Source of the DNA: an uncultured Candidatus Saccharibacteria bacterium
GTDB lineage: Bacteria; Patescibacteriota; Saccharimonadia; Saccharimonadales; JACDBH01
Length of the DNA stretch: 64,000 nucleotides
Reading direction: 5' to 3'
NCBI GenBank assembly: GCA_964642275.1
Contig: CAZXOA010000003.1
Span: 5,593-69,592, forward strand
Shown here: one piece after another, positions 1 to 64,000 of the stretch
How the letters are laid out: each line of letters begins with the position of its first letter
Position numbering within the stretch: position 1 is the stretch's first letter
The notes under the pieces: generated by a model
The model's input: only the letters and a program-made list of their open reading frames with translations
The model's database searches: none
Told to the model about the DNA's origin: nothing
Program-made: the position numbers and the translations under genes

Positions 1-1
1 C

Positions 2-238
2 ATCAAAGCTTGGTACATCTACATCAGATATAGCAACATCATTTGCATTATCCTTGGTAGCCTGGCGGTACACCCAGCGTCCAGCCAAAAATACTCCAAT
101 AATAATTAGCGCCACAATCACAACAGAAATCAATGCCAGCAACCACGCCAAACCTGCACGATCACGCCGTTCGCCTTCGTAGTATTTGTCTACCTCTGGT
201 AGAACTGAATCTGTCTTCTTTCGCCTGAATAATGCCAT
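2..238 (-). CDS. hypothetical membrane protein, N-terminal part only (gene runs off the left edge)
   Basis: Not in the ORF track because there is no stop inside the window. Reverse-strand ATG at 238-236 with GGAGAG a few nt upstream. My translation MALFRRKKTDSVLPEVDKYYEGERRDRAGLAWLLALISVVIVALIIIGVFLAGRWVYRQ... shows a charged N-terminus followed by one clear TM helix. Confidence 0.4.
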   Translation of the reverse strand, partial: MALFRRKKTDSVLPEVDKYYEGERRDRAGLAWLLALISVVIVALIIIGVFLAGRWVYRQATKDNANDVAISDVDVPSFD

Positions 239-421
239 GGTTCTCTCCCGTTTCGTGCTATTTTACTACATTTTAGCATTGTTTGCAACATTACTTACCT
301 AAATTATCGACTCGTCAATAACTTGGGTGAGGACAGTGTGAGAAAGAACGAATGAAGGCAGAGGCCGACAAGGCGAGGGGCATCTCTTGATAGAGGCTGT
401 ATCTTTATCGAATCTGTAGGC

Positions 422-997
422 CTAAGCAGTTTCCCACTGATATATGATGAGATGCTTGTGGGGGTTTATACAAAGTCTTTCTACTCCTCCAGGATCATGC
501 GGGTCGCTGCCCCTTACAACACACTTTGTTGAACTTGTCCTGATAATATCGCCAAGATCCATAGTATATCTATCGAGCAGTGGAATAACCCCTACACCCA
601 TAGTGAACTGTCGCAATGTCGTTATCGGAACCCAGGAATCTGTACAGGTTTGATTGTGGCAGTCTTTGAAGATACCCCCTGGTTGCAGTGCCTCCAGTGC
701 CTGAATGGAAGCACTGTCAACGATATAAACTCCTATATAACGCGGATCCATAAACGCACGACGCTGGTCAGACTCATAAATCTGTATACCCTTGTTCAGG
801 TGGTTATTTGCTTGGGCGGTAAGATTACCTCCCAAGCCATAGCTAAAGAAGAGCCAGACAATGAATATGAATAGGCCCAAAAGAATTACTATCCCGATCT
901 TTGTTATCCGTGATAAATTCTGCGGGATGTTTTTGTCATCAAGCCTTGAAAGGCCAGCCATCTCTCGCGCGGTAGGATCGTGCTGGCCTTTGCTCAT
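422..997 (-). CDS. hypothetical single-pass membrane protein (191 aa), apparently third gene of the groES-groEL transcription unit
   Basis: ORF track. TM helix IGIVILLGLFIFIVWLFFSYGL. Start lies 5 nt downstream of the groEL stop on the same strand. No family recognised. Confidence 0.6.
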   Translation of the reverse strand: MSKGQHDPTAREMAGLSRLDDKNIPQNLSRITKIGIVILLGLFIFIVWLFFSYGLGGNLTAQANNHLNKGIQIYESDQRRAFMDPRYIGVYIVDSASIQALEALQPGGIFKDCHNQTCTDSWVPITTLRQFTMGVGVIPLLDRYTMDLGDIIRTSSTKCVVRGSDPHDPGGVERLCINPHKHLIIYQWETA

Positions 998-1002
998 GGC
1001 TC

Positions 1003-2646
1003 TTACATCCCCATCATGCCGCCCATGCCTGACATGTCGGGGGCTACGGCGGCTTTGGCCTCTGGAACGTCTACAACCAGCGCGCCCATGGTGATAGCGG
1101 TACCGGCAATACTGGCGGCATTCTGCACGGCCTCTTTGGTGACGCGGGCCGGATCTACCACACCAGCGGCCTTGAGATCGACAAGTTTGCTTGGGTCATT
1201 AACGTTCACGCCCTGCCCCGGCTTGGCTTTCTTCACCTGCGGCAACCACTCGTCGGCATTGAGACCAGCGTTGGTCAACAGGATTCTAAATGGCTGCTCA
1301 AGCGCGCTGAGCAGGATAGTCTTGCCTGCGGCAACTGTTGCGTCATCATCTGTTGTCGATACTGTTGCTGCAACGTTGATGAGTGTCACCCCACCGCCAG
1401 ATACGATACCTTCATCCAAGGCAGCCTTCACAGCCGCTACAGCATCATCGACACGGAATTTCTTCTCTTCTATCTCGGTCTCTGTGGCACCGCCAACTTT
1501 GATGACGGCAACCTTGCCGTTGAGTGCCGCGCGACGCTTTTCGAGGTTTTCGCGGTCGTATTCGGAGCTGGCGTTGTCTATTTGGGCCGAGATCTGGGCA
1601 ATACGTGCTTTCAGGTCAGACGCTGCACCCTTACCCTCGATGATTGTCGTCTCATCTTTGGTCACGATGACTTTACGGGCAGAACCGATATCGGCAAGAC
1701 TTGCGCCGTCAAAGGCATTGTCGCCGCTCAGGAAAGTACCGCCGGTCAGGACTGCAATATCTTCGAGAATATCCTTGCGGCGGTCGCCAAAGCTTGGCGC
1801 CTTTACCGCCACCACATTCAGCACACCTTTGAGTTTGTTCAGTACCAGGCTCGCCAGCGCCTCGCCGTCAACGTCTTCGGCAATGATAACGATATCCTTC
1901 TTGCCAGTCTGTGCAATCGGCTCAAGTACTGGCAGGAATTCCTGCATTGAGCTGATTTTCTTGTCGGTAACAATAATGTGCGGGTTGTCGAGTACCGCCT
2001 CCATACGCGCGGTATCTGTCACCATGTAGGCGCTGACAAAACCGCGGTCAAAGGTAAAGCCTTCTACCACTTCGCTCTCGAGGTCGAGTCCCTTGCCCTC
2101 TTCCACCGTCACTACCCCGTCTTTGCCAACTTTTTCGATTACATCGGCAATCAGTGTGCCGATTTCGGCGTCACCAGCGGAGATAGTCGCTACCTCGGCC
2201 ACGCGCTTTTTGTTGCCGGCGATATCTTCACGCAGGCCATCAAGCGCCTTGATAACATCTTCGGCAGCAGCCTCAAGGCCTTTGCGCAGCTGCATCGGGT
2301 TATGGCCGGCGGCAATCAGCTTGTTGGCCTCGTTTAGAATGTGATAAGTCAGCACAGTTACAGTGGTCGTACCATCACCAGCGACGTCATTCATTTTGTT
2401 GGCGGCTTGCTTGATAAGCTCGGCGCCGACTTTGTAGCCCAAAGTTTCGTCATCGACATCAGCAATATCCACGCCTTTGGCAACGGTCACGCCATCGTGC
2501 GTAACTGTTGGGCCGCCGTAGCCCTTGCCAATCACCACATTGCGGCCTTTTGGCCCCATGGTTGTCTTGACTGCTTCGTATAGAATTTTTGCACCCTCGA
2601 GCACTCGCCTGCGAGCGTCTTCGTCATAAAAAACCTTCTTTGCCAT
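1003..2646 (-). CDS. groL: chaperonin GroEL (Cpn60)
   Basis: 547 aa. Full-length GroEL-type sequence with GDGTTT nucleotide motif, VAVKAPSFGDRRK segment and C-terminal Gly-Met tail (MSGMGGMMGM). Confidence 0.98.
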   Translation of the reverse strand: MAKKVFYDEDARRRVLEGAKILYEAVKTTMGPKGRNVVIGKGYGGPTVTHDGVTVAKGVDIADVDDETLGYKVGAELIKQAANKMNDVAGDGTTTVTVLTYHILNEANKLIAAGHNPMQLRKGLEAAAEDVIKALDGLREDIAGNKKRVAEVATISAGDAEIGTLIADVIEKVGKDGVVTVEEGKGLDLESEVVEGFTFDRGFVSAYMVTDTARMEAVLDNPHIIVTDKKISSMQEFLPVLEPIAQTGKKDIVIIAEDVDGEALASLVLNKLKGVLNVVAVKAPSFGDRRKDILEDIAVLTGGTFLSGDNAFDGASLADIGSARKVIVTKDETTIIEGKGAASDLKARIAQISAQIDNASSEYDRENLEKRRAALNGKVAVIKVGGATETEIEEKKFRVDDAVAAVKAALDEGIVSGGGVTLINVAATVSTTDDDATVAAGKTILLSALEQPFRILLTNAGLNADEWLPQVKKAKPGQGVNVNDPSKLVDLKAAGVVDPARVTKEAVQNAASIAGTAITMGALVVDVPEAKAAVAPDMSGMGGMMGM

Positions 2647-2773
2647 CGTATCTCCTCAATTAGCCATGGACAATGTGCTATTTGCAAAAAATTTGCGATT
2701 AGCTGTTGGCCATGAATTGTTAATTGCAAATTGCTACTATTTTGCCAATTGCGCATAGCTCATGGCAAATCGG

Positions 2774-3064
2774 CTATCTTACGATAGCCACTATGTCTTC
2801 CTCGCGGATCAGCTGATAGTCGTCGCCACCGAATTCCAGCTTGGCATCGGTGCTGGCATAGTTTTTTGCAATAACTCTATCGCCCACTTTTACTTCAGCA
2901 ACCGCCTTGCCCACAGCCACAACCTTCAGGGTTGTATCCTCGTCCTTGACCGATGCAGCCAGCAAGATGCCGCTGCCTGTTTTGAGTTCTTTTTTCTCTT
3001 CGCGGACGCATACCACGAAGTCCCTGAGAGGGGTAATTGGCACAGTGTTTGCCATGTCTGTCAT
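2774..3064 (-). CDS. groS: co-chaperonin GroES (Cpn10)
   Basis: 96 aa, directly upstream of groEL on the same strand. Typical ...ITPLRDFVV...SGILL...VVAVG...GDRVI... pattern. Confidence 0.95.
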   Translation of the reverse strand: MTDMANTVPITPLRDFVVCVREEKKELKTGSGILLAASVKDEDTTLKVVAVGKAVAEVKVGDRVIAKNYASTDAKLEFGGDDYQLIREEDIVAIVR

Positions 3065-3113
3065 TCCTCCGTTTAGATTAAGATTGGTAAACCTCGCAAG
3101 TGTTCACCAATCA

Positions 3114-3152
3114 CTAGCACTCACTATACATGAGTGCTAATTTTGCCGTCAA
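3114..3152 (-). promoter_or_regulatory. groES promoter with overlapping CIRCE (HrcA-type) operator
   Basis: Inverted repeat CTAGCACTC-N9-GAGTGCTAA at 3114-3140 (CIRCE consensus is TTAGCACTC-N9-GAGTGCTAA). On the minus strand there is TTGACG (3152-3147), an 18 nt spacer, then TATAGT (3128-3123), so the -10 sits inside the operator spacer. Confidence 0.85.
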
Positions 3153-3162
3153 CCGTTCACTG

Positions 3163-3726
3163 CTATGAATCGAAGGGAACTATCTCAAAGCCAGCTCTAA
3201 AGGCATGGTTCATCTCTCTCAGTCCTTTTATAGAACCCAGATGCTGCTGGACGCTACCAAGAACCAATTCCTCATCAAATACCTCAATTTCTTCCGAGAG
3301 TCCCTTACTAAAGAGCTCTCGAGCTTCCGATGTTCTGTCATTTTTATGCATGTAAGGTCGAACTCCTTCGGCATCAATTTCAAACATCGCCTCTGTCTCA
3401 TTAGCCTCGACATGCCGCAGCCATATCCTATTGAGAAATGCGTCGGGTACTGCGTCGACTGGCACAAATACATACATGTGACGCTTGCTCAGTGCACCCT
3501 TGGCACTCAGAAACTGTTGTTTTGAGTCCATGCGGAAGGCAACAGTATGCTCAGGTGTTTCGACCGCTACTCCTTGTAGATAGCCCTTTTGAGTTGCCTC
3601 AAGAGAAACGGCACGTCTATATGCAAGACTAGCACGCTGTAGGAGCAGCCGCCTCAAGCGGTGCTCTCTGTCCATAAGGACTTCCAAGTTTTGTGCGCGT
3701 TCTGAAGTGTTCATATTTATAAACAT
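3163..3726 (-). CDS. hypothetical protein (187 aa), no family recognised
   Basis: ORF track. Longest frame here, with overlapping ORFs that are shorter and low-complexity. AT-rich upstream region. No TM or signal peptide seen. Confidence 0.55.
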   Translation of the reverse strand: MFINMNTSERAQNLEVLMDREHRLRRLLLQRASLAYRRAVSLEATQKGYLQGVAVETPEHTVAFRMDSKQQFLSAKGALSKRHMYVFVPVDAVPDAFLNRIWLRHVEANETEAMFEIDAEGVRPYMHKNDRTSEARELFSKGLSEEIEVFDEELVLGSVQQHLGSIKGLREMNHAFRAGFEIVPFDS

Positions 3727-3848
3727 ATTTTAGAATAAAGTTTATAAATAATCAATTATATTCTTGATAAATCAATGCCAGAGGTGTATGATTGGCTGAA
3801 TCCCTAACCTGGGACACCGACGACCACATACAAAGGAAGTGGTAGTAC

Positions 3849-4229
3849 ATGTACAACAGCCAGATCGGCCAATTCAACATCGAAAGCATGGTGCTGGATC
3901 CGCCGCCCTACATCCGCCTCTGGACTGACGCTCCAGTCAACTCACCTGTCGCTCTCGAGTGGCTCGAGGAACTGCGTAATGGTCCCCGGGGCGTGGCGGA
4001 GATCACGGACATCAGCGTCGGCGAACACTATGTCATCCTCGAACTATCCGATGTTGTCAGCGACAGCGAGGAGGCCCGCGAGGTCGTGCGTTGCTTCATG
4101 CAGCGCGTGGCCACAGCCGCGACTGAGTTCACCGAGTGGGACATCGCTCGCTTCAGGAGCCTCGCCGTGTTCGACCCGCGTCGGGCGGAGGTGGTCTACG
4201 CGCCTACTTCGATGACGATCGATCACTGA
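3849..4229 (+). CDS. hypothetical protein (126 aa) in a high-GC islet
   Basis: ATG preceded by AAGGAAG. Acidic soluble protein. Visibly higher G+C than its neighbours (39/60 in the one line I counted, 4081-4140). Confidence 0.55.
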   Translation: MYNSQIGQFNIESMVLDPPPYIRLWTDAPVNSPVALEWLEELRNGPRGVAEITDISVGEHYVILELSDVVSDSEEAREVVRCFMQRVATAATEFTEWDIARFRSLAVFDPRRAEVVYAPTSMTIDH

Positions 4230-4394
4230 ACGTCGGGACCCGGATGGCCATCGGAAGACAATGTCGTCTTCCCTTGCCCATCCGGGCTCTGGGCTTGGTT
4301 TTACCGGGTAGAGTATTTTGACCGACGCATCTGCGCCGACCAACCTAACTCCCGACCAAAACCAAGCCCGATCCCAACCTTTTAGCTATTTTGT

Positions 4395-4420
4395 CCGCCA
4401 CGAAGGCGGTTTTTTATTTT
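4395..4420 (+). terminator. rho-independent terminator closing the high-GC islet (overlaps the stop of the convergent Mur ligase gene)
   Basis: CCGCC-ACGAA-GGCGG stem-loop (4395-4409) followed by TTTTTTATTTTT. Confidence 0.6.
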
Positions 4421-5664
4421 TCTAGGATTTCACGTGCGATTTCGCGTTCGTCCCACGGCATTTTTTTGCCGCCCATGGTGCGGTAGGTCTGGTGGCCGAT
4501 ACCTGTCAGCAACACGGTGTCGCCAGGTTTTGCCTCTGATAATGCCTGTCTGATAGCGTCTTTTCTATCTGGAATCACCTGGGTTTTGGCCTCGCCATCC
4601 GTCTTTTTGATACCTTCGTACACGGCATCAATGATTGCCTGCGGGTTCTCGGTATACGTCTCGTCATCTGTCAGATAGACATAATCCGCCAGGTCGGCCG
4701 CAACTTTGCCCATATCCGGCCTCTTGCCCTTGTCACGGTCGCCCGTGGCGCCAAATACCAGCCGGATATTCCCCTTTGTGGTGTCTCTGACAGTCTGCAG
4801 TACGTTTTTTAGCGCCTCGGCTGTGACGGCATAGTCCACAATCACCTCAAAGTCCTGTCCGGCCCCGATGCGCTCCATACGCCCCGGCACGCGCTTTAGG
4901 CTGGCAATCCCCTGCTCTATCTGATCGCCGGATAGCCCCACGGCTCCGCCGACACCAATGGCCGCCAGGCAGTTGTAGATATTGAACCGCCCAGGGATAT
5001 GACAGGTAATTTTTAGTTCCTTCCCCTTATAAAAAGCCGTAAACGTTGAGCCCGAAGCCGTCAGCGTGATGTCCCGTGCCTGCAGATCACCCTTGTCCAC
5101 CCCATACAAAATGGGGTTTGTGATGTCGCGCTTGAACAGCTCGGCATTGGGATCTTCGGCGTTGATAATCCCCACGCGCAGGCCCTTCTTATGCCGATTC
5201 GCCTGCTGGAATAATTTGCGCTTAGCGTCGCGATACTTTTCAAACGTCTCATGATAATCCAAGTGCTCATGTGTGACATTGGTCATAACGGCAATTTCGT
5301 ACGGCACGCCCCATGTCCGCCCCTGATGCAAAGCATGGCTTGAGGTCTCTAACACTACCCACTCCACGCCATTTTGTTTCATCTTGCCGAGCATATCCAG
5401 CAGCATGCTGACGCTCGGGGTTGTTTGCGATGTAGGACTCGGCTCTTCGCCGCTACCATAGTCTACGACTACAGTTGTAACCAGACCCACCTTGATACCG
5501 CTATCTCGCAGCATCTGAGCAACCATCAAGCAAGTCGTTGACTTACCATCAGTACCCGTTATACCAATAACCCTCATGCCGCGCAGCGGAAAGCCTCGTA
5601 ACCCATGATGCAAAACAGCCTCGATACGATGCAGCGGCGGCTTTATAGCTTCGACAATACCCAT
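4414..5664 (-). CDS. murE: Mur ligase, MurE-like, lacking the usual N-terminal domain
   Basis: 416 aa. P-loop GITGTDGKSTT at residues ~35-45. MurE-like C-terminal block DYAVTAEAL...FGATGDRDKGKRPDMG...YLTDDETYTENP. Confidence 0.8.
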   Translation of the reverse strand: MGIVEAIKPPLHRIEAVLHHGLRGFPLRGMRVIGITGTDGKSTTCLMVAQMLRDSGIKVGLVTTVVVDYGSGEEPSPTSQTTPSVSMLLDMLGKMKQNGVEWVVLETSSHALHQGRTWGVPYEIAVMTNVTHEHLDYHETFEKYRDAKRKLFQQANRHKKGLRVGIINAEDPNAELFKRDITNPILYGVDKGDLQARDITLTASGSTFTAFYKGKELKITCHIPGRFNIYNCLAAIGVGGAVGLSGDQIEQGIASLKRVPGRMERIGAGQDFEVIVDYAVTAEALKNVLQTVRDTTKGNIRLVFGATGDRDKGKRPDMGKVAADLADYVYLTDDETYTENPQAIIDAVYEGIKKTDGEAKTQVIPDRKDAIRQALSEAKPGDTVLLTGIGHQTYRTMGGKKMPWDEREIAREILEK

Positions 5665-5671
5665 ATAACCA

Positions 5672-5681
5672 AAGTATACTT
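5672..5681. promoter_or_regulatory. palindromic shared -10 element (AAGTATACTT) in the 23-nt divergent murE-like/tsaD gap
   Basis: TATACT reads on both strands. It lies 7 nt before the tsaD ATG (5688) and 8 nt before the murE-like ATG (5664). The gap has no room for an SD or a 5' UTR. Confidence 0.45.
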
Positions 5682-5687
5682 GATACG

Positions 5688-6755
5688 ATGAGAATTTTGG
5701 GCATAGAGAGCAGTTGCGACGAAACGGCAGCCGCGGTGGTCGAGATTGATGGCAGTCTGAACTGCACGCTGCTATCGAACGTAGTAGCCAGCAGCATGGA
5801 TCTTCACGTGCAATACGGCGGCGTGGTGCCCGAGATTGCAGCGCGTAGCCATATCGAGTCGATCATCCCTGTTATTGACAGGGCCGTCGCGCCTATCGGC
5901 TGGAATAACATTGACGGCATTGCCGTCACCCACGGGGCAGGACTCGGCGGTTCGCTTCTGGTAGGTGTCATGACCGCCCGTACATTGGCAATCACCAAGA
6001 ATAAACCCCTGTATGCCATGAACCACGTCGAGGGGCATGTCTACGCCAACTTCATTACCAAGACTCCCTTGTCCGGGTACGCCTTGCCGACTGCCGCGCC
6101 TGAATTCCCTTGTCTCGCCCTGATTGTCAGCGGCGGACACAGCCAATTGGCGCTCTTCCGTGATCATTTCGATTACACCTTGCTTGGGCAAACACAGGAC
6201 GATGCCGTTGGTGAGGCCTTTGATAAAGTAGCCAAAATTATCGGCCTGCCCTACCCTGGCGGCCCTTCTGTCGGTAAAAAAGCTCTTGAAGGCGACCCGC
6301 ACGCTTTCAACCTTCCAAAAGCAAAGATGGAGCGGAAATACGATTTTTCATTCTCCGGCCTAAAAACAGCCGTCCTACGGCAGGCACAAACCATGTGCGG
6401 GCAAGATTTCACGTTTCCATCCAGAATGCTGCCAGAGGCCCTCTCAGAGCCTCAGAAGGCCGACATTGCAGCTGTATTCCAACGTGTATCTATCGAAACC
6501 GTGGTTGATAAGACGACCCAAGCCTTTGAGGAGTTCTCTCCTGCCTCGGTGGTCATCGCTGGCGGCGTAGCTGCATCACCGGAGTTAAGACGCCAGCTCA
6601 AAGAGAGATTGCCCATAGAAATAAACTATCAGGACCCCAAACTCTGCACCGACAACGGTGCCATGATCGCTGCCCTCGGCGCCTTCAAAATGAAGCTCGG
6701 CCAGCCCGCCGCTGAACCCTACTCTCTCGAGATCCAACCAAACCTATCGATGTAG
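5688..6755 (+). CDS. tsaD: tRNA N6-adenosine threonylcarbamoyltransferase TsaD
   Basis: 355 aa. N-terminus MRILGIESSCDETAAAVV and the rest are typical of the Kae1/TsaD family. Confidence 0.95.
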   Translation: MRILGIESSCDETAAAVVEIDGSLNCTLLSNVVASSMDLHVQYGGVVPEIAARSHIESIIPVIDRAVAPIGWNNIDGIAVTHGAGLGGSLLVGVMTARTLAITKNKPLYAMNHVEGHVYANFITKTPLSGYALPTAAPEFPCLALIVSGGHSQLALFRDHFDYTLLGQTQDDAVGEAFDKVAKIIGLPYPGGPSVGKKALEGDPHAFNLPKAKMERKYDFSFSGLKTAVLRQAQTMCGQDFTFPSRMLPEALSEPQKADIAAVFQRVSIETVVDKTTQAFEEFSPASVVIAGGVAASPELRRQLKERLPIEINYQDPKLCTDNGAMIAALGAFKMKLGQPAAEPYSLEIQPNLSM

Positions 6756-6757
6756 AC

Positions 6758-8686
6758 CTAAAATGGACTATTTCTCATCTCTGTTGGTACCGTCTCAATT
6801 CTTGACGCATAGGGTAACACTCCCATCTCTACTGCCCGACGGCGCGTTGCACGAGGTGATGCCGCAAGCCAGTGCCACATACCGTCACCCTGAAACTTTG
6901 TCCAGTCAAAATCTGCCTTAACTCTGCCGTGCCTTGGGTCGTCCTCATATACCGTTGCCTCTTGAAGCGCCTTACCAAACTCTGTCTCAAACTTGGCCTC
7001 CCCGGAGTGATCATGCAAACCGGTGGGTACGCCTATGTTGCCTGCCAGTTCATTATTTGATTCTTGAAACCCATAAGATGTGGTGTAATGAGTACCGCCC
7101 TCAACTACCCGGCCTCCTTGCCTACGAATCGCTGCCTTTACTAGTGTGGTGCGCACCCTTTCGGCAAGAGCCTTGTGGAGCGTTTCATTTGTAGCAAGCA
7201 TGTCATCGTCTCCAAGAACACTGGTGAGCAACTCCTCTGGATTATCAATTCCTGGATATTTGTCTACGATCGCCTGCATATCATCGGCTACGGATTGATG
7301 TCTATCAATGTCTTTCTGGGGAAGGGTGTAACTGAGGTTCTCCCTCGCATTTTTTAGTCTGTTGAGAATATCAAAGTCGCTACCAATCAAATCCTCTTCA
7401 AACTTACGGTAGCCTAGCAACTCCTGGGCAGCCCGTCGATTCATCACTTCTGATACGAGCTCCGAACCTCGTAGCTCAGCAATTTCATGTGCCAACTTGT
7501 TTGCACCCTGCGCAGACCTCAGGTCGTTGGTACTGAACACCCACTTATCCTGGCCTTGCGCTATTTTGCCGTCAACAGACTCATTAGTCATCTCTATGAC
7601 AACCGTCCCAATCGGCAGAACCAGCCCCTCTCCTGGATTTACTGCAAAGTAGGTATCCACATCAGCCATCGCCGCTGGAGCACCATTAGCTTCAAGCAAA
7701 CCCGCCATCGGTGTCACAACAGTGAAGGGCCGGGCGCTAAACGTACCGTCCGAATGACTCTCGACCGGATGATTCATGGAAAAATGTATGGTGTCACGCG
7801 GAAATTGGTCTACCCTACCCTGATTAAACCCTGCTGTAGCACGTAGAAACCGACCGACTAAGGGATTGGTTTGGGTCGTGTGCACTGCCACAAGCCCTGC
7901 CTCGCGGACCCTTTCAATCACCCGAGCATCAACAAGTTCACCAGGTTCCGCAACGCGAGGATCCTCTATCTCTGCGCCCTCTATTCCAAGCCTACCTGCC
8001 TGTTGACTAACATAGTATTGCTGTAGTTTCTTTTCGCGATTTTCTACCTCTGCCATTGCCTCAGGGTTGCCCGCAGCTGCTAATGTAGCGAGCATCAAGC
8101 CCTCTTCCCTCTTTCCTCCGTCCAAAGCTGAGAGTGCCGATGCAGCAAAGATTTTATCTTCGATATCAAATAGGGCTTGGCTAGCTCCTGGATCGTTACG
8201 TAGTCGCAATAGACCTGGGAGGCGTGAAGGATCACCTTGACCATGCTTTATAAGGTGGAGCGCTGTGTCTATAACACCTTCTGGTGTAGCTGGCGCGTGG
8301 AGTACTACTTTATCTGCTGCTCGCTGACCTGCCATCTCCCATATTGATTCAGCCTGACTATCAAATGTCTCTGCGGCAGGTGTCGACATTATGGCGCTTC
8401 CGTCCTTTCGGCCACCTGTTACCATATCCGTCCATTCACCGAATCTATCACTACCAGTATGTAATGGATGTACATCGGCAGCTAAAACAACGCCAAGACT
8501 GGGCTGGTGTTCGTCTTCGATAAGAGGAAGTTCTTCCCTACCCCTGAACTGCACTTCTACATCACCGAATCCAAATCTAGTACGCTCAAAGCCTTGTGTG
8601 TCCACCACTGTCGTAGTAGTGAACAGCTGCTCCTGACTACGCAACGTTTCATTTGGATTTAACTGGAGTGAAAAAGTTTCTGTCAT
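6758..8686 (-). CDS. large hypothetical cytoplasmic protein (642 aa), orphan
   Basis: Long uninterrupted ORF with diverse composition. No signal peptide, TM or P-loop seen. Near-consensus promoter upstream (TTGACA-17-TACAAT). Confidence 0.7.
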   Translation of the reverse strand: MTETFSLQLNPNETLRSQEQLFTTTTVVDTQGFERTRFGFGDVEVQFRGREELPLIEDEHQPSLGVVLAADVHPLHTGSDRFGEWTDMVTGGRKDGSAIMSTPAAETFDSQAESIWEMAGQRAADKVVLHAPATPEGVIDTALHLIKHGQGDPSRLPGLLRLRNDPGASQALFDIEDKIFAASALSALDGGKREEGLMLATLAAAGNPEAMAEVENREKKLQQYYVSQQAGRLGIEGAEIEDPRVAEPGELVDARVIERVREAGLVAVHTTQTNPLVGRFLRATAGFNQGRVDQFPRDTIHFSMNHPVESHSDGTFSARPFTVVTPMAGLLEANGAPAAMADVDTYFAVNPGEGLVLPIGTVVIEMTNESVDGKIAQGQDKWVFSTNDLRSAQGANKLAHEIAELRGSELVSEVMNRRAAQELLGYRKFEEDLIGSDFDILNRLKNARENLSYTLPQKDIDRHQSVADDMQAIVDKYPGIDNPEELLTSVLGDDDMLATNETLHKALAERVRTTLVKAAIRRQGGRVVEGGTHYTTSYGFQESNNELAGNIGVPTGLHDHSGEAKFETEFGKALQEATVYEDDPRHGRVKADFDWTKFQGDGMWHWLAASPRATRRRAVEMGVLPYASRIETVPTEMRNSPF

Positions 8687-8721
8687 TTTTAAGGTTTTTT
8701 GTTTTATGTTGTTATAAGCTC

Positions 8722-8781
8722 ATTGTAGCAAAAAACTTATGTTTTGTCAACGGTTGACATAAGCAAGATGAAGGGTATGCT
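8722..8781. promoter_or_regulatory. back-to-back sigma70-like promoters sharing a palindromic -35 (TGTCAA-CGG-TTGACA)
   Basis: Minus strand has TTGACA (8750-8745), 17 nt, TACAAT (8727-8722), directed toward the 642-aa gene. Plus strand has TTGACA (8754-8759), 16 nt, TATGCT (8776-8781). Confidence 0.45.
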
Positions 8782-8787
8782 GAGAAG

Positions 8788-8901
8788 TGAAAATAAACAC
8801 TCTCTTGTCTATCGGAGGATAGATCGCACCTTATGAAACGGTTGTAGCAAATGCTGTAATCTTTTCGTGTGAAAAGACGTGCTATATTGTGCGTCTTTTT
8901 T
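8788..8901 (+). ncRNA. candidate small RNA or attenuated leader (~110 nt) between promoter and terminator
   Basis: Starts downstream of the plus-strand promoter above. Contains hairpin CTATC-GGAG-GATAG. Ends at AAAGACG-N12-CGTCTTT + T-run (8872-8901). No family recognised. Confidence 0.25.
8872..8901 (+). terminator. rho-independent terminator-like hairpin (A-tract upstream, so possibly bidirectional)
   Basis: GAAAAGACG tgctatattgtg CGTCTTTTTT. Confidence 0.5.
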
Positions 8902-9142
8902 CATTTTCACGTGAAGCTGATAACAGAGAAGCGGGGGCAGAACGGGATAAAATGACCGGCTTTATCGCCTCTTAACAACTGTTGGGCAGGTTTTTTGAGC
9001 CAAGGGTAATTTGCTCTAAGCTGAGGCTTCCATTTCGGAAGCGTATCTGTGAATACGATGAAGAAATGTCCTCGGCTTAGGACAAATTACCACTCTCAAA
9101 ATGTCTGCGCGCAAATATAACAGGGGTGATATAATACATTGG

Positions 9143-11704
9143 ATGAAACTCTCAAAAACCTACGAACCTAGCCAATATGAGTCAATGATCTATGAGCTCT
9201 GGGAGCAGAGCGGTGCTTTCAAACCGCGCGAGGGCAGGGAGCCGTTTGTGACTATCATGCCGCCACCAAACGCCAACGCAAACCTGCACATTGGGCACTC
9301 GCTCAACAATGCACTGCAGGATATCGCGGTACGCTACCAGCGTATGCAAGGAAAATCAGCCTTGTTTCTACCAGGGGCAGACCATGCCGGGTTCGAAACG
9401 CAGGTAGTGTACGAAAAGCACCTCGCCAAAGAAGGGAAGAGCCGGTTTGACCTGAGCCGTGAAGAGCTCTACAGCCAGATTTATGATTTTGTCCAAAACA
9501 ACAAGGGTGGATTTGAAAGGCAGCTGCGTACGCTTGGCGCATCAGTAGACTGGAGCCGGTTTACCTTCACGCTTGATGAAAAAGTGGTGAAGACCACCTA
9601 CGGCACCTTCAAGAAGCTGTGGGACGATAAACTTATTTACAGAGGTGAGAGACTGGTCAACTATTGCACCTTCCACCGCACCAGCTTCGCCGATATCGAG
9701 GTGGTGCACGAGGAGACTGCCAGCCCGCTGTACTATCTGAAGTACGGGCCGTTTACGCTGGCAACCACCCGGCCAGAAACCAAATTCGGCGATACTGCCG
9801 TGGCTGTACATCCAGATGACGAACGGTACAAAGAATATATCGGCAAGGTTTTGACGATCGAGGGCTTGAATGGGCCGTTTGAGCTGCGCGTCGTGGCTGA
9901 TGAATATGTTGACCAAGCATTTGGAACGGGGGTAGTAAAGATTACCCCTGCACACGACTTCAACGACTGGGACGTTGCCCAGCGCCACAACCTGGAAGCT
10001 GTCCGGGTCATTAACCATGACGGCACGCTCAACCATAGGGCAGGGAAGTTCGAAGGCATGACAGTGCTTGATGCCCGCAAGGCAGTGGTGAAGGAGCTGA
10101 AAGACAAAGGGCTGCTCGAGAAGATTGATGAGAAGTACCAGAACAGGGTAGGGAAGTGTTACAAATGCGGCACGGTTATCGAGCCGATGCTGATGGACCA
10201 ATGGTTTATCGATATGAAACAGCTTGCCGGGCCTGCCATCAAGGCACTCAAAGCGGATCACATTACCTTTTATCCGAGCTCGAAACGCGACCAGCTGATT
10301 GCCTACCTCGAGAATGTAAAGGATTGGAATATCTCACGGCAGATCGCTTGGGGCATACCGATTCCGGCCTTCCAGAACATCGAAGATACTGACGACTGGA
10401 TATTCGACGAACGGGTTGCCTCCGAAATACTCGAGATAGACGGCAAGACCTACCGGCGTGATCCGGATGTGTTCGACACCTGGTTCAGCTCGGGCCAGTG
10501 GCCATTCGTAACCATGGGCTATCCAGATAACCCTGATTTTGAGCAATTTTATCCCAACACACTCATGGAGACAGGCATCGATATCCTCTACCAGTGGGTA
10601 GGACGCATGATCGTGCTGGGGCTGTATGTGACGGGCAAGATGCCGTTTAAGGATGTCTACCTGCACGGCATGGTGCGCTCTGAGGATGGCCGCAAGATGA
10701 GCAAATCGCTCGGAAATGTCATTGACCCCAAAGAGGTTATTACCTCCCACGGCTCAGACGCGCTGAGAATGGGCATTATCGCTGGACGCAGCGCCGGTTT
10801 TAGCGCTGCGTACGCACCCGGCAAGATCGATGCGGCCCGCAACTTCTGTAACAAGCTCTGGAATGTGGCACGGTTTGTCGAAGGCATCATCGGCGACAGC
10901 TTCGACAGGCGTCACAAACCTGTACCAGAAACTGTTGCGGATCATTGGGTGTTGACTAAACTACAACAATCAATCGAAAAGATCTCTGCTGACCTAGAGA
11001 ACTACCGGTTCTCAGAAGCCTATGACACGCTGTACCATACCGTGTGGGATGATTTTGCCGATTGGTACATCGAGGCCAGCAAGAGCCATCCGAACCATGC
11101 GGTCCTGGCATATTCACTTGAAACCATCCTTAAACTTGCCCATCCGTTTGCACCGTTTGTGACCGAAACCATCTGGCAGACCCTTAAGTGGGAAAAGGAC
11201 ACGCTGTTGATTTCAAGCACATGGCCCACGCTGAAGCCAGGTGACGCTACTCAGACAGCCGCGTTTGAGACTGTTAGAGCCATTGTGAGCGAGGCTAGGG
11301 CCATGGTGCGTAATCTGGTCCTGAGGAGCCCTGAGATGTACTACACGGGCTCAGAATTGCTGAGGGAGCACGGTGCGCTTATCAAGCGTCTTGCTAGGCT
11401 CGAGAGCCTGAGAGAAGTGAGTGATGGTAACGGCTTGCATCTGACAGGGACCACCGAAAACTGCTGGATTGCGGTCGATCAAGAGACGGCAAGTAATTAC
11501 CTTGGCAAATTACAGGAGCAGCAGACCGCAGAAGCCGCCTCTGTACAGAGGCTAAAGGGCCGTCTCAGCAATGATTCCTACGTGAAAAACGCACCCAAGA
11601 AGCTGGTAGACGAAACCAAACAGCAGCTGCACGACAGCGAGCAGCGCCTGCAACAGATCAACACCGAAATCGACAGTTTTTCAGAGGCCAGCAAAACATT
11701 GTAA
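9143..11704 (+). CDS. valS: valine--tRNA ligase
   Basis: Class I motifs NLHIGH and KMSKS. C-terminal coiled coil. ORF track starts at 9101, but MKLSKTYEPSQYESMIYELWE (ATG 9143) matches the usual ValRS N-terminus and sits 7 nt after TGaTATAAT (9127-9135). Confidence 0.95.
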   Translation: MKLSKTYEPSQYESMIYELWEQSGAFKPREGREPFVTIMPPPNANANLHIGHSLNNALQDIAVRYQRMQGKSALFLPGADHAGFETQVVYEKHLAKEGKSRFDLSREELYSQIYDFVQNNKGGFERQLRTLGASVDWSRFTFTLDEKVVKTTYGTFKKLWDDKLIYRGERLVNYCTFHRTSFADIEVVHEETASPLYYLKYGPFTLATTRPETKFGDTAVAVHPDDERYKEYIGKVLTIEGLNGPFELRVVADEYVDQAFGTGVVKITPAHDFNDWDVAQRHNLEAVRVINHDGTLNHRAGKFEGMTVLDARKAVVKELKDKGLLEKIDEKYQNRVGKCYKCGTVIEPMLMDQWFIDMKQLAGPAIKALKADHITFYPSSKRDQLIAYLENVKDWNISRQIAWGIPIPAFQNIEDTDDWIFDERVASEILEIDGKTYRRDPDVFDTWFSSGQWPFVTMGYPDNPDFEQFYPNTLMETGIDILYQWVGRMIVLGLYVTGKMPFKDVYLHGMVRSEDGRKMSKSLGNVIDPKEVITSHGSDALRMGIIAGRSAGFSAAYAPGKIDAARNFCNKLWNVARFVEGIIGDSFDRRHKPVPETVADHWVLTKLQQSIEKISADLENYRFSEAYDTLYHTVWDDFADWYIEASKSHPNHAVLAYSLETILKLAHPFAPFVTETIWQTLKWEKDTLLISSTWPTLKPGDATQTAAFETVRAIVSEARAMVRNLVLRSPEMYYTGSELLREHGALIKRLARLESLREVSDGNGLHLTGTTENCWIAVDQETASNYLGKLQEQQTAEAASVQRLKGRLSNDSYVKNAPKKLVDETKQQLHDSEQRLQQINTEIDSFSEASKTL

Positions 11705-11871
11705 CTATTGACTTATACTGGAATTATTGAGATAATTCGCTGGTTTTGTCGAGTGATTTTATTGCTCCAAAGCACCTTGAAGCGCTACGTTATTCCTTTG
11801 TGATTGGTGACAAGTTTGTAAGATTTTTAGACCGATTTTTACAGGTTTATCTCCAATCACGAAAGGAAATC

Positions 11872-12138
11872 ATGGGAAATAACCAGGCACGGCCGATCGT
11901 AGGCCAGCCCCTGCAAGCTCGGGACGAACAGTATGGCGACGCCGTCACCATCAGCGTTCTCGGTTGCCGCCAGCTCCATGTTGGCGCTGTCCGACCCGGA
12001 GACCAGGTGTCGTATTTTAGTGGCATCGTCGTCTGGGGGCCAGGAACTGGTCGAGTGGTCGAAGGTCACATGGTGACAACCGCTTTGCTCAACTTCGAGC
12101 CTCGTCTGCTGCCTGCCCCCGAAAGGAGCTGGAGGTGA
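11872..12138 (+). CDS. hypothetical protein (88 aa) in the second high-GC islet
   Basis: ATG 11872 preceded by GAAAGGAAATC. GC3-rich codons. The ORF-track TTG start at 11746 lies in lower-GC sequence and looks like an artefactual extension. Confidence 0.4.
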   Translation: MGNNQARPIVGQPLQARDEQYGDAVTISVLGCRQLHVGAVRPGDQVSYFSGIVVWGPGTGRVVEGHMVTTALLNFEPRLLPAPERSWR

Positions 12139-12251
12139 GATGAAAGATCTCGTCTGCTGCCTTTTCGGGCGGCGTACCTGGCCATTTCGGTCCTCGTACC
12201 AATCTTCGGCCTCAGCTTCATTCTCTATCTAGACTCTCAGAAGGAGGTGAC

Positions 12252-12359
12252 ATGGAGAAGCTCGTCACACAGGCGATAGCTGCAGTGGTGATCCTCTTCG
12301 GAGGAATCACCTCAATGGCCATCGCTGGCATGGCGCGTCGGTTCGAGAGCCGTCGCTAG
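12252..12359 (+). CDS. possible 35-aa hydrophobic peptide
   Basis: Strong SD AGAAGGAGGTGAC before the ATG. My translation is MEKLVTQAIAAVVILFGGITSMAIAGMARRFESRR, one TM helix plus a basic tail. Below the ORF-track size cut-off. Confidence 0.3.
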   Translation: MEKLVTQAIAAVVILFGGITSMAIAGMARRFESRR

Positions 12360-12502
12360 CGCTTCAGATAGGAGGGGGAAGGGAATCGGAAGGTTCAAGG
12401 GAAGTTTGTGAACAGTAGTTCGCGCCAACAACCCCCATAACCAACCGACCCAACCCCTCCTGAAGCACCAGAGGAGATAATTCGGTTGTCTCTTGCGGTA
12501 CT

Positions 12503-13402
12503 TTACAGAGAAGCGGCTTGTGATGCTGGAGCAGGGGAAGGCGCTGGCTGTGTGGCAGCTACCCCAGTTTCGGGCTCTAGCGCATCACGCACGCGCGCTA
12601 CGGATTCGTCAGGGCGATAATCGTCAAACCACATGACCTTCCAGCCGAGCTGGCCGGCGGCCATGACATTGGGACGCGAATCATCGATCAGCAGGATTTC
12701 GGCAGCGTCTACGCCTGCCTTCTCCTGAGCGATCTCAAAGATCCGGGACTCCGGCTTGATAGCGTCCACCTGTGATGAGTCAATAATGGCGTCGTATGGC
12801 ACATCGGGCAATAACCCGGAGGTAATCATATCTGCTATAAACCCGGGCATGATGTTGCTGAGCAGACCGATCTTGTAATGCTGCGATGCCCATGCTACTA
12901 CCTCGTGCATCTGCGGAATCGCCTCGACTGCATCCATGTAGTATTGCTTCCAGTCCACCATGATGTGGCAGGTTTCTGCCATGATGCGGTTGAACTCGTC
13001 CAGCGGCATTTCACCGCGACAGACGGCATCGTTGTAGTGCCAAAAGGTGGTTTCTATCAGATCCGCCGAGACGCCGCTGTCGCCCGCTAGACGGTTAAAG
13101 GCCTGATGAAAGAAGCGCACCAGACAGCCGTTGATATCAAAGTAGACAAAGGTAATGCCGCTCTTGCTGCGGCCTTTTTTGACCGGGTCGGGGGCAAAGC
13201 TGCCCATAAGGCTATCAAGCGAGGTGCCAAGCACTTCGGCCAGCCGCTGGATCGTGAAAACCGAAGGGGACTTGATGGCCCCGCGCTCTATCTTGGCCAA
13301 GGTCGAATACGAGATGCCGGCTTTTTGGCATAATTCCTGCTGTGTCAATCCGGCTGCCTGCCTGGCCGTCTGCAGCTGCCTGCCTAAACTCTGTTCATCC
13401 AC
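12503..13402 (-). CDS. XRE-family HTH domain fused to a HAD-like hydrolase domain
   Basis: N-terminus LTQQELCQKAGISYSTLAKIERG is HTH_3-like. C-terminal part has HAD motifs FVYFDINGCL (DxN/DxD-type motif I) and LLIDDSRPNV (motif IV-like). Confidence 0.75.
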   Translation of the reverse strand: MDEQSLGRQLQTARQAAGLTQQELCQKAGISYSTLAKIERGAIKSPSVFTIQRLAEVLGTSLDSLMGSFAPDPVKKGRSKSGITFVYFDINGCLVRFFHQAFNRLAGDSGVSADLIETTFWHYNDAVCRGEMPLDEFNRIMAETCHIMVDWKQYYMDAVEAIPQMHEVVAWASQHYKIGLLSNIMPGFIADMITSGLLPDVPYDAIIDSSQVDAIKPESRIFEIAQEKAGVDAAEILLIDDSRPNVMAAGQLGWKVMWFDDYRPDESVARVRDALEPETGVAATQPAPSPAPASQAASL

Positions 13403-13595
13403 GACCTACGCACCACCCTTTCTCAGACCGAACCTGGCTCGCCGTGAGGCTTCGAGCGCAGACCGTACCCTCTCTACTGTCATTCCTTGGCTGCATTGTC
13501 CCTCCACCTAAATCCCGCCCTCTTTTGACGGAATTCATATAGGACTATGATACCAATGAATCGCGGTTTAGACTAGCAAAAGTTGTATTATCTGG

Positions 13596-13766
13596 CTAGT
13601 TGATCATGTTCGCGACAACAAACATGGTAAGAAAAATAAGGAGCCCAATGATCCCGGCTACCGTGAGAGATACCTTTACCTGGCTGCCGCTCTGCTTCAT
13701 CATCAGGTTGTATACCCAGCCGCCGACACCGAGGGCAAGAAGGAGGGCGATTAGTCCGTTGCTCAT
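13596..13766 (-). CDS. possible small two-TM membrane protein (56 aa)
   Basis: My translation of the minus strand is MSNGLIALLLALGVGGWVYNLMMKQSGSQVKVSLTVAGIIGLLIFLTMFVVANMIN. This is more protein-like than the overlapping 72-aa plus-strand track ORF. Confidence 0.4.
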   Translation of the reverse strand: MSNGLIALLLALGVGGWVYNLMMKQSGSQVKVSLTVAGIIGLLIFLTMFVVANMIN

Positions 13767-13807
13767 AAAATCCTATCTATTACCAAGCCAAGTATACAGG
13801 CAAAGCG

Positions 13808-14212
13808 TTAAAATCTGAGTTTTTCTGCAATTTCTGCTAGTTTTGCATGGTCTGGCTCAGATGGAATAGCGTGGCGGTTCTCGACCGCAGTAAAGTAATC
13901 TTGTTCGCTGCCTGCAGGCATGATGTGTACATGTGCATGCGGCACTTCGTATCCCATAATAACTGTGACTGCCTTGCGCACACCGTATACCCCTTTGATA
14001 CGTGCAGCTACTTTCTTGACAGTACCAAATAATGCCTGATAGTCATCATCTGGGAGCCTTTCGAAGTCATCTACCTGCGTCTTTGGGATAACGAGCGTGT
14101 GACCCTCTATGTAGGGTGCAATGGTCAGAAAGGCGAGTGTTTTGTCGTCTTCATACACTTTGTGACAGGGAATCTCGCCCTTGATAATTTTGGTAAAGAT
14201 TGAATCCTGCAT
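13808..14212 (-). CDS. HIT-family (histidine triad) nucleotide hydrolase
   Basis: 134 aa. Histidine triad HAHVHIMP. N-terminal IFTKIIKGEIP. Confidence 0.9.
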   Translation of the reverse strand: MQDSIFTKIIKGEIPCHKVYEDDKTLAFLTIAPYIEGHTLVIPKTQVDDFERLPDDDYQALFGTVKKVAARIKGVYGVRKAVTVIMGYEVPHAHVHIMPAGSEQDYFTAVENRHAIPSEPDHAKLAEIAEKLRF

Positions 14213-14264
14213 GCGTATTAGTATACCAGAATACCTCTGTTATACTGGAGATTGCCGAGTCTTA

Positions 14265-14298
14265 GGAGAGATGGCTGAGCTGGTTGAACGTGAGGACT
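14265..14298 (+). pseudogene. tRNA-Ser 5'-half-like fragment (acceptor 5' strand + D-arm + start of anticodon arm), no cloverleaf
   Basis: GGAGAGATGGCTGAGCTGGTTGAA matches the first 24 nt of tRNA-Ser(CGA) at 14440 with 1 mismatch. No T-arm or 3' acceptor strand follows. Confidence 0.35.
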
Positions 14299-14439
14299 GC
14301 CAGTGGCAGTTCGGAAACGAATAAACTCTTGCAAACTGGTTTGCAAAGATGTTTTTCGGGGGTCGCCAGAGGTGACCGCGACGTAGTCGTGCGCCGGTGT
14401 GCTTATAACTGTTCCTCTCTCGTATAATATCTCGTGCGG

Positions 14440-14530
14440 GGAGAGGTGGCTGAGCTGGTTGAAGGCGCACGACTCGAAATCGTGTGAGGCGTCAAAACCT
14501 CCGAGGGTTCGAATCCCTCTCTCTCCGCCA
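14440..14530 (+). tRNA. tRNA-Ser (anticodon CGA), CCA encoded
   Basis: Manual cloverleaf: acceptor GGAGAGG/TCTCTCC, anticodon arm CACGA-CTCGAAA-TCGTG, long variable arm, T-arm GAGGG-TTCGAAT-CCCTC. TATAAT at 14423-14428. Confidence 0.9.
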
Positions 14531-14533
14531 TAG

Positions 14534-14563
14534 AAAAACCCTCACCAAATAGTGAGGGTTTTT
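14534..14563. terminator. bidirectional terminator between convergent tRNA genes
   Basis: AAAAACCCTCAC-caaata-GTGAGGGTTTTT. Confidence 0.75.
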
Positions 14564-14566
14564 CTA

Positions 14567-14643
14567 TGGTATACCCGGCAGGATTTGAACCTACGACCTT
14601 CAGTACCGCAAACTGACGCTCTATCCAGCTGAGCTACGGGTAC
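14567..14643 (-). tRNA. tRNA-Arg (anticodon GCG), CCA encoded
   Basis: Reverse complement folds as GTACCCG-TA-GCTC-AGCTGGATA-GAGC-G-TCAGT-TTGCGGT-ACTGA-AGGTC-GTAGG-TTCAAAT-CCTGC-CGGGTAT-A-CCA. G1-U72 wobble. Confidence 0.85.
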
Positions 14644-14690
14644 ACAAACAACAGAGGTAATTCTAGCACATTCTCTGAGTATTTACCAGC

Positions 14691-15323
14691 CTAGAAACGG
14701 AAGCGGCGGGTCAGACTGTCTACAACATCTCGTTTGTATTCCTGATAGGGAAGGTACTCGGCAAGGGTGTTTACGATCTTTTCCTCGTCTTCTGGATCAT
14801 AATGGATCACTAGCGGCGGCATAAAACGGCGCAAGGGTGTAAGCGACAGATAGTGCACAGGTTGATTATCAGCCACCGAAAACGTCTTGAACGTGCCGTA
14901 GGGATAAAGCTTCTGCTCTATATGGATACCCTTATTATCAATCCCATAGGTAAGCACTCTTGGCTGGCGCGCGGCAAACACCCCAATAATAACCCCCAGC
15001 AGAGCGATAACACCAGTCGACACAACATCTCTTGTGACAAAATAAATAACCGCGGCTGTTAGAAACGATGCGAGCACGAGCATCATGAACCAGCCGGTAC
15101 TTTTGGGGTTGGCAGCATACTCTGACGCCGTCCACTCGATATGCGGAAGAACGGTATCAGCGGGCGGGCCGCCTTGGGGGATCTCGTCAGGACCTTCTGG
15201 AGCCTCCGGCTCGGCCGAGGCCGCGACCGCAAGGATACCTACCTCCGGAGCATCCTCTTGCTTCTGCCCGGGATCACCGGGGCGAAACACCCAGCCCGGC
15301 TCTCCTGTATCACCATCTTGCAT
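14691..15323 (-). CDS. hypothetical two-TM membrane protein (210 aa) with acidic/Pro-rich N-terminus
   Basis: ORF track. TM helices WFMMLVLASFLTAAVIYFV and GVIALLGVIIGVFAA. C-terminal soluble domain. No family firmly recognised. Confidence 0.7.
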   Translation of the reverse strand: MQDGDTGEPGWVFRPGDPGQKQEDAPEVGILAVAASAEPEAPEGPDEIPQGGPPADTVLPHIEWTASEYAANPKSTGWFMMLVLASFLTAAVIYFVTRDVVSTGVIALLGVIIGVFAARQPRVLTYGIDNKGIHIEQKLYPYGTFKTFSVADNQPVHYLSLTPLRRFMPPLVIHYDPEDEEKIVNTLAEYLPYQEYKRDVVDSLTRRFRF

Positions 15324-15325
15324 AC

Positions 15326-15640
15326 CTAGTAGTAGACTTTCTGCTGGCCTAAATCAGCCGTATTTTTCATATAATCTCGCAACATTCTTCTGAGAGCTAG
15401 TCTTCCTTGGGTTGTCTTTAGATAAGTCTCACGGCGCCTGGCGTCTGCTTCTTCTTTATATGCTTCGTAGAACACGAGTTCCCAAGGAAGCAGGTGCTTC
15501 GTGGACTGATTTAGGCCCTTATTGTGTTCCATTACCCTCTGCTTCAAGTTAGACGAATAGCCAACGTAAAAACTACCATTTACCACCGATTTTAAGTAAT
15601 AAACATAATGGAACACTGCAGAAAGCTCACTACTAGGCAT
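15326..15640 (-). CDS. GIY-YIG nuclease-domain protein
   Basis: 104 aa. YVYYLKS...GSFYVGYSSNLKQRVMEHN matches the GIY-YIG motif layout. TACAAT (15653-15648) lies 7 nt before the ATG. Confidence 0.85.
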   Translation of the reverse strand: MPSSELSAVFHYVYYLKSVVNGSFYVGYSSNLKQRVMEHNKGLNQSTKHLLPWELVFYEAYKEEADARRRETYLKTTQGRLALRRMLRDYMKNTADLGQQKVYY

Positions 15641-15749
15641 ATGGTTTATTGTACCACTAGGAATTGCGAGAAGAGAAGAGCTGGAATTTTTGGCCAGAGC
15701 CCTGTATAATCAACCCCTGTTACGAGGTGTTTCCGCATTGTGCACATAC

Positions 15750-15842
15750 GGAGAGGTACCCAAGTGGCTGAAGGGGACGGTTTGCTAAATCGTTAGTGGG
15801 GCGAGAGTTCCAGCGAGGGTTCGAATCCCTCTCTCTCCGCCA
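15750..15842 (+). tRNA. tRNA-Ser (anticodon GCU), CCA encoded
   Basis: Acceptor GGAGAGG/TCTCTCC. Anticodon arm ACGGT-TTGCTAA-ATCGT. Long variable arm. T-arm GAGGG-TTCGAAT-CCCTC. Confidence 0.9.
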
Positions 15843-15872
15843 GATATATGCACAGAAGAACATCTCTTACGT

Positions 15873-15962
15873 GGAGAGATGACCGAGCGGTTGAAGGTAG
15901 CTGTCTTGAAAACAGCCGTGCCGGAAACGGTACCGTGGGTTCGAATCCCACTCTCTCCGCCA
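15873..15962 (+). tRNA. tRNA-Ser (anticodon UGA), CCA encoded
   Basis: Acceptor GGAGAGA/TCTCTCC. Anticodon arm GCTGT-CTTGAAA-ACAGC. Variable arm CGTGCCGGAAACGGTACC. T-arm GTGGG-TTCGAAT-CCCAC. Confidence 0.9.
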
Positions 15963-15963
15963 A

Positions 15964-15997
15964 TCTAAAAACCCACCTTCGCGGTGGGTTTTTAGAT
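15964..15997 (+). terminator. rho-independent terminator after the tRNA-Ser pair
   Basis: TCTAAAAACCCACC-TTCGC-GGTGGGTTTTTAGA. Confidence 0.8.
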
Positions 15998-16295
15998 TGC
16001 TATATTTCTATCTTTGCTCAAGTGACGGTCGCAAGACTACCTGCGGAGTAAGGCCCTGGATCTCGAGTATTCCTCTTCCAAGCGCACCTGTGACGACCCA
16101 GCTTACGTGTCTCTTATCCATAAAATCACTTAAATCTAAGATCTGCCAACGAAACAAAACCTTCGCACCCGTCTAGATACGATTTAGGGAGCTCTCTATC
16201 GAGATCTGCTTGAGGACTTCGCTCATAGTCTCGTACCGGATTATCAAGAGGGAACCTGTCAGCTGAACATACTGTCATAAGCCGAGTATATTCCC

Positions 16296-17090
16296 TTAAC
16301 GGGCGCGGGCAAATACGGCGGCGTCTACGGATTTTGCGCCCGCCTCTTTGAGGGTCCGGGCGGCGGACTCGAGTGTGGCGCCAGTTGTGAGTACGTCATC
16401 TATCAGCAGAACAGGGCGGTTTTGAAGCAAAAACCCAGCCTTGGCACGAAAAGCGCCGTCCATGCTTTCCAATCGTTCTTTGCGCTTGGAGCCAACCTGG
16501 CGGTGCTGCCCGAGCCGGGTTAGGGCAGGGACATGCCTGTAGCCGCTCAACTTTGAAAATTCACGGGCAATCCGCGCCGCATGGTCGAAGCCGCGCTGGC
16601 GCACATGCGAAGTGATAGTCGGCACATGCACGATAAGCGTATTGGCGGGCAGGGCAGGAATTGTACTCATGAGCTCGCGGGCGATCAGGTCGGCTGCCTC
16701 GCCCGAGTACGAAAACTTCATTTTGTGCACCAGTTCCTTCGAGGCAGACGTGTACTCGGTCCTGGTAAAAACATGCTTCAGCGCTGTTTTTCGCCTGCAG
16801 GCGGGACAGACCTGGCCACCTTTGGACAGACGATTGCACCGATAGCACCGGCTTTCCTCGGCCGGCAGGAGGTCGTCAACACACCACAAACAGAGGAGTG
16901 GCCCCTCTGTTTGGCACCCCATACAGTGCGACGGGGCAATCAGGCGATAAAAGTGTTCAACAAGCCTCACTATGACTCCATTCTCCCACCGGCTGAACAA
17001 GTGTTGTGTATATTGTGTTGTAAATAAGTGCACAAAACCTTTGCACACTGTTATATATCTAGCTATACTAGTACCAAGATAAAAAATCAA
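16296..17090 (-). CDS. comFC: ComF-family protein (zinc-finger + phosphoribosyltransferase domain); start uncertain
   Basis: Cys clusters CMGC...CLWC and CYRC...CPAC. PRTase motif VLLIDDVLTTGATL. The track start at 17090 overlaps the hsp20 promoter, so the real start is probably further inside. Confidence 0.75.
   Translation of the reverse strand: MIFYLGTSIARYITVCKGFVHLFTTQYTQHLFSRWENGVIVRLVEHFYRLIAPSHCMGCQTEGPLLCLWCVDDLLPAEESRCYRCNRLSKGGQVCPACRRKTALKHVFTRTEYTSASKELVHKMKFSYSGEAADLIARELMSTIPALPANTLIVHVPTITSHVRQRGFDHAARIAREFSKLSGYRHVPALTRLGQHRQVGSKRKERLESMDGAFRAKAGFLLQNRPVLLIDDVLTTGATLESAARTLKEAGAKSVDAAVFARAR
17041..17069 (+). promoter_or_regulatory. hsp20 promoter
   Basis: TTGCAC (17041-17046), 17 nt, TATACT (17064-17069). 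Followed by SD GGAGGGGAG and ATG 17125. Confidence 0.5.
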
Positions 17091-17124
17091 ATGTTTTGTA
17101 ACTAAAGTGGAGGGGAGAAACCTA

Positions 17125-17610
17125 ATGGCAAGACGGAATCACGACGATGACCTCTTGATGGAAGATGAACTGACTGCTGCCTTCTTGGGCGATGACGACA
17201 TGCCTACCGCCGCAGACGAGCCAGTAGCAAACGATCAGGGGATGACAGGACCAGCTGCAAGCGACTGGGACGAAGATGAGCCAGTACCAGGCCAGCTCGC
17301 AGTAGATGTATATGAGACCAAGGACAAACTGGTCGTAAAGGCGCGTACTGCAGGTGTCAATAAGAATGACCTAGATGTCAGCATTAGCGACAACACGCTG
17401 TCTGTGCGCGGCACACTGAGCGCAGGCAACGAAGATGATGTAGAGAACTACTTTGTGCAGGAATGTTACTGGGGTGAGTTCAGCCGCAGTATTGCATTGC
17501 CTGTGCCAGTAAAAGAAGAGGAGATTGAGGCTATGCTCAAAGACGGCGTACTCACTATCTCATTTGCCAAGGTAAAACAAGATACCGTTAAGAAAATCGA
17601 AGTTCTGTAA
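17125..17610 (+). CDS. Hsp20/alpha-crystallin family small heat-shock protein
   Basis: ACD core LAVDVYETKDKLVVKARTAGVNKNDLDVSISDNTLSVRG...GVLTISFAK. ATG 17125 has a better SD than the track GTG at 17107. Confidence 0.9.
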   Translation: MARRNHDDDLLMEDELTAAFLGDDDMPTAADEPVANDQGMTGPAASDWDEDEPVPGQLAVDVYETKDKLVVKARTAGVNKNDLDVSISDNTLSVRGTLSAGNEDDVENYFVQECYWGEFSRSIALPVPVKEEEIEAMLKDGVLTISFAKVKQDTVKKIEVL

Positions 17611-17628
17611 AAGATACTTACGAGACAT

Positions 17629-17661
17629 AAAAATCCCCCTGGTCAGACCAGGGGGATTTTT
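17629..17661. terminator. bidirectional terminator shared by hsp20 (+) and the pilin operon (-)
   Basis: AAAAATCCCCCTGGT-CAG-ACCAGGGGGATTTTT. Confidence 0.85.
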
Positions 17662-17728
17662 ATGTAAGAGAATCAAGAGGTTAAGATGTGAACCGGCTAC
17701 CCCGAAACAGCGGGTACCGTATCTACTG

Positions 17729-18142
17729 CTACGTGCTCACATTCTTGGCATTCGCTACAACAAACTTCACAATGAACTGAGCAAGTGCAACAATGACCAA
17801 GCCGATGATAGCATAGATAATAGTGTTTTTGGCACCTGTAACCTTGTTGCTATCACCACCAGAGGTGATGTACTTGAAGCCACCGACAACGATCATGATG
17901 ACAGAAACGATACCAACGAACCAAGAAAGCCAGTTCACGACTTTTTGGACGATGTCGACGACGCCAGACCCATCCGCATCCGCATCTCCACAGTCACCCA
18001 CGCCGGGACCCTGGAGACCTACGCCAGCACAGAGATTATCAGTAATAGACTGTGCGTTTACATTGCCAACTGCAGCAACAGGCAGAGCAACGGCAAAGCC
18101 GAGTGCAAGTACTGCTATTAATGTTTTTATCTTTTTTAACAT
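17729..18142 (-). CDS. T4SS pilin-like protein (VirB2/TrbC-type two-helix hairpin), paralog 1, with its own promoter
   Basis: 137 aa. Signal peptide ending NVNA|QS, Cys-x12-Cys loop, then WLSWFVGIVSVIMIVVGGFKYITSGGDSNKVTGAKNTIIYAIIGLVIVALAQFIV. SD AAGGA. Confidence 0.8.
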   Translation of the reverse strand: MLKKIKTLIAVLALGFAVALPVAAVGNVNAQSITDNLCAGVGLQGPGVGDCGDADADGSGVVDIVQKVVNWLSWFVGIVSVIMIVVGGFKYITSGGDSNKVTGAKNTIIYAIIGLVIVALAQFIVKFVVANAKNVST

Positions 18143-18174
18143 AGTTTTATTATTCCTTATTTAGATCTAGTTTA

Positions 18175-18203
18175 TTTATACCACTGTATTATATCCTGTA
18201 CAA
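18175..18203 (-). promoter_or_regulatory. internal promoter for pilin paralog 1
   Basis: Minus strand has TTGTAC (18203-18198), 17 nt, TATAAA (18180-18175), inside the 77-nt gap after paralog 2. An alternative overlapping pair is TTGCCA/TATAAT. Confidence 0.4.
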
Positions 18204-18219
18204 CCCCACGGCTGGCAAG

Positions 18220-18705
18220 CTAACCGCACGTACCCCAATCCTCACGCGGAACCCTATCGCGACATTCTTGAATATCGGCCGCCGAACGCCCCGGGGCAGC
18301 GGGAGTAACATTCTGTAAAACAAACTGCACCAGCACCTGTGCCAGTGCGGCCACAGCGAGGCCGATTAGGGCGTACATAATGGTACTCTTGGCGCTATTA
18401 ATACCATTACTGTCCCCGTTAGAGGTAATGTATTTAAGGCCGCCGATGATAACCATAATTATGGCAATAACCCCAATAATCCAAGATAGCAGGTTGATCA
18501 CTGTGCGTAACAGCCCCCTAATGGAGCTGCCAGCGCTATCATTGGCGCAGCTCTGGCCAGATGCCGCGCCCAAGCCCTCGCAAGCCGCCTGCTTGGCCGC
18601 ATCAGGCACCTGTGCAGAGGCAGTCGAAGCAATGCCCAGTACAGGCACCGCCAAGCCAAGCAGCAACACAAGGCTGAATAAACTCTTTTGAATCAAGTTT
18701 TTCAT
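18220..18705 (-). CDS. T4SS pilin-like protein, paralog 2 (extra Cys-containing C-terminal tail)
   Basis: 161 aa. Signal peptide ...STASA|QV, Cys-x10-Cys, core LLSWIIGVIAIIMVIIGGLKYITSNGDSNGINSAKSTIMYALIGLAVAALAQ. Tail ...ECRDRVPREDWGTCG. Confidence 0.8.
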   Translation of the reverse strand: MKNLIQKSLFSLVLLLGLAVPVLGIASTASAQVPDAAKQAACEGLGAASGQSCANDSAGSSIRGLLRTVINLLSWIIGVIAIIMVIIGGLKYITSNGDSNGINSAKSTIMYALIGLAVAALAQVLVQFVLQNVTPAAPGRSAADIQECRDRVPREDWGTCG

Positions 18706-18709
18706 ATTT

Positions 18710-19093
18710 TTATAATACTCCTACTAAGAATCTAACAATTACTTGCGATATTGAAAAGACCGCTACACCGATAAGCGCGTAGATTATAGTGTCGCGGGCG
18801 CTTTTTATACTGGCAGGGTCGCCATTGGCGGTAATGTACTTTATTGCCGCAATCATTATCATCAGCACCGACACAAAGCCAACCACCCAGCCAAGCATTC
18901 TGACAACCCTTAGGATGATCCCATCGTTGCCGGATATTGGGTCAGTACCGTCTGTACTGCAGACGGATGCATCATCGGTTACGCCCTCTTGGCAAGCATG
19001 CTCGAACGGGTCACCCGTCCACTGCGCAGAGGCAGGCACAGCAACTGCCAGCGGCGCTATAGATAACATAAGAATTAAAACAAGTCTTTTCAT
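18710..19093 (-). CDS. T4SS pilin-like protein, paralog 3
   Basis: Start taken at MKRLVLILM (ATG 19093), where the track gives 19114. Signal peptide ...VPASA|QW, Cys-x10-Cys, core MLGWVVGFVSVLMIMIAAIKYITANGDPASIKSARDTIIYALIGVAVF. Confidence 0.75.
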   Translation of the reverse strand: MKRLVLILMLSIAPLAVAVPASAQWTGDPFEHACQEGVTDDASVCSTDGTDPISGNDGIILRVVRMLGWVVGFVSVLMIMIAAIKYITANGDPASIKSARDTIIYALIGVAVFSISQVIVRFLVGVL

Positions 19094-19094
19094 A

Positions 19095-19388
19095 TCAAAC
19101 ATTATCCACCACAAAGGCCACTATCATAAAGGCTATCATGCTAATTACCAGTCCAATTGCTGCATAGATGATGGCATTGCGGGCCTTTGAGATATCTTCT
19201 GACTTGCCACGGGAAATCACTATCCTGAACGCCGCAATCGCAATAATAAGCACTGCCACCGCACCGGCAATAGCAAAAACAATTTGCAACCCTGCCTGCA
19301 CCTGTGTCTCGCCAACTCCCTGTTGAGGAACATTCTTAATATCTTCGGGGCGAAGTGTCTGCGCAAAAGCTTGTAATGTATGTTTCAT
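19095..19388 (-). CDS. short pilin-like two-helix protein, paralog 4 (no classical signal peptide)
   Basis: 97 aa. Core IVFAIAGAVAVLIIAIAAFRIVISRGKSEDISKARNAIIYAAIGLVISMIAFMIV aligns by eye with the KYITSxGD...AKxTIIYAxIGL core of paralogs 1-3. Confidence 0.65.
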   Translation of the reverse strand: MKHTLQAFAQTLRPEDIKNVPQQGVGETQVQAGLQIVFAIAGAVAVLIIAIAAFRIVISRGKSEDISKARNAIIYAAIGLVISMIAFMIVAFVVDNV

Positions 19389-19402
19389 AACCTAAGGATA
19401 TT

Positions 19403-19915
19403 CTAACCCGTGAGCCTTCTTGCAACAAAACTTACAATAGCGGCCGATGCGAGAGCAATAATGAGACCTATAAGCGCATTAATAACGGTTTGGCGGGCAG
19501 ATTTTGCATTTTCCGGCTCACCCTGTGACAGGATAAAACGATACCCGCCGTAGATAATATAACCCACTGCAACCAGTGCAGCTATACGAAGCAAAATATC
19601 GACTACCGCAAGAGCAATGTAGCTAACTGTCTTCGTTACATCAGTTTCACCACCTGACTGGGGAAGAAAAACCTCGCACCTGCCGTTCACTGACGCACGA
19701 TCAAGATACTGATACCAAGCGGGTAGCCCCAAAAACGATCCGCCGCCACACGAGTCTAAACAAGTGCCCGTTGTCCCGTCCCAATATCTTCCACCAGCTC
19801 CACACTGCTGGGCTCTGCGCTCAAACGTATCAGCACTCTGAGCCGACACACTCGGTACAGGTAGCAGCAGTGTGAAAAAAATGCTGGCAAGAAGTATCTT
19901 TTGGAAAATTTTCAT
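19403..19915 (-). CDS. T4SS pilin-like protein, paralog 5 (4-Cys N-domain)
   Basis: 170 aa. Signal peptide ...PSVSA|QS, four Cys in the exposed part, core VAVGYIIYGGYRFILSQGEPENAKSARQTVINALIGLIIALASAAIV. Confidence 0.7.
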   Translation of the reverse strand: MKIFQKILLASIFFTLLLPVPSVSAQSADTFERRAQQCGAGGRYWDGTTGTCLDSCGGGSFLGLPAWYQYLDRASVNGRCEVFLPQSGGETDVTKTVSYIALAVVDILLRIAALVAVGYIIYGGYRFILSQGEPENAKSARQTVINALIGLIIALASAAIVSFVARRLTG

Positions 19916-20988
19916 ATTACTCCTCCTGGTACAAGGTAGTTTAGCAATCCATAACCGAAAACTAGCAGAATCAGGGCAATGATGGCATTTCTGATCCGCC
20001 CCCTGGCTGCCGAAACCTTCTGAGGGTCGCTACCGGCACTGGAGTACTGTATGCCGCCCGCGATAATAGCTATGGTAATTACTATACCTGCAAGCACCGC
20101 AAGCACATTAATAGTAAGGGCTATGTAGTTGAGGATCCCGCAGTAGTTTTCACTGCCAGCAGCCTCTCCGCTCGTAGGACTGGTGCCCTGACAGTCGTTC
20201 GTCTGAGGCTGATAGGGTACGCACCTTGCAATATCGCTCTTCCACACCCCGCCGTCTGCCTGGCACTGCTCTGAGGAGGTTGGTCCTGAAGGAGTAGTGT
20301 CCTCTTCCGACCCTGAGCATTCGGATAACCCACCCTCTGGAGTAGGATCACCATTAGGACAGTACTCTTGGCATCCAGCCGGTCCACCAGCTGGCACTGG
20401 TTGCCCGTCAGGACAATAATCCGTGGTGTTATTATCCTGATTATCTGCCTTTTCTCCAAGATCACCTGTGACCCTATCAATGTTTGGATTAGTTGGAGTC
20501 GGACTGGTTCCAAAAAGGTTAGTAAAATATGATTGATTTCCCACTGTAAATGAACTAGCGCTCACGACATAGTCGTCTATAGCAGCACCTGGGTTACCCT
20601 TATAGCCATAGCCCGGTCGAGCACCGTCCACATATATATTCTTTGTGCTCTGTAAGTGCGCCCCATTATTATCGGGGTAGAACATATAATTTGTCCCCGG
20701 TATCGAGCACCAGTAATGCTCAAACTCTCCGAACGTATCGTCTTGTCCTCGCTCTCTAATCGCAAGTATCTCTTCCTTATCTGTAAAACCATACAGATCA
20801 TAGTACGCGTCTATGTGAGTGGAGCAGGGGCCGCCATATTCTACCATCTCATAGTAGTAAGATGACTCGCTCTCAATTATCTCTGCCGAAGCACTTCGCC
20901 AAGATACAAAAGCAAATAAGTTAACGCACATGAGTATGGCGACTATCATGCCGATGAATAGCTTGGTGATTGATTCTCCGTATTTCAT
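19912..20988 (-). CDS. large secreted Cys-rich 'head' fused to a C-terminal pilin-like two-helix domain (fusion A)
   Basis: Start taken at MKYGESITKLF (20988), where the track gives 21033. N-terminal TM/signal, ~250 aa Cys/Pro/Gly-rich region. C-terminus CGILNYIALTINVLAVLAGIVITIAIIAGGIQYSSAGSDPQKVSAARGRIRNAIIALILLVFGYGLL. Confidence 0.75.
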   Translation of the reverse strand: MKYGESITKLFIGMIVAILMCVNLFAFVSWRSASAEIIESESSYYYEMVEYGGPCSTHIDAYYDLYGFTDKEEILAIRERGQDDTFGEFEHYWCSIPGTNYMFYPDNNGAHLQSTKNIYVDGARPGYGYKGNPGAAIDDYVVSASSFTVGNQSYFTNLFGTSPTPTNPNIDRVTGDLGEKADNQDNNTTDYCPDGQPVPAGGPAGCQEYCPNGDPTPEGGLSECSGSEEDTTPSGPTSSEQCQADGGVWKSDIARCVPYQPQTNDCQGTSPTSGEAAGSENYCGILNYIALTINVLAVLAGIVITIAIIAGGIQYSSAGSDPQKVSAARGRIRNAIIALILLVFGYGLLNYLVPGGVI

Positions 20989-20990
20989 TA

Positions 20991-21572
20991 CTAGTCTATG
21001 CTCCGCACTTCTACTACTTGCCCAAGAAGCCATTGTCCGTTCTGAGTCGTGTTGCGTCTCATTTCAAGTACAACGATCACTGGTACTCTGTTGCTTTTTG
21101 TGCAGGTATGTGCAGTTCGGACAGAATCATAATCGTCCCCATTAAATTGCCGGATCTCAGCTTTGTGGCTTGGTTGCTTTACTGTACGGCAACTAGCCCA
21201 ATCGACATTAGTTCCAAAATAACCAGCGGCCATCGCATCAGCCAGCGAACCCTCCCAATCATGCAGCAGACTTGTCATATCTGCTGCTGCACTTAGATCG
21301 TCTTGCCCCAAGAAACTTATTACTCCCTGGGCAGCAGTAACCGCCGGGACAGCATCGTCGGCAGTAACCGCTCCGTCCACCACTATCGAACTAGAAATAG
21401 GCTCTCTTTGAGTGATGGCAAAGAGGGCAACAACAAGTATAACAATAGCGGCAACTGCTGCCACAAATATTACTACCTTACGATACCTGCTCTTGGGCGG
21501 CTGGATATTCGGATTAGGTGTTGTCTGGAGCCATGAGTAGTCAAGTTGTGTTTCCTGCTGTTCTGGGATCAT
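20991..21572 (-). CDS. DYSWLQ-motif single-pass membrane protein A (193 aa)
   Basis: N-terminus ...QLDYSWLQTTP, TM VVIFVAAVAAIVILVVALFAI, ~130-aa exposed domain with 2 Cys. Paralog of 22688-23281. Confidence 0.7.
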   Translation of the reverse strand: MIPEQQETQLDYSWLQTTPNPNIQPPKSRYRKVVIFVAAVAAIVILVVALFAITQREPISSSIVVDGAVTADDAVPAVTAAQGVISFLGQDDLSAAADMTSLLHDWEGSLADAMAAGYFGTNVDWASCRTVKQPSHKAEIRQFNGDDYDSVRTAHTCTKSNRVPVIVVLEMRRNTTQNGQWLLGQVVEVRSID

Positions 21573-21669
21573 AGTTATAAGCCTACCCTAAAGGGCTTGA
21601 ACTGAAAAGTATCGCGTTATAGTTGCAGTGAGTATGCTTGGAGCATAGAAGAGCCAAGCTAATTATATT

Positions 21670-22683
21670 TCACAAAATCCCGCCAGGTACCAGATAGCTC
21701 AGCAATGCATACCCAAAGATAAGCAACAACAGGGCAATAACGGAGTTCCTGATCCGAGATTTGGCAGCTGAAACCTTCTGAGGGTCGCTACCGGCACTAG
21801 AATATTGCATACCAGCAACAATAAGCGAAGCCGTAATAACGATGCCCGCCAAAACCGCAAGAGCATCTATAAAAATAGCTATGTAGTTGAGAATCCCACA
21901 GTGGTTTTCATCACTCTCCCCAAGACCACTTGTAACGCTTGGTCCTTGGCAGTCGTTGGTTGTCTTGGACTGGTAGGCACGACATACACCGTCTGTGGGA
22001 TCATCGGGATTTTCTTCGTTCTGCACCCATTCACGCCCACCTTGTATACACGAGTCTCTCTGTGTGACACTTTCTGATGGAGTATAAGTGGTAGTGCCTC
22101 CTGAACTGCTCGAAGTCGAACCTGCGCTACCCCCTGTTGAGCCAGATGAAGATGAGCTGCCTCCGGGCAACGGCAGAGAACTGCTGACATATCCATGAAA
22201 AGTCTGTCTAGGCGTCATGGTTTCGCAGCCGGTACCCGTGCTAGGACCAGCAGTAACACAACTGGTCCCCCAGTTACAGGTCCTGGTAGTCGGACTCCAA
22301 TAACTATTCCCCTCTACAGCTTGACAGATGTTCTGAGCCTGGCGCAGGTTGTGAGCGTTCCGCGCCATCACCTCGGTTGCATCGCCCGACCCACAATGTA
22401 CATGAAACATTATTGTACTATTCCGGTCTCTCGTCATATAACAATGTCCGCGCGTACCCGAAGTGAGACGCGCATAATTTTCGGTAGGGCAAGTCATACG
22501 CTCAAAATTTCTATCGCCAGCCCTATAGTAGCAGCCCTGCGTTAGCGGAGGTGGCTGGGCAACAGTGTTATTGGGCGGCAAAAATAATAACAGACCCGCA
22601 GTCATGCCATAAGCCAAGGCAATCAGGACTGCAAACCTCCCAACCTTGCGGCCAGGGCGGCTGGCTCTAGAGATAATTGTCAT
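21670..22683 (-). CDS. large secreted Cys-rich 'head' fused to a C-terminal pilin-like domain (fusion B)
   Basis: 337 aa. The head differs from fusion A and includes a Ser/Gly-rich linker. C-terminus CGILNYIAIFIDALAVLAGIVITASLIVAGMQYSSAGSDPQKVSAAKSRIRNSVIALLLLIFGYALL is nearly identical to fusion A. Confidence 0.75.
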   Translation of the reverse strand: MTIISRASRPGRKVGRFAVLIALAYGMTAGLLLFLPPNNTVAQPPPLTQGCYYRAGDRNFERMTCPTENYARLTSGTRGHCYMTRDRNSTIMFHVHCGSGDATEVMARNAHNLRQAQNICQAVEGNSYWSPTTRTCNWGTSCVTAGPSTGTGCETMTPRQTFHGYVSSSLPLPGGSSSSSGSTGGSAGSTSSSSGGTTTYTPSESVTQRDSCIQGGREWVQNEENPDDPTDGVCRAYQSKTTNDCQGPSVTSGLGESDENHCGILNYIAIFIDALAVLAGIVITASLIVAGMQYSSAGSDPQKVSAAKSRIRNSVIALLLLIFGYALLSYLVPGGIL

Positions 22684-22687
22684 ATAC

Positions 22688-23281
22688 CTAATATACCTCT
22701 TTTAGCCCATGATCTTTTACAGTAGCATGAGCAAACCGCCACGTATCCGCACCTGCAATATTTCTGTTCATCTCCATAGTTATATCCAGCTCCCAGCCGT
22801 CTGTCTGTTTGCATGTAAGGTTAATGAGAGTGGTGTCATAGAGAGTCCCTCCGTGCTCGCTTACCCGGGCCGGGTAACTTTCGAGGGCTGAGTGCCTACA
22901 CGTTGCTGGATCCAGCGTATCGCCAAAATAGGTAAAGGCCACCTCCTCAGTAAATCCGCCACCAATTTTATTGTAAGCGCTTACCAAGCCCGATGCCTGC
23001 TGCATATTACCTTCACCTACCAGCTGCAGGAAGTTCTGGGCCGACTGAACCGCCGGCGCGGCTTTTTCAGCCGAAATTTGACCGTCTACGACATACGACA
23101 ACCCTTGGGTGGAGTCATTTCGTCCACCAAACGCCAACAATGCAAAAAGCAGCGCGATAAGCACAGCAGCTGCTATAACAATCAAAAATGCGCCTCCTCG
23201 CTTTGGCGAAGATGGTTGGACCTGGCTAGGCGGCTGCAGCCACGAGTAGTCGGGCGATGGTTGATCCTGATCGGGATTCAT
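22688..23281 (-). CDS. DYSWLQ-motif single-pass membrane protein B (197 aa), first gene of the minus arm
   Basis: N-terminus ...SPDYSWLQPPS, TM AFLIVIAAAVLIALLFALLAF, exposed domain with 2 Cys. TACACT (23294-23289) lies 7 nt before the ATG. Confidence 0.7.
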   Translation of the reverse strand: MNPDQDQPSPDYSWLQPPSQVQPSSPKRGGAFLIVIAAAVLIALLFALLAFGGRNDSTQGLSYVVDGQISAEKAAPAVQSAQNFLQLVGEGNMQQASGLVSAYNKIGGGFTEEVAFTYFGDTLDPATCRHSALESYPARVSEHGGTLYDTTLINLTCKQTDGWELDITMEMNRNIAGADTWRFAHATVKDHGLKEVY

Positions 23282-23353
23282 ATGGTCTAGTGTAGTTCAC
23301 CTTGACTATCTCTCCAAAATCTCTCGGCCTCCTGAGTAAATAAGCCCGTTTTA

Positions 23354-23362
23354 TGGTATATT
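23354..23362 (+). promoter_or_regulatory. extended -10-like element (TGgTATATT) 8 nt before the VirB6-like ATG
   Basis: TGG at 23354-23356 and TATATT at 23357-23362, with ATG at 23371. No SD in between. Confidence 0.35.
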
Positions 23363-23370
23363 TATGGCAA

Positions 23371-26136
23371 ATGAAACGTTTCAAAAAAATAGGGTTGGGA
23401 CTAGTTACTGCACCTATTCTTGTAAAATTTACTGTGCTTGTGGTTGTTTTTGTTGCATCTTTTTTTGTGTTAAGCGCACCGCAACACGTGGATGCACAGG
23501 CATATCAGAGCGGAGAGGATATCAAGTTTAGGGATACCGTATATGCTTATGCTGGTATAGATACTAGAAGCGGACGAGACACCTCTGGCTGGGCATTTTA
23601 CTTACCTGAAAATTTTTCTTGCGGGAACAAGGTTATTGTAGACAATCCTGCTACAGAAGGCCGAGTGTCGCTTCGCGATACGTTCCCATATACAGATGCT
23701 CAAAATCCAATCATTGGTGATTGTTGGGCCGCAAGTATAGACAGCGATCTAGACTGTTATGCAGTTGGTGGTGTTCCAGTAGCTAATGTTGGCTGTGTGA
23801 CTGGCAGTGTGACCGGGGGACCCGGAATCGCTACTGCACTAGAAAATGCTGATACACAAGACGTGTGCGAAAACTCTGCAAATGGGACTTGGACAAATGG
23901 GAGTTGTGACCTTGGAGCAAGCAGAGCAAGCACGAGAGACGATGCTTCGAGCACAGGGGAGGAACTTGCTAACACCTGCGAGAGTAGAAGTGGCGCATGG
24001 GGGTGGCTGCTTTGTTCTGGCATCGATCTTTTAGACGGCATGATTAACTGGGTCGATAATCAGATCCAACGCCTGCTTGAGGTCAATCAGGACAGGTACA
24101 CCAATGACGCGCTCAAACGTGCGTGGGCAACCCTTAGGAACATCTCATACATGATCCTCATCCCCATCATGCTCGTTATGGTTATTGGTACAGCTATAGG
24201 GCTTGAGACATTTAGCGCCTACACCGTACGCAAGGCGCTACCGCGCATGGTAATAGCTATAATATTCATTGCGCTGTCCTGGTATATCTGTGTATTTATG
24301 ATTGGTATGTTTAATGCCATTGGGAGCGGAGTTGTTGGCTTAGTTACCGCTCCCTTTAGAGCAGAGATTGCTGCCAACGAAATCGACCCTGCCTGCGCAG
24401 ATGGCAGCCTCAACCTTACGTGTCTATTCTCTACAGATATCGGAGTGGAAGGAGGGGCCGGAATACTGCGCGGAATTGCCACTACATTTGCTCAGGTTGG
24501 GTTAATTCTTGGCCTTGTCGTGTTCTTGGTATGGCAAGGGGCGATTCTGCTCTTGGGAGCCGTCGCTGCGTTTCTTGTCCTCTTTGCCAGGGAGATGTTT
24601 ATACTTGGGCTCATGTTGATGGCGCCACTTGCCATTCTCGCTTGGATATTCCCGGGTAACGATAAGCTATGGAAAATGTGGTGGAACTCGTTTTCAAAAC
24701 TCCTGATGATGTTTCCGCTCATTATGGGGATTATTGCTGTTGGTAGAATTTTTGCATGGATTATCAATGAAAGCCCAGGCGGTGCGCTAGAGGGCAGTGT
24801 GCTGCATCCAATCATGAAGCTGACCGCCTATCTGTTACCATACGCATTTATACCATTCACCTTTAAAATGGCTGGCGGCGTTTTTGCTAATCTCGCCGGA
24901 ATTGTTAATGACAAAGACAAGGGCCTTATCGACAGGGCCAAAAACCTTCGTGGTGGCCTGGCCAAGAAGGGCCACGAGACCCTTATGGATGGAAAAGGCC
25001 GTTTTGGTTCAGCAGACAGCAGGCTTGGCAACGCCTACAGGCGTAGTGCGAATTTTGGCAGACACGGTAGTTTAAGTCCTTTCGGAAGGGGTAAGAGCCG
25101 CTGGGAAGAATATGAAAAAATGCATCGTGAAAAAGTTGCTGACAAACTGCTTGAGGAGGGCGGCGGTAGAGCATTTAACGATGACGATGCCTCTGCTTTA
25201 CTCATACGAAAGGGGATGGATCGAAAGACTTTTGTTGCCGAGTATTCAAAGATGCTTCGTGAGGGGCGAGATAGTGGGAAGCGTGCAGACCTACAGGGCG
25301 TAAGCGATGCGCATATATCCGAACTAGCTGAGAACGCTCTATCAAGATCTGAACAGGCAGTAGGGGCTAGGGCTGGCAGCGCGACGATGCGTGTTGCTGC
25401 TCAGAAGTTCCGTACTGCTATGACAAATACTGCCTATGATCCTGGCAAGAAGGGTTTGGCAGATCTGCAGAAGGACCTCAAGTCATTGCAAGATGATGGC
25501 TTAATTACAGATGTAGATGCAGCGGGCTGGATGAAGTCAAACAGGGGTCGTGCTGATTTCAGCGCCAATGGATTCTCTGACACGATTAGCTTCGCAGGTG
25601 CGAAAATAAAGGCGGATGGCAGTACATATTCCGCCGCAGACCAATTAGCTGCCGCCTTCAGGGGAGCCGACCCTAGAGAGGTCGTAGGTAGCCACCAGAG
25701 AACCGTTGAAGGGTTCGCCGAACAAGCCGAGGAGAATCTCAAGGTCGCTCTTGCAAGTGGTTCCCAACGAGATATAGATCTTGCACTTGCAGACGTCGCA
25801 AACATATTCGATACAATGTCCAACATATCCACTAAAAAGGCACAGGTCTGGGCCGATAAGGTATACTCGATGCCCACCAGCATCGAACAGGAAGTGGTTA
25901 CCGGTGTAGGTGGAGTCAGGTATGACGTTGAGGACGGCAAAGCAATTCCTATTCCTGGACCAGACATAAGAAGAGAGTCTCGGAAACCTTCTGTAAGAGA
26001 ACTTATGGATCAAGCACGAACTACAAGTGATACTTTCCTCAATCGCAGAAGAGAGTATGGGAGTGCTCGTGATGCCCACTTAGCAGGAAGTGCCGCCGAG
26101 GCGACGAGACCGCCAGACCCCCCTGGAGGACCGTAG
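23371..26136 (+). CDS. VirB6/TrbL-like polytopic membrane protein with N-terminal exposed Cys-rich domain and long C-terminal soluble domain
   Basis: Track ORF is 927 aa from 23353; ATG 23371 gives MKRFKKIGLGL... with a signal-like segment ending VDA|QA. Central ~330 aa holds about 7 hydrophobic helices (e.g. ILIPIMLVMVIGTAIGL, MVIAIIFIALSWYICVFMIGMF, LLLGAVAAFLVLFAREMFILGLMLMAPLAILAWIF). Position directly upstream of PrgI/VirB3-like and VirB4 genes. Confidence 0.7.
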   Translation: MKRFKKIGLGLVTAPILVKFTVLVVVFVASFFVLSAPQHVDAQAYQSGEDIKFRDTVYAYAGIDTRSGRDTSGWAFYLPENFSCGNKVIVDNPATEGRVSLRDTFPYTDAQNPIIGDCWAASIDSDLDCYAVGGVPVANVGCVTGSVTGGPGIATALENADTQDVCENSANGTWTNGSCDLGASRASTRDDASSTGEELANTCESRSGAWGWLLCSGIDLLDGMINWVDNQIQRLLEVNQDRYTNDALKRAWATLRNISYMILIPIMLVMVIGTAIGLETFSAYTVRKALPRMVIAIIFIALSWYICVFMIGMFNAIGSGVVGLVTAPFRAEIAANEIDPACADGSLNLTCLFSTDIGVEGGAGILRGIATTFAQVGLILGLVVFLVWQGAILLLGAVAAFLVLFAREMFILGLMLMAPLAILAWIFPGNDKLWKMWWNSFSKLLMMFPLIMGIIAVGRIFAWIINESPGGALEGSVLHPIMKLTAYLLPYAFIPFTFKMAGGVFANLAGIVNDKDKGLIDRAKNLRGGLAKKGHETLMDGKGRFGSADSRLGNAYRRSANFGRHGSLSPFGRGKSRWEEYEKMHREKVADKLLEEGGGRAFNDDDASALLIRKGMDRKTFVAEYSKMLREGRDSGKRADLQGVSDAHISELAENALSRSEQAVGARAGSATMRVAAQKFRTAMTNTAYDPGKKGLADLQKDLKSLQDDGLITDVDAAGWMKSNRGRADFSANGFSDTISFAGAKIKADGSTYSAADQLAAAFRGADPREVVGSHQRTVEGFAEQAEENLKVALASGSQRDIDLALADVANIFDTMSNISTKKAQVWADKVYSMPTSIEQEVVTGVGGVRYDVEDGKAIPIPGPDIRRESRKPSVRELMDQARTTSDTFLNRRREYGSARDAHLAGSAAEATRPPDPPGGP

Positions 26137-26139
26137 TAC

Positions 26140-27264
26140 ATGGCGACATATAAAGTACTCCAAGACATCGAGGCAGAGGACAAGCTGTTTGGGCCGTTTA
26201 CGCTCAAGCAATTTATCTTTGGCGGTGTTACGGCAGTTATTATTTTTATTCTCTTTCAGATACTCGTGTCTCCGCTGCCGATATTCTTGAAGGCTCCTTT
26301 GGTCTTTGTGTTTATCCCGCCGCTTAGTCTCTTTGGATTCATGGCGGCACCGATAAGTCGCGACCAGCCAAATGATATTTGGCTGCTGGCGCGGCTGCGG
26401 TTTTTATTCAAGCCCCGGACTCGTATCTGGAGCCAGGACGGCATCAGCGAACTGGTTACCATAACAGCCCCCAAGCAAGACACCCATGTATATACAAACA
26501 GTATCTCCCAAACCGAGGTAAAGAGCCGCTTGCAAGCACTTGCCAACACAGTGGACACGCGGGGCTGGGCCACAAAGAACGTCAACACGAATTTGTTTAC
26601 TCAGCCAGACTACATATCCAGTGCTCAGTCAGACCGCCTGATAGATGCCGCGGAATTGCCGCAAGATACAGCTATCGTTAATGTCACTGCAGCCGACGAC
26701 GTTATGGATCCGCTCAACAATTCCACTGCGCAGCATCTGGATCAGCTGATCCAAGCTTCGACAGCCGCCCACAAGCAGCAGGCAATTGCTCAAATGACAA
26801 CACCCGCACCGCAGCCAGCAACTCCCGCAGCGGGCCAGGACTACTACTTTATGAATCAGCCGCAACCGCCGTCCGAGCCGCTGCCAACAAATTACGCGAC
26901 GTTTGATGCAAGTCAGGTTGTACAGCCCGGCGCAAACGACGTGGTTGCGTCTGCCCAATCCACTGCCGAAGAAGATGTGCTAGCACATAAATTACGTGAA
27001 GAGAAGCAACAAGCCGTGTCTCATATCAAGGATCGCATGAAGGTTGTCACACCACTGCACGACCAAGACGGCAACCTAGTCTCACCAACCCCTTTGCCCC
27101 AAGCTATACAGGCACGGCCAGCTCCTGTTCAGCAAAGTCCGAATAACCCCGCTCTGCAGCAACTCTCGCAGAACAACGACCTCAACATCTCGACCATTGC
27201 AAGACAAGCCAAGCAAGCGCAAGACAGCGGTGATGATAGTGAAGTGGTAATCTCTCTGCATTAG
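26140..27264 (+). CDS. PrgI/VirB3-like small-membrane-domain protein with long Gln/Pro/Ala-rich C-terminal extension
   Basis: N-terminus MATYKVLQDIEAEDKLFGPFTLKQFIFGGVTAVIIFILFQ... plus a second TM, as in PrgI-family (VirB3-like) proteins. About 250 extra low-complexity residues. Confidence 0.65.
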   Translation: MATYKVLQDIEAEDKLFGPFTLKQFIFGGVTAVIIFILFQILVSPLPIFLKAPLVFVFIPPLSLFGFMAAPISRDQPNDIWLLARLRFLFKPRTRIWSQDGISELVTITAPKQDTHVYTNSISQTEVKSRLQALANTVDTRGWATKNVNTNLFTQPDYISSAQSDRLIDAAELPQDTAIVNVTAADDVMDPLNNSTAQHLDQLIQASTAAHKQQAIAQMTTPAPQPATPAAGQDYYFMNQPQPPSEPLPTNYATFDASQVVQPGANDVVASAQSTAEEDVLAHKLREEKQQAVSHIKDRMKVVTPLHDQDGNLVSPTPLPQAIQARPAPVQQSPNNPALQQLSQNNDLNISTIARQAKQAQDSGDDSEVVISLH

Positions 27265-27370
27265 CAGAAAATATCACCTTGCCACTAGCTACTAGTCACT
27301 GGTTGCCAAATCATCTATAATCTATCTGAAGATCAACTCTTCTTGTAAGGTGGGCATATAATTACTATTT

Positions 27371-28282
27371 ATGGATCCAAATAATCAGATTCCGACTCCT
27401 TATCCCCAAGCAGGCGATCAGCCTGCGCCTGCAAACATAGCCCCCGGCAGTGTCCCGATTGGTCCACAAGGGCAGTATACGCAACCTGGATATGCCCCCC
27501 AGGCACAAGCCGCAAATACCGGACAAACCGCGGCGCCGGTCAGGCAGACAAACCCCAATAGTACCCAGAATACCCTCCAGGTTGCCGAGGTAAGGGATGG
27601 TATTGTTATCATGAACGATGGCTCATTCCGGTCGGTGCTTATGCTCAGGAGCATTAACTTTGACCTTATGAGCCCGCAGGAACGCGAATCTGTTGAGTAT
27701 GCATACCAAGGATTCCTGAATTCGCTTTATTTTCCAATCCAGATACTGGTGCGCTCGCGCAAGGTTGATATCCGGCCCTACATAGAGAAGCTCGACAAAA
27801 TCCGCTCAGAACATGACAACATGCTGCTGGCACTGCTTATGGAAGACTATATTGACTTCATGGGCAATATCGCCATGCAGACAAACATCATGGATAAACA
27901 ATTTTATATCGTGGTGCCTTTTATACCCGAAGGCCTTGAGGCTCAGAAGGCAATTGAGGCAAGTAAAAACTTTATGAATAACCTGCTTGGGGCATTCAAA
28001 AAAAGCCAGGAACAGCACGTAACCATAAACGAGGCCGATCTGGAAGCTGCAAAGACAGAGCTGCGCAATCGCGTGCAGGCGGTTTTGGCGGGCCTGCTTC
28101 AAACTGGCGTGCAGGGCCTGCCGCTCGATACTCAGGAACTCATTGAGCTTTTCTATGACACCTACAACCCGGATACGGCAACCCGGCAGCAGCTTCGCAA
28201 CTTTGGCGACCTTACAGCTCCTGTTGTCACCAAGGGCCAGGGAGAGGCAACGCAGCCAAATCTTCAGAAGGAACTAAGATGA
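27371..28282 (+). CDS. hypothetical protein resembling a VirB4/TrbE N-terminal domain without an ATPase domain
   Basis: 303 aa. Pro/Gln-rich N-terminus, then VRDGIVIMNDGSFRSVLMLRSINFDLMSPQERESVEYAYQGFLNSLYFPIQILVRSRKVD. No Walker motifs. Confidence 0.5.
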   Translation: MDPNNQIPTPYPQAGDQPAPANIAPGSVPIGPQGQYTQPGYAPQAQAANTGQTAAPVRQTNPNSTQNTLQVAEVRDGIVIMNDGSFRSVLMLRSINFDLMSPQERESVEYAYQGFLNSLYFPIQILVRSRKVDIRPYIEKLDKIRSEHDNMLLALLMEDYIDFMGNIAMQTNIMDKQFYIVVPFIPEGLEAQKAIEASKNFMNNLLGAFKKSQEQHVTINEADLEAAKTELRNRVQAVLAGLLQTGVQGLPLDTQELIELFYDTYNPDTATRQQLRNFGDLTAPVVTKGQGEATQPNLQKELR

Positions 28283-28289
28283 TAGGGAA

Positions 28290-28317
28290 ATTTTCAATTT
28301 TCAATTTTCAATTTTCA
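28290..28317. repeat. heptanucleotide tandem repeat ATTTTCA x4
   Basis: Read directly: attttca attttca attttca attttca, followed by degenerate atca/atcatca. Confidence 0.95.
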
Positions 28318-28367
28318 ATCAATCATCAATGCCATGATGAATTAAATAGCGCTGCGCAGCAGCTGCC

Positions 28368-28403
28368 TTCATTGCAAATTGTTCATTGCAAATTGTTCAT
28401 TGC
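28368..28403. repeat. 14-nt tandem repeat TTCATTGCAAATTG x2.6
   Basis: Read directly: ttcattgcaaattg ttcattgcaaattg ttcattgc. Ends 18 nt before the virB4 ATG, just upstream of SD GAAAGGAG. Confidence 0.95.
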
Positions 28404-28421
28404 TCCTGAAAGGAGCGTCTG

Positions 28422-30341
28422 ATGGCTTTTGGCAAAAAAAATGATGCCGCTGCAAGCGACCCTGTTGCATTGGCCCAGGCTCAGAGGCTCCGTGAAGAGC
28501 AAGAGGTACAGGCAGCATTCCAAAAAGGCATTACCGCGCTACGCGATTTTATTGCCCCAAGTTCGATCGAATTCCAGAGCGGATTTTTCCGCATCGGCAC
28601 ACGTTATGCGCGAACTTTTTATGTCTACGGCTATCCAAGACAGATCTTCACTGGCTGGCTCAGCGGCATGGTTAATCTTGATGAAGTCATCGACCTGAGT
28701 ATGTTTATCTATCCCGTGGAGAGTCAAGTGGTGCTCGAAAACCTCCGCAAAAAGGTCACCCAGCTCGAAGCTGGTCTGCAAATCGATGCCGAGAAGGGCC
28801 GTGTCCGCGACCCGGGCAAGCAGGCGGCAATCCAGGACGCTGAAGAAATGCGCGACAAACTGCAGGTAGGCGAAGAGCGATTTTTCCGTCTTGGCCTTTA
28901 CTTTACCCTGTACGCTGGCAGCCAGGAAGAGCTTGAGTTTGTCACCCACAAGGTTGAGTCTCTGCTTGGCCAGCAGCTCGTCTACAGCAAGCCCGCCAGC
29001 GCTCAGCAAGAGCAAGGACTCAACAGCAGCGTGCCTCAGTTTACCGACCAATTGCAGATCAGGCGCAACATGAACACCGGAGCCCTGAGCACAACTTTTC
29101 CGTTTACATCGGCAGATCTCAGTCAGGAAAACGGCATTATGTATGGTATTAATATGCACAACTCAGGGCTGGTTATCTTTGACCGTTTCTCTCTCGAAAA
29201 CGGTAACTCAGTGGTGTTTGCCAAGTCTGGTGCTGGTAAAAGTTTTGCTGTGAAGCTCGAAGCATTGCGATCGCTTATGTTCGGCACCGAGATATTTATT
29301 ATCGACCCGGAGAACGAATACCAGCGCATGGCCGAAGCGGTTGGTGGAGCCTATGTACGGCTCAGTCTCAACTCTGTCACCCGCATCAATCCGTTTGACC
29401 TCCCTCAGGTTGTCGACAGCGAGGAGGCTGACAATGCACTGCGGAGCAACCTCATCACCCTTCACGGGCTCCTACGCCTCATGATGGGCGGAGCACAGGC
29501 GCAGATGGCAGGACAGCAAGCCGGTGCAATCATGCCAGCCCTGAGCCCGGTCGAGGAGGCTGATCTCGATGCAGCGCTTATCGAGACGTACGCTCGGGCA
29601 GGGATTACCAACGATCCGCTCACACACCAGTCGCCAGCTCCGACTATTGCCGACCTGTACGACGTACTCCTGCACATGGGTAATACCGGGCCGCAGCTTG
29701 CCCAGCGGCTGCGCAAGTACACCAGCGGTACTTTTGCGGGTATTTTCAGCCAGCCGAGCAATATCGATATCAACAATCCGTTGGTAGTATTCAATGTCCG
29801 TGACCTCGAGGACGAACTTCGTCCAGTAGCAATGTATATTGTCCTGAACTATATCTGGAACAAAACCAAGGCTGACCAAAAGCGCCGTATTCTAGTGGTC
29901 GACGAAGCCTGGCAGCTTATGAAGTATGAAGATTCGGCCAGCTTCTTATTCTCATTAGCCAAGCGAGCGCGCAAGTACAACCTGGGTATCACTACTATTA
30001 CGCAAGATGTTGAAGATTTTATGGGCTCACGTATGGGTCGTGCAATTGTTGCCAACGCCAGTATGCAGCTGCTGCTCAAGCAGTCTACATCTGCGGTTGA
30101 CGTCTTGTCGGAGGTGTTTAAGTTGACGAGCGAAGAGAAGAAACGGCTTAGTCAATTCCCGGTTGGGCAGGGACTGTTCTTTGCCGGGCAAAATCATGTT
30201 CATATTCAGATTTTGGCCAGCCCAACCGAACAAGGGCTTATAACCACCAACCCATCACAAGTACAGGCCATGGAGGCTGGCGAAATAAGCCAGGGGCAAG
30301 GTACAATAGACCTTGATAACAGATTAGCTCCAGGGATGTAG
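28422..30341 (+). CDS. virB4: VirB4-family T4SS ATPase
   Basis: 639 aa. Walker A VVFAKSGAGKSF, Walker B RILVVDEAWQLM. N-domain ...FIAPSSIEFQSGFFRIGTRYARTFYVYGYPRQIFTGWL typical of Gram-positive-type VirB4 (PrgJ/TrsE-like). Confidence 0.9.
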   Translation: MAFGKKNDAAASDPVALAQAQRLREEQEVQAAFQKGITALRDFIAPSSIEFQSGFFRIGTRYARTFYVYGYPRQIFTGWLSGMVNLDEVIDLSMFIYPVESQVVLENLRKKVTQLEAGLQIDAEKGRVRDPGKQAAIQDAEEMRDKLQVGEERFFRLGLYFTLYAGSQEELEFVTHKVESLLGQQLVYSKPASAQQEQGLNSSVPQFTDQLQIRRNMNTGALSTTFPFTSADLSQENGIMYGINMHNSGLVIFDRFSLENGNSVVFAKSGAGKSFAVKLEALRSLMFGTEIFIIDPENEYQRMAEAVGGAYVRLSLNSVTRINPFDLPQVVDSEEADNALRSNLITLHGLLRLMMGGAQAQMAGQQAGAIMPALSPVEEADLDAALIETYARAGITNDPLTHQSPAPTIADLYDVLLHMGNTGPQLAQRLRKYTSGTFAGIFSQPSNIDINNPLVVFNVRDLEDELRPVAMYIVLNYIWNKTKADQKRRILVVDEAWQLMKYEDSASFLFSLAKRARKYNLGITTITQDVEDFMGSRMGRAIVANASMQLLLKQSTSAVDVLSEVFKLTSEEKKRLSQFPVGQGLFFAGQNHVHIQILASPTEQGLITTNPSQVQAMEAGEISQGQGTIDLDNRLAPGM

Positions 30342-30344
30342 GGA

Positions 30345-33300
30345 ATGGCAGTATACGACCCCGAAGATCAGGAAAAACAGGCTTTATCCCCATCAGAACT
30401 ATCGAGTAAGGAGGCTGAGCTCGGTAAATCTTATGATGAAAACTCTCGCCATTATCAAAGTGATATGCGCGGCGACAAGCAACGTGATTTGCGTGAACAA
30501 AGGCAAGCATACGACCAAGAAGAAAAAGAAAATCTTGCGAAGAGGCTACGAGATACTTTTCAGGAAGCTCTTGACCAAGATAAAGCCGACGGGAAAGATT
30601 TGGGGTACCTCTATAACCCAAACGATAAGGGCAAAGGAATCCGCGCCACAATCTCTGGCCTAAGTGGAAGGAAGAAGGGTCTCATAGTCGGAGCGGGGGG
30701 CGGTGTTATCGGTGTAGTACTTACCTTGAGTGGTATTTTCGGGTTTTTAAATTCGTTTAAATTAGATCATCTCATTACTAACCTCGACGCTACAGCATTT
30801 GCAAGAGTCAACTCTATGTTTGATCGGAGGAGCAGCAAATGGGTCGCGGCATATGTCAATATCCGCCTTGACGAGCTCGCTGGAGGTCTTGACCGGCTAC
30901 CTGACGGGTCTGTCAACTTTGCCTCAGGCAGAGTTGATACCAACAGACCCTTTACAGACTGGTATCGTACACTCAGATCAAACCGCTTCGAACAAAGAAT
31001 GTTCAATGACCGAGGGATCCACTTTTCGAGTAATGCCACGCCCGATGGGAGAGCACGGTTCGTACGTGTTCAGGTCGGACAATCGATAATAGACAGCCCC
31101 CATTTTGACTCTTCGCTCAATGCGGCTGGAAGACGGCAGCTTATTACCCAAAACCTAGACAATATGACAATGGATATATTTGAAGGTCCCGGAGCCAGTA
31201 AACAGATGCGCAGGCAATTAAGGAGCGACCTTAAGAACGATACGCGTTTCTATCAGGTACTGAAGAGGCGGCATATACGCAAGGATATTCAGAACAAGAT
31301 AGGCGTGAGGGACTGGAGGTTCTTTGAAGTAACCCGTGAAAAGGCGGCCGACAAAAGAAGAGAGTTCAAGAACAAGATGCTGACCAGAATTATTCCAGAA
31401 AGTACAAAAAGCGGCACGTTCCTCTTATGTGTCTTTGGGCTTGGCGCCTGCCAATCTACGGCTGATCCGGCAAGCCCGGAAAGCCGGATGGGAGGTGGAG
31501 CACGAGGCTCACCCCTGGATGAGGGTGACGCTGTTTCAAGAACGGATACTGACGGAAACCAGATAATTGATGAAAGCCGCCGGGGATCAGCCCAGCCGGA
31601 TGCCGATAAGGCAATCCTCGAGGCAAGCCAAGAAGCCGCTGAAGCAGCGGGTGATATTGTAGATGACTTGCCAGGGAGAAAATTCCGTAGCGCATTCATG
31701 AAGAAGATACTCTCTAAAGTGGTGGGGACTATAAATGTCATAAATGTCGTTGACACTATGGACATGCTCCTGCGCATCCACAAGAATATTTTAGGAGGCA
31801 AACTTAGCCACATGGTGATTGCGGCCAGAGCCGCACAAGCGCTCGCAGCATACACCACCTACGGCATTATGAGAGATCAGCTAAAAACCGGGGATGTAAC
31901 ACCGGAGGAACTCGGTTACGCTATGGAGGGCCTAAATGGTATAGCCAATAGTGAAGGTTATGATTTCTTCTTTAAGAGTAGCGGGCAATCAACAGTATCT
32001 GCCATGGCTGACCGCAAGACCTTTTGTAAGGATGATTATGTAAAACAGCCTAAGGATTATTACTTTTTGTGTGATGACACAAAGATTGGTGGGTCATCCA
32101 GAGCCAGCAGCCTGGAGGAAACCTACCAAAGCAACCCCGCCTTTGCTGCGTTTCGCCTCGCCATGGAGGGATACCGAAGGGCCAGGGACAGTTTTATAGG
32201 AAAAATAGTTGGCGGGTTTGCCAACTGGCTTATGGAGAGGTTTAGTGACGTTTTTTCGTTTGTCTTATCGCCTATCCTGAGTCTTTTTGAGGATGAGATG
32301 GAAGCGCTCGTTGCATGGCTCGGAGATAAGATTACCGTGGCACTTGGGGCAGGACCAATACTAACCGGCGACCCTGATGTCGATCACCCAGGGCTAACTA
32401 TGAATATGATCGCACAGGGGGCTGCATACGCTGGCGAGCTCAATGCAAGAATGTCTGGAGCTGCGATAGAAAATGAAGATACAAGAATCTACACAAACAA
32501 AATAACCGCGCAATACCTTGCGGACGAAGAAGCAAGCAAGAGCCTCTACGAACGCTACTTTGCTCTGGACAATCCAAAATCTTTTGCAGCAACTACATTC
32601 TTTGGTTTCATAAACACCTCCTTTAGTAATGTTTTCACAAACGTTGGCCAGGTGTTTAGTAACGGGCTTGCGGTACTCTTTTCGCCAAGGGCCTTAGCAG
32701 CCACAGACTCTTTCGGGGCCGCTGAGTTTGCAGGTCTCGAGACCTATGCTTTCCCGCCCGTTTGTATAGAGAACGATCCACTTACAGTGATGCCGCTTGA
32801 GATGACGAATGCAGATGATCTGGGGTTGATACCCGTTGACGACATCGACTGGAGCCTGTTAGGCAATGAAGAGGCCTTTTGGGAGAAGGTGTATGAGAGC
32901 CTTGACGAAGATAACCAGGATATCGCCCTTAAGGTTTACAATTGCGAACTGCTAGACAAGAGGATTAGGGGAGGTCTGGGCTACACCTCTGGGTACACAG
33001 ATGACGGAGGGCTGGAGGATGGCGACGGAGGAACCGCAAAGGGCGGAGCAAGCGGCCCAATAACTTTGGTTGGTGACTTAGCATTTCCATTAGCTGTACG
33101 AAAATCAAATATCGGGGGTGGTATGTTCACAGGGGGCGACACACAAATCTCAGGTCACCCGTACACGGCTTACGATATTATGGCGCCGAAGGGTACTACA
33201 GTAGTATCCATGACCAATGGGCGGGTCGTACGCGTTTCCCGTGATTGCACTGGTGACACAGTGGCCGCTATAACCGTCAACATCCCAGAGCAAGGGATAT

Positions 33301-33578
33301 CAATATGGTACGGCCACCTGAATCCGAGCAGTGTCCGTGTAAGCGAGGGGCAGCAAATAACAGCCGGGACCCCTCTGGCCACTGTGGTTGACAGTGCTGT
33401 AGATTGCAAGAGCGGGGCTGATCATCTCCACATAGACGCATCCGCTAATGAAGGCGGCAGTGTCTACCGGCCTGGTTGCGCACGACCAGGGAACGGCGGT
33501 TGCACAGACGCCAACAGGGCACGATTTAGGAGCATCGGGCGTCAGTTATATGAATTATTTCAACAACTTCCGGAGTAA
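30345..33578 (+). CDS. 1077-aa membrane-anchored protein with C-terminal M23 (LytM-type) peptidase domain, PrgK/VirB1-like role
   Basis: Charged N-terminus, TM GLIVGAGGGVIGVVLTLSGIFGFL, ~800 aa unknown region. C-terminus GHPYTAYDIMAPKGTTVVSMTNGRVV...WYGHL...ADHLHIDAS gives the H..D / HxH metal-ligand pattern. Confidence 0.75.
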   Translation: MAVYDPEDQEKQALSPSELSSKEAELGKSYDENSRHYQSDMRGDKQRDLREQRQAYDQEEKENLAKRLRDTFQEALDQDKADGKDLGYLYNPNDKGKGIRATISGLSGRKKGLIVGAGGGVIGVVLTLSGIFGFLNSFKLDHLITNLDATAFARVNSMFDRRSSKWVAAYVNIRLDELAGGLDRLPDGSVNFASGRVDTNRPFTDWYRTLRSNRFEQRMFNDRGIHFSSNATPDGRARFVRVQVGQSIIDSPHFDSSLNAAGRRQLITQNLDNMTMDIFEGPGASKQMRRQLRSDLKNDTRFYQVLKRRHIRKDIQNKIGVRDWRFFEVTREKAADKRREFKNKMLTRIIPESTKSGTFLLCVFGLGACQSTADPASPESRMGGGARGSPLDEGDAVSRTDTDGNQIIDESRRGSAQPDADKAILEASQEAAEAAGDIVDDLPGRKFRSAFMKKILSKVVGTINVINVVDTMDMLLRIHKNILGGKLSHMVIAARAAQALAAYTTYGIMRDQLKTGDVTPEELGYAMEGLNGIANSEGYDFFFKSSGQSTVSAMADRKTFCKDDYVKQPKDYYFLCDDTKIGGSSRASSLEETYQSNPAFAAFRLAMEGYRRARDSFIGKIVGGFANWLMERFSDVFSFVLSPILSLFEDEMEALVAWLGDKITVALGAGPILTGDPDVDHPGLTMNMIAQGAAYAGELNARMSGAAIENEDTRIYTNKITAQYLADEEASKSLYERYFALDNPKSFAATTFFGFINTSFSNVFTNVGQVFSNGLAVLFSPRALAATDSFGAAEFAGLETYAFPPVCIENDPLTVMPLEMTNADDLGLIPVDDIDWSLLGNEEAFWEKVYESLDEDNQDIALKVYNCELLDKRIRGGLGYTSGYTDDGGLEDGDGGTAKGGASGPITLVGDLAFPLAVRKSNIGGGMFTGGDTQISGHPYTAYDIMAPKGTTVVSMTNGRVVRVSRDCTGDTVAAITVNIPEQGISIWYGHLNPSSVRVSEGQQITAGTPLATVVDSAVDCKSGADHLHIDASANEGGSVYRPGCARPGNGGCTDANRARFRSIGRQLYELFQQLPE

Positions 33579-33581
33579 GCT

Positions 33582-35540
33582 ATGAGAATATTATCCCTGA
33601 AAAAAATAGCAAGACTCCTCGCACTAGCAACCGTGAGCGGCGTATTCTTTACAGCCCCTCTTGTATCTGCCCAGCTCGTGGATCCGCTTGGACATCCCTT
33701 CTACGACCCGGAATCAGGATGCGTTGGCATATCAAGCTCTGCGGCGTCCGGTTCGTCTCGTGTGTATCTTCTTGGCGATTCATGGTTGGCACGTATGAAG
33801 GGAGTGTCTCCTTCGATCGAAGAAACTCTCATGTCACGGGGGATGAGCGTTTTAGGAGCAAATAGCGTCGTGGGCAGATCCATAAACGGCAGGGGGCAAG
33901 GAGATGGAAACAATCAGCCGCAAAGCGGGCTGGAGGCAATTGGACAGGATAGAAAAGATATACAGAGTGCAGATAAGATTGTGGTGATCCTTGGCACTAA
34001 TCCCGACGACTATTCCGGGTCGATTGCCAACTTTGTGAATTCTTTTGGTAACTCCAATGCTCAAATCTACTGGGTTAACACCTCGGCGAACTCCTCACGG
34101 AGTATTGCACGGTCAGCCAGCCAAGCGAATGAAGCTATACGGAACTACGCAGCAACAAACAGCAATTTCCATGTGGTTGATTGGTTTTCTGTCGCGTTTC
34201 CAGGAGGAAATGCGACCAGCATCAGTACGACCGCTTCCAGCAGCCTCATGGACTCCGACAGATTACATCCCAGTTTAGGAGAGGGCACCTCCACGCTTAT
34301 AGATTTAATTGCCAGTTCACTGGGCGGTGGAACAGGATCGGTGAGACAAACCTCGCCAAGTTCAAGCCCGGCCTCAAGAGGGAGCCTTCCTCAGTTAGCC
34401 GTTGATAGGATGGCCCCCTACGAGGAGCGAGTGGCTGTCAACCGTCCGGTATACGAAGCTTTGGCTGCAAAACATCAGTTGTCTTGGCAAATTTTTGCGA
34501 CTCTCCACATACGAGAAGCTGGGGCTGATCCAAACAGGTCTATGCTTGGCGGAGAACCGCTTGGCACGAAGGCTGTAGATAGTGACAATACCCCACACAC
34601 ACTAGAGGAAAGTGGGGATAAGGCCGCAGGATTCTTTAAGGATCTCGCGAGGGGAGTTTATGATATTGAAATTACCTCAAACAGTTCTGATGAGGATCTT
34701 CGGCACGCCTTCCTTGCATACAATAGAGGATACCGATATAAGCGTGTACCCGCTTCTGAGGGCGGCCCCTGGCCTCCTGAAAAATCACCCTACGTTATGA
34801 ACTTGTTTAGTACGGAGTTTATGGGGCCGGATGGTGATGGGATGCTTTTTCCGGGCGGAGGCAACACAGACGGCCGAGGATGGGGTGAGCCATCTCAGAG
34901 ACCTGGAGATAAGAATTCCGTTCCAGGAGCGATGACAATTCTTGCATATCTAGGCATGTCTCTCCCTGGTAGTGGAGGATCTTGCGGCAACGTATCAGCA
35001 ACAGGTGATTTGGTATGGCCGGTCGTCGCAAACGGAGCTCCAGCGGGAAGAGTAACGGCTTGCTGGTCGGACTTAAGAACTAAAACTGTTAGCGGGGGGA
35101 AATACTACCACTCTGGTATTGATATCGGTGCGGCTGAAGGAACTGATGTTTTGGCAGTAAAGGCAGGAAGGGTAGTTTTTGCAGGACAGAACACCGCCTA
35201 TGGTAATCTTGTAGTTATTGAACACGCAGATGATGGCATCTGGTCTCACTATGGACATCTTGTAAATATTGAACCCGGTATTACGGCCGATACTACCGTC
35301 ACGAGCGGGCAAAAGATCGGGGGGGTTGGCAACACCGGCATCAGTCTTGGGGCGCATCTTCATTTGAATATGTATCGCTCTTGGCCCTTCGGAGCACTGC
35401 CAGAGGGCGCCGGAAACAGTAATGGGCAAGAAACCATAAACCCACTCACCAACGGGCTTGTGATTCCCGACAGCATACAGGACATACCAAATTGCAAAGC
35501 ATACCCAAACGGGGGAAGGGAGGATAGTCTTGCGCTCTAA
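33582..35540 (+). CDS. secreted SGNH/GDSL-type hydrolase + middle domain + C-terminal M23 peptidase (652 aa)
   Basis: Signal peptide ...APLVSA|QL. SGNH blocks VYLLGDSW, VVILGTNPDD, DSDRLHPS. M23 motifs YHSGIDIGAAEGTDVLAVKAGRVVFAG, HYGHL, GAHLHLNMY. Confidence 0.8.
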   Translation: MRILSLKKIARLLALATVSGVFFTAPLVSAQLVDPLGHPFYDPESGCVGISSSAASGSSRVYLLGDSWLARMKGVSPSIEETLMSRGMSVLGANSVVGRSINGRGQGDGNNQPQSGLEAIGQDRKDIQSADKIVVILGTNPDDYSGSIANFVNSFGNSNAQIYWVNTSANSSRSIARSASQANEAIRNYAATNSNFHVVDWFSVAFPGGNATSISTTASSSLMDSDRLHPSLGEGTSTLIDLIASSLGGGTGSVRQTSPSSSPASRGSLPQLAVDRMAPYEERVAVNRPVYEALAAKHQLSWQIFATLHIREAGADPNRSMLGGEPLGTKAVDSDNTPHTLEESGDKAAGFFKDLARGVYDIEITSNSSDEDLRHAFLAYNRGYRYKRVPASEGGPWPPEKSPYVMNLFSTEFMGPDGDGMLFPGGGNTDGRGWGEPSQRPGDKNSVPGAMTILAYLGMSLPGSGGSCGNVSATGDLVWPVVANGAPAGRVTACWSDLRTKTVSGGKYYHSGIDIGAAEGTDVLAVKAGRVVFAGQNTAYGNLVVIEHADDGIWSHYGHLVNIEPGITADTTVTSGQKIGGVGNTGISLGAHLHLNMYRSWPFGALPEGAGNSNGQETINPLTNGLVIPDSIQDIPNCKAYPNGGREDSLAL

Positions 35541-36948
35541 TAGTCTGTTACGAAATATCCTGGGAGCTACGTTGATAGCTGGAACATTGTTGTTGCTGTT
35601 TTTGCTGGTTCAGCATCTTATGCGGGCAACTATCATCATAACTCTGCAAGATGGGCAGGATACAGTCATACAAACCGTTGGTATTAGTCCAAAAACCATC
35701 GCCTCCAGCAACAAACCGGGTAAGAATACTTTTAGGGTGGCGCGCGGAGAATATACTATTACGGTGAGTGATGAAAAAAGAGCGTCAAAAGCAACCGTCA
35801 AGCTTGGCTTTCGGGGTAAGGCAGAGCCAAGCCTTGAACTAGTTGATCCCTTGTATGTCATCCAGTCAAGCAGCCGTCAGGTACTTTCCGCTGGCTTCGT
35901 AGACGACAATATAGCAACACTTGATGCAGATAGTCTTTCTGTAAGAAACCTCGACGGAAAGATTATGGGTGTAAGTGATGGTCTAAAAACAAGAAAAGTG
36001 GTGTTCTCTAATGATAGGCATTTTCTTATCATAGATGCCTACGGCCTTTTATTTATCGCAGATAATAAGGATGGCAGTGTCAACTTATCCAATACATCAC
36101 CAGATTTTAGACAGGTTGTTGCTGGCTCTTATGATAGTATTGCCAAAAAATTCTGCGTTCTTTCATCAGATAAACAAGTCGGCTGGGTTGATCCTTTAGG
36201 CAATGGTGTTGACGGTGTGACTTTTATTGAAACATCACAACAGCTGGACACTATCACATGTAGCGGAGGCACCGCTGTTGTTTCGAACCTTGATAGAGAT
36301 TTTGACGGCGAGACAAGGCTCACCGCAAGAACAACTAGAGTCTTTGTTGTGTCGGGCGGAACAACAACTTCGTTTGATGTCCACGACCTAAGCGCAGCTG
36401 TTGCTGTAGATTCACAGCACGCTGCCTACATAAGTGCCGGTGCAGTCTATCTCTATAAAACAGCCTCAGATGAGGCCTCTATTATACACACTACTCAGAA
36501 CAACAATAAAAATGCACTGGTGAGTATATCGGGAGATCTGTATGTATATGACAGAAATGAACTATGGAGGGTATCAAACGAAGGTCGGACTGCCCACAGA
36601 GTTCTCGCTCATCCTGATCTAACTGGTATAGTAGCAACAAATCAGCAGGGTGGAGGTATCATTTTTTCCATAAGTGTTGGGTTGCAGAGAGGAGCCTACG
36701 CTACAACCGAAAATGAAAGCTTACTGCGCGAAAGTCAACGGCTCTCACTGAAGCTACCTTATGTCGGTGATGATTTTATCGTTGAAAAGTATTTTGACGG
36801 AGAAAAAATAGTAATTAGGTCAACCAACCTCGCACCCATTCCGTCGCATGGGTCAACAGCCATATATGATACCACCACCGAAAAAATAACTACGTTTGTC
36901 CGGGGCCTAGGGATTGATACCGCTCTTATCCAAGTAAAATCTAACTAA
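35530..36948 (+). CDS. N-terminally anchored beta-rich hypothetical protein (472 aa), last gene of the plus arm
   Basis: TTG start overlapping the upstream stop. TM ILGATLIAGTLLLLFLLV. Remainder rich in short beta-like segments with S/T/G/D turns. No family recognised. Confidence 0.65.
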   Translation: MRSNSLLRNILGATLIAGTLLLLFLLVQHLMRATIIITLQDGQDTVIQTVGISPKTIASSNKPGKNTFRVARGEYTITVSDEKRASKATVKLGFRGKAEPSLELVDPLYVIQSSSRQVLSAGFVDDNIATLDADSLSVRNLDGKIMGVSDGLKTRKVVFSNDRHFLIIDAYGLLFIADNKDGSVNLSNTSPDFRQVVAGSYDSIAKKFCVLSSDKQVGWVDPLGNGVDGVTFIETSQQLDTITCSGGTAVVSNLDRDFDGETRLTARTTRVFVVSGGTTTSFDVHDLSAAVAVDSQHAAYISAGAVYLYKTASDEASIIHTTQNNNKNALVSISGDLYVYDRNELWRVSNEGRTAHRVLAHPDLTGIVATNQQGGGIIFSISVGLQRGAYATTENESLLRESQRLSLKLPYVGDDFIVEKYFDGEKIVIRSTNLAPIPSHGSTAIYDTTTEKITTFVRGLGIDTALIQVKSN

Positions 36949-37999
36949 GCGGGATTATCCTGCATTCGTCGAGGAAGTTTTGAACAACCACGTCGGCGTC
37001 GGTGGTGGTTATAAATGTCTGATAGCTTTTTAGATGATGTGTCAGCGCTTGCCGGCGCTTGCCGTCGAGCTCACTGAATACATCATCTAGCAACAGGAGG
37101 GGCCGCAGGCCGCGACTTTCCTCTAATATCGTGAGTTCGTACACCTTGAGCGCCAATAGGACTGTGCGCGTCTCTCCGCGCGAAGCTGTTGTGTGTATGG
37201 GCCTGTCATCAAAATAAACCATAAAATCATCGCGGTGAGGGCCATAGGTTGTAAATCCGCGTGCAATATCCAAGTCATACGACTTTTCAAGTGCCTGCAA
37301 AAGCACCGTCTCATACTGCTGATGGGGGAGTTTGCTTTCGTACCGTATAGTTACTTTTCTGGCCTTGCTGTCAGCGATATTCTCGTATAAATCTGGTAAT
37401 ACTTTGTCAATTTTTGACACAAATTCGTGCCGTTTTGCCGCAATCTCGCCGCCCAGTTCACTCAGCCTAATATTCCACACAAACAATTGATCCTCTGCGG
37501 GCGGGCGGGCGCTTTTAAGCAGAGCATTTCTCTGCGAAAGGACACGTTTGTAGTGTTTTCTCAGTGTTTTGTATGAAGGTACGATTTGTTCGAGCAGATT
37601 ATCAACATAGACACGGCGTTGTTCCGGCTGCCCATGCAGGAGGCTTAGATGATTCGGCTCGAACAAAACTACCGGGTGAGTATGTTGAAAAGTAAGCAGT
37701 TTGTAGGGTTTTTCATCAAAAACATAGCTCTTCTGAACACGACCACTAGAGCCTTCAAACTTAATAGTACGGCTATTTGATTCAAGCTGTGCATCCACCC
37801 GCGACCACTCTTGCCCAACAGTAACAAGATCCTGGTCTTGAGCACGATAAGAGCCGCCGCTACAGATCACAAGTATCGCTTCGAGTAGATTCGTCTTGCC
37901 GCTGCCGTTTGGGCCGACGATAATATTTACACCCGGCTCAAATTCAAAGCTCTCATCAGCATACGACCGGTAGTTTTGTAAGCGGATATTGGTAATCAT
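36941..37999 (-). CDS. recF: DNA replication/repair protein RecF
   Basis: Start taken at MITNIRLQNYRSY (ATG 37999); the track extension to 38167 overlaps dnaN. Walker A GPNGSGKTNLLEAI, Walker B LLLLDDVFSELD. Confidence 0.9.
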   Translation of the reverse strand: MITNIRLQNYRSYADESFEFEPGVNIIVGPNGSGKTNLLEAILVICSGGSYRAQDQDLVTVGQEWSRVDAQLESNSRTIKFEGSSGRVQKSYVFDEKPYKLLTFQHTHPVVLFEPNHLSLLHGQPEQRRVYVDNLLEQIVPSYKTLRKHYKRVLSQRNALLKSARPPAEDQLFVWNIRLSELGGEIAAKRHEFVSKIDKVLPDLYENIADSKARKVTIRYESKLPHQQYETVLLQALEKSYDLDIARGFTTYGPHRDDFMVYFDDRPIHTTASRGETRTVLLALKVYELTILEESRGLRPLLLLDDVFSELDGKRRQALTHHLKSYQTFITTTDADVVVQNFLDECRIIPLS

Positions 38000-38033
38000 G
38001 TACACATAAGAGTATATGCGATAGGTCCATTCC

Positions 38034-39125
38034 CTACGAACGAAGAGGCATAATAATATGCTTATAGTCAGTGCTCTTTGGGTCGGAAAGCAGACAGGCA
38101 TCCAGCTTGCCATTAAACTGAAAAGTGACGGTGTCTCCAGAAAATACGTGGAGCGCATCAAGTACATAACGCGAATTAAGCGTCACCTCTCCAGAGCCAG
38201 ACACCTGAGCATCGGCACTTGCGGTATTTTCTCCAAGCTGCGAGGCAACCGAGTTAATACTCACCTGACCAGACGCCTCGTCGACGAGGATTGTAATACT
38301 GCCGGCAGACTCGCGTGCAAATAGCGACGATACCTTTGTGATATTAGTAAAGTCAGCCCTGCTGAGTGTAGCGGTCACTGAGAATTCAGATGGTATGAGC
38401 TTTCGGTAATCCGGATATGACCCCTCGATTAATCTGCTCACAAGCTCGATTTCGCCTACTGTAAACAAGATTTGCTGGTCATCAAACGAAACAGTGACTA
38501 CCTCGTCACCATCGCCCAGTATGCGCAGCAAATCCTGCATGGCGCTGCCGGGAATCAACAAAGCTGTCTCTCCGCTTGATTTTATCAGTGCCTTTTCAGC
38601 CAGCCGGTAGCTATCAGTGGCAACAATATGGAACTTTCCCTCAAATGTATGGAGATATACGCCTGTGAGCACGGGCCGGGCCTCGTCTGTAGACACTGCT
38701 ACCACTACTTGCTGAAGCGCCTTTTTGAGAACTGTTGAAGAAATCTCAATAGACTGCCCGCCTGTAATTGCCGGCATAACAGGGAAGTCGTCTGCTGGCA
38801 CACCATTGATGGTTGACGTATATTGGCCAGCCGCAATATGAAGCTTGTTATCAGTTAATTCTAGGTCAATAACGCCACTTGGTAGACTGCTCACAAAATC
38901 CTGCATGAGACGCGCCGGCACTGTGATTGCACCGCCTTCGCTTACCTTCGAGCCGATGTGGTGTGTAATAGCTATATCAAGGTTTGTCGCTACGACGCTT
39001 AGTCTATTATCGACAGTCTTTATAAGTACGTTGCCAAGAATAGGGAGGGAGTTGCGGGTATTTGCAATACGGGCAACCGATCCAAGTGCTTTGCTCAGAT
39101 TTTCCTGGGTGACTTGGAGCTTCAT
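38034..39125 (-). CDS. dnaN: DNA polymerase III beta sliding clamp
   Basis: 363 aa. MKLQVTQENLSKALGSVARIANTRNSLPILGNVLI... Position between dnaA and recF. Confidence 0.95.
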   Translation of the reverse strand: MKLQVTQENLSKALGSVARIANTRNSLPILGNVLIKTVDNRLSVVATNLDIAITHHIGSKVSEGGAITVPARLMQDFVSSLPSGVIDLELTDNKLHIAAGQYTSTINGVPADDFPVMPAITGGQSIEISSTVLKKALQQVVVAVSTDEARPVLTGVYLHTFEGKFHIVATDSYRLAEKALIKSSGETALLIPGSAMQDLLRILGDGDEVVTVSFDDQQILFTVGEIELVSRLIEGSYPDYRKLIPSEFSVTATLSRADFTNITKVSSLFARESAGSITILVDEASGQVSINSVASQLGENTASADAQVSGSGEVTLNSRYVLDALHVFSGDTVTFQFNGKLDACLLSDPKSTDYKHIIMPLRS

Positions 39126-39380
39126 ATACTTATTCCTTTCTTTATTTTGCCTTGGTATTTATAAGCCCTGTGGACGATGTGCACAAACTGGTGGATTACA
39201 GATGTGATATGTTCAAATAGGTGTGTGAAAAATGCGGAAGACCGCGAGGCTATCTGTGTGCACTTTGCGGAAAATAAAGAGCCTTTACGCACAGGCATGT
39301 AGCAGGCATTAGACGGGTGTGTATATGTGGAGCAGTTATCCCACACCCTCAGCCACTGGTTGTACACAGCCTCTCCACAC

Positions 39381-40757
39381 TTATGCATAGAGACGCTCCT
39401 TGATATCGTTGACGTGCTGGCGAAGCACGGTGTCAAACGACATCTCCTGCTCGACCTTGTCTACGGAATGGATAGCGGTGGTGTGGTCTTTGCGGCCGAG
39501 CTCACGGGCAATCTTAGGGAAGCTGAGGTGTAGTTCGCTGCGCAGTATATACATAGCGATTTGCCGGGGCATGACAATATCCTTGTCTCGCTTCGGCCCC
39601 ATGATTTCCTCGAGCGACACCTGGAAGTGTTTCGATACGCGTTCAACCACTTGCCGGGCGCTAATGTGCTTTGGTCGCGACTTATTACTGTTTAGCAAAC
39701 TCGTCACAATAGCGACGTCTGGCTCAAGATTGCGCATTTCGCAAAAAGCGATCAGCTGGTTAAGTGCTCCCTCGAGCTCGCGGATATTCGTCTGAATATG
39801 ATTAGCCAGATAGTCTACTACGTCGCTCGGTAGCTTGATCCCAACAGCGTCTGCCTTTGACTGCACAATCGCGCAGCGCGTCTCAAAATCCGGGTTTTGC
39901 ATATCAATCGACATGCCCCAGGCAAAGCGGCTGCGCAGCCTCTCCTCAAGAGTAGGAATATCTTTCGGCGGCTTGTCGCTGCTAATAATGACCTGTTTAT
40001 TAGCCTGATGCAGGGCGTTGAAGGTATGAAAAAACTCCTCCTGAGTCTTATCTTTACCGGCAATAAACTGCATATCGTCAATTATCAACACATCGGCATT
40101 GCGGTAATACCCGGCAAAGTCAGTATTTTTTTTGTAGCGAACCGCGTCGATAAATTCCTGGACAAACTGCTCAGTCGATACGTATACCACACGCGTTCCG
40201 GGATTTCTGGTAAGAATTGCATTGCCGACTGCCTGGATGAGGTGGGTTTTTCCAATCCCGACACCGCCATAAATAAACAATGGGTTGTACTTTGTGCCAG
40301 GATTCGTGGCGATTGCCTGGCAGGCCGCATGAGCCAGCTCGTTGCCAGACCCGACGATAAAATTATCAAAGGTATATTTTTCGTTGAGACCCTGCCGGTA
40401 TGAGTGGCTCAGCCCGCTGCTGGTCGGGTGGGGAGTTGTACTCCCGGAGTTGGCGGGTGCTGGCGCGGGGTTGAGCTGCATGGGCTCCTCGGCTTCACGC
40501 ACAGGCTTGATATCGGTGTGGATTTTGTATTCGATCCGCTCGGGGTTTATCTGATTTTTTGCCAGTGTTTCGCGGATGAGGTCGTCATATTTCTTCTCAA
40601 GCTGCTGTTTTATGAATACATTGGCTACACCCACAGTCAGGACATCATCCTTATAACGCAGCAGGCGCGTGTTTTTGAACCACGTCAGGTAATTGCCTCT
40701 CGACACACTGAGCTCGATCTCGCCCAAAACAGCCTGCCAAAGTCTTTCGTCGTGCAC
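39381..40757 (-). CDS. dnaA: chromosomal replication initiator DnaA
   Basis: 458 aa. AAA+ Walker A GGVGIGKTHL. C-terminal DNA-binding segment ...KDHTTAIHSVDKV. GTG start with GAGG SD. Confidence 0.97.
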   Translation of the reverse strand: MHDERLWQAVLGEIELSVSRGNYLTWFKNTRLLRYKDDVLTVGVANVFIKQQLEKKYDDLIRETLAKNQINPERIEYKIHTDIKPVREAEEPMQLNPAPAPANSGSTTPHPTSSGLSHSYRQGLNEKYTFDNFIVGSGNELAHAACQAIATNPGTKYNPLFIYGGVGIGKTHLIQAVGNAILTRNPGTRVVYVSTEQFVQEFIDAVRYKKNTDFAGYYRNADVLIIDDMQFIAGKDKTQEEFFHTFNALHQANKQVIISSDKPPKDIPTLEERLRSRFAWGMSIDMQNPDFETRCAIVQSKADAVGIKLPSDVVDYLANHIQTNIRELEGALNQLIAFCEMRNLEPDVAIVTSLLNSNKSRPKHISARQVVERVSKHFQVSLEEIMGPKRDKDIVMPRQIAMYILRSELHLSFPKIARELGRKDHTTAIHSVDKVEQEMSFDTVLRQHVNDIKERLYA

Positions 40758-41094
40758 AGTTACCTCAAAATCCCTCGCGTTACCTTTTCATTACTGTAGC
40801 AAAGTTACCTACTTTTCCACAAGCTGTGAGCAAAAATTACAAAAACTATAGAGAAATTTACCAAAACAGGGTAGGAATTATGCACAGATTTCCCCAACAC
40901 CTTGAATTCTGTGGAAAGGTATAGCAAAAAAGTGGAAAACCTGATAAAATTTGTGGGTTATTATTGTCAAAACTACGGCAGCGACAAAAACAAGAAGCTA
41001 GGAATCAGGAAGGGGCCGCGGTAATGCCCTAACAGGGTTTCGTAGATCTGCTTTCTTGTTACACTATCTCCGAGTTACTAATCAAAGGATTTAT
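40758..41094. other. probable oriC / dnaA control region (cluster of DnaA-box-like 9-mers between divergent dnaA and rpmH)
   Basis: TTTTCCACA (40813-40821), TTATGCACA (40878-40886), TGTGGAAAG (40910-40918), AGTGGAAAA (40931-40939), TGTGGGTTA (40952-40960). Each has 1-2 mismatches to TTATCCACA/TGTGGATAA. AT-rich stretches lie between them. Confidence 0.65.
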
Positions 41095-41232
41095 ATGCCA
41101 AAGCGAACCTATCAGCCAAAGAAGCGCAAGCGAGCACGCGAGCACGGCTTTTTTGCACGCATGAAGACCCGGGCGGGGCAGAACGTACTTGCACGCCGCC
41201 GCCTCAAGGGCCGCAAGAAAATCTCTGCTTAA
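41095..41232 (+). CDS. rpmH: 50S ribosomal protein L34
   Basis: Below the ORF-track cut-off. My translation is [53 protein letters not shown]. Confidence 0.95.
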
Positions 41233-41258
41233 GAGAGTCTTTAAACCTCCTGCAGAGT

Positions 41259-41300
41259 GTCAAAAACTCATTCAACCGTTCAGTTGAATGAGTTTTTGAC
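41259..41300 (+). terminator. 18-bp perfect inverted repeat after rpmH (attenuator/terminator before rnpA)
   Basis: GTCAAAAACTCATTCAAC-cgttca-GTTGAATGAGTTTTTGAC. The inner 10 bp followed by TTTTT has intrinsic-terminator geometry. Confidence 0.6.
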
Positions 41301-41333
41301 AGAACAGCTCTGCAAGTAACGTATCATAGAACT

Positions 41334-41684
41334 ATGCTCTCACAGATCAATCGATTCCATGGTCACGGCAGCGTCCGCCGGGCGTATCGGACGGGCACAC
41401 CGGTTCGCGGCGGTGCAATGAGCCTGCATGTCGTAAAGGGCGAGCACGTCAAAAAAACCCACGTTGCAGTTGTTGTCAGTCGAAAGATCCACAAATCAGC
41501 CGTCAAGCGCAACCGGATCCGCCGCCGGATTTATGAAATTATGCGCCGCCGCATTGACTCATGGCGGACCCCCTGCGAGGTAGTCGTAACCATCTATCAG
41601 CCCGACATTATCCACATGCCGTCCCCGGAGCTCGAAAAAACAATCGACGATCTGCTTCGCCGGGCACACATATCCCAAAAATGA
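41334..41684 (+). CDS. rnpA: ribonuclease P protein component
   Basis: 116 aa. Basic, with the KSAVKRNRIRRRIYEIMRRR RNR-type motif. Position after rpmH. Confidence 0.9.
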   Translation: MLSQINRFHGHGSVRRAYRTGTPVRGGAMSLHVVKGEHVKKTHVAVVVSRKIHKSAVKRNRIRRRIYEIMRRRIDSWRTPCEVVVTIYQPDIIHMPSPELEKTIDDLLRRAHISQK

Positions 41685-41707
41685 CCAGCAGAGGCCAGCG
41701 CTCATGC

Positions 41708-41736
41708 TTGGTCTCATGATGTAAAACAGATATAAT
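41708..41736 (+). promoter_or_regulatory. promoter upstream of yidC leader
   Basis: TTGGTC (41708-41713), 17 nt, TATAAT (41731-41736). Confidence 0.5.
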
Positions 41737-41742
41737 TGAACC

Positions 41743-41896
41743 ACTAGTAGTCACCAGTCCTGGTATTGCCTGGGGTTAAAGCCAGGCCCCACAGCGAAGC
41801 TCGCTCATACGGTGGGCAGCACTGGGAGCCCGGGGTTCCGCCTAGAGCACGCCGAGCTTGTGACTTCTGCATAATTTACCAAAGGGGGTCTGCCTC
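41743..41896 (+). ncRNA. GC-rich structured 5' leader of yidC, or an independent small RNA (~150 nt), family unknown
   Basis: Hairpins ACCA-GTCC-TGGT, GCCTGG-GGTTAAAG-CCAGGC, CCCAC-[AGCGA-AGC-TCGCT]-CATACG-GTGGG. Visibly GC-richer than its surroundings. Ends at SD AAAGGGGG and the yidC GTG. Confidence 0.35.
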
Positions 41897-42880
41897 GTGT
41901 TCACAACGTTTATTGTCCAGCCAATCTTTAACCTCTTGGTTGCTATTTACGCAATCTTGCCAGGGCACAATTTTGGCATCGCAATTATCCTCTTTACTAT
42001 CACGGTACGGCTGCTTATGTGGCCGTTGGTCAAAAAACAGCTGCGCAACGCCAAGATGATGCGAAGCCTCCAGCCCGAACTCAAGCGGATCAAGCAAGAG
42101 ACAAAGGGTGATCGCCAGCGGGAGTCGGTCCTGGTTATGGAGCTTTATAAAGAGCGCGGTGTCAGCCCGTTCGGCTCCATCGGTATTCTGCTGCTGCAGC
42201 TGCCGATCCTGATTGGTTTGTACGCCGGCCTCCAGAAGATTATCCAGGATCCAAACCAGATCGTCAGTTTTGCGTATCCTTTTCTGCAGAATTTATCCTG
42301 GATGCAAGAGCTCGCCACAGATATAAGCAAGCTCGATGCGACACTGTTCGGCGTGGTAAACCTCAAGCAGTCGGCGCTCAACCCAGAAGGTATCTACTGG
42401 CCGGCTATGGTGCTGGTGCTCGGCAGTGCGGTGACGCAGTTTTATCAGAGCAAGCAGCTCATGCCCAATGACAAAGATGCCCGCAAGCTCCGCCATATCC
42501 TGCGTGACGCCAGCAAAGGCACAGAGGCAGATCAATCAGAGGTCAATGCCGCAGTTGGTCGCAGTACCCGCTACTTTATCCCCGTGCTCATCTTCTTTTT
42601 TACCGTCAATATCGCTTCGGCGCTGAGTCTTTACTGGTTGGTGAGCGGACTCGTTGCTATGATCCAGCAGGCCCGCGTGCTCAAAGACGATGAAGTAGAG
42701 ATAACCAGAACCCTACACAAAGACGACAAAAAGCCAAAAGCCGGCCGCAAAAAAGTCGCTTCTACGGCCCGTGTTGTCTCGGTTACTACAGAGAAAGACA
42801 CTGATACAAAAACAGCGGCTCCAAAGCCAAAATCCAGCAAGAAGTCATCCTCAAAATCAGCTAAAAAGAGGAGGAAGTAA
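41897..42880 (+). CDS. yidC: membrane protein insertase YidC (short, Gram-positive type) with Lys-rich C-terminal tail
   Basis: 327 aa, GTG start. Multi-TM with ...LLMWPLVKKQLRNAKMMRSLQPELKRIKQ... Tail KKSSSKSAKKRRK. Synteny rnpA-yidC-jag. Confidence 0.9.
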   Translation: MFTTFIVQPIFNLLVAIYAILPGHNFGIAIILFTITVRLLMWPLVKKQLRNAKMMRSLQPELKRIKQETKGDRQRESVLVMELYKERGVSPFGSIGILLLQLPILIGLYAGLQKIIQDPNQIVSFAYPFLQNLSWMQELATDISKLDATLFGVVNLKQSALNPEGIYWPAMVLVLGSAVTQFYQSKQLMPNDKDARKLRHILRDASKGTEADQSEVNAAVGRSTRYFIPVLIFFFTVNIASALSLYWLVSGLVAMIQQARVLKDDEVEITRTLHKDDKKPKAGRKKVASTARVVSVTTEKDTDTKTAAPKPKSSKKSSSKSAKKRRK

Positions 42881-42989
42881 TGGTTGAAGCAAGGGAAAAG
42901 AGCAGCCAAAGTTTGGATTCATTCCAAACCTTGCGCGATGAGAAAAACCGCAAGGTTTGTCTCATAGTCGAGACGAGGAGGAAATAATC

Positions 42990-43484
42990 ATGGAAGAATC
43001 AATTTTATACGCCAAGCGATATCTCGAAGACATTCTGTCGTTCTTCGGGCTTAATACCGATGTCTACGCCACCGCAGACGAAGAGGTCATAGAGCTGTCG
43101 ATTCCCTCGACCCACCTCAACGGCTTCCTTATCGGCCAGCGTGGCGATACCATGCGCGCCCTGCAATTTATGGTCAGCCAGGCACTCCGCAACCAGGGGT
43201 ACGAATACGTACGCGTCAATGTCGATGTAGCAGACTACAAAAAACAGCGTGCCGAGCGCCTTGCCGAAACCGCCCAAGATTGGATTAACAAGGTTAAAGA
43301 CTCAGGCGAAGAATTTGCCCTGCGCCCCATGAGTGCCGCCGACAGGCGTATCGTGCACAAGGTTGCTTCAGAAGCGGGCCTCACCACCGAATCTGTCGGC
43401 GAGGGCAGAGACAGGCATATTGTCCTGAAGCCGGGCGAAGCCGCTGCTAACAGCGAAGAGCCAGCCGAGCCCTCAGAAGAGTAG
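42990..43484 (+). CDS. jag: Jag/KhpB-like RNA-binding protein (KH + R3H)
   Basis: ATG 42990 preceded by GAGGAGGAAATAATC. R3H region MSAADRRIVHKVASEAGLTTESVGEGRDRHIVLKP. Confidence 0.85.
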   Translation: MEESILYAKRYLEDILSFFGLNTDVYATADEEVIELSIPSTHLNGFLIGQRGDTMRALQFMVSQALRNQGYEYVRVNVDVADYKKQRAERLAETAQDWINKVKDSGEEFALRPMSAADRRIVHKVASEAGLTTESVGEGRDRHIVLKPGEAAANSEEPAEPSEE

Positions 43485-43499
43485 ACTCCAGTCTCACAA

Positions 43500-43529
43500 C
43501 TTGACAAAAGCACAAGTATTATGCTATAA
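43500..43529 (+). promoter_or_regulatory. near-consensus promoter for candidate sRNA
   Basis: TTGACA (43500-43505), 18 nt, TGcTATAAT (43521-43529). Confidence 0.6.
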
Positions 43530-43535
43530 TGGAAG

Positions 43536-43658
43536 GATAGAGAGCGTGCAAAGTAAGTTTACTTACGCTGCACCGAACGTGTTTCATTATCCCCTCTCGG
43601 GCATAATGAAAATATAGGGTGCTGTGTGCCCAAAAACCGCCACCCCTGGCGGTTTTTC
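43536..43658 (+). ncRNA. candidate ~120-nt small RNA, family unknown
   Basis: Bounded by the promoter above and terminator ACCGCCA-CCCC-TGGCGGT+TTTT (43636-43657). Internal hairpins GTGCA-AA-GTAAGT-TT-ACTTAC-GC-TGCAC and TTCATTATCCC-CTCTC-GGGCATAATGAA. No ORF. Confidence 0.45.
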
Positions 43659-43681
43659 TTCTGGGGTGTATAATTCTGCTT

Positions 43682-43894
43682 ATGACAGAATATCTTCAAC
43701 TTTTCGCCGGTTGGGATTTCACCTCTAACCAACGTGCAGTTTTGGGCTTCATAATCTTTGTCCTTCCAGTGGTCATAATACTTCTAATCATTGGTATTCT
43801 AACTAAGAAAAAGTACATACTTTGGCCAGCTATAGTACTCTTGGTTGTATATGTCGTAGTTTTTACTATTGTTGCACCGCCAATGTTTAAGTAG
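43682..43894 (+). CDS. small two-TM membrane protein (70 aa)
   Basis: MTEYLQLFAGWDF... with helices AVLGFIIFVLPVVIILLIIGIL and ILWPAIVLLVVYVVVFTIVA. TATAAT (43669-43674) lies 7 nt before the ATG. The track start at 43619 would run through the terminator. Confidence 0.55.
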   Translation: MTEYLQLFAGWDFTSNQRAVLGFIIFVLPVVIILLIIGILTKKKYILWPAIVLLVVYVVVFTIVAPPMFK

Positions 43895-43896
43895 AG

Positions 43897-46503
43897 CTAG
43901 TTTTCCTTGATGTGGAACTTTCGATATCCGAGCGGGGCTAGTGCTAAGATAATTGCGCACAGCACCACTACTATAAAAGATTGTGAGTGGTTAGTTTTTG
44001 TCGTTTCATCGTGGGTGGAGGATTGGGTGTTTGGCATAAAATCTCTTGTGTCAGACTCCATCACATCATCGGTTGTTGTACCGAAGACTTTTGTTGTGGA
44101 GTCGGTGGCTGGAGACGCGGTTGCGTGATGTTGTGCGGAGCTATCTTTTACAAAAGAATTTCTCACCCTGTCATTACATGCATCATCGGCACCATTTTGA
44201 TCAAAATCTTCGTGCAACGGAGTGATGAATTCTCCACAAACCTCTTCATCTATCCCTATGCCGTCTCCGTCGTAATCATCACTCTCTGCATATACAAGAA
44301 CAAACTGTCGTAGACTAACGGGCTCACCGCTCTCGTCCACCCCGTCAATACGGAGTTCGTGCATGCCAGGGGGTGTATTGGCAGGAATGGTGAGGCTTGC
44401 CTCAATAGTTCCGTCCTCGCGGACCGTGCCCTCGCCAAGATCGGTCGGATCTGACATAAGAACAAAACGTACTGTTGAGTTTGGACCGTGTACAATAGCT
44501 TCTTTTACAACCCTCACAATAAAAGGTATGCCACGTTGTACAAATGCATTATCGACGATTACGTTGTATCTGATACGGTGGACAATTCCGTTGCGTTTCG
44601 GAACATTAAGGAATGGATAATTGTATGGTTCAGGCACCTCGGCATATGAGCTGGCTCTCGGCATCCCCTTTCTTAAGCTGTTTGTCTGCTCAAGTACTTT
44701 TTCACCGAGTAACCTCTGACCAAGGCTGTTCGGGTGGTAGGAGCTGTTACTAAAGGGGCCAATTCCCATAAGTGGCGCTTCATTACCAAAGGTTAGCCCA
44801 TTCATTGCAGAGGTCCTATATGGGCTCCCGCATAGTTTATAGTCACCAAGAGCATTCTCAACCCCAACATAAAACGCACCGGCCTCTCTAGCTGCCTCAC
44901 GAATTACAGCGTTGAAATATGTGATGAGCTCGGTAATCATTTGTCTTTGATATGGATTGAAATTTACATTGGCATCACACTTCGCATTCTCACTAAAATT
45001 AACAATCTGAGGGTATCCGACGACATATAGTCGCCTTTTATTGATACCAGTGCCGAGAATTGCCTTATACATAGAAACTAAACGAGGATATTGATCCTTT
45101 ACTTCGTTGGCAATCTCAAGACGTTCTTCATAGCTGTTATAGCAGTGCACCGACAGCATTAGACAGTACGTAAGTTTATCAACAAACCCTATGTCATTAC
45201 CCGACATGGTGATAGTGACTATGTCTGCATTTGATAATGTATTTATTTGGGGTACTGTGCCCGGGAACATTGGTCCGTAAGGAGTGGGTGTAAGGGGTTT
45301 CTGTGCCCATTGCCAGAAGTTCTCGATCTTTGCACCAGAGCAGGCGACAGAAAAGAAGGAGTCGACACTTGCTCGATTAGCAACATAGTAAGGGTATGAT
45401 TTAGTAGAAGTGTGACAAGTATTGATGTGTTGATTCGCGGTGTCCGTCCCGTACAGGTAGTTTCCAGCTCCTTCTCCTGAGGCAAACGAATCACCAAGTG
45501 CAACATAATGACTGGTGCGCTTAACCTGGGGGTCTTGCATGATAGTTTCGCTTCCATCAGGGGAGCGCAGACCAAGGATGCCATCTTCATAGAAATAAGG
45601 CATTGAGTTCGAAATCTTGGACCAATATTCGCTGTCAAAGTCCTGTCTTACTGTCATGGCACACGTCGCTTCTTCTGGAATTCGAATCCTATCTAGAGAA
45701 GTTGTACAACCCTGCGTGTCCAAGACGATAAAGTGTGTGCCGTAATTGTTTATGGCAATGTATCGACCACTATCTGATATTCCAATGGCCGCATAATGTG
45801 AATCGGCTTCGGATAACACGCGATAAGTTGCGAATTTCATGTGCACAAGGTCAACACGAATAATCCATCCAGTATCGTTCCAGACGACCATCCAACGCCC
45901 GTCGTTGGAGTAGTTTACCCGAGCATAAGTAACTGAAGGGCTAAATTCATAATCACCACCATCTTCATATCTAAATTCCAAGCTTGCAGGATTATTCCAA
46001 CTGTAGTCATTCGGGTAGCCTCGTTGAAAAGTATACTCAAGGGCTGTGTCTCGACGCAGTTTTGCTGAATTACTGCCATCGTTTGACCATTCTAAGAGCG
46101 TACCCATATTCATGGTTGGGTAGACAAGGGTTTGCGAACCATCGGTAAAACCACCATATTCACTATCAGTTGCCTTATAGCCACTGCCACCATACAGAAA
46201 CCAGCCCGCGCCGGTCTTGTACCAGCATTGGTCTGTATAGTTATATTCACTAGCAATCTCGACAGACGCCTCGCCCTCACACTTTAACGTGCCATATATA
46301 TCTTGTTTTAGGTTAGTGCTCTCGGCCATCGCATGTGCTTCCATGGAGTCTGCATAGGTTATCTCGGGCTGGTTTAAGAAATCAGTCCAGAGGTCAGGCT
46401 GGTCATCTGCAGAGGTAATCGTCGAGTTTGTCGTAAGAAACAGGGCCGTGATAAAGAGGGGAAGTATCAACAATCTTGGTAGATGAGTGAGTATCTTGCG
46501 CAT
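43897..46503 (-). CDS. large secreted, C-terminally membrane-anchored protein with central SGNH/GDSL hydrolase domain (868 aa)
   Basis: Signal peptide. N-terminal beta-rich region. SGNH blocks YVALGDSFASGEG, TITMSGNDIGF, SSYHPNS. Ig-like segment, acidic DDYDGDGIGIDEE, C-terminal TM FIVVVLCAIILALAPLGY. SD GGGAGG. Confidence 0.8.
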   Translation of the reverse strand: MRKILTHLPRLLILPLFITALFLTTNSTITSADDQPDLWTDFLNQPEITYADSMEAHAMAESTNLKQDIYGTLKCEGEASVEIASEYNYTDQCWYKTGAGWFLYGGSGYKATDSEYGGFTDGSQTLVYPTMNMGTLLEWSNDGSNSAKLRRDTALEYTFQRGYPNDYSWNNPASLEFRYEDGGDYEFSPSVTYARVNYSNDGRWMVVWNDTGWIIRVDLVHMKFATYRVLSEADSHYAAIGISDSGRYIAINNYGTHFIVLDTQGCTTSLDRIRIPEEATCAMTVRQDFDSEYWSKISNSMPYFYEDGILGLRSPDGSETIMQDPQVKRTSHYVALGDSFASGEGAGNYLYGTDTANQHINTCHTSTKSYPYYVANRASVDSFFSVACSGAKIENFWQWAQKPLTPTPYGPMFPGTVPQINTLSNADIVTITMSGNDIGFVDKLTYCLMLSVHCYNSYEERLEIANEVKDQYPRLVSMYKAILGTGINKRRLYVVGYPQIVNFSENAKCDANVNFNPYQRQMITELITYFNAVIREAAREAGAFYVGVENALGDYKLCGSPYRTSAMNGLTFGNEAPLMGIGPFSNSSYHPNSLGQRLLGEKVLEQTNSLRKGMPRASSYAEVPEPYNYPFLNVPKRNGIVHRIRYNVIVDNAFVQRGIPFIVRVVKEAIVHGPNSTVRFVLMSDPTDLGEGTVREDGTIEASLTIPANTPPGMHELRIDGVDESGEPVSLRQFVLVYAESDDYDGDGIGIDEEVCGEFITPLHEDFDQNGADDACNDRVRNSFVKDSSAQHHATASPATDSTTKVFGTTTDDVMESDTRDFMPNTQSSTHDETTKTNHSQSFIVVVLCAIILALAPLGYRKFHIKEN

Positions 46504-46595
46504 TTTCGCCTCCCAGAGAAAACACTAACGATATTATGCACAAAATACACTAAAGTTATAAATATAGCAATAAAATTATATGATAGTTCTAAAGG

Positions 46596-47804
46596 TTAAA
46601 GCAAGTGCTGCTGCTCTCTGTACCAATACCGCAACTGGTAAACACCGGTCTCCATAACCCTATAAGAAATATTGTCGGGCACCGCCGCTGAGGCATGGGT
46701 AAGTAAGCCTGCGCCCTCAAGCTCAGAAAAGAGGGCGGTGACAGAGTCCACAGCAGGGTACTGGACGTCTGGGGTGGTTCTATTGTGTACAGTACCCAGG
46801 GCATCAATCAAGAACGATACAGTCCAAAGGTGTTTCTCGATGGGTTTACGGGTTTCCACTCTGGCTATAAGAGGGAGAAGCACTTCGGCATTCTTTGTTC
46901 TTTTGGCAGTTAGTTGTTCATATTGTTTTAGTATTTCGGCCTGGGCTTGGTCTTGGCGGGCGACGATCAATGCGTACTCGGCATCGAAGTCGTCAATCTT
47001 TTGCTGCGCCAAATGACCAAATCCCGCATCAAGCGCTACGATTGCATCATAAAATTTCCCATACCAGTTAAATTTCTGCCGAACAGTATCTATATATGAA
47101 TCTCCAAAAAATTCCCTCAGTCCATCCTCGTCTGGTATCTGAAACCTCCCATTTGAATAAGGTGCCAATCTGTTGACATCATCCCAGGAGGTGGCTCGTG
47201 TCTCGATAGTATTCAGTAGGTCGAGCTGAGCTTTCTCAAGGAGGATAACAACTCTTTTGTGGCCGAAGTTTGCGGACCGTGGTTCGCACGAGATGCTCGT
47301 CTCATCTCGCTCATCAAGTGCTGCTTTAAGTCCGGCAAGAAGAGTCTGCTTGTCCGTCGGAAGGAGGAAAACACGGCCACCTACAGGTATCTCTGAGGCG
47401 TCCAACATATCTTCGACGTAATTGGCGCAGTAGCTCTCGTGTATCTCCTCTAGCTCTTCCAGCTTATCTAGTGCTACGCCAAGATCCGTGACTCGTTCCA
47501 TGTATTCATGCTGGCTATACTTTTTGTCTAAGGCTCGCAAAGAATCAATCTCTTTCATAGCATGGCTCGTCCGCGAGCCATGCTGGAGCCGTGCATATTC
47601 AGTCTCTTCTAGTCTGTAAAAGATATCTTCAAATGTACGTTCGGCCTGGCCTTTACGGTGTATAAAGGAAAATGCGCAGAGCATAATGGAAAAGGCAAGC
47701 ACAAGACTTAGTATGACAACTGGCTTTCTAGACATATTACTAGGGTAAATGGTAATAAACGTAACCACAAATACAAATATGAAGAAGCCAGCAAGGCTGC
47801 CCAT
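46596..47804 (-). CDS. hypothetical N-terminally anchored protein (402 aa)
   Basis: ORF track. One or two N-terminal hydrophobic segments, then a helical, acidic region. No family recognised. Confidence 0.6.
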   Translation of the reverse strand: MGSLAGFFIFVFVVTFITIYPSNMSRKPVVILSLVLAFSIMLCAFSFIHRKGQAERTFEDIFYRLEETEYARLQHGSRTSHAMKEIDSLRALDKKYSQHEYMERVTDLGVALDKLEELEEIHESYCANYVEDMLDASEIPVGGRVFLLPTDKQTLLAGLKAALDERDETSISCEPRSANFGHKRVVILLEKAQLDLLNTIETRATSWDDVNRLAPYSNGRFQIPDEDGLREFFGDSYIDTVRQKFNWYGKFYDAIVALDAGFGHLAQQKIDDFDAEYALIVARQDQAQAEILKQYEQLTAKRTKNAEVLLPLIARVETRKPIEKHLWTVSFLIDALGTVHNRTTPDVQYPAVDSVTALFSELEGAGLLTHASAAVPDNISYRVMETGVYQLRYWYREQQHLL

Positions 47805-48038
47805 TTCATTGTTATAACATGTGTTTTTTCAGCCCAGTACACATGCAGTGGATAAACAGCGGTATCATCTGTTAAACTGCAATAAAAATGTATTGTATAA
47901 TATAGTATTCTTTCAGCCATTGAGTGTCGACATAAGCGGAAATTTAGTGAAATCGTTTGTAACTTTTGTTAAGCTTCATTCAACAATATGAACAGCTACA
48001 CCAAATTCCTGAGATTTCTTCTTTGACTTCAGCTTGCT

Positions 48039-48293
48039 ATGCATTTTGCATGGTTTGGGATATTGCTCAATGCGATGAAGCCAAATGCTCCCTATATGTC
48101 AGGACTTGGAGCGATGCTGCCTATGATTATCTATTTCGGCCTTTGTTTTATCACTGTTCCAATGACCATCTTCTACCTCTATAAGTTGATATCTGGTAAG
48201 TGGGAAGGCGTTGACACCTGGATAATGGTGCTCATCGTCATGCTCGTTGTAGGTGTTCTTACATACGATGCACAGATCGATTTTCTAACCTAG
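48039..48293 (+). CDS. small membrane protein (84 aa)
   Basis: ORF track. Three hydrophobic segments (e.g. LGAMLPMIIYFGLCFITVPMTIFYLY, WIMVLIVMLVVGVLTY). Confidence 0.45.
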   Translation: MHFAWFGILLNAMKPNAPYMSGLGAMLPMIIYFGLCFITVPMTIFYLYKLISGKWEGVDTWIMVLIVMLVVGVLTYDAQIDFLT

Positions 48294-48340
48294 AACAGAG
48301 GGCAGGGGACAAAGCCCGAGAAGGTAAGATATGGCGGCTA

Positions 48341-49489
48341 TCACTTAGTGAGCACCGACTCGTAGACAAAGAAAGTTTGTTTTGCCATTTTTTCCCAAGA
48401 AAACAAGAGCAGGCGCTTATCCCCTAGTGTTCGTAATTTGTCCGCTAGCTTTGAATCTGTCAGAATTTGGTTAACTACAACAGCCATTGCGTGAATGTCA
48501 AACGGGTCGAAATAAAGCGCCGCCTCGCCGTATACCTCTGGCATACAGGTATTGTTGCTGGCAGCAACTGGCGCCCGGTGCGCCATAGCTTCGAGGCCCG
48601 GCAAACCAAAGCCTTCGCTCAGGCTTGGCAGCACGTAGCATGCGGTATTTTCGTACAGCCACTTGAGTTCCCTGTCGTCGACAAAACCTGGCGTGACAAC
48701 ATCGCTGCTGAATGCATTGGCGGCAAGACTGGCGTCGAAATCTGCCTTGAACTGACCCTTCATCTTGCCTGGCAAAACCAGCTGCAGATCTGGCTGATCA
48801 GCTTTGAGGAGCTCAAAAGCTTGCAGGAGACGGTCGAGGTTCTTATGCGGGAATGGTGCTCCTACATGCATGATGAATGGCCTTTTCACCCCTTTTATCG
48901 GCTTAGACTTCTCTTTTAGCGGCGGCTCGCTTGATTCATGGGTGACTACCAGCCGCCCGCTCGTAAACGGGTGCATAGTAAAAACGTCCCTTCCGACGAA
49001 ACGAGTTGGTACGATGATACGGTTGGACTTGCGGTGGCTTTGCCAGTACATAAATCGGAGCAGCCAAATGCCAATACGATGCATGATCGGGTTAAAGCGG
49101 CTGGCCCGCGTGTGGCGGAACATGGTGAGGTCGTGCGTGGTAGTGACTATCTTGCCAAAGTACAGAAACGGTTGCTGTGTCATGGTGAAATGCACCAGAT
49201 CCGGCTTGAGTTTATAGAGCAGGCGGGCAAACTTGATTTGCTGGAGAGGGTTAAAGGAGAACTGGGCAAAGGGAATTTGCATGGTTGTGAAGTTGGAACT
49301 GGTCATTTTCCAGTCGTCGTCAGCTTCGACCAAAATGGTGTAGCGGTTGGTTTTGTCGATGTTTTGCAGGTGGGTCACGAGCCTGTCGGTGTAGCGGCCG
49401 GTGCTGGAGCGCCGAATGCGCGCATCAATAACGATATGCCTTGCGGCAATATTTGATAGCTGAGGTTTGATATTTGAGGATTTATGCAT
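48341..49489 (-). CDS. glycosyltransferase, GT4-like (GT-B fold)
   Basis: 382 aa. C-terminal ...YVLPSLSEGFGLPGLEAMAHRAPVAASN... is the EX7E-type motif region of the Glycos_transf_1 family. Confidence 0.85.
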   Translation of the reverse strand: MHKSSNIKPQLSNIAARHIVIDARIRRSSTGRYTDRLVTHLQNIDKTNRYTILVEADDDWKMTSSNFTTMQIPFAQFSFNPLQQIKFARLLYKLKPDLVHFTMTQQPFLYFGKIVTTTHDLTMFRHTRASRFNPIMHRIGIWLLRFMYWQSHRKSNRIIVPTRFVGRDVFTMHPFTSGRLVVTHESSEPPLKEKSKPIKGVKRPFIMHVGAPFPHKNLDRLLQAFELLKADQPDLQLVLPGKMKGQFKADFDASLAANAFSSDVVTPGFVDDRELKWLYENTACYVLPSLSEGFGLPGLEAMAHRAPVAASNNTCMPEVYGEAALYFDPFDIHAMAVVVNQILTDSKLADKLRTLGDKRLLLFSWEKMAKQTFFVYESVLTK

Positions 49490-49544
49490 AAATGTATCTC
49501 ATTAATCCGGCCTAGAGCGAACCGTGTGAGACAATTATACCCGA

Positions 49545-50891
49545 ATGGCTTCACTTTCAAGTATCAAGTATCAAGTATCAAGTATGCCGAGGATATCCCT
49601 TTGGATATTTTTTAGCCTGCTGGCGTATATGCCGCTGCATATCTTTCTGTCGACATGGATCGGTACGAGTTTTGGGGTTTTGGATTTTGCAAAGATCGTC
49701 AAAGACGTAGTGTTAGTTATCGGCGCCCTGCTGATTGTTATCGCGAGTGTGCGCGAGCCGTGGTTCAAGACATTTCTGCGCGACAAGCTTGTGTGGCTTA
49801 TTGGCGGCTATGCTGCCTTAACACTCTGCATGGCACTCATCAAGCCGACTGATGCCGATGCCGAGGTGCTTGGCATTGTCTATAACATACGATTTCTGCT
49901 CTTCTTTGTGTATGCTTGGTTGCTTACTTATTTCTACCAAGTAGGATGGTTGCGGCGGACCGCTCTCAAGATAGTTCTCGGCATAGCAACTATCGTGATG
50001 CTGTTCGGGTTTGTGCAATACATGTGGCTGCCCGACAATGGGCTGGCGCACGTAGGCTATTCAAGAGAAAGCGGGGTTCTGCCAGCCTTTCATATTGATG
50101 ACAAGCCGGATCTGGAGCGCGTAATGTCTACTCTGCGGGATCCAAATTCATTTGGTTCGTATATCATTATTATCTTGGCAATCACCCTTGCCTACCTGAT
50201 GCGCACTAAGGATCGGGACCTAAAAAAGGCGCTAGCCGGGCTGGCCGTGCTTAGTGGGATGTGTTTACTGTTTACCTTCTCGAGGAGCGCCTGGCTTGGC
50301 GCTGTTGCTATGATACTGACAATCTTAGTGCTCCGGCTGAAGGCAGACGGCAGGCTGCGGTTTCACCCCGGTTGGGTAATAGGACTGGGCTTGGTTCTGT
50401 TCGTAACGATAGCCGGTCTCTATGCGGCGCGCGACACGTACTTTGTCAGGAACGTCATCTTTCATGCAGACAGCAGTACAGTGCTCGAGGATCCCAACCA
50501 GTTGAGGCTGCGGTTTTGGCGCGAGTCTATCGAATCTGCCGCTAAAAATCCTCTGGGCAACGGCCCTGGAACGGCCGGGCTGGCTTCTATCAGGAATGAA
50601 AAACAGGGTGTCGTATTGAATGAAAACTACTACCTGCAGATACTCCATGAGGTTGGTATTATCGGTCTGGCGCTGTTCGCTACAATTTTGGTAGTGGTAT
50701 TTTTGCGACTGATTCGCAATTATTCAGATCCGCTGACTGCTGGACTCATAGCTTCGTTCATTGGCCTTTTGCTGACAAACTTTCTTGTCCATATATGGGC
50801 AAACGAAGCAGTTGCCTATACGTGGTGGGGCTTGGCCGGGCTGGTCATACCAATGGTGGCTGCTAACAAACCAGCAAAGCGCCGCATTTGA
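49545..50891 (+). CDS. O-antigen ligase/polymerase-like (Wzy_C-type) polytopic membrane protein; start 49545 or 49584
   Basis: 448 aa, at least 10 TM. Characteristic LLFTFSRSAWLGAVAMIL segment and large loop ...RFWRESIESAAKNPLGNGPGTAG... Confidence 0.8.
   Translation: MASLSSIKYQVSSMPRISLWIFFSLLAYMPLHIFLSTWIGTSFGVLDFAKIVKDVVLVIGALLIVIASVREPWFKTFLRDKLVWLIGGYAALTLCMALIKPTDADAEVLGIVYNIRFLLFFVYAWLLTYFYQVGWLRRTALKIVLGIATIVMLFGFVQYMWLPDNGLAHVGYSRESGVLPAFHIDDKPDLERVMSTLRDPNSFGSYIIIILAITLAYLMRTKDRDLKKALAGLAVLSGMCLLFTFSRSAWLGAVAMILTILVLRLKADGRLRFHPGWVIGLGLVLFVTIAGLYAARDTYFVRNVIFHADSSTVLEDPNQLRLRFWRESIESAAKNPLGNGPGTAGLASIRNEKQGVVLNENYYLQILHEVGIIGLALFATILVVVFLRLIRNYSDPLTAGLIASFIGLLLTNFLVHIWANEAVAYTWWGLAGLVIPMVAANKPAKRRI
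49557..49585. repeat. heptanucleotide tandem repeat (T)CAAGTAT x4 at the 5' end of the O-antigen-ligase-like gene
   Basis: Read directly: t caagtat caagtat caagtat caagtat g. The last unit supplies the AT of the in-frame ATG at 49584. Confidence 0.95.
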
Positions 50892-50925
50892 TTGGCGCCG
50901 CCGGGGTGGTATGCTTAGTACTTAA

Positions 50926-51624
50926 ATGGCAGAGAAGCAAAAGAGATTTACTATAAGCCCCAGGCACGTGCTCGCTGTTGTCTCGGCTATATCGCTGTCA
51001 TTGGTATTGCTGCATGTTATGTTCCAGGCACTGTATCAAGTCGTTGGCATAGAGAAGGTAATCTTCCTGCGCGAACTGTTTGACCTAGAGCTTGAGGTGA
51101 GTATACCGACTTGGTATTCTCAGACGCAGTTGTTGCTTTGTGCTCTCTTTGCCGGCATGATTGCCCTGCATTTTTCGGTAACCAACAAGAAGCGAGACAA
51201 GAGAGCTTGGTTGCTTGTGACCGCACTCATGGTATTTCTATCTATTGATGAGGGCGGGGGTATTCACGAGCAGTCTATAGGCATTATTCAAAACAGCGAT
51301 CGGATTACAGGCACGGCCATCAATCCCTGGGTTGTATACGCGGTGCTGGTACTGGCGGTAGTCGGGGTGCTGTTCATAAGGTTCTTTATGCGCCTGCCGC
51401 GTAGGACGAAGGTTCTTGTTGCCGCCTCGGCCGTCATCTTTGTAACAGGCGCGTTCTTCATGGATATGGTCGGCGGCGGGTATGTGGACCGCCCTGCTCT
51501 ACATTCGTTGTTCTTCATCCCAGTTGAAGAAGGGTTGGAGCTGCTCGGTATTGCGTTGCTGACCTATGCTTTTGCCGATTATGCGAAACAGGCTGGTGTC
51601 AAGCTGTTCACTGAGTTTAAATAA
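50926..51624 (+). CDS. hypothetical polytopic membrane protein (232 aa)
   Basis: ORF track. About 6 hydrophobic helices. No family recognised. Confidence 0.6.
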   Translation: MAEKQKRFTISPRHVLAVVSAISLSLVLLHVMFQALYQVVGIEKVIFLRELFDLELEVSIPTWYSQTQLLLCALFAGMIALHFSVTNKKRDKRAWLLVTALMVFLSIDEGGGIHEQSIGIIQNSDRITGTAINPWVVYAVLVLAVVGVLFIRFFMRLPRRTKVLVAASAVIFVTGAFFMDMVGGGYVDRPALHSLFFIPVEEGLELLGIALLTYAFADYAKQAGVKLFTEFK

Positions 51625-51803
51625 GTATCCGAAGAGTACCAATATTACTAATTTCGAGTTCTGGAGTATTCTTGCGTGCCATGACACCCATCTTGTCGGA
51701 GTTGGCGAATGGCACAGAATGAGTGTGTTGGATACATTTGATGGAAGCAATTTACAAAATTGGTATACTCTAAGGTATAGAAGTGTTAAAGGAGATATAT
51801 AAG

Positions 51804-51974
51804 ATGTCGGAGCAGGCAGCTGAGGTAGGTTCATTTAAAGATTTTGAAGGGACCACAGACGAGTACACCCAAGCTCTTATCGCACACAGAGCTAGGCTGG
51901 CCGACTTGGCGGGCGTAACGCCTGAAAAGTTGCACATGATTAGCACTCCCGAGGCGACCCAGCGGGCATCGTAA
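51804..51974 (+). CDS. small hypothetical protein (56 aa)
   Basis: ATG 51804 preceded by strong SD AAAGGAGATATATAAG. Sequence MSEQAAEVGSFKDFEGTTDEYTQALIAHRARLADLAG... Confidence 0.45.
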   Translation: MSEQAAEVGSFKDFEGTTDEYTQALIAHRARLADLAGVTPEKLHMISTPEATQRAS

Positions 51975-52044
51975 CGCTCCCAAGTGATAAGAGGCTTCTA
52001 CGGGGAGCTAGCTGTACGTAAGACAGGTTTCTCTCGATAAAATT

Positions 52045-53181
52045 TCAGATGTTCTCAAGCTCGCTTTTGAGTGTCGCAGCTACTGTGTCCCAAGAGTAGT
52101 TTTTGAGGCGGGCGTTACCTTTGCTGACGAGTAACTCCCTAAGAGCGGGATCTTTCAGCGCCATTTCTAGTATCCTAGCAATAGACGCAGGGCTTTCTTT
52201 ATCAAAGTATAGGCTGGCATCGCCGGCTACCTCATGGAATACATCAATGTCGCTCAGGGCAGTTGGCAGCTGATGCTGCATAGCCTCCAATATCGGCATG
52301 CCGAATCCTTCGTAATGAGAAGGCATGACAAACAAGGTCGCATTATTATATAGCCATTCTTTTTCTGCATCACTAATATAACCGGACAAAATAATTCGGT
52401 AGCCTTTCTCTTGCAAAGCCTGGATGTAGGCAATGTCCTGCTCCATGTACCAGCCCATGCCGCCCGCGAGGACGAGCGCATAGGTATCTCGAATTTTCTT
52501 AGGCAAAGCCTCGTATCCCTTGACGAGTCCAATGACATTCTTTCTTGGCTCGAGAGTACTCACGAACAAGATGAACTTTCCCGCTAAGCCTTCAGGCCTT
52601 TGCGGCTTAACAGGGTGAGCGGCGGCAGGAGGTATTGGCGTGAGGACAAACTTAGAATCTGGCGTAGTGTAGTGCTTCTGGATGGCTCTTTTTGTGCTTT
52701 CTGATATGGTGATGACTCGAGCGGCTGCTTTAACAGACCGCGGTACAAACTTTGTCAGAAACCTCCTGTTCTGCTCGGCAACGAACTCAGGTACGTCAAT
52801 GTAGCAGAGATCGTGTACGGCCACGAACGTTGGAATTCGGAATATACTCGGGAGGGATACAAAATTGGGAAATACTGCCACATCACCGCGGGACTTGAAG
52901 AAGAGTTCCAGTGGAAGCTGGAGGCCAATACGCCGTAGCATATTCAGGATTTTTCCGGGTAAAATTCTCGACTCAACATAGGTTATATTGGGATGTCTCG
53001 GTAGTTCGAGATTCTTACGGCGTCCAAGAAAATTAAAGTAGTGGACTCTGAATTCTAGTTCGTCGGGGTACTTTGCAGCTAAGTTATCCAATACACGGTA
53101 GGTGTAGTAGCCCACGCCGGATTTGCTGCCATTTACTAGCGGTCCAGCGTCAAACAGAATCTTTAGCGGCTTATTTTTCAT
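52045..53181 (-). CDS. glycosyltransferase, GT4-like
   Basis: 378 aa. ...FVMPSHYEGFGMPILEAMQHQLPTALSD... motif region. Confidence 0.85.
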   Translation of the reverse strand: MKNKPLKILFDAGPLVNGSKSGVGYYTYRVLDNLAAKYPDELEFRVHYFNFLGRRKNLELPRHPNITYVESRILPGKILNMLRRIGLQLPLELFFKSRGDVAVFPNFVSLPSIFRIPTFVAVHDLCYIDVPEFVAEQNRRFLTKFVPRSVKAAARVITISESTKRAIQKHYTTPDSKFVLTPIPPAAAHPVKPQRPEGLAGKFILFVSTLEPRKNVIGLVKGYEALPKKIRDTYALVLAGGMGWYMEQDIAYIQALQEKGYRIILSGYISDAEKEWLYNNATLFVMPSHYEGFGMPILEAMQHQLPTALSDIDVFHEVAGDASLYFDKESPASIARILEMALKDPALRELLVSKGNARLKNYSWDTVAATLKSELENI

Positions 53182-54319
53182 ATAGGGGCAAAAACCTTTC
53201 TCTTACAATTGCCTCAAAATCAAAGTCAGCTTCAAATGTACGGCGGGCTGCCTCTCCATACTTTAGCCGCAATGTTTTTTGATTGGCAAACATCTCCATT
53301 GCGCTTCTGAGTGATTCGGTGTCGCGTTCTTTTATGAGAACTCCATTTTTGCCATTCTTGATTATCTCGGGATTGCCGCCTACGCTGCAGGTAATAATAG
53401 GTTTTCCAAGCATGGCGGCCTCAACGAGCGAAATACTGAAACCCTCATGATAACTCGGGTGCACGAAGATGTCTGCAGCCGCAACGTACGAAAGCGCATC
53501 TTCCGGAAACCCGAGAAAAGAGACGTGCTTATTGTTCTGTGCCATTTCTCTGAACCGAGCTTCTTCAGGCCCTTCCCCTAGAAGCCACAGCCGTGCATCT
53601 ATTTTCTTGTCTATGGATTGGAATGCTCCGATAAGTTCCCCGATACCCTTGGCGGTAACGAGCCGAGAGGTCGCAGCAAATACCAAGGCATCTTTGTCCG
53701 TACTGCTGCGAGGCATGGGTGCGATGGCTTTATCGTGTACGCCATTGTAAACAACAGTGAATTTGTCCGAGAGCGGACGTCCAAGATGATTTTCTATAAG
53801 CCGTTTCTCACTCAGGCTCACAAGCGTGATGTGATCGGCGAGCTTGCTTGCAAGATACACAAGCTTACCCACCGGGTTCTTGTACCAAATTCGGTGGTTC
53901 TGCCAGACGTACTTGAGATCGGCATGATCAGTCCAGACCACCTTCTTGAGCCACAACTTGCCAGCAAGGGTCGCAGCTATGAAATCGTCTCGGCTTTGCG
54001 GGTGCACAACAGCGGGCCGGTGGTAAGCTATCTTACCAAAGTACCAAATAAACAGAACTGCCTGCCACAGAATATACAAGGGGAGAAGAGCAACGCGTTT
54101 ACCGCTATAGTCCTGTTCGCTCAGCCAGGGTCCGCGCTTTGCCTCGATCTTCTCAGACGCAGCGAATTTGAGCAGCTTGGGGTTGCGCGATATTATTACT
54201 GGTTCGTAGTTTTGCCCGCGGAGTTCCTTGGCAAGATTAACAGGAAAACGCTCGCCGCCCCCAAAGTCATAAGCGAAGGCATTCCTGATGATGAGGATTC
54301 TCTTGGTCACATCTGTCAT
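53171..54319 (-). CDS. glycosyltransferase, GT4-like
   Basis: 382 aa. ...FVHPSYHEGFSISLVEAAMLGKPIITCSVGGNPEII... 11-nt overlap with the downstream GT4 gene. Confidence 0.85.
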   Translation of the reverse strand: MTDVTKRILIIRNAFAYDFGGGERFPVNLAKELRGQNYEPVIISRNPKLLKFAASEKIEAKRGPWLSEQDYSGKRVALLPLYILWQAVLFIWYFGKIAYHRPAVVHPQSRDDFIAATLAGKLWLKKVVWTDHADLKYVWQNHRIWYKNPVGKLVYLASKLADHITLVSLSEKRLIENHLGRPLSDKFTVVYNGVHDKAIAPMPRSSTDKDALVFAATSRLVTAKGIGELIGAFQSIDKKIDARLWLLGEGPEEARFREMAQNNKHVSFLGFPEDALSYVAAADIFVHPSYHEGFSISLVEAAMLGKPIITCSVGGNPEIIKNGKNGVLIKERDTESLRSAMEMFANQKTLRLKYGEAARRTFEADFDFEAIVRERFLPLYEK

Positions 54320-54355
54320 TATAGCCTTTCATCCTCTATAATACATGGGCAACGT

Positions 54356-55159
54356 ATGGTAAAACATTTTATCTCTAAGCAGAACAGAGCTTTGCTGTCT
54401 GAGCTAGTACGCACAGACTTTAAGCTGCGCTATCAGGGATCTGTTTTGGGTTATGCGTGGTCATTGTTGCGTCCGATATTCATGTTCTTGATACTCTATT
54501 TGGTATTTACTAGGTTTATTCGCTTAGGAAACAGTGTTCCACACTATCCTGTCTACTTGTTGCTTGGTATTGTGCTTTGGCAGTTCTTTGCCGACATGAC
54601 TAACCAAAGCCTAGGCTCGGTAGTGGGTCGTGGTGACCTTATTCGTAAGATACGCATTCCTCGCTGGATGATCGTACTTACGAGTAGCGTATCTGCTGTT
54701 ATTAATCTAGGCCTGAACCTGATCGTTTTCGGTATACTTATGGCTATCATTCAAGTACCGGTGACCATATCGGTTTTATGGCTTCCTCTCATATTACTGG
54801 AAATCTATATATTCGGTGTCGGTCTGGCATTATTCTTATCGGCTGCATATGTGAAATATCGTGATATCAGCTATATTTGGGACGTTGTTATGCAGGCAGG
54901 TTTTTATCTAACACCTATCATCTATCCACTTACAGTCATTGCCAGCGTAAAGGTGCAAAAGCTTCTGTTGTTGAGTCCAGTTGCCCAAGCCATACAAGAC
55001 GCTCGTAATGTATTGGTGACTACAGAAACAATTACTATTGCAAACGTCTGGGGTACACCGGCAGCCCGGCTTATTCCCCTGGCGATCAGCCTTGTCGTAT
55101 TGATTATCGGGGTGCTGTATTTTAAGAAAGAGTCTAAGTACTTTGCGGAGAATCTATAG
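54356..55159 (+). CDS. ABC-2 type polysaccharide/teichoic-acid exporter permease (TagG/Wzm-like)
   Basis: Start taken at MVKHFISKQNRALLSELVRTDFKLRYQGSVLGYAWSLLRP. The track ORF from 53618 is an antisense extension over the GT4 gene. Six TM. Confidence 0.85.
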   Translation: MVKHFISKQNRALLSELVRTDFKLRYQGSVLGYAWSLLRPIFMFLILYLVFTRFIRLGNSVPHYPVYLLLGIVLWQFFADMTNQSLGSVVGRGDLIRKIRIPRWMIVLTSSVSAVINLGLNLIVFGILMAIIQVPVTISVLWLPLILLEIYIFGVGLALFLSAAYVKYRDISYIWDVVMQAGFYLTPIIYPLTVIASVKVQKLLLLSPVAQAIQDARNVLVTTETITIANVWGTPAARLIPLAISLVVLIIGVLYFKKESKYFAENL

Positions 55160-56355
55160 TGGCTAGATCTGGTGAAGTTGCGGTTAGGGTTAGCAATGTT
55201 AGTAAAACATTCAAGCTGCCGCACGAGAAGCAGAACTCTATCAAAGGTTTGTTTGTGAATATGTTCCGCCGCAAGCGCACTTATGAAAAACAACAGGTTC
55301 TAAAAGATATCTCGCTTGAGGTGAAAAAGGGCGAATTCTTCGGCATCGTCGGACGTAATGGCAGCGGTAAAAGCACTCTACTCAAACTATTGGCCGGCAT
55401 ATACACTCAGGATAGCGGAAATATAGAAGTAAATGGCAAGCTTGTTCCGTTTATTGAGTTAGGGGTAGGCTTTAACCCAGAGCTTACAGGACGCGAGAAC
55501 ATATTTCTTAACGGTGCTCTGCTTGGCTTTAGCCGCAAGGAAATGGACTCAATGTACGACGATATCGTAGAGTTTGCTGAGCTAGAAAAGTTCATGGATC
55601 AAAAACTCAAAAACTATAGCTCTGGCATGCAGGTGCGTCTGGCATTTTCTATAGCCATACGTGCCCAAGGGGATATCCTTGTATTGGATGAAGTCCTCGC
55701 AGTTGGAGATGAGGCATTTCAACGTAAGTGCAATGAGTATTTTGACAAGATAAAAAAAGATGACACCAAGACAATTATCTTAGTAACTCACGGTATGGAT
55801 AGCGTGCGTAAATACTGTGATCGCGCGGTCATGATTCGTGATGGCAGGATTATTGTTGATGGGTCTCCGGAAGACATAGCAAACGAATATAGTCTTGAGA
55901 ATACTGTCTCCACGGCTGAGAGCGATGATGGCGAGTTTACCAAAGGCACTGTTGAAAATATTAAGGTAAAATTACTTTCCCCACGCAAAATATCCGAAAA
56001 AGAAATGGTTGAGGTGCGGGTGGGGTATCGTATGTTGAAAGACCAAAAAACACGGATTTTGCTTAACCTACTTGATATGGATAGGCAGGTGCCACTATAT
56101 GCCGGTTCAACTGAGTTGATAAGCGCTCGCGCTGGAGATACTGTCACAAAAACCTTCAGAATGGCGCTTACTGAGATAAACAATACAAATCTAAAGATAG
56201 CAATGACTATTCGTGACGAAGACAATGAGGTCGTAGCTTTCCCGCAGCAAAACACTCTCCCTGCTTTCATAGTGCGCCGGAGTGACTACAAGAGCCCTCT
56301 TCAGAAAAATAAAATCCCGTACGCTATCTTGCATAACCGAGGAGAATGGCAATAG
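55159..56355 (+). CDS. ABC exporter ATP-binding protein (TagH/Wzt-like) with extra C-terminal domain
   Basis: Walker A GIVGRNGSGKSTLL, signature YSSGMQVRL, Walker B ILVLDEVLAVGD. About 150-aa C-terminal extension. Confidence 0.9.
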   Translation: MARSGEVAVRVSNVSKTFKLPHEKQNSIKGLFVNMFRRKRTYEKQQVLKDISLEVKKGEFFGIVGRNGSGKSTLLKLLAGIYTQDSGNIEVNGKLVPFIELGVGFNPELTGRENIFLNGALLGFSRKEMDSMYDDIVEFAELEKFMDQKLKNYSSGMQVRLAFSIAIRAQGDILVLDEVLAVGDEAFQRKCNEYFDKIKKDDTKTIILVTHGMDSVRKYCDRAVMIRDGRIIVDGSPEDIANEYSLENTVSTAESDDGEFTKGTVENIKVKLLSPRKISEKEMVEVRVGYRMLKDQKTRILLNLLDMDRQVPLYAGSTELISARAGDTVTKTFRMALTEINNTNLKIAMTIRDEDNEVVAFPQQNTLPAFIVRRSDYKSPLQKNKIPYAILHNRGEWQ

Positions 56356-57551
56356 TGTCGGCCAAAGAGAACTGTGACGTCGCGGTAATATTTGATGACT
56401 TAACCGAGTTTTTTGCTATTCGCGGGGACATTGACGCTCTGATAAAAAAAGGTGTAAGTGTTGACATCCATGTAGCACCAAATAATAGCGAGGCAATGAG
56501 ACTGGACACACAAAGTAAAATAGAGGGCCTTGGATATCCAGTAATCAATAAGCCGGTTTACGGTAGGGAGTATAAGGTTCTTCTTGAGCCCTACCCTCTT
56601 CAATACAGTGAAGGAGTAAGGTTTGAGTTCCGGATAAAATACTCATATAGTGCGAGTTCGGCTAAGCCAGATCCGGTATTCTTGCCGGGGTGGAATTTAC
56701 CATATGACGCAACGATATCATACTCAAAAAGGGATGCCGAGATTCGGAGTGTCTACGGGAGAGCTCACTTGGTAAACTATACAAAATACAAAAAATTCCA
56801 AAAAAAGAGACACAAAGGTAAGCCCAATTTATTATATCTACCTACCTTTGGTGAGATTAGCTCAATCAGTAGATTCAATGACAAAGTAGTTCTGGACATC
56901 AAGAAAAAATACAACCTTATCGTTAAAGCACATCATGCAGTTCAATTTTCTGCGGGTGAGCAAGGCGGCTATAGCTTAATAAAGAAAATGGCGGACGAGT
57001 TCTATGATTCAGATACCCCATTAGAAAGCCTCCTTGCACGCGCTGATATGGTGCTATCTGATAATTCAGGGGCTATATTTGAAGCAATTTATTCTGAGAC
57101 ACCAGTGGCTGTCTTCTCGGATAAGCTTAACAAGCGGAAACTTGGTGGCATTAACACGCTCCAGTATAAGCTGGTCATGGAGGGCATAGTTCCGTGCGCT
57201 ACAAAACCAGGGGAGGTTATGAAGGTCCTTGACAGAGCGATGGAGCTATCTTCAAAGCAAAAGGGAGTTAAACTGCAGAACTTTACTGTAGTTGGTGGAG
57301 GCTCCTCTAATGAGTTTGTGTCAATCATCAGGGAATATCTCAACAAGGATAGAGAAGATGACGTCTATCTTATGTCGCATGATGTGTTATTAAAGGACTT
57401 TAACGAAAAGAATCACAGAATCCAGGCACTAGAGATACAGCTTCAGCAACTACACGTGAAGATAGTGGAGTATGAAAACTCTAAGAGCTGGAAAATTACG
57501 CGGCCACTACGTAAGATCAATAAGATCACAGGGAGAAAAAGGCATGATTAA
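56346..57551 (+). CDS. CDP-glycerol glycerophosphotransferase-like (TagF/TagB family) protein with C-terminal coiled coil
   Basis: ...KPNLLYLPTFGE...AHHAVQ...LLARADMVLSDNSGAIFEAIYSETPVAVF... layout resembles TagF-family catalytic domains. Adjacent to tagD. Confidence 0.6.
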   Translation: MAIVSAKENCDVAVIFDDLTEFFAIRGDIDALIKKGVSVDIHVAPNNSEAMRLDTQSKIEGLGYPVINKPVYGREYKVLLEPYPLQYSEGVRFEFRIKYSYSASSAKPDPVFLPGWNLPYDATISYSKRDAEIRSVYGRAHLVNYTKYKKFQKKRHKGKPNLLYLPTFGEISSISRFNDKVVLDIKKKYNLIVKAHHAVQFSAGEQGGYSLIKKMADEFYDSDTPLESLLARADMVLSDNSGAIFEAIYSETPVAVFSDKLNKRKLGGINTLQYKLVMEGIVPCATKPGEVMKVLDRAMELSSKQKGVKLQNFTVVGGGSSNEFVSIIREYLNKDREDDVYLMSHDVLLKDFNEKNHRIQALEIQLQQLHVKIVEYENSKSWKITRPLRKINKITGRKRHD

Positions 57552-57978
57552 GGATAAAAAGGTAATTGGCTATACATCAGGGGTATTTGACTTATTTCAT
57601 ATCGGTCATCTCAATCTATTGAGGAATGCTAAAGGTATGTGCGACAAACTTGTTGTTGGTGTAACAGTTGATGAGTTAGTAACATACAAAGGCAAGAAGG
57701 CCATGATGCCTTTTGAGGATCGTGCTGAGATTGTACGAGCGGTTAAATATGTTGATGCGGTAGTGCCGCAATATGACATGAATAAACTAGCAATGTGCAA
57801 GAAGCTCAAAGCCAATGTATTGTTTGTGGGCGATGATTGGTACGACACACCAAAGTGGCAGAAAATTGAGGAAGAATTAAAGGCACTTGGTGTAAAAGTT
57901 GTTTACTTCCCATATACCAAAGGAATTTCATCGACAAAAGTTACCTTGGCCCTAAAAGCAGGCAGAGGAGAAAAATAG
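57544..57978 (+). CDS. tagD: glycerol-3-phosphate cytidylyltransferase
   Basis: Start at MIKDKKVIGYTSGVFDLFHIGHLNLLRNAK (HxGH motif). 144 aa. Confidence 0.9.
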   Translation: MIKDKKVIGYTSGVFDLFHIGHLNLLRNAKGMCDKLVVGVTVDELVTYKGKKAMMPFEDRAEIVRAVKYVDAVVPQYDMNKLAMCKKLKANVLFVGDDWYDTPKWQKIEEELKALGVKVVYFPYTKGISSTKVTLALKAGRGEK

Positions 57979-59042
57979 TGGAAGTCGACAAACAGTTCTG
58001 TATGGCGAGCTATCTGCAATTTCGCAATATTGTTGATCCACGAAAAACTTTCAAAGAAGGCATCATACCAACAAGATTTCTGCCCACCAGACCGTTATAT
58101 CCAGTCGGTAATAAAGAAGAGCTAAAAAGCGCCATAAAAGACTACATAGAACCCCTATATGAAAATGCTGGTGACACGACCTTAATGCTCTCGGGCGGGA
58201 TGGATTCGGCAATCTTGGCGGCATTGGTGCCCAAGGGCACAAAGGCTTTTACCTTTCGCTCAAATACTCCCGGCACTACCGATGAAAGCCCCTTTGCTGC
58301 GGAGTATGCTAGGCAGAATGATTTAGAGCATGAAATAATTGATATTGATTGGCAGGATTTTTTGGACTATGCACCCGATTTAATGAGGCGAAAAGGTGCG
58401 CCGATACATTCTATTACCGTGCAGGTATATGTTGCTGCCAGGAAGGCTAGGGAGCAAGGGTATCTTAACCTGGTGTTTGGTGAGCTTGCAGATGCGATTT
58501 ACGGCGGTCTGTCTGATCTGCTGAGCAGGGATTGGACTGAGGAGCAGTTTATAGATAGATATTCTTTTGTTGATCCAATGGAGATACTGAAGGATGCTCA
58601 GCGTATCACATATCCTATCACGCGATACACAGATGAAAGTGGCATAGTTGATGTTCACGAGTTTATGGGTAGTGTTTTTTTGCCAGAATCTGCCGATAGC
58701 TACATAAGTGCTTGCGACACAGCTGGCGTTAAATTCGTGTCTCCTTATGCAGTGTCACGTATGTCTAAGCCGCTTGACCTAGAACGTGTACGCGGAGGCG
58801 AGAACAAATATATCATTCGTGAGCTGTTTGCCGAGCTTTATCCTGATGAGCAGCCACGTAAAAAACTGCCAATGCCTCGCGCGGTGGATCAATATCTTGC
58901 TGAGTGGGAGGGTCCAACTCGCCCAGAATTTCGCGAAGATATAGATTTGTCAAAATTGAGCGGAGACCAAAAGTGGTATATTTACTGTCTGGAGTGGTTC
59001 CTCAACATAATTGAGGAGGAAAAAAGTGGCCAGGATACTTAA
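57978..59042 (+). CDS. asparagine-synthetase-like PP-loop ATP pyrophosphatase domain protein (no glutaminase domain)
   Basis: SGGxDS motif in TLMLSGGMDSAILAAL. 354 aa. Confidence 0.7.
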   Translation: MEVDKQFCMASYLQFRNIVDPRKTFKEGIIPTRFLPTRPLYPVGNKEELKSAIKDYIEPLYENAGDTTLMLSGGMDSAILAALVPKGTKAFTFRSNTPGTTDESPFAAEYARQNDLEHEIIDIDWQDFLDYAPDLMRRKGAPIHSITVQVYVAARKAREQGYLNLVFGELADAIYGGLSDLLSRDWTEEQFIDRYSFVDPMEILKDAQRITYPITRYTDESGIVDVHEFMGSVFLPESADSYISACDTAGVKFVSPYAVSRMSKPLDLERVRGGENKYIIRELFAELYPDEQPRKKLPMPRAVDQYLAEWEGPTRPEFREDIDLSKLSGDQKWYIYCLEWFLNIIEEEKSGQDT

Positions 59043-60057
59043 GAAAATTCGTGACTGGGTGTTTAACTCGGATATCAAGCGAAGTCTAGAAGATCTGACA
59101 ACGCAAAATCAAAATCTCAAAACTGAGCTAGCGGCTATACGGAATCAGATACATGGGCTGCATGAGCATAATCAGGTGTTTACAGACATTTCGCTCGCTC
59201 CACCTGCGAGAGGCAACTTGCTGTTGCAGCAGGAAGCGGGCGCGAAGATGTTGGAAATATTTGATGCAATCTGCCGCAAAAACAATCTTGTCTATTGGCT
59301 CGGTGCAGGCAACCTCATAGGTATCGTGAGGCATAGAGGCGGGGCGGTTCCATGGGATGATGATGTAGATGTCTATATGCCCCGAGAAGACTTTGAAAAG
59401 GCAGTAGCAATATTGCCAAAACTATTTAAAGGTAGCGACTTTGGATTAATCTATCGAGGGTTTTCACTAAAGTTTGCACGATATAAGGGTACTGCGATAA
59501 GCTTTGATATCTTTCCAATTGATCAGTACTATAAAAAAATTGAAAATGACCAAGAGCTTGACGCATTGCATGCAAAAATTGTCAGTGCCGGTCTTTATTC
59601 TTCTGACGAATGGTTAGGGGCCGCCGGATATGGGCCAAATTGGGATGACTTTTTTATACCAATCTGGGAAGGTGGCAATGTGAAGACTCCGGAGGAGATC
59701 ATTAAGATAAAGGAGCAATCTTTAGCAAGATGGAATAAGTCTTTGATGGATAGCAAACCGCCAACCAAAGACGGCCATCTTGTCAAAGGATATGAGCGGG
59801 CTGCATTTCCTGCTAGGCAGTACAGTTGGAAGCATGACTGGGTTTTCCCGTTGAAGCGCGAAAAATATATGGGCATCAAAGTAAATATTCCAAACAACCC
59901 GGATGCATACCTTCGATCTCAGTATGGCGATTATTGGGGTATTCCAAATGATTTCCATAGACATACTTCGCATTTCGGATCAAAATTTGAGAATATTGAT
60001 GACTTGAAGACATTGGCCACCCTGGATATAAAGAGTTTTTCTAGACAAGTAAAATAG
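59011..60057 (+). CDS. licD: LicD-family phosphotransferase (phosphocholine/polyol-phosphate transferase type); start uncertain
   Basis: LVYWLGAGNLIGIVRHRGGAVPWDDDVDVYMPREDF matches the LicD DxD region. N-terminal coiled coil. Confidence 0.75.
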   Translation: MRRKKVARILKKIRDWVFNSDIKRSLEDLTTQNQNLKTELAAIRNQIHGLHEHNQVFTDISLAPPARGNLLLQQEAGAKMLEIFDAICRKNNLVYWLGAGNLIGIVRHRGGAVPWDDDVDVYMPREDFEKAVAILPKLFKGSDFGLIYRGFSLKFARYKGTAISFDIFPIDQYYKKIENDQELDALHAKIVSAGLYSSDEWLGAAGYGPNWDDFFIPIWEGGNVKTPEEIIKIKEQSLARWNKSLMDSKPPTKDGHLVKGYERAAFPARQYSWKHDWVFPLKREKYMGIKVNIPNNPDAYLRSQYGDYWGIPNDFHRHTSHFGSKFENIDDLKTLATLDIKSFSRQVK

Positions 60058-60124
60058 CCGCATATGTTGTGCGTCCCTAGTTCGTTTACAGGTATAATAA
60101 ACACATGAGAAGCTCGGTAGAAAC

Positions 60125-61195
60125 ATGAAGAAGGCTAGGGGTGTAGCCGGGGGACCACTTTTTTCTATCATTGTGCCCTTGTACAACAAGGCAGGGTACA
60201 TTGCTGCCTGTCTCGATCGAATCAAAGAGCAGACTGAGCTTAGCTGGGAGTGCGTAGTCATAAATGATGGCTCGACTGACGGTGGGGAGAAAGTTGCAGA
60301 ATCCTTCGCGGAGGAGGACCATCGCTTTAAACTGGTGAATCAGAAAAACTTAGGGCCAAGTATAGCGCGCAACAGAGGAATCCAAGAAGCACGAGGCAAA
60401 ATACTACACTTCTTGGATGCTGACGACTATTACCCCGATACCACCACCCTTGAAACTGTAGGAAAAATCTACTTGAAGGATATACCGACTGCCATAGCCG
60501 GCAGTATCGGTGTTCTAACATCTAAGGATACCCCAGTAAACTATGACCTACTGGAAGTAAATTCAAAGTCAAATAAAACACAATCATTCAGAGAGTTGCA
60601 GAACGACTACTACTTTACCCGGTTTTTCTTCGACAGAAAATTTATCGTGGATAACTCCATAACTTTCCCAACATACACAAGGGTTGGTGAAGACCCCATA
60701 TTTTTGGTCAAGGCTCTTTCCCTGATGGATCAGTTTATTGTTACGAACATACCAGTGTATGTTTATAACACACTGGGTAGTAGTGCCAATGTCTTTGGCG
60801 CTTATGACGATGACGAAGCACTCAGCTACTCGGAGACACAGATTGAGATTCTAGAGATATGTAAACAGCACGGATACAAAGCACTCACGAAACGAATACT
60901 CGACCGTATAGACGCGCAAATGCTTGATGGGTATATCAAGAAAAGTATCGCGGGCAATAAAGCTATAGGTAAAAACCTAGAGAAATTGCTGAGTTTTATG
61001 AGCCCGGAAATCTACCACGAAAGAATTATTCGAATGAGAGAGAGGGATGATCGTATTACTGAACTTGAGGAAAAAATCCATACCCTAGAAAGTCAGATTT
61101 TACAAATTAGTCAGCCAGGTATCAAAATATCATTTCGAAAACTGATAGGGGCGCTAAAACGGCGGATAAAAAAGGGCCTAAGGAGGCTATCGTAG
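60125..61195 (+). CDS. glycosyltransferase family 2
   Basis: FSIIVPLYNKAGYIAACLDRI...VINDGSTDG...LDADDY. GT-A fold with DxD. Confidence 0.9.
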   Translation: MKKARGVAGGPLFSIIVPLYNKAGYIAACLDRIKEQTELSWECVVINDGSTDGGEKVAESFAEEDHRFKLVNQKNLGPSIARNRGIQEARGKILHFLDADDYYPDTTTLETVGKIYLKDIPTAIAGSIGVLTSKDTPVNYDLLEVNSKSNKTQSFRELQNDYYFTRFFFDRKFIVDNSITFPTYTRVGEDPIFLVKALSLMDQFIVTNIPVYVYNTLGSSANVFGAYDDDEALSYSETQIEILEICKQHGYKALTKRILDRIDAQMLDGYIKKSIAGNKAIGKNLEKLLSFMSPEIYHERIIRMRERDDRITELEEKIHTLESQILQISQPGIKISFRKLIGALKRRIKKGLRRLS

Positions 61196-62374
61196 ATGAG
61201 CAGTAAAGTCTTGGTTTCTATTATAATTCCTGTGTATAACGTCGAGAAGTACCTAGATGTATGTCTTAAATCAGTACTCGGACAGACATATGAGAGCATA
61301 GAGGTTGTCTTAGTGGACGATGGTTCAACTGATTCGTCTGGCGAGAAGTGCGATGAGTGGTCTCGAAAGGACGATCGTATTAAAGTAATACATAAAGATA
61401 ATGAAGGGCTGAATTATGCGCGTCGAGATGGTTTGGCGGTGTCAACTGGAGATTGGGTTAGCTTTATCGACAGTGATGATATAGCACATCAGGACCTGGT
61501 CAAAGACTTGCTGGAAGCAGCGGTCGCAACAAAGACTGACATTGTTACGGCCCGCAATAAGAAGTTCACGAATGAAGAAGAGATAGTGCTCGGACGGGGT
61601 GTGCCAAGTGAGGGTATGCAGGTAATCAAAGATAGAGCCGAACTTATGCGCTATGTGCTAGTAAGGTCGCCAGATGAGAATGTCTTTATGGTAACTGCCT
61701 GGTGTAAACTGTTCAGACGTTCTGTCATAGAATCCATCGACTGGGACCTTTCTAACTCTCGCACAAATGAGGATGAGCTAGAAGCAATTCAGTACTACAG
61801 CTTACAAAGAAACGGGGTGACTGTACTTAAGAAAGCGCTCTACTATTACAGGGATAATCCAACTTCCATAATGAATAAACCCTACACGAACCTTTATCAG
61901 GGGAAGAATTTCTCAAGGTTCGAATGGATTGAAGAACTATATAAGATCTCGAACAACTATTTCGGCAGAAAGTTGTACGCTGATGAGCTGCTCTATCACA
62001 ATGTTATGTTAAACCTGTTATTTTTAAATAAAGATATCGCACGGGGGACGTTTTCGGATAAGGACTATGATGTGTTCTGTAGATACTTCTACCCAAAGAT
62101 AAAGCCCTATAAAAAAATAAGGAATAAATACCCGCTGTTTTACGAAGAGAAGCGAGCTTTTGAATATGCAGACAGCGGTAATATCTTTATGATCTGGACT
62201 GCAGATAGGCGGCTGATTGAAGAGCTTCGCCAGAACAACGAAAATCTGAATCAGGAGATAGGAAAATTACGTCAGAACAACGAAAATCTGAATCAGGAGA
62301 TAGAGACTATAAAGATGTCGCGTTTCTACAGGCTAGGTACAAATTACCATAAGATAACCAGGAAAAAAGGATAG
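61196..62374 (+). CDS. glycosyltransferase family 2 with duplicated C-terminal heptad segment
   Basis: VSIIIPVYNVEKYLDVCLKSV...LVDDGSTDSS...IDSDD. The C-terminus contains a 14-aa tandem duplication. Confidence 0.9.
   Translation: MSSKVLVSIIIPVYNVEKYLDVCLKSVLGQTYESIEVVLVDDGSTDSSGEKCDEWSRKDDRIKVIHKDNEGLNYARRDGLAVSTGDWVSFIDSDDIAHQDLVKDLLEAAVATKTDIVTARNKKFTNEEEIVLGRGVPSEGMQVIKDRAELMRYVLVRSPDENVFMVTAWCKLFRRSVIESIDWDLSNSRTNEDELEAIQYYSLQRNGVTVLKKALYYYRDNPTSIMNKPYTNLYQGKNFSRFEWIEELYKISNNYFGRKLYADELLYHNVMLNLLFLNKDIARGTFSDKDYDVFCRYFYPKIKPYKKIRNKYPLFYEEKRAFEYADSGNIFMIWTADRRLIEELRQNNENLNQEIGKLRQNNENLNQEIETIKMSRFYRLGTNYHKITRKKG
62228..62311 (+). repeat. 42-nt tandem duplication inside the GT2 gene
   Basis: cagaacaacgaaaatctgaatcaggagata occurs at 62231-62260 and again at 62273-62302, encoding RQNNENLNQEI twice. 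Confidence 0.95.
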
Positions 62375-62385
62375 GTTCAGAAAGC

Positions 62386-64000
62386 ATGAATAAAGTCATT
62401 CACTACGTTTGGGTTGGCGGCAAGCCTCTGCCACGTCTTGCAAAAAAATGTATCAAAAGCTGGAAGAAACATTTGCCCGATTGGGAGATTATCGAGTGGA
62501 ACGAAAAAAATTTTGACATAGAGAACTCAGTGCCGTTCGTGCAACAGGCCTATAAGCAAAAAAAATGGGCGTTTGTGGCCGATTACATACGCACCAAGGC
62601 TCTCTATGAGCATGGCGGCTTGTATTTTGATACGGATATGGAGGTGTTGGGAGATGTAAGTAAGATTCTAAAAAAGCCGGCTTTCTTTGGGCGCGAGTAT
62701 GAGGGAGATGATAGGGAAATGGTGTGTGCCGGTGTCATGTATTTTGCGCAGAAGCACGACCCGTTCCTTCAAGAAATGCTGGATTTTTACAACGGTATAG
62801 AACGATTTAACACAGGTCTGATGTACTCGTACGCTATACCAAAAGTCATAACTAGGATACTAGACAAGTATCCAGTGAGGGTTAACGCAGATGGGACAGA
62901 AGTATTTAACGATTACATCTGGGTGTATCCAAAAGACTATTTTTATCCGGTTAACTTCGATTGGACGAAGGAATTCTACTCAGAAAATACGGTGATGATA
63001 CACCACTATGACGCATCGTGGACGGGATCTTCTAATAAACGGAATGTTGCTATACGCAAAGCGCTCCCGAAGCCGGTCTCTAGTGTTGCTCTGCGTTCTT
63101 TAGCTGTTGGCGCCCGGATGAAGCACAGTTCCAAGGAGCGCGTGCAGACATTAAACAGAAAGCTCCGCACAAAAGCCTCGATATACGTAAAGTCAAAGAG
63201 CCGCTTGTATCGCTTGGCCAAAAGTATTGATAAGTTCAAAGATAAGGATTTTCTTGTGCTTTCTAATCCGGACTGGGTTGGCGTATCCCATGTTGCTGAA
63301 GACATGTTTGGTGGCTATGCTCCAATTGGGGAGGTAAGCATATATAGGCAGCAGGAAATCGAAGAGATAGCCAAAATCATAGTGAGTTCGCAGAAACCCC
63401 TGGTGATCTTTAATGGTTTAGTAGCTGGGTGGGATAGGGTTATTGAGTCCATGCGCAAGCTCGATAAAGCTATGAGGGTAAAAATACTCTATCATGGGGG
63501 AGATGTGCGTTTAGCTAGGTATGTAGACTATGCTTCTTTCATGAAGATACTAGGCCTGCACAACATGGGGTTGATAGATGAAATTGGTTTTGTGAAGAAA
63601 CAGCAAGCAGAATTCTATAAGAAAAAGGGTTTCAGGGCTAAATTTGTAGCAAATAATATCACGATAGATAACCCGAAAAAGTATAAAATAGCAGATAATA
63701 CAAAGGGCCAAAACACAGTTAAAATCGGGCTTTACAGCTCGGGTGACATCGAGTGGAAAAATGTTTTTAACCAAGTAGCAGCAGCGAGTTTAGTGGAAGG
63801 TGCCGAGCTTGATGTAGTACCTATCAACCATATGGTAGCTGGCTATGCAGACAGGGTGGGGATTAAGGTGGTGGGCGACGATCGGCTGCTGCCGAGGGAC
63901 GTACTTTTGTCGCGGATGGCAAACAATGATATTAACTTGTATGTGTCCTTTGCGGAAGCGTCTCCTCTGCTTCCACTCGAGAGCATGGAACTAGGCGTAC
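62386..64000 (+). CDS. fused glycosyltransferase: N-terminal DXD sugar-transferase (GT32/'Gly_transf_sug'-like) + C-terminal GT4-like domain; runs off the right edge
   Basis: Not in the ORF track because there is no stop in the window. My translation is MNKVIHYVWVGGKPLPRLAKKCIKSWKKHLPDWEIIEWNEKNF...YFDTDMEVL..., continuing open to 64000 and ending ...NLYVSFAEASPLLPLESMELGV. Confidence 0.75.
   Translation, partial: MNKVIHYVWVGGKPLPRLAKKCIKSWKKHLPDWEIIEWNEKNFDIENSVPFVQQAYKQKKWAFVADYIRTKALYEHGGLYFDTDMEVLGDVSKILKKPAFFGREYEGDDREMVCAGVMYFAQKHDPFLQEMLDFYNGIERFNTGLMYSYAIPKVITRILDKYPVRVNADGTEVFNDYIWVYPKDYFYPVNFDWTKEFYSENTVMIHHYDASWTGSSNKRNVAIRKALPKPVSSVALRSLAVGARMKHSSKERVQTLNRKLRTKASIYVKSKSRLYRLAKSIDKFKDKDFLVLSNPDWVGVSHVAEDMFGGYAPIGEVSIYRQQEIEEIAKIIVSSQKPLVIFNGLVAGWDRVIESMRKLDKAMRVKILYHGGDVRLARYVDYASFMKILGLHNMGLIDEIGFVKKQQAEFYKKKGFRAKFVANNITIDNPKKYKIADNTKGQNTVKIGLYSSGDIEWKNVFNQVAAASLVEGAELDVVPINHMVAGYADRVGIKVVGDDRLLPRDVLLSRMANNDINLYVSFAEASPLLPLESMELGV

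Follow-up and report, generated by a model that had tools for sequence, protein, structure and literature searches.

Perfect short tandem repeats at the 5' ends of surface-glycan genes raise the question of whether they act as slipped-strand switches or serve some other function. Surface glycans are likely important for the epibiotic lifestyle of CPR bacteria, and we know of very little work on gene regulation in Saccharibacteria and other members of this group. The first-pass annotation of the window, by which we mean the whole 64-kb stretch of Saccharibacteria DNA analysed, had noted a four-copy CAAGTAT heptamer at the start of an O-antigen-ligase/polymerase-like gene and proposed it as a phase-variation switch. 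Compared across orthologous loci, the four-unit repeat resembles a conserved control signal more than it does a proven on/off switch.

The tract and the two divergent genes

The tract, a perfect (TCAAGTA)x4 array on the plus strand at 49557..49584, was recovered by direct reading, by our own census and by TRF (period 7, 4.1 copies, 100% matches, score 58), and the heptamer reported earlier is real. The perfect period-7 run covers 29 nt (49557-49585) and can be phased alternatively as CAAGTAT x4 at 49558-49585, followed by G 49586. Read directly, ATG 49545-49547 (ATG1) is followed by GCTTCACTT and then by the tract, which begins 12 nt after ATG 49545 and translates to SSIKYQVSS(M). As expected of a slipped-strand locus, it is a non-triplet repeat of 100% identity lying inside an open reading frame. 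By our census, perfect heptamer tracts of at least four copies number only two in the 64 kb, the present one and another at 28289-28319, which, as TCAATTT x4 before virB4, bears out the earlier mention of a second tract there; no such tract appeared in 300 second-order Markov shuffles of the window. An independent assembly (Logan SRR16797981, contig L001) was 100% identical over window positions 46629-53101 and also carried four copies.

The gene containing the tract (49545..50891, plus strand) encodes a Wzy_C (O-antigen ligase/polymerase-like) membrane protein of 448 aa from ATG1. The protein belongs to Pfam family PF04932 (E=7.9e-15, 55.4 bits against a gathering cutoff of 31.7), and its homologs are mostly named from Candidatus Saccharibacteria. 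All NCBIfam equivalogs scored far under their cutoffs and no PDB sequence relative was found, so we left the role, ligase or polymerase, unassigned. Two further in-frame start codons follow ATG1. As the first-pass annotation had read, the last repeat unit together with the following G creates a second ATG (M14, 49584..49586), from which the protein would begin MPRISLW and which is in frame with the gene body whatever the copy number. The third (M29, 49629..49631) is the start in the public gene call P0001, a 420-aa product that is the one member of its cluster; its position within the conserved first transmembrane segment (LLAYMPLHIF) makes it improbable as the real start. Searches for database records of the 448-aa and 435-aa products found neither. 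The N-terminal tail is wholly absent from most Wzy_C orthologs, many of which begin MQKISLW or MLKRLSL and so match the protein begun at ATG 49584. At the position of that codon, ATG is also found in L171, and ATC in L002, L003 and L004, all orthologous lineages that carry the array.

On the opposite strand, across a divergent gap of 55 nt (49490-49544) that agrees with the earlier estimate, lies a gene for a 382-aa GT4 glycosyltransferase (48341..49489, minus strand), identified by its open reading frame and a domain match; the surface-glycan context proposed for the tract is right. This gene contains a mirrored heptad array at 49450..49477 on the minus strand, 12 nt after the GT4 ATG, with the units TCAAATA, TCAAACC, TCAGCTA and TCAAATA and the peptide SNIKPQLSN(I). 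Because ATG 49489 is the only possible start of the gene, the array must be translated, and the N-terminus of the GT4 protein (P0122) is MNKSSDIKYQISNI. The array matches TCAnnTA x4 at 18 of 20 positions, whereas 40 shuffles gave an expectation of 0 at a score of at least 17. Together the two arrays form an inverted repeat (49449-49477 and 49557-49585) of 29 nt that is 76% complementary, with arms 79 nt apart.

Between the start codons, 6-9 nt upstream of ATG1, is a GACAATTATA box (49530..49539) containing a -10-like hexamer (GACAAT or AATTAT); its minus strand reads TATAAT in the direction of GT4. Most orthologous loci have a corresponding TACAATTATA box, and a TAyAAT-like hexamer stands 3-12 nt before an in-frame start in 31 of 44 distinct loci. 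No Shine-Dalgarno motif was found before the Wzy_C gene, and a generic promoter scan returned no sigma-70 site with 16-18 nt spacing. From the presence of -10-like boxes and the absence of Shine-Dalgarno motifs, we infer that both genes are probably leaderless or nearly so and share a near-palindromic -10 box. The earlier suggestion that copy number might alter promoter-to-start spacing fails for ATG1, as both the -10-like box and ATG1 itself precede the tract. We also considered the minus-strand array (TTGATA or TTGAAA) as a -35 element for GT4 and rejected it: TATAAT is 15 or 22 nt away, the promoter scan was empty, and the spacing of the proximal unit would in any case be unaffected by copy number. 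No Rfam family matched the locus.

Arrays in orthologous loci and their nucleotide conservation

An in-register array of four heptads is present in six other orthologous lineages (L171, L002, L003, L004, L010 and L172), whose Wzy_C proteins, with that of the window, share about 55-62% identity. The unit count is exactly four (28 nt) and the array in frame in 7 of 7 array-bearing lineages, the window included. Four of the six others follow the consensus TCAAnTA; in L010 and L172 the units have decayed to CCAACTA/CTAnCTA, and an inserted open reading frame removes the divergent-promoter context. The mirrored GT4-side array begins 12 nt after the GT4 ATG in the window, L171 and L003, and in L004 it is untranslated, just upstream of the GT4 ATG, and still recognisable, so the peptide appears dispensable. 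The two arrays of a locus are 69, 79, 79 or 103 nt apart. In 278 kb of Saccharibacteria loci, arrays scoring at least 16 of 20 were found only at Wzy_C and GT4 5' ends. A neighbour-joining tree, rough and too star-like to separate a single origin with losses from other histories, does not group these array-bearing lineages as a clade.

Wider searches added little. A search of 50%-identity representatives, in which the close family is a single representative, found the N-terminal motif in 0 of 149 newly returned proteins, and a profile built from four array-encoded N-termini gave no useful match among the 44 candidates scored. A metagenome scan for TCANNTA x4 returned at least 120 stretches, which were unrelated heptamer microsatellites (TCAGTTA, TCAATTA, TCAGCTA and others); among the matches listed none had a Wzy_C or GT4 homolog nearby, and the scan is therefore uninformative on the present locus.

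Conservation of the arrays is visible at the nucleotide level. In the Wzy-side array, all five TCA-type lineages agree in the third base of 6 of 9 codons, in comparison with 33 of 438 elsewhere (P=1.3e-5); the GT4-side array gives 8 of 9 in comparison with 71 of 288 (P=1e-4). The samples are small, with five Wzy arrays of the TCA type and three GT4 arrays that are coding. Invariant columns on the Wzy side number 19 of 28 within the array, 0 of 12 in the upstream flank and 4 of 12 in the downstream flank. Within the heptad, conservation is 80-95% at each of positions 1, 2, 3, 6 and 7, and position 5 varies freely. Of all Ser codons only 16% are TCA. As third positions are conserved inside the arrays while the flanks have diverged, the comparison shows that selection targets the nucleotides and not the peptide or hypermutability.

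The perfection of the window's tract is less telling. The Wzy-side array differs from that of L002 by two A/G changes, which makes it weak evidence for slippage, and the chance that all units of a four-unit array are identical is about 0.0175, and 0.13 that this happens in one or more of eight arrays. Some neighbouring units are nonetheless identical: those on the Wzy side of L002 vary in the order AA AA AG AG, and the L171 GT4 array, from SRR16797999, includes TCAAATA x3. The most distal units of the two arrays are identical within L171, within L003 (both TCAACTA) and within L004.

A proposed cis-acting element and its alternatives

We favour the reading that the tract is a perfect instance of an ancient cis-element of fixed length, likely a regulator platform co-controlling both genes, and give this a probability of roughly 0.45; for a cis-element of a more generic kind we see an even chance. 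The element would consist of four contiguous TCAAnTA heptads at about codons 5-14 of the Wzy_C gene, with a mirrored copy likewise 12 nt from the start codon in the divergent GT4 gene. Each array would be a candidate multi-site platform for a sequence-specific nucleic-acid-binding protein co-regulating the two glycan genes. If that protein acts on DNA, a tentative choice, the array could work as an operator or as a roadblock covering about +13 to +40, with a logic like that of the contiguous-heptad operators of ribbon-helix-helix proteins; the variable spacing of the arrays does not suit a rigid looping geometry. In the less probable mRNA version, a putative protein would bind the first 40 nt of both mRNAs and control initiation. 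Neighbouring open reading frames scanned within the window yielded no RHH or HTH domain, and small ones near the locus, searched for a regulator, had no Pfam match. That the units are decayed in L010 and L172, where the divergent-promoter context is gone, we counted for the cis-element; the identical neighbouring units in L002 and the L171 GT4 array, which suggest that some slippage or conversion occurs, we counted against it. More specifically, mirrored TCAAnTA arrays may form a previously undescribed coding-embedded element through which a putative heptad-reading protein couples both genes, the perfect array being perhaps able to switch as well, though we hold this composite picture to be doubtful.

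A slipped-strand contingency switch, in which gain or loss of a unit would flip the ATG1 frame and turn Wzy_C and the surface glycan OFF or ON, seems to us unlikely, although the frame arithmetic put forward in the first-pass annotation is right. In our modelling from ATG1, 1, 4 and 7 copies of the non-triplet unit are in frame, with four giving the 448-aa body, and 2, 3, 5 and 6 copies give products of 18, 52, 25 and 59 aa; loss or gain of one unit would thus leave an ATG1 reading frame of 52 or 25 aa. This explanation is invited by the perfect 28-bp run of a non-triplet unit straight after the likely start codon, by the second four-copy heptamer tract within the same 64 kb, by the locally identical units of L002 and the L171 GT4 array, which hint at past slippage or conversion, and by the close precedent of neuO, whose 5' coding region carries the heptanucleotide AAGACTC (PMC13001214). 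If the mRNA is leaderless, ATG 49584, which has no Shine-Dalgarno motif, might initiate poorly, and the OFF states would then be real; on the other hand, it is in frame at any copy number and matches the short ortholog N-termini, and could buffer a frameshift.

The comparative evidence argues against the switch. The units number only four, exactly so in all seven lineages with every translated array in frame, and the perfect state is reachable by two point changes. Synonymous sites of the unit are conserved even in degenerate arrays that cannot slip, and hypermutability is therefore not what is maintained. No variant allele is on record, the sole other contig (L001) being identical with four copies, and no OFF alleles or variation in copy number or frame, as a contingency locus would show, were seen among the seven array-bearing lineages. 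Gene calls starting 'MPLHIF' (P0017, P0044, P0048 and P0074), considered as frameshifted OFF alleles, have in-frame upstream starts and no arrays; these starts are artefacts of start choice by the gene caller, not frameshifts. With the number of units fixed and in frame, synonymous sites conserved, a mirror in GT4 and the L002 array two changes away, the comparison leaves the inference of a contingency locus unsupported. Slippage of the perfect 28-bp tract, truncating the ATG1 frame, is possible, and beside a cis-element it would be a by-product and not the reason for the tract's existence.

The repeat might also lack any function in the nucleic acid, being either tolerated or an N-terminal peptide motif, S-x-I-K-Y-x-[LV]-S-x-I, derived from an inverted duplication of the 5' module; the peptide version posits a motif common to the cytoplasmic N-termini of the Wzy_C and GT4 proteins. 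We consider this somewhat less credible than the switch. Both proteins do share a decapeptide in matching phase, four residues after Met, with Lys (AAR) and Tyr conserved and the variable residues remaining small and polar, and a repeat would be tolerated in the N-terminal tail, which varies across the wider family and can be dispensed with. The invariance of third positions (P=1e-5 and 1e-4) is unexpected if the peptide alone were selected, however; the L004 GT4-side array is recognisable though untranslated, and the complete divergence of the flanks but not of the array speaks against simple recent ancestry of the segment.

We find it very improbable that the arrays matter as inverted repeats, whether as arms of an invertible segment of about 79 bp holding both start codons and the -10 box or as a long RNA or DNA hairpin stem: the 29-nt, 76% complementary arms 79 nt apart, the predicted fold of a transcript over both arrays (-46 kcal/mol, z=-3.2), the identical most distal units in L171, L003 and L004 and a Wzy 5' module in L002 resembling the GT4 type (AAATCC then TCAAATATCAAA), as after an exchange of arrays, would fit, but no recombinase gene was found next to the locus in the window, inversion would change little as the -10 box is nearly palindromic, genes that both start at the central box would not be expected to give RNA over both arrays, and complementarity is poor at the variable positions of units 1-3, its baseline being mostly the shared consensus.

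For a conserved cis-element, nucleotides conserved in the first codons of two divergent glycan genes offer a concrete experimental handle: the array supplies a defined 28-bp bait for a regulator search, and at this locus the idea of leaderless divergent promoters in Saccharibacteria and their CPR relatives can be put to the test. Should the perfect tract slip, it would to our knowledge be the first simple-repeat phase-variable locus proposed in these bacteria; a literature search joining Saccharibacteria or CPR with phase variation, simple-repeat or contingency-locus terms found no paper on the topic. There is also a caution for genome scans, since a constrained periodic motif can by chance reach the extreme of a perfect short repeat with no slippage involved.

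Comparison with known systems

The tetranucleotide LOS/LPS contingency tracts of Haemophilus and Neisseria are long and differ in length between strains. Like them, the present tract is a simple repeat of a non-triplet unit within the 5' part of a surface-glycan coding sequence, but it is short and evolutionarily fixed in length. A closer likeness is neuO of the CUS-3 prophage in E. coli K1, which has 3-53 copies of 5'-AAGACTC-3' and is OFF in 65.6% of complete genomes (PMC13001214). In both, a 7-nt unit inside the 5' end of a surface-glycan gene is translated to an N-terminal peptide, and the full-length frame returns only at every third copy number. The present locus differs in having four units in every lineage, all in frame, synonymous-site conservation across distant orthologs, an array mirrored in the adjacent gene and, immediately after the tract, an ATG that is in frame at any copy number.

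Heptamer direct repeats of TAACTGA are found in Beggiatoaceae, Cyanobacteria and Bacteroidetes (MacGregor 2015, PMC4679880), a minority of them reversed inside the ends of open reading frames and encoding LSVISYQ. Reverse-complemented, the present unit reads TACTTGA and agrees with TAnnTGA, and SSIKYQV compares with LSVISYQ. The unit matches TAACTGA at only 5 of 7 positions, however, and is not of that type; the present arrays have the translated (reverse) orientation, whereas TAACTGA repeats are typically forward and immediately upstream of start codons, and in contrast to the more than 100 TAACTGA sets per genome, high-scoring arrays occur only at the Wzy_C/GT4 pair in the 64-kb window and 278 kb of related loci.

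The ribbon-helix-helix protein omega/ParB of pSM19035 binds contiguous, ungapped 7-bp units, 5'-WATCACW-3', in direct or inverted orientation at promoters, and full function requires four or more units in a row (PMC9499535). Unlike these operators, the present arrays lie inside the coding 5' ends of chromosomal glycan genes, downstream of the -10 box and not over the promoter, and the unit departs from WATCACW with A for C at position 6. Both arrays nevertheless have four contiguous ungapped heptads in all lineages, the number that omega operators require, and the unit, TATCAAR in that register, shares the ATCA core.

Heptad arrays at the start of the Wzy_C and GT4 genes

The 448-aa product is a Wzy_C (PF04932) membrane protein that falls under all NCBIfam equivalog cutoffs and has no sequence relative in the PDB. 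Its neighbor is a GT4 glycosyltransferase gene (48341-49489, minus strand), beyond which lie additional GT4 genes, an ABC-2 permease, and a TagH/Wzt-like ATPase. This neighborhood is a cell-surface glycopolymer cluster, and the best Wzy_C homologs with a named source come mostly from Candidatus Saccharibacteria. Read directly, the gene runs from ATG 49545 through GCTTCACTT and TCAAGTA x4 (49557-49584) to TG; TRF placed the tract at 49557-49585 with period 7, 4.1 copies, and 100% matches. The ORF begins at ATG 49545, shares its frame with ATGs at 49584 and 49629, and is separated by 55 nt from the divergent gene starting at 49489. The first-pass annotation had described the four copies, the frame of ATG 49545, the in-frame ATG 49584, and the 55-nt gap, and all these factual claims hold. 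Our census also confirmed its second heptamer tract near virB4: the 64-kb window (GC 48.7%) contains just two perfect heptamer tracts with at least four copies, and a tract of this kind was absent from all 300 second-order Markov shuffles.

The second tract, (TCAATTT)x4.4 or equivalently AATTTTC, lies at 28289-28319 and is followed by 2.6 copies of the 14-mer TTCATTGCAAATTG (28368-28403). Both fall in a 139-nt gap between a TrsD/VirB4-N-terminal-like ORF (27371-28282) and a CD1110-type VirB4 ORF (28422-30341), the latter preceded by the Shine–Dalgarno motif AAAGGAG. A VirB4-like ATPase appears here as two ORFs (27371-30341), of which the 303-aa one aligns with profile positions 2-121, at the N-terminal end of VirB4/TrsD models, and the 639-aa one with positions 180-732 of the CD1110-family model. 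The TCAATTT unit has T1, C2, A3, A4, and T6 in common with TCAAnTA.

In Wzy_C orthologs (~55-62% protein identity), the corresponding site holds an in-register array that is always four heptads (28 nt) long. The units are TCAAATA, TCAAATA, TCAAGTA, TCAAGTA in the public locus L002; TCAGATA, TCAAATA, TCATCTA, TCAACTA in L003; TCATCTA, TCAAGTA, TTCTCTA, TCAAATA in L004-9; and TCAACTA, TTAAATA, TCTTCTA, TCAAATA in L171, with decayed arrays of CCAACTA type in L010 and CTAnCTA type in L172. The distance from start codon to array is 9-18 nt, always a multiple of 3, and every Wzy-side array is in frame. In most other Wzy_C orthologs the array is missing and the N-terminus short, and the array-encoded motif occurred in 0 of 149 newly returned distant representatives. 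L171 (SRR16797999), the relative whose GT4 is most similar (77% identity), keeps the ATG equivalent to 49584 (MQKISLW). In both lineages with decayed heptads, Wzy_C is preceded on its own strand by an inserted 120-aa ORF (L010 2139-2501; L172 2142-2504, of the 23S_rRNA_IVP family in L172), whose stop codon overlaps a Wzy_C TTG start (aTTGA). Directly downstream of Wzy_C, two array-bearing lineages have a Y1_Tnp (IS200-like or RAYT-like) gene (L004 5360-6049, L171 3839-4528); in the window, that place is taken by a 232-aa membrane protein that matched no family.

A mirrored array lies in the GT4 gene at 49477-49450 (minus strand), reading TCAAATA, TCAAACC, TCAGCTA, TCAAATA. It begins 12 nt past the GT4 ATG and shares its codon phase with the Wzy-side array (N-termini MHKS-SNIKPQLSNI and MASL-SSIKYQVSSM), and scores 18/20 against TCAnnTA x4, for which shuffles gave an expectation of 0 at ≥17. 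A repeat search paired it with the Wzy-side tract as inverted arms of 29 nt that are 76% complementary and separated by 79 nt. In L171, the GT4-side array (2377-2404) is nearly perfect, TCAGATA followed by TCAAATA x3, and agrees with the N-terminus MNKSSDIKYQISNI of the protein record P0122; the Wzy-side one is degenerate. L003 has TCAAGTA, TCAAACA, TCAAGTA, TCAACTA, and L004 an untranslated degenerate array directly upstream of the GT4 ATG. Gaps between arrays are 79 nt in the window and 69, 103, and 79 nt in L171, L003, and L004. No GT4-side array was found in L002, where the Wzy_C 5′ module (305-345), GTGAAAAAATCC + TCAAATATCAAA, resembles the window's GT4-type module at 49489-49450 (minus strand), ATGCATAAATCC + TCAAATATCAAA; the likeness may be a trace of exchange or inversion between mirrored arrays. 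A survey of 278 kb of Saccharibacteria loci found arrays with scores of 16/20 or more at the 5′ ends of Wzy_C and GT4 and nowhere else.

Conservation of the arrays and start of translation

Selection on the heptad arrays acts at the nucleotide level. Among five lineages with TCAAnTA-like heptads, the third codon base is invariant at 6 of 9 Wzy-side array codons vs. 33 of 438 elsewhere (P = 1.3e-5), and on the GT4 side, in three lineages, at 8/9 vs. 71/288 (P = 1e-4). Invariant columns number 19/28 in the array, 0/12 directly upstream, and 4/12 directly downstream, so the segment is not simply younger than its surroundings. The array Ser codon is always TCA, which makes up 16% of Ser codons in the window, and the profile of 40 units (T32 C33 A37 A30 n T37 A38) indicates that conservation is in step with heptads rather than codons. 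Coding arrays are possible solely in the present orientation: reversed, TAnnTGA leaves no frame open once three units have been read, as described for TAACTGA repeats (PMC4679880).

The Wzy_C and GT4 genes are probably leaderless or nearly so, with ATG 49545 the likely start. A -10-like hexamer precedes an in-frame start codon by 3-12 nt in 31 of 44 distinct orthologous loci; in 23 of the 31 it is TACAAT, mostly as part of a TACAATTATA box, a nearly palindromic element conserved ~20 nt before Wzy_C begins (L004-L045, L166-L171). The box, which offers TACAAT in the Wzy_C direction and TATAAT in the GT4 direction, sits in a very short intergenic region, often ~17-25 nt; the window counterpart of box plus start is GACAATTATAcccgaATG(49545). 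No Shine–Dalgarno motif precedes ATG 49545, 49584, or 49629, whereas other window genes have one, such as AAAGGAG before virB4. The public record of the identical protein, P0001, is called from ATG 49629, a codon within LLAYMPLHIF, the first transmembrane segment, which is conserved; such "MPLHIF" starts, called in 13 of 120 listed homologs including P0001, truncate the N-terminus. We rejected these homologs as frameshifted alleles: the four loci fetched all had in-frame upstream starts and no repeats. A second divergent pair flanks a 23-nt intergenic region (5665-5687) and is probably leaderless as well, since a TATACT -10-like hexamer lies 7-8 nt from both ATGs and neither gene has a Shine–Dalgarno motif. 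The region holds one TATCAAGTAT, a 10-mer pattern with five matches in the window against 0.26 expected, the other four being in heptad arrays.

Copy number and pairing of the arrays

The first-pass annotation took the tract for a slipped-strand contingency switch. Its anatomy stands, and slippage could occur in a perfect 28-bp non-triplet tract placed right behind a start codon that is probably leaderless: in our modeling, the frame is kept at 1, 4, and 7 copies, and the claimed loss on gain or loss of one unit is borne out, the ATG 49545 product shrinking to 52 aa at three copies and 25 aa at five. Runs of identical neighboring units, seen in L002 as well as in the GT4 array of L171, also hint at earlier slippage or conversion. 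The switch itself is neither shown nor favored, as the unit count is four in every array-bearing lineage, no out-of-frame allele was seen, and the motif is kept even in arrays too degenerate for slippage. Two A/G changes at heptad position 5 are all that separates the tract from the L002 array, and with units drawn from the other seven arrays, four identical ones arise by chance with P ~0.0175 in a given array and 0.13 in one or more of eight; a perfect tract accordingly lends weak support to slippage-driven expansion. Moreover, ATG 49584 stays in frame whatever the copy number, giving a product (MPRISLW...) with a short N-terminus as in many orthologs. L001 (Logan SRR16797981), the sole other contig, matches the window without a difference over 6,473 nt; the P0001 protein cluster has one member, and our look-up found no public record of the 448-aa or 435-aa products.

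A hairpin or inverton formed by the two arrays is a minor alternative, suggested by an RNA spanning both that, if made, folds at -46 kcal/mol (z = -3.2), by distal units identical within three genomes, and by the GT4-type 5′ module of the L002 Wzy gene. The proposal that copy number tunes promoter-to-start spacing fails for ATG 49545, because the tract lies downstream of both the -10-like box and this codon.

Possible roles and known heptad systems

Of more interest than the switch is the four-heptad element itself, which is conserved, mirrored, and placed within coding sequence. As the likeliest mechanism, we infer that the arrays serve as putative cis-acting binding platforms coupling the regulation of the Wzy_C and GT4 genes, either as a putative DNA-level operator or, about as possibly, as an mRNA-level element. 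For the latter count the sense orientation of both arrays in their own transcripts, the start of the array 12 nt past the start codon in six of eight translated arrays with TCAAnTA-like heptads, the predicted lack of structure in the Wzy mRNA array region, and the posttranscriptional role suggested for the TAACTGA repeats described below. The small ORFs near the locus yielded no binding protein, and no Rfam family matched.

The element can be likened to two known kinds, a heptad operator or a 5′ simple-repeat locus. For an operator, omega, an RHH protein (pSM19035 ParB), is a direct precedent: it binds contiguous 7-bp WATCACW units, direct or inverted, at promoters and requires at least four of them (PMC9499535). 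In that register the window unit reads TATCAAR; the arrays would work in the manner of such an operator, but the unit fails the consensus, and they are therefore not members of the omega operator family. Heptamer repeats are also found elsewhere: in public metagenomes (L046-L165), perfect arrays with units TCAGTTA, TCAATTA, TCAGCTA, TCAACTA, and similar are very common, with at least 120 stretches. Among the matches listed, three contigs have runs of TCAAGTA in unrelated surroundings: L060 and L144 with exactly four copies each, and L083 with TCATGTA units mixed in. Read on the opposite strand, TCAGTTA equals the TAACTGA repeat known from Beggiatoaceae and Cyanobacteria; for such repeats MacGregor proposed a posttranscriptional role beside start codons without Shine–Dalgarno motifs, and their reverse-orientation copies encode LSVISYQ within ORF ends (PMC4679880). 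Among heptanucleotide repeats in 5′ coding regions, the nearest parallel is neuO of Escherichia coli K1, with 3 to 53 copies and 65.6% of genomes OFF (PMC13001214); unlike neuO, the arrays here are fixed at four.
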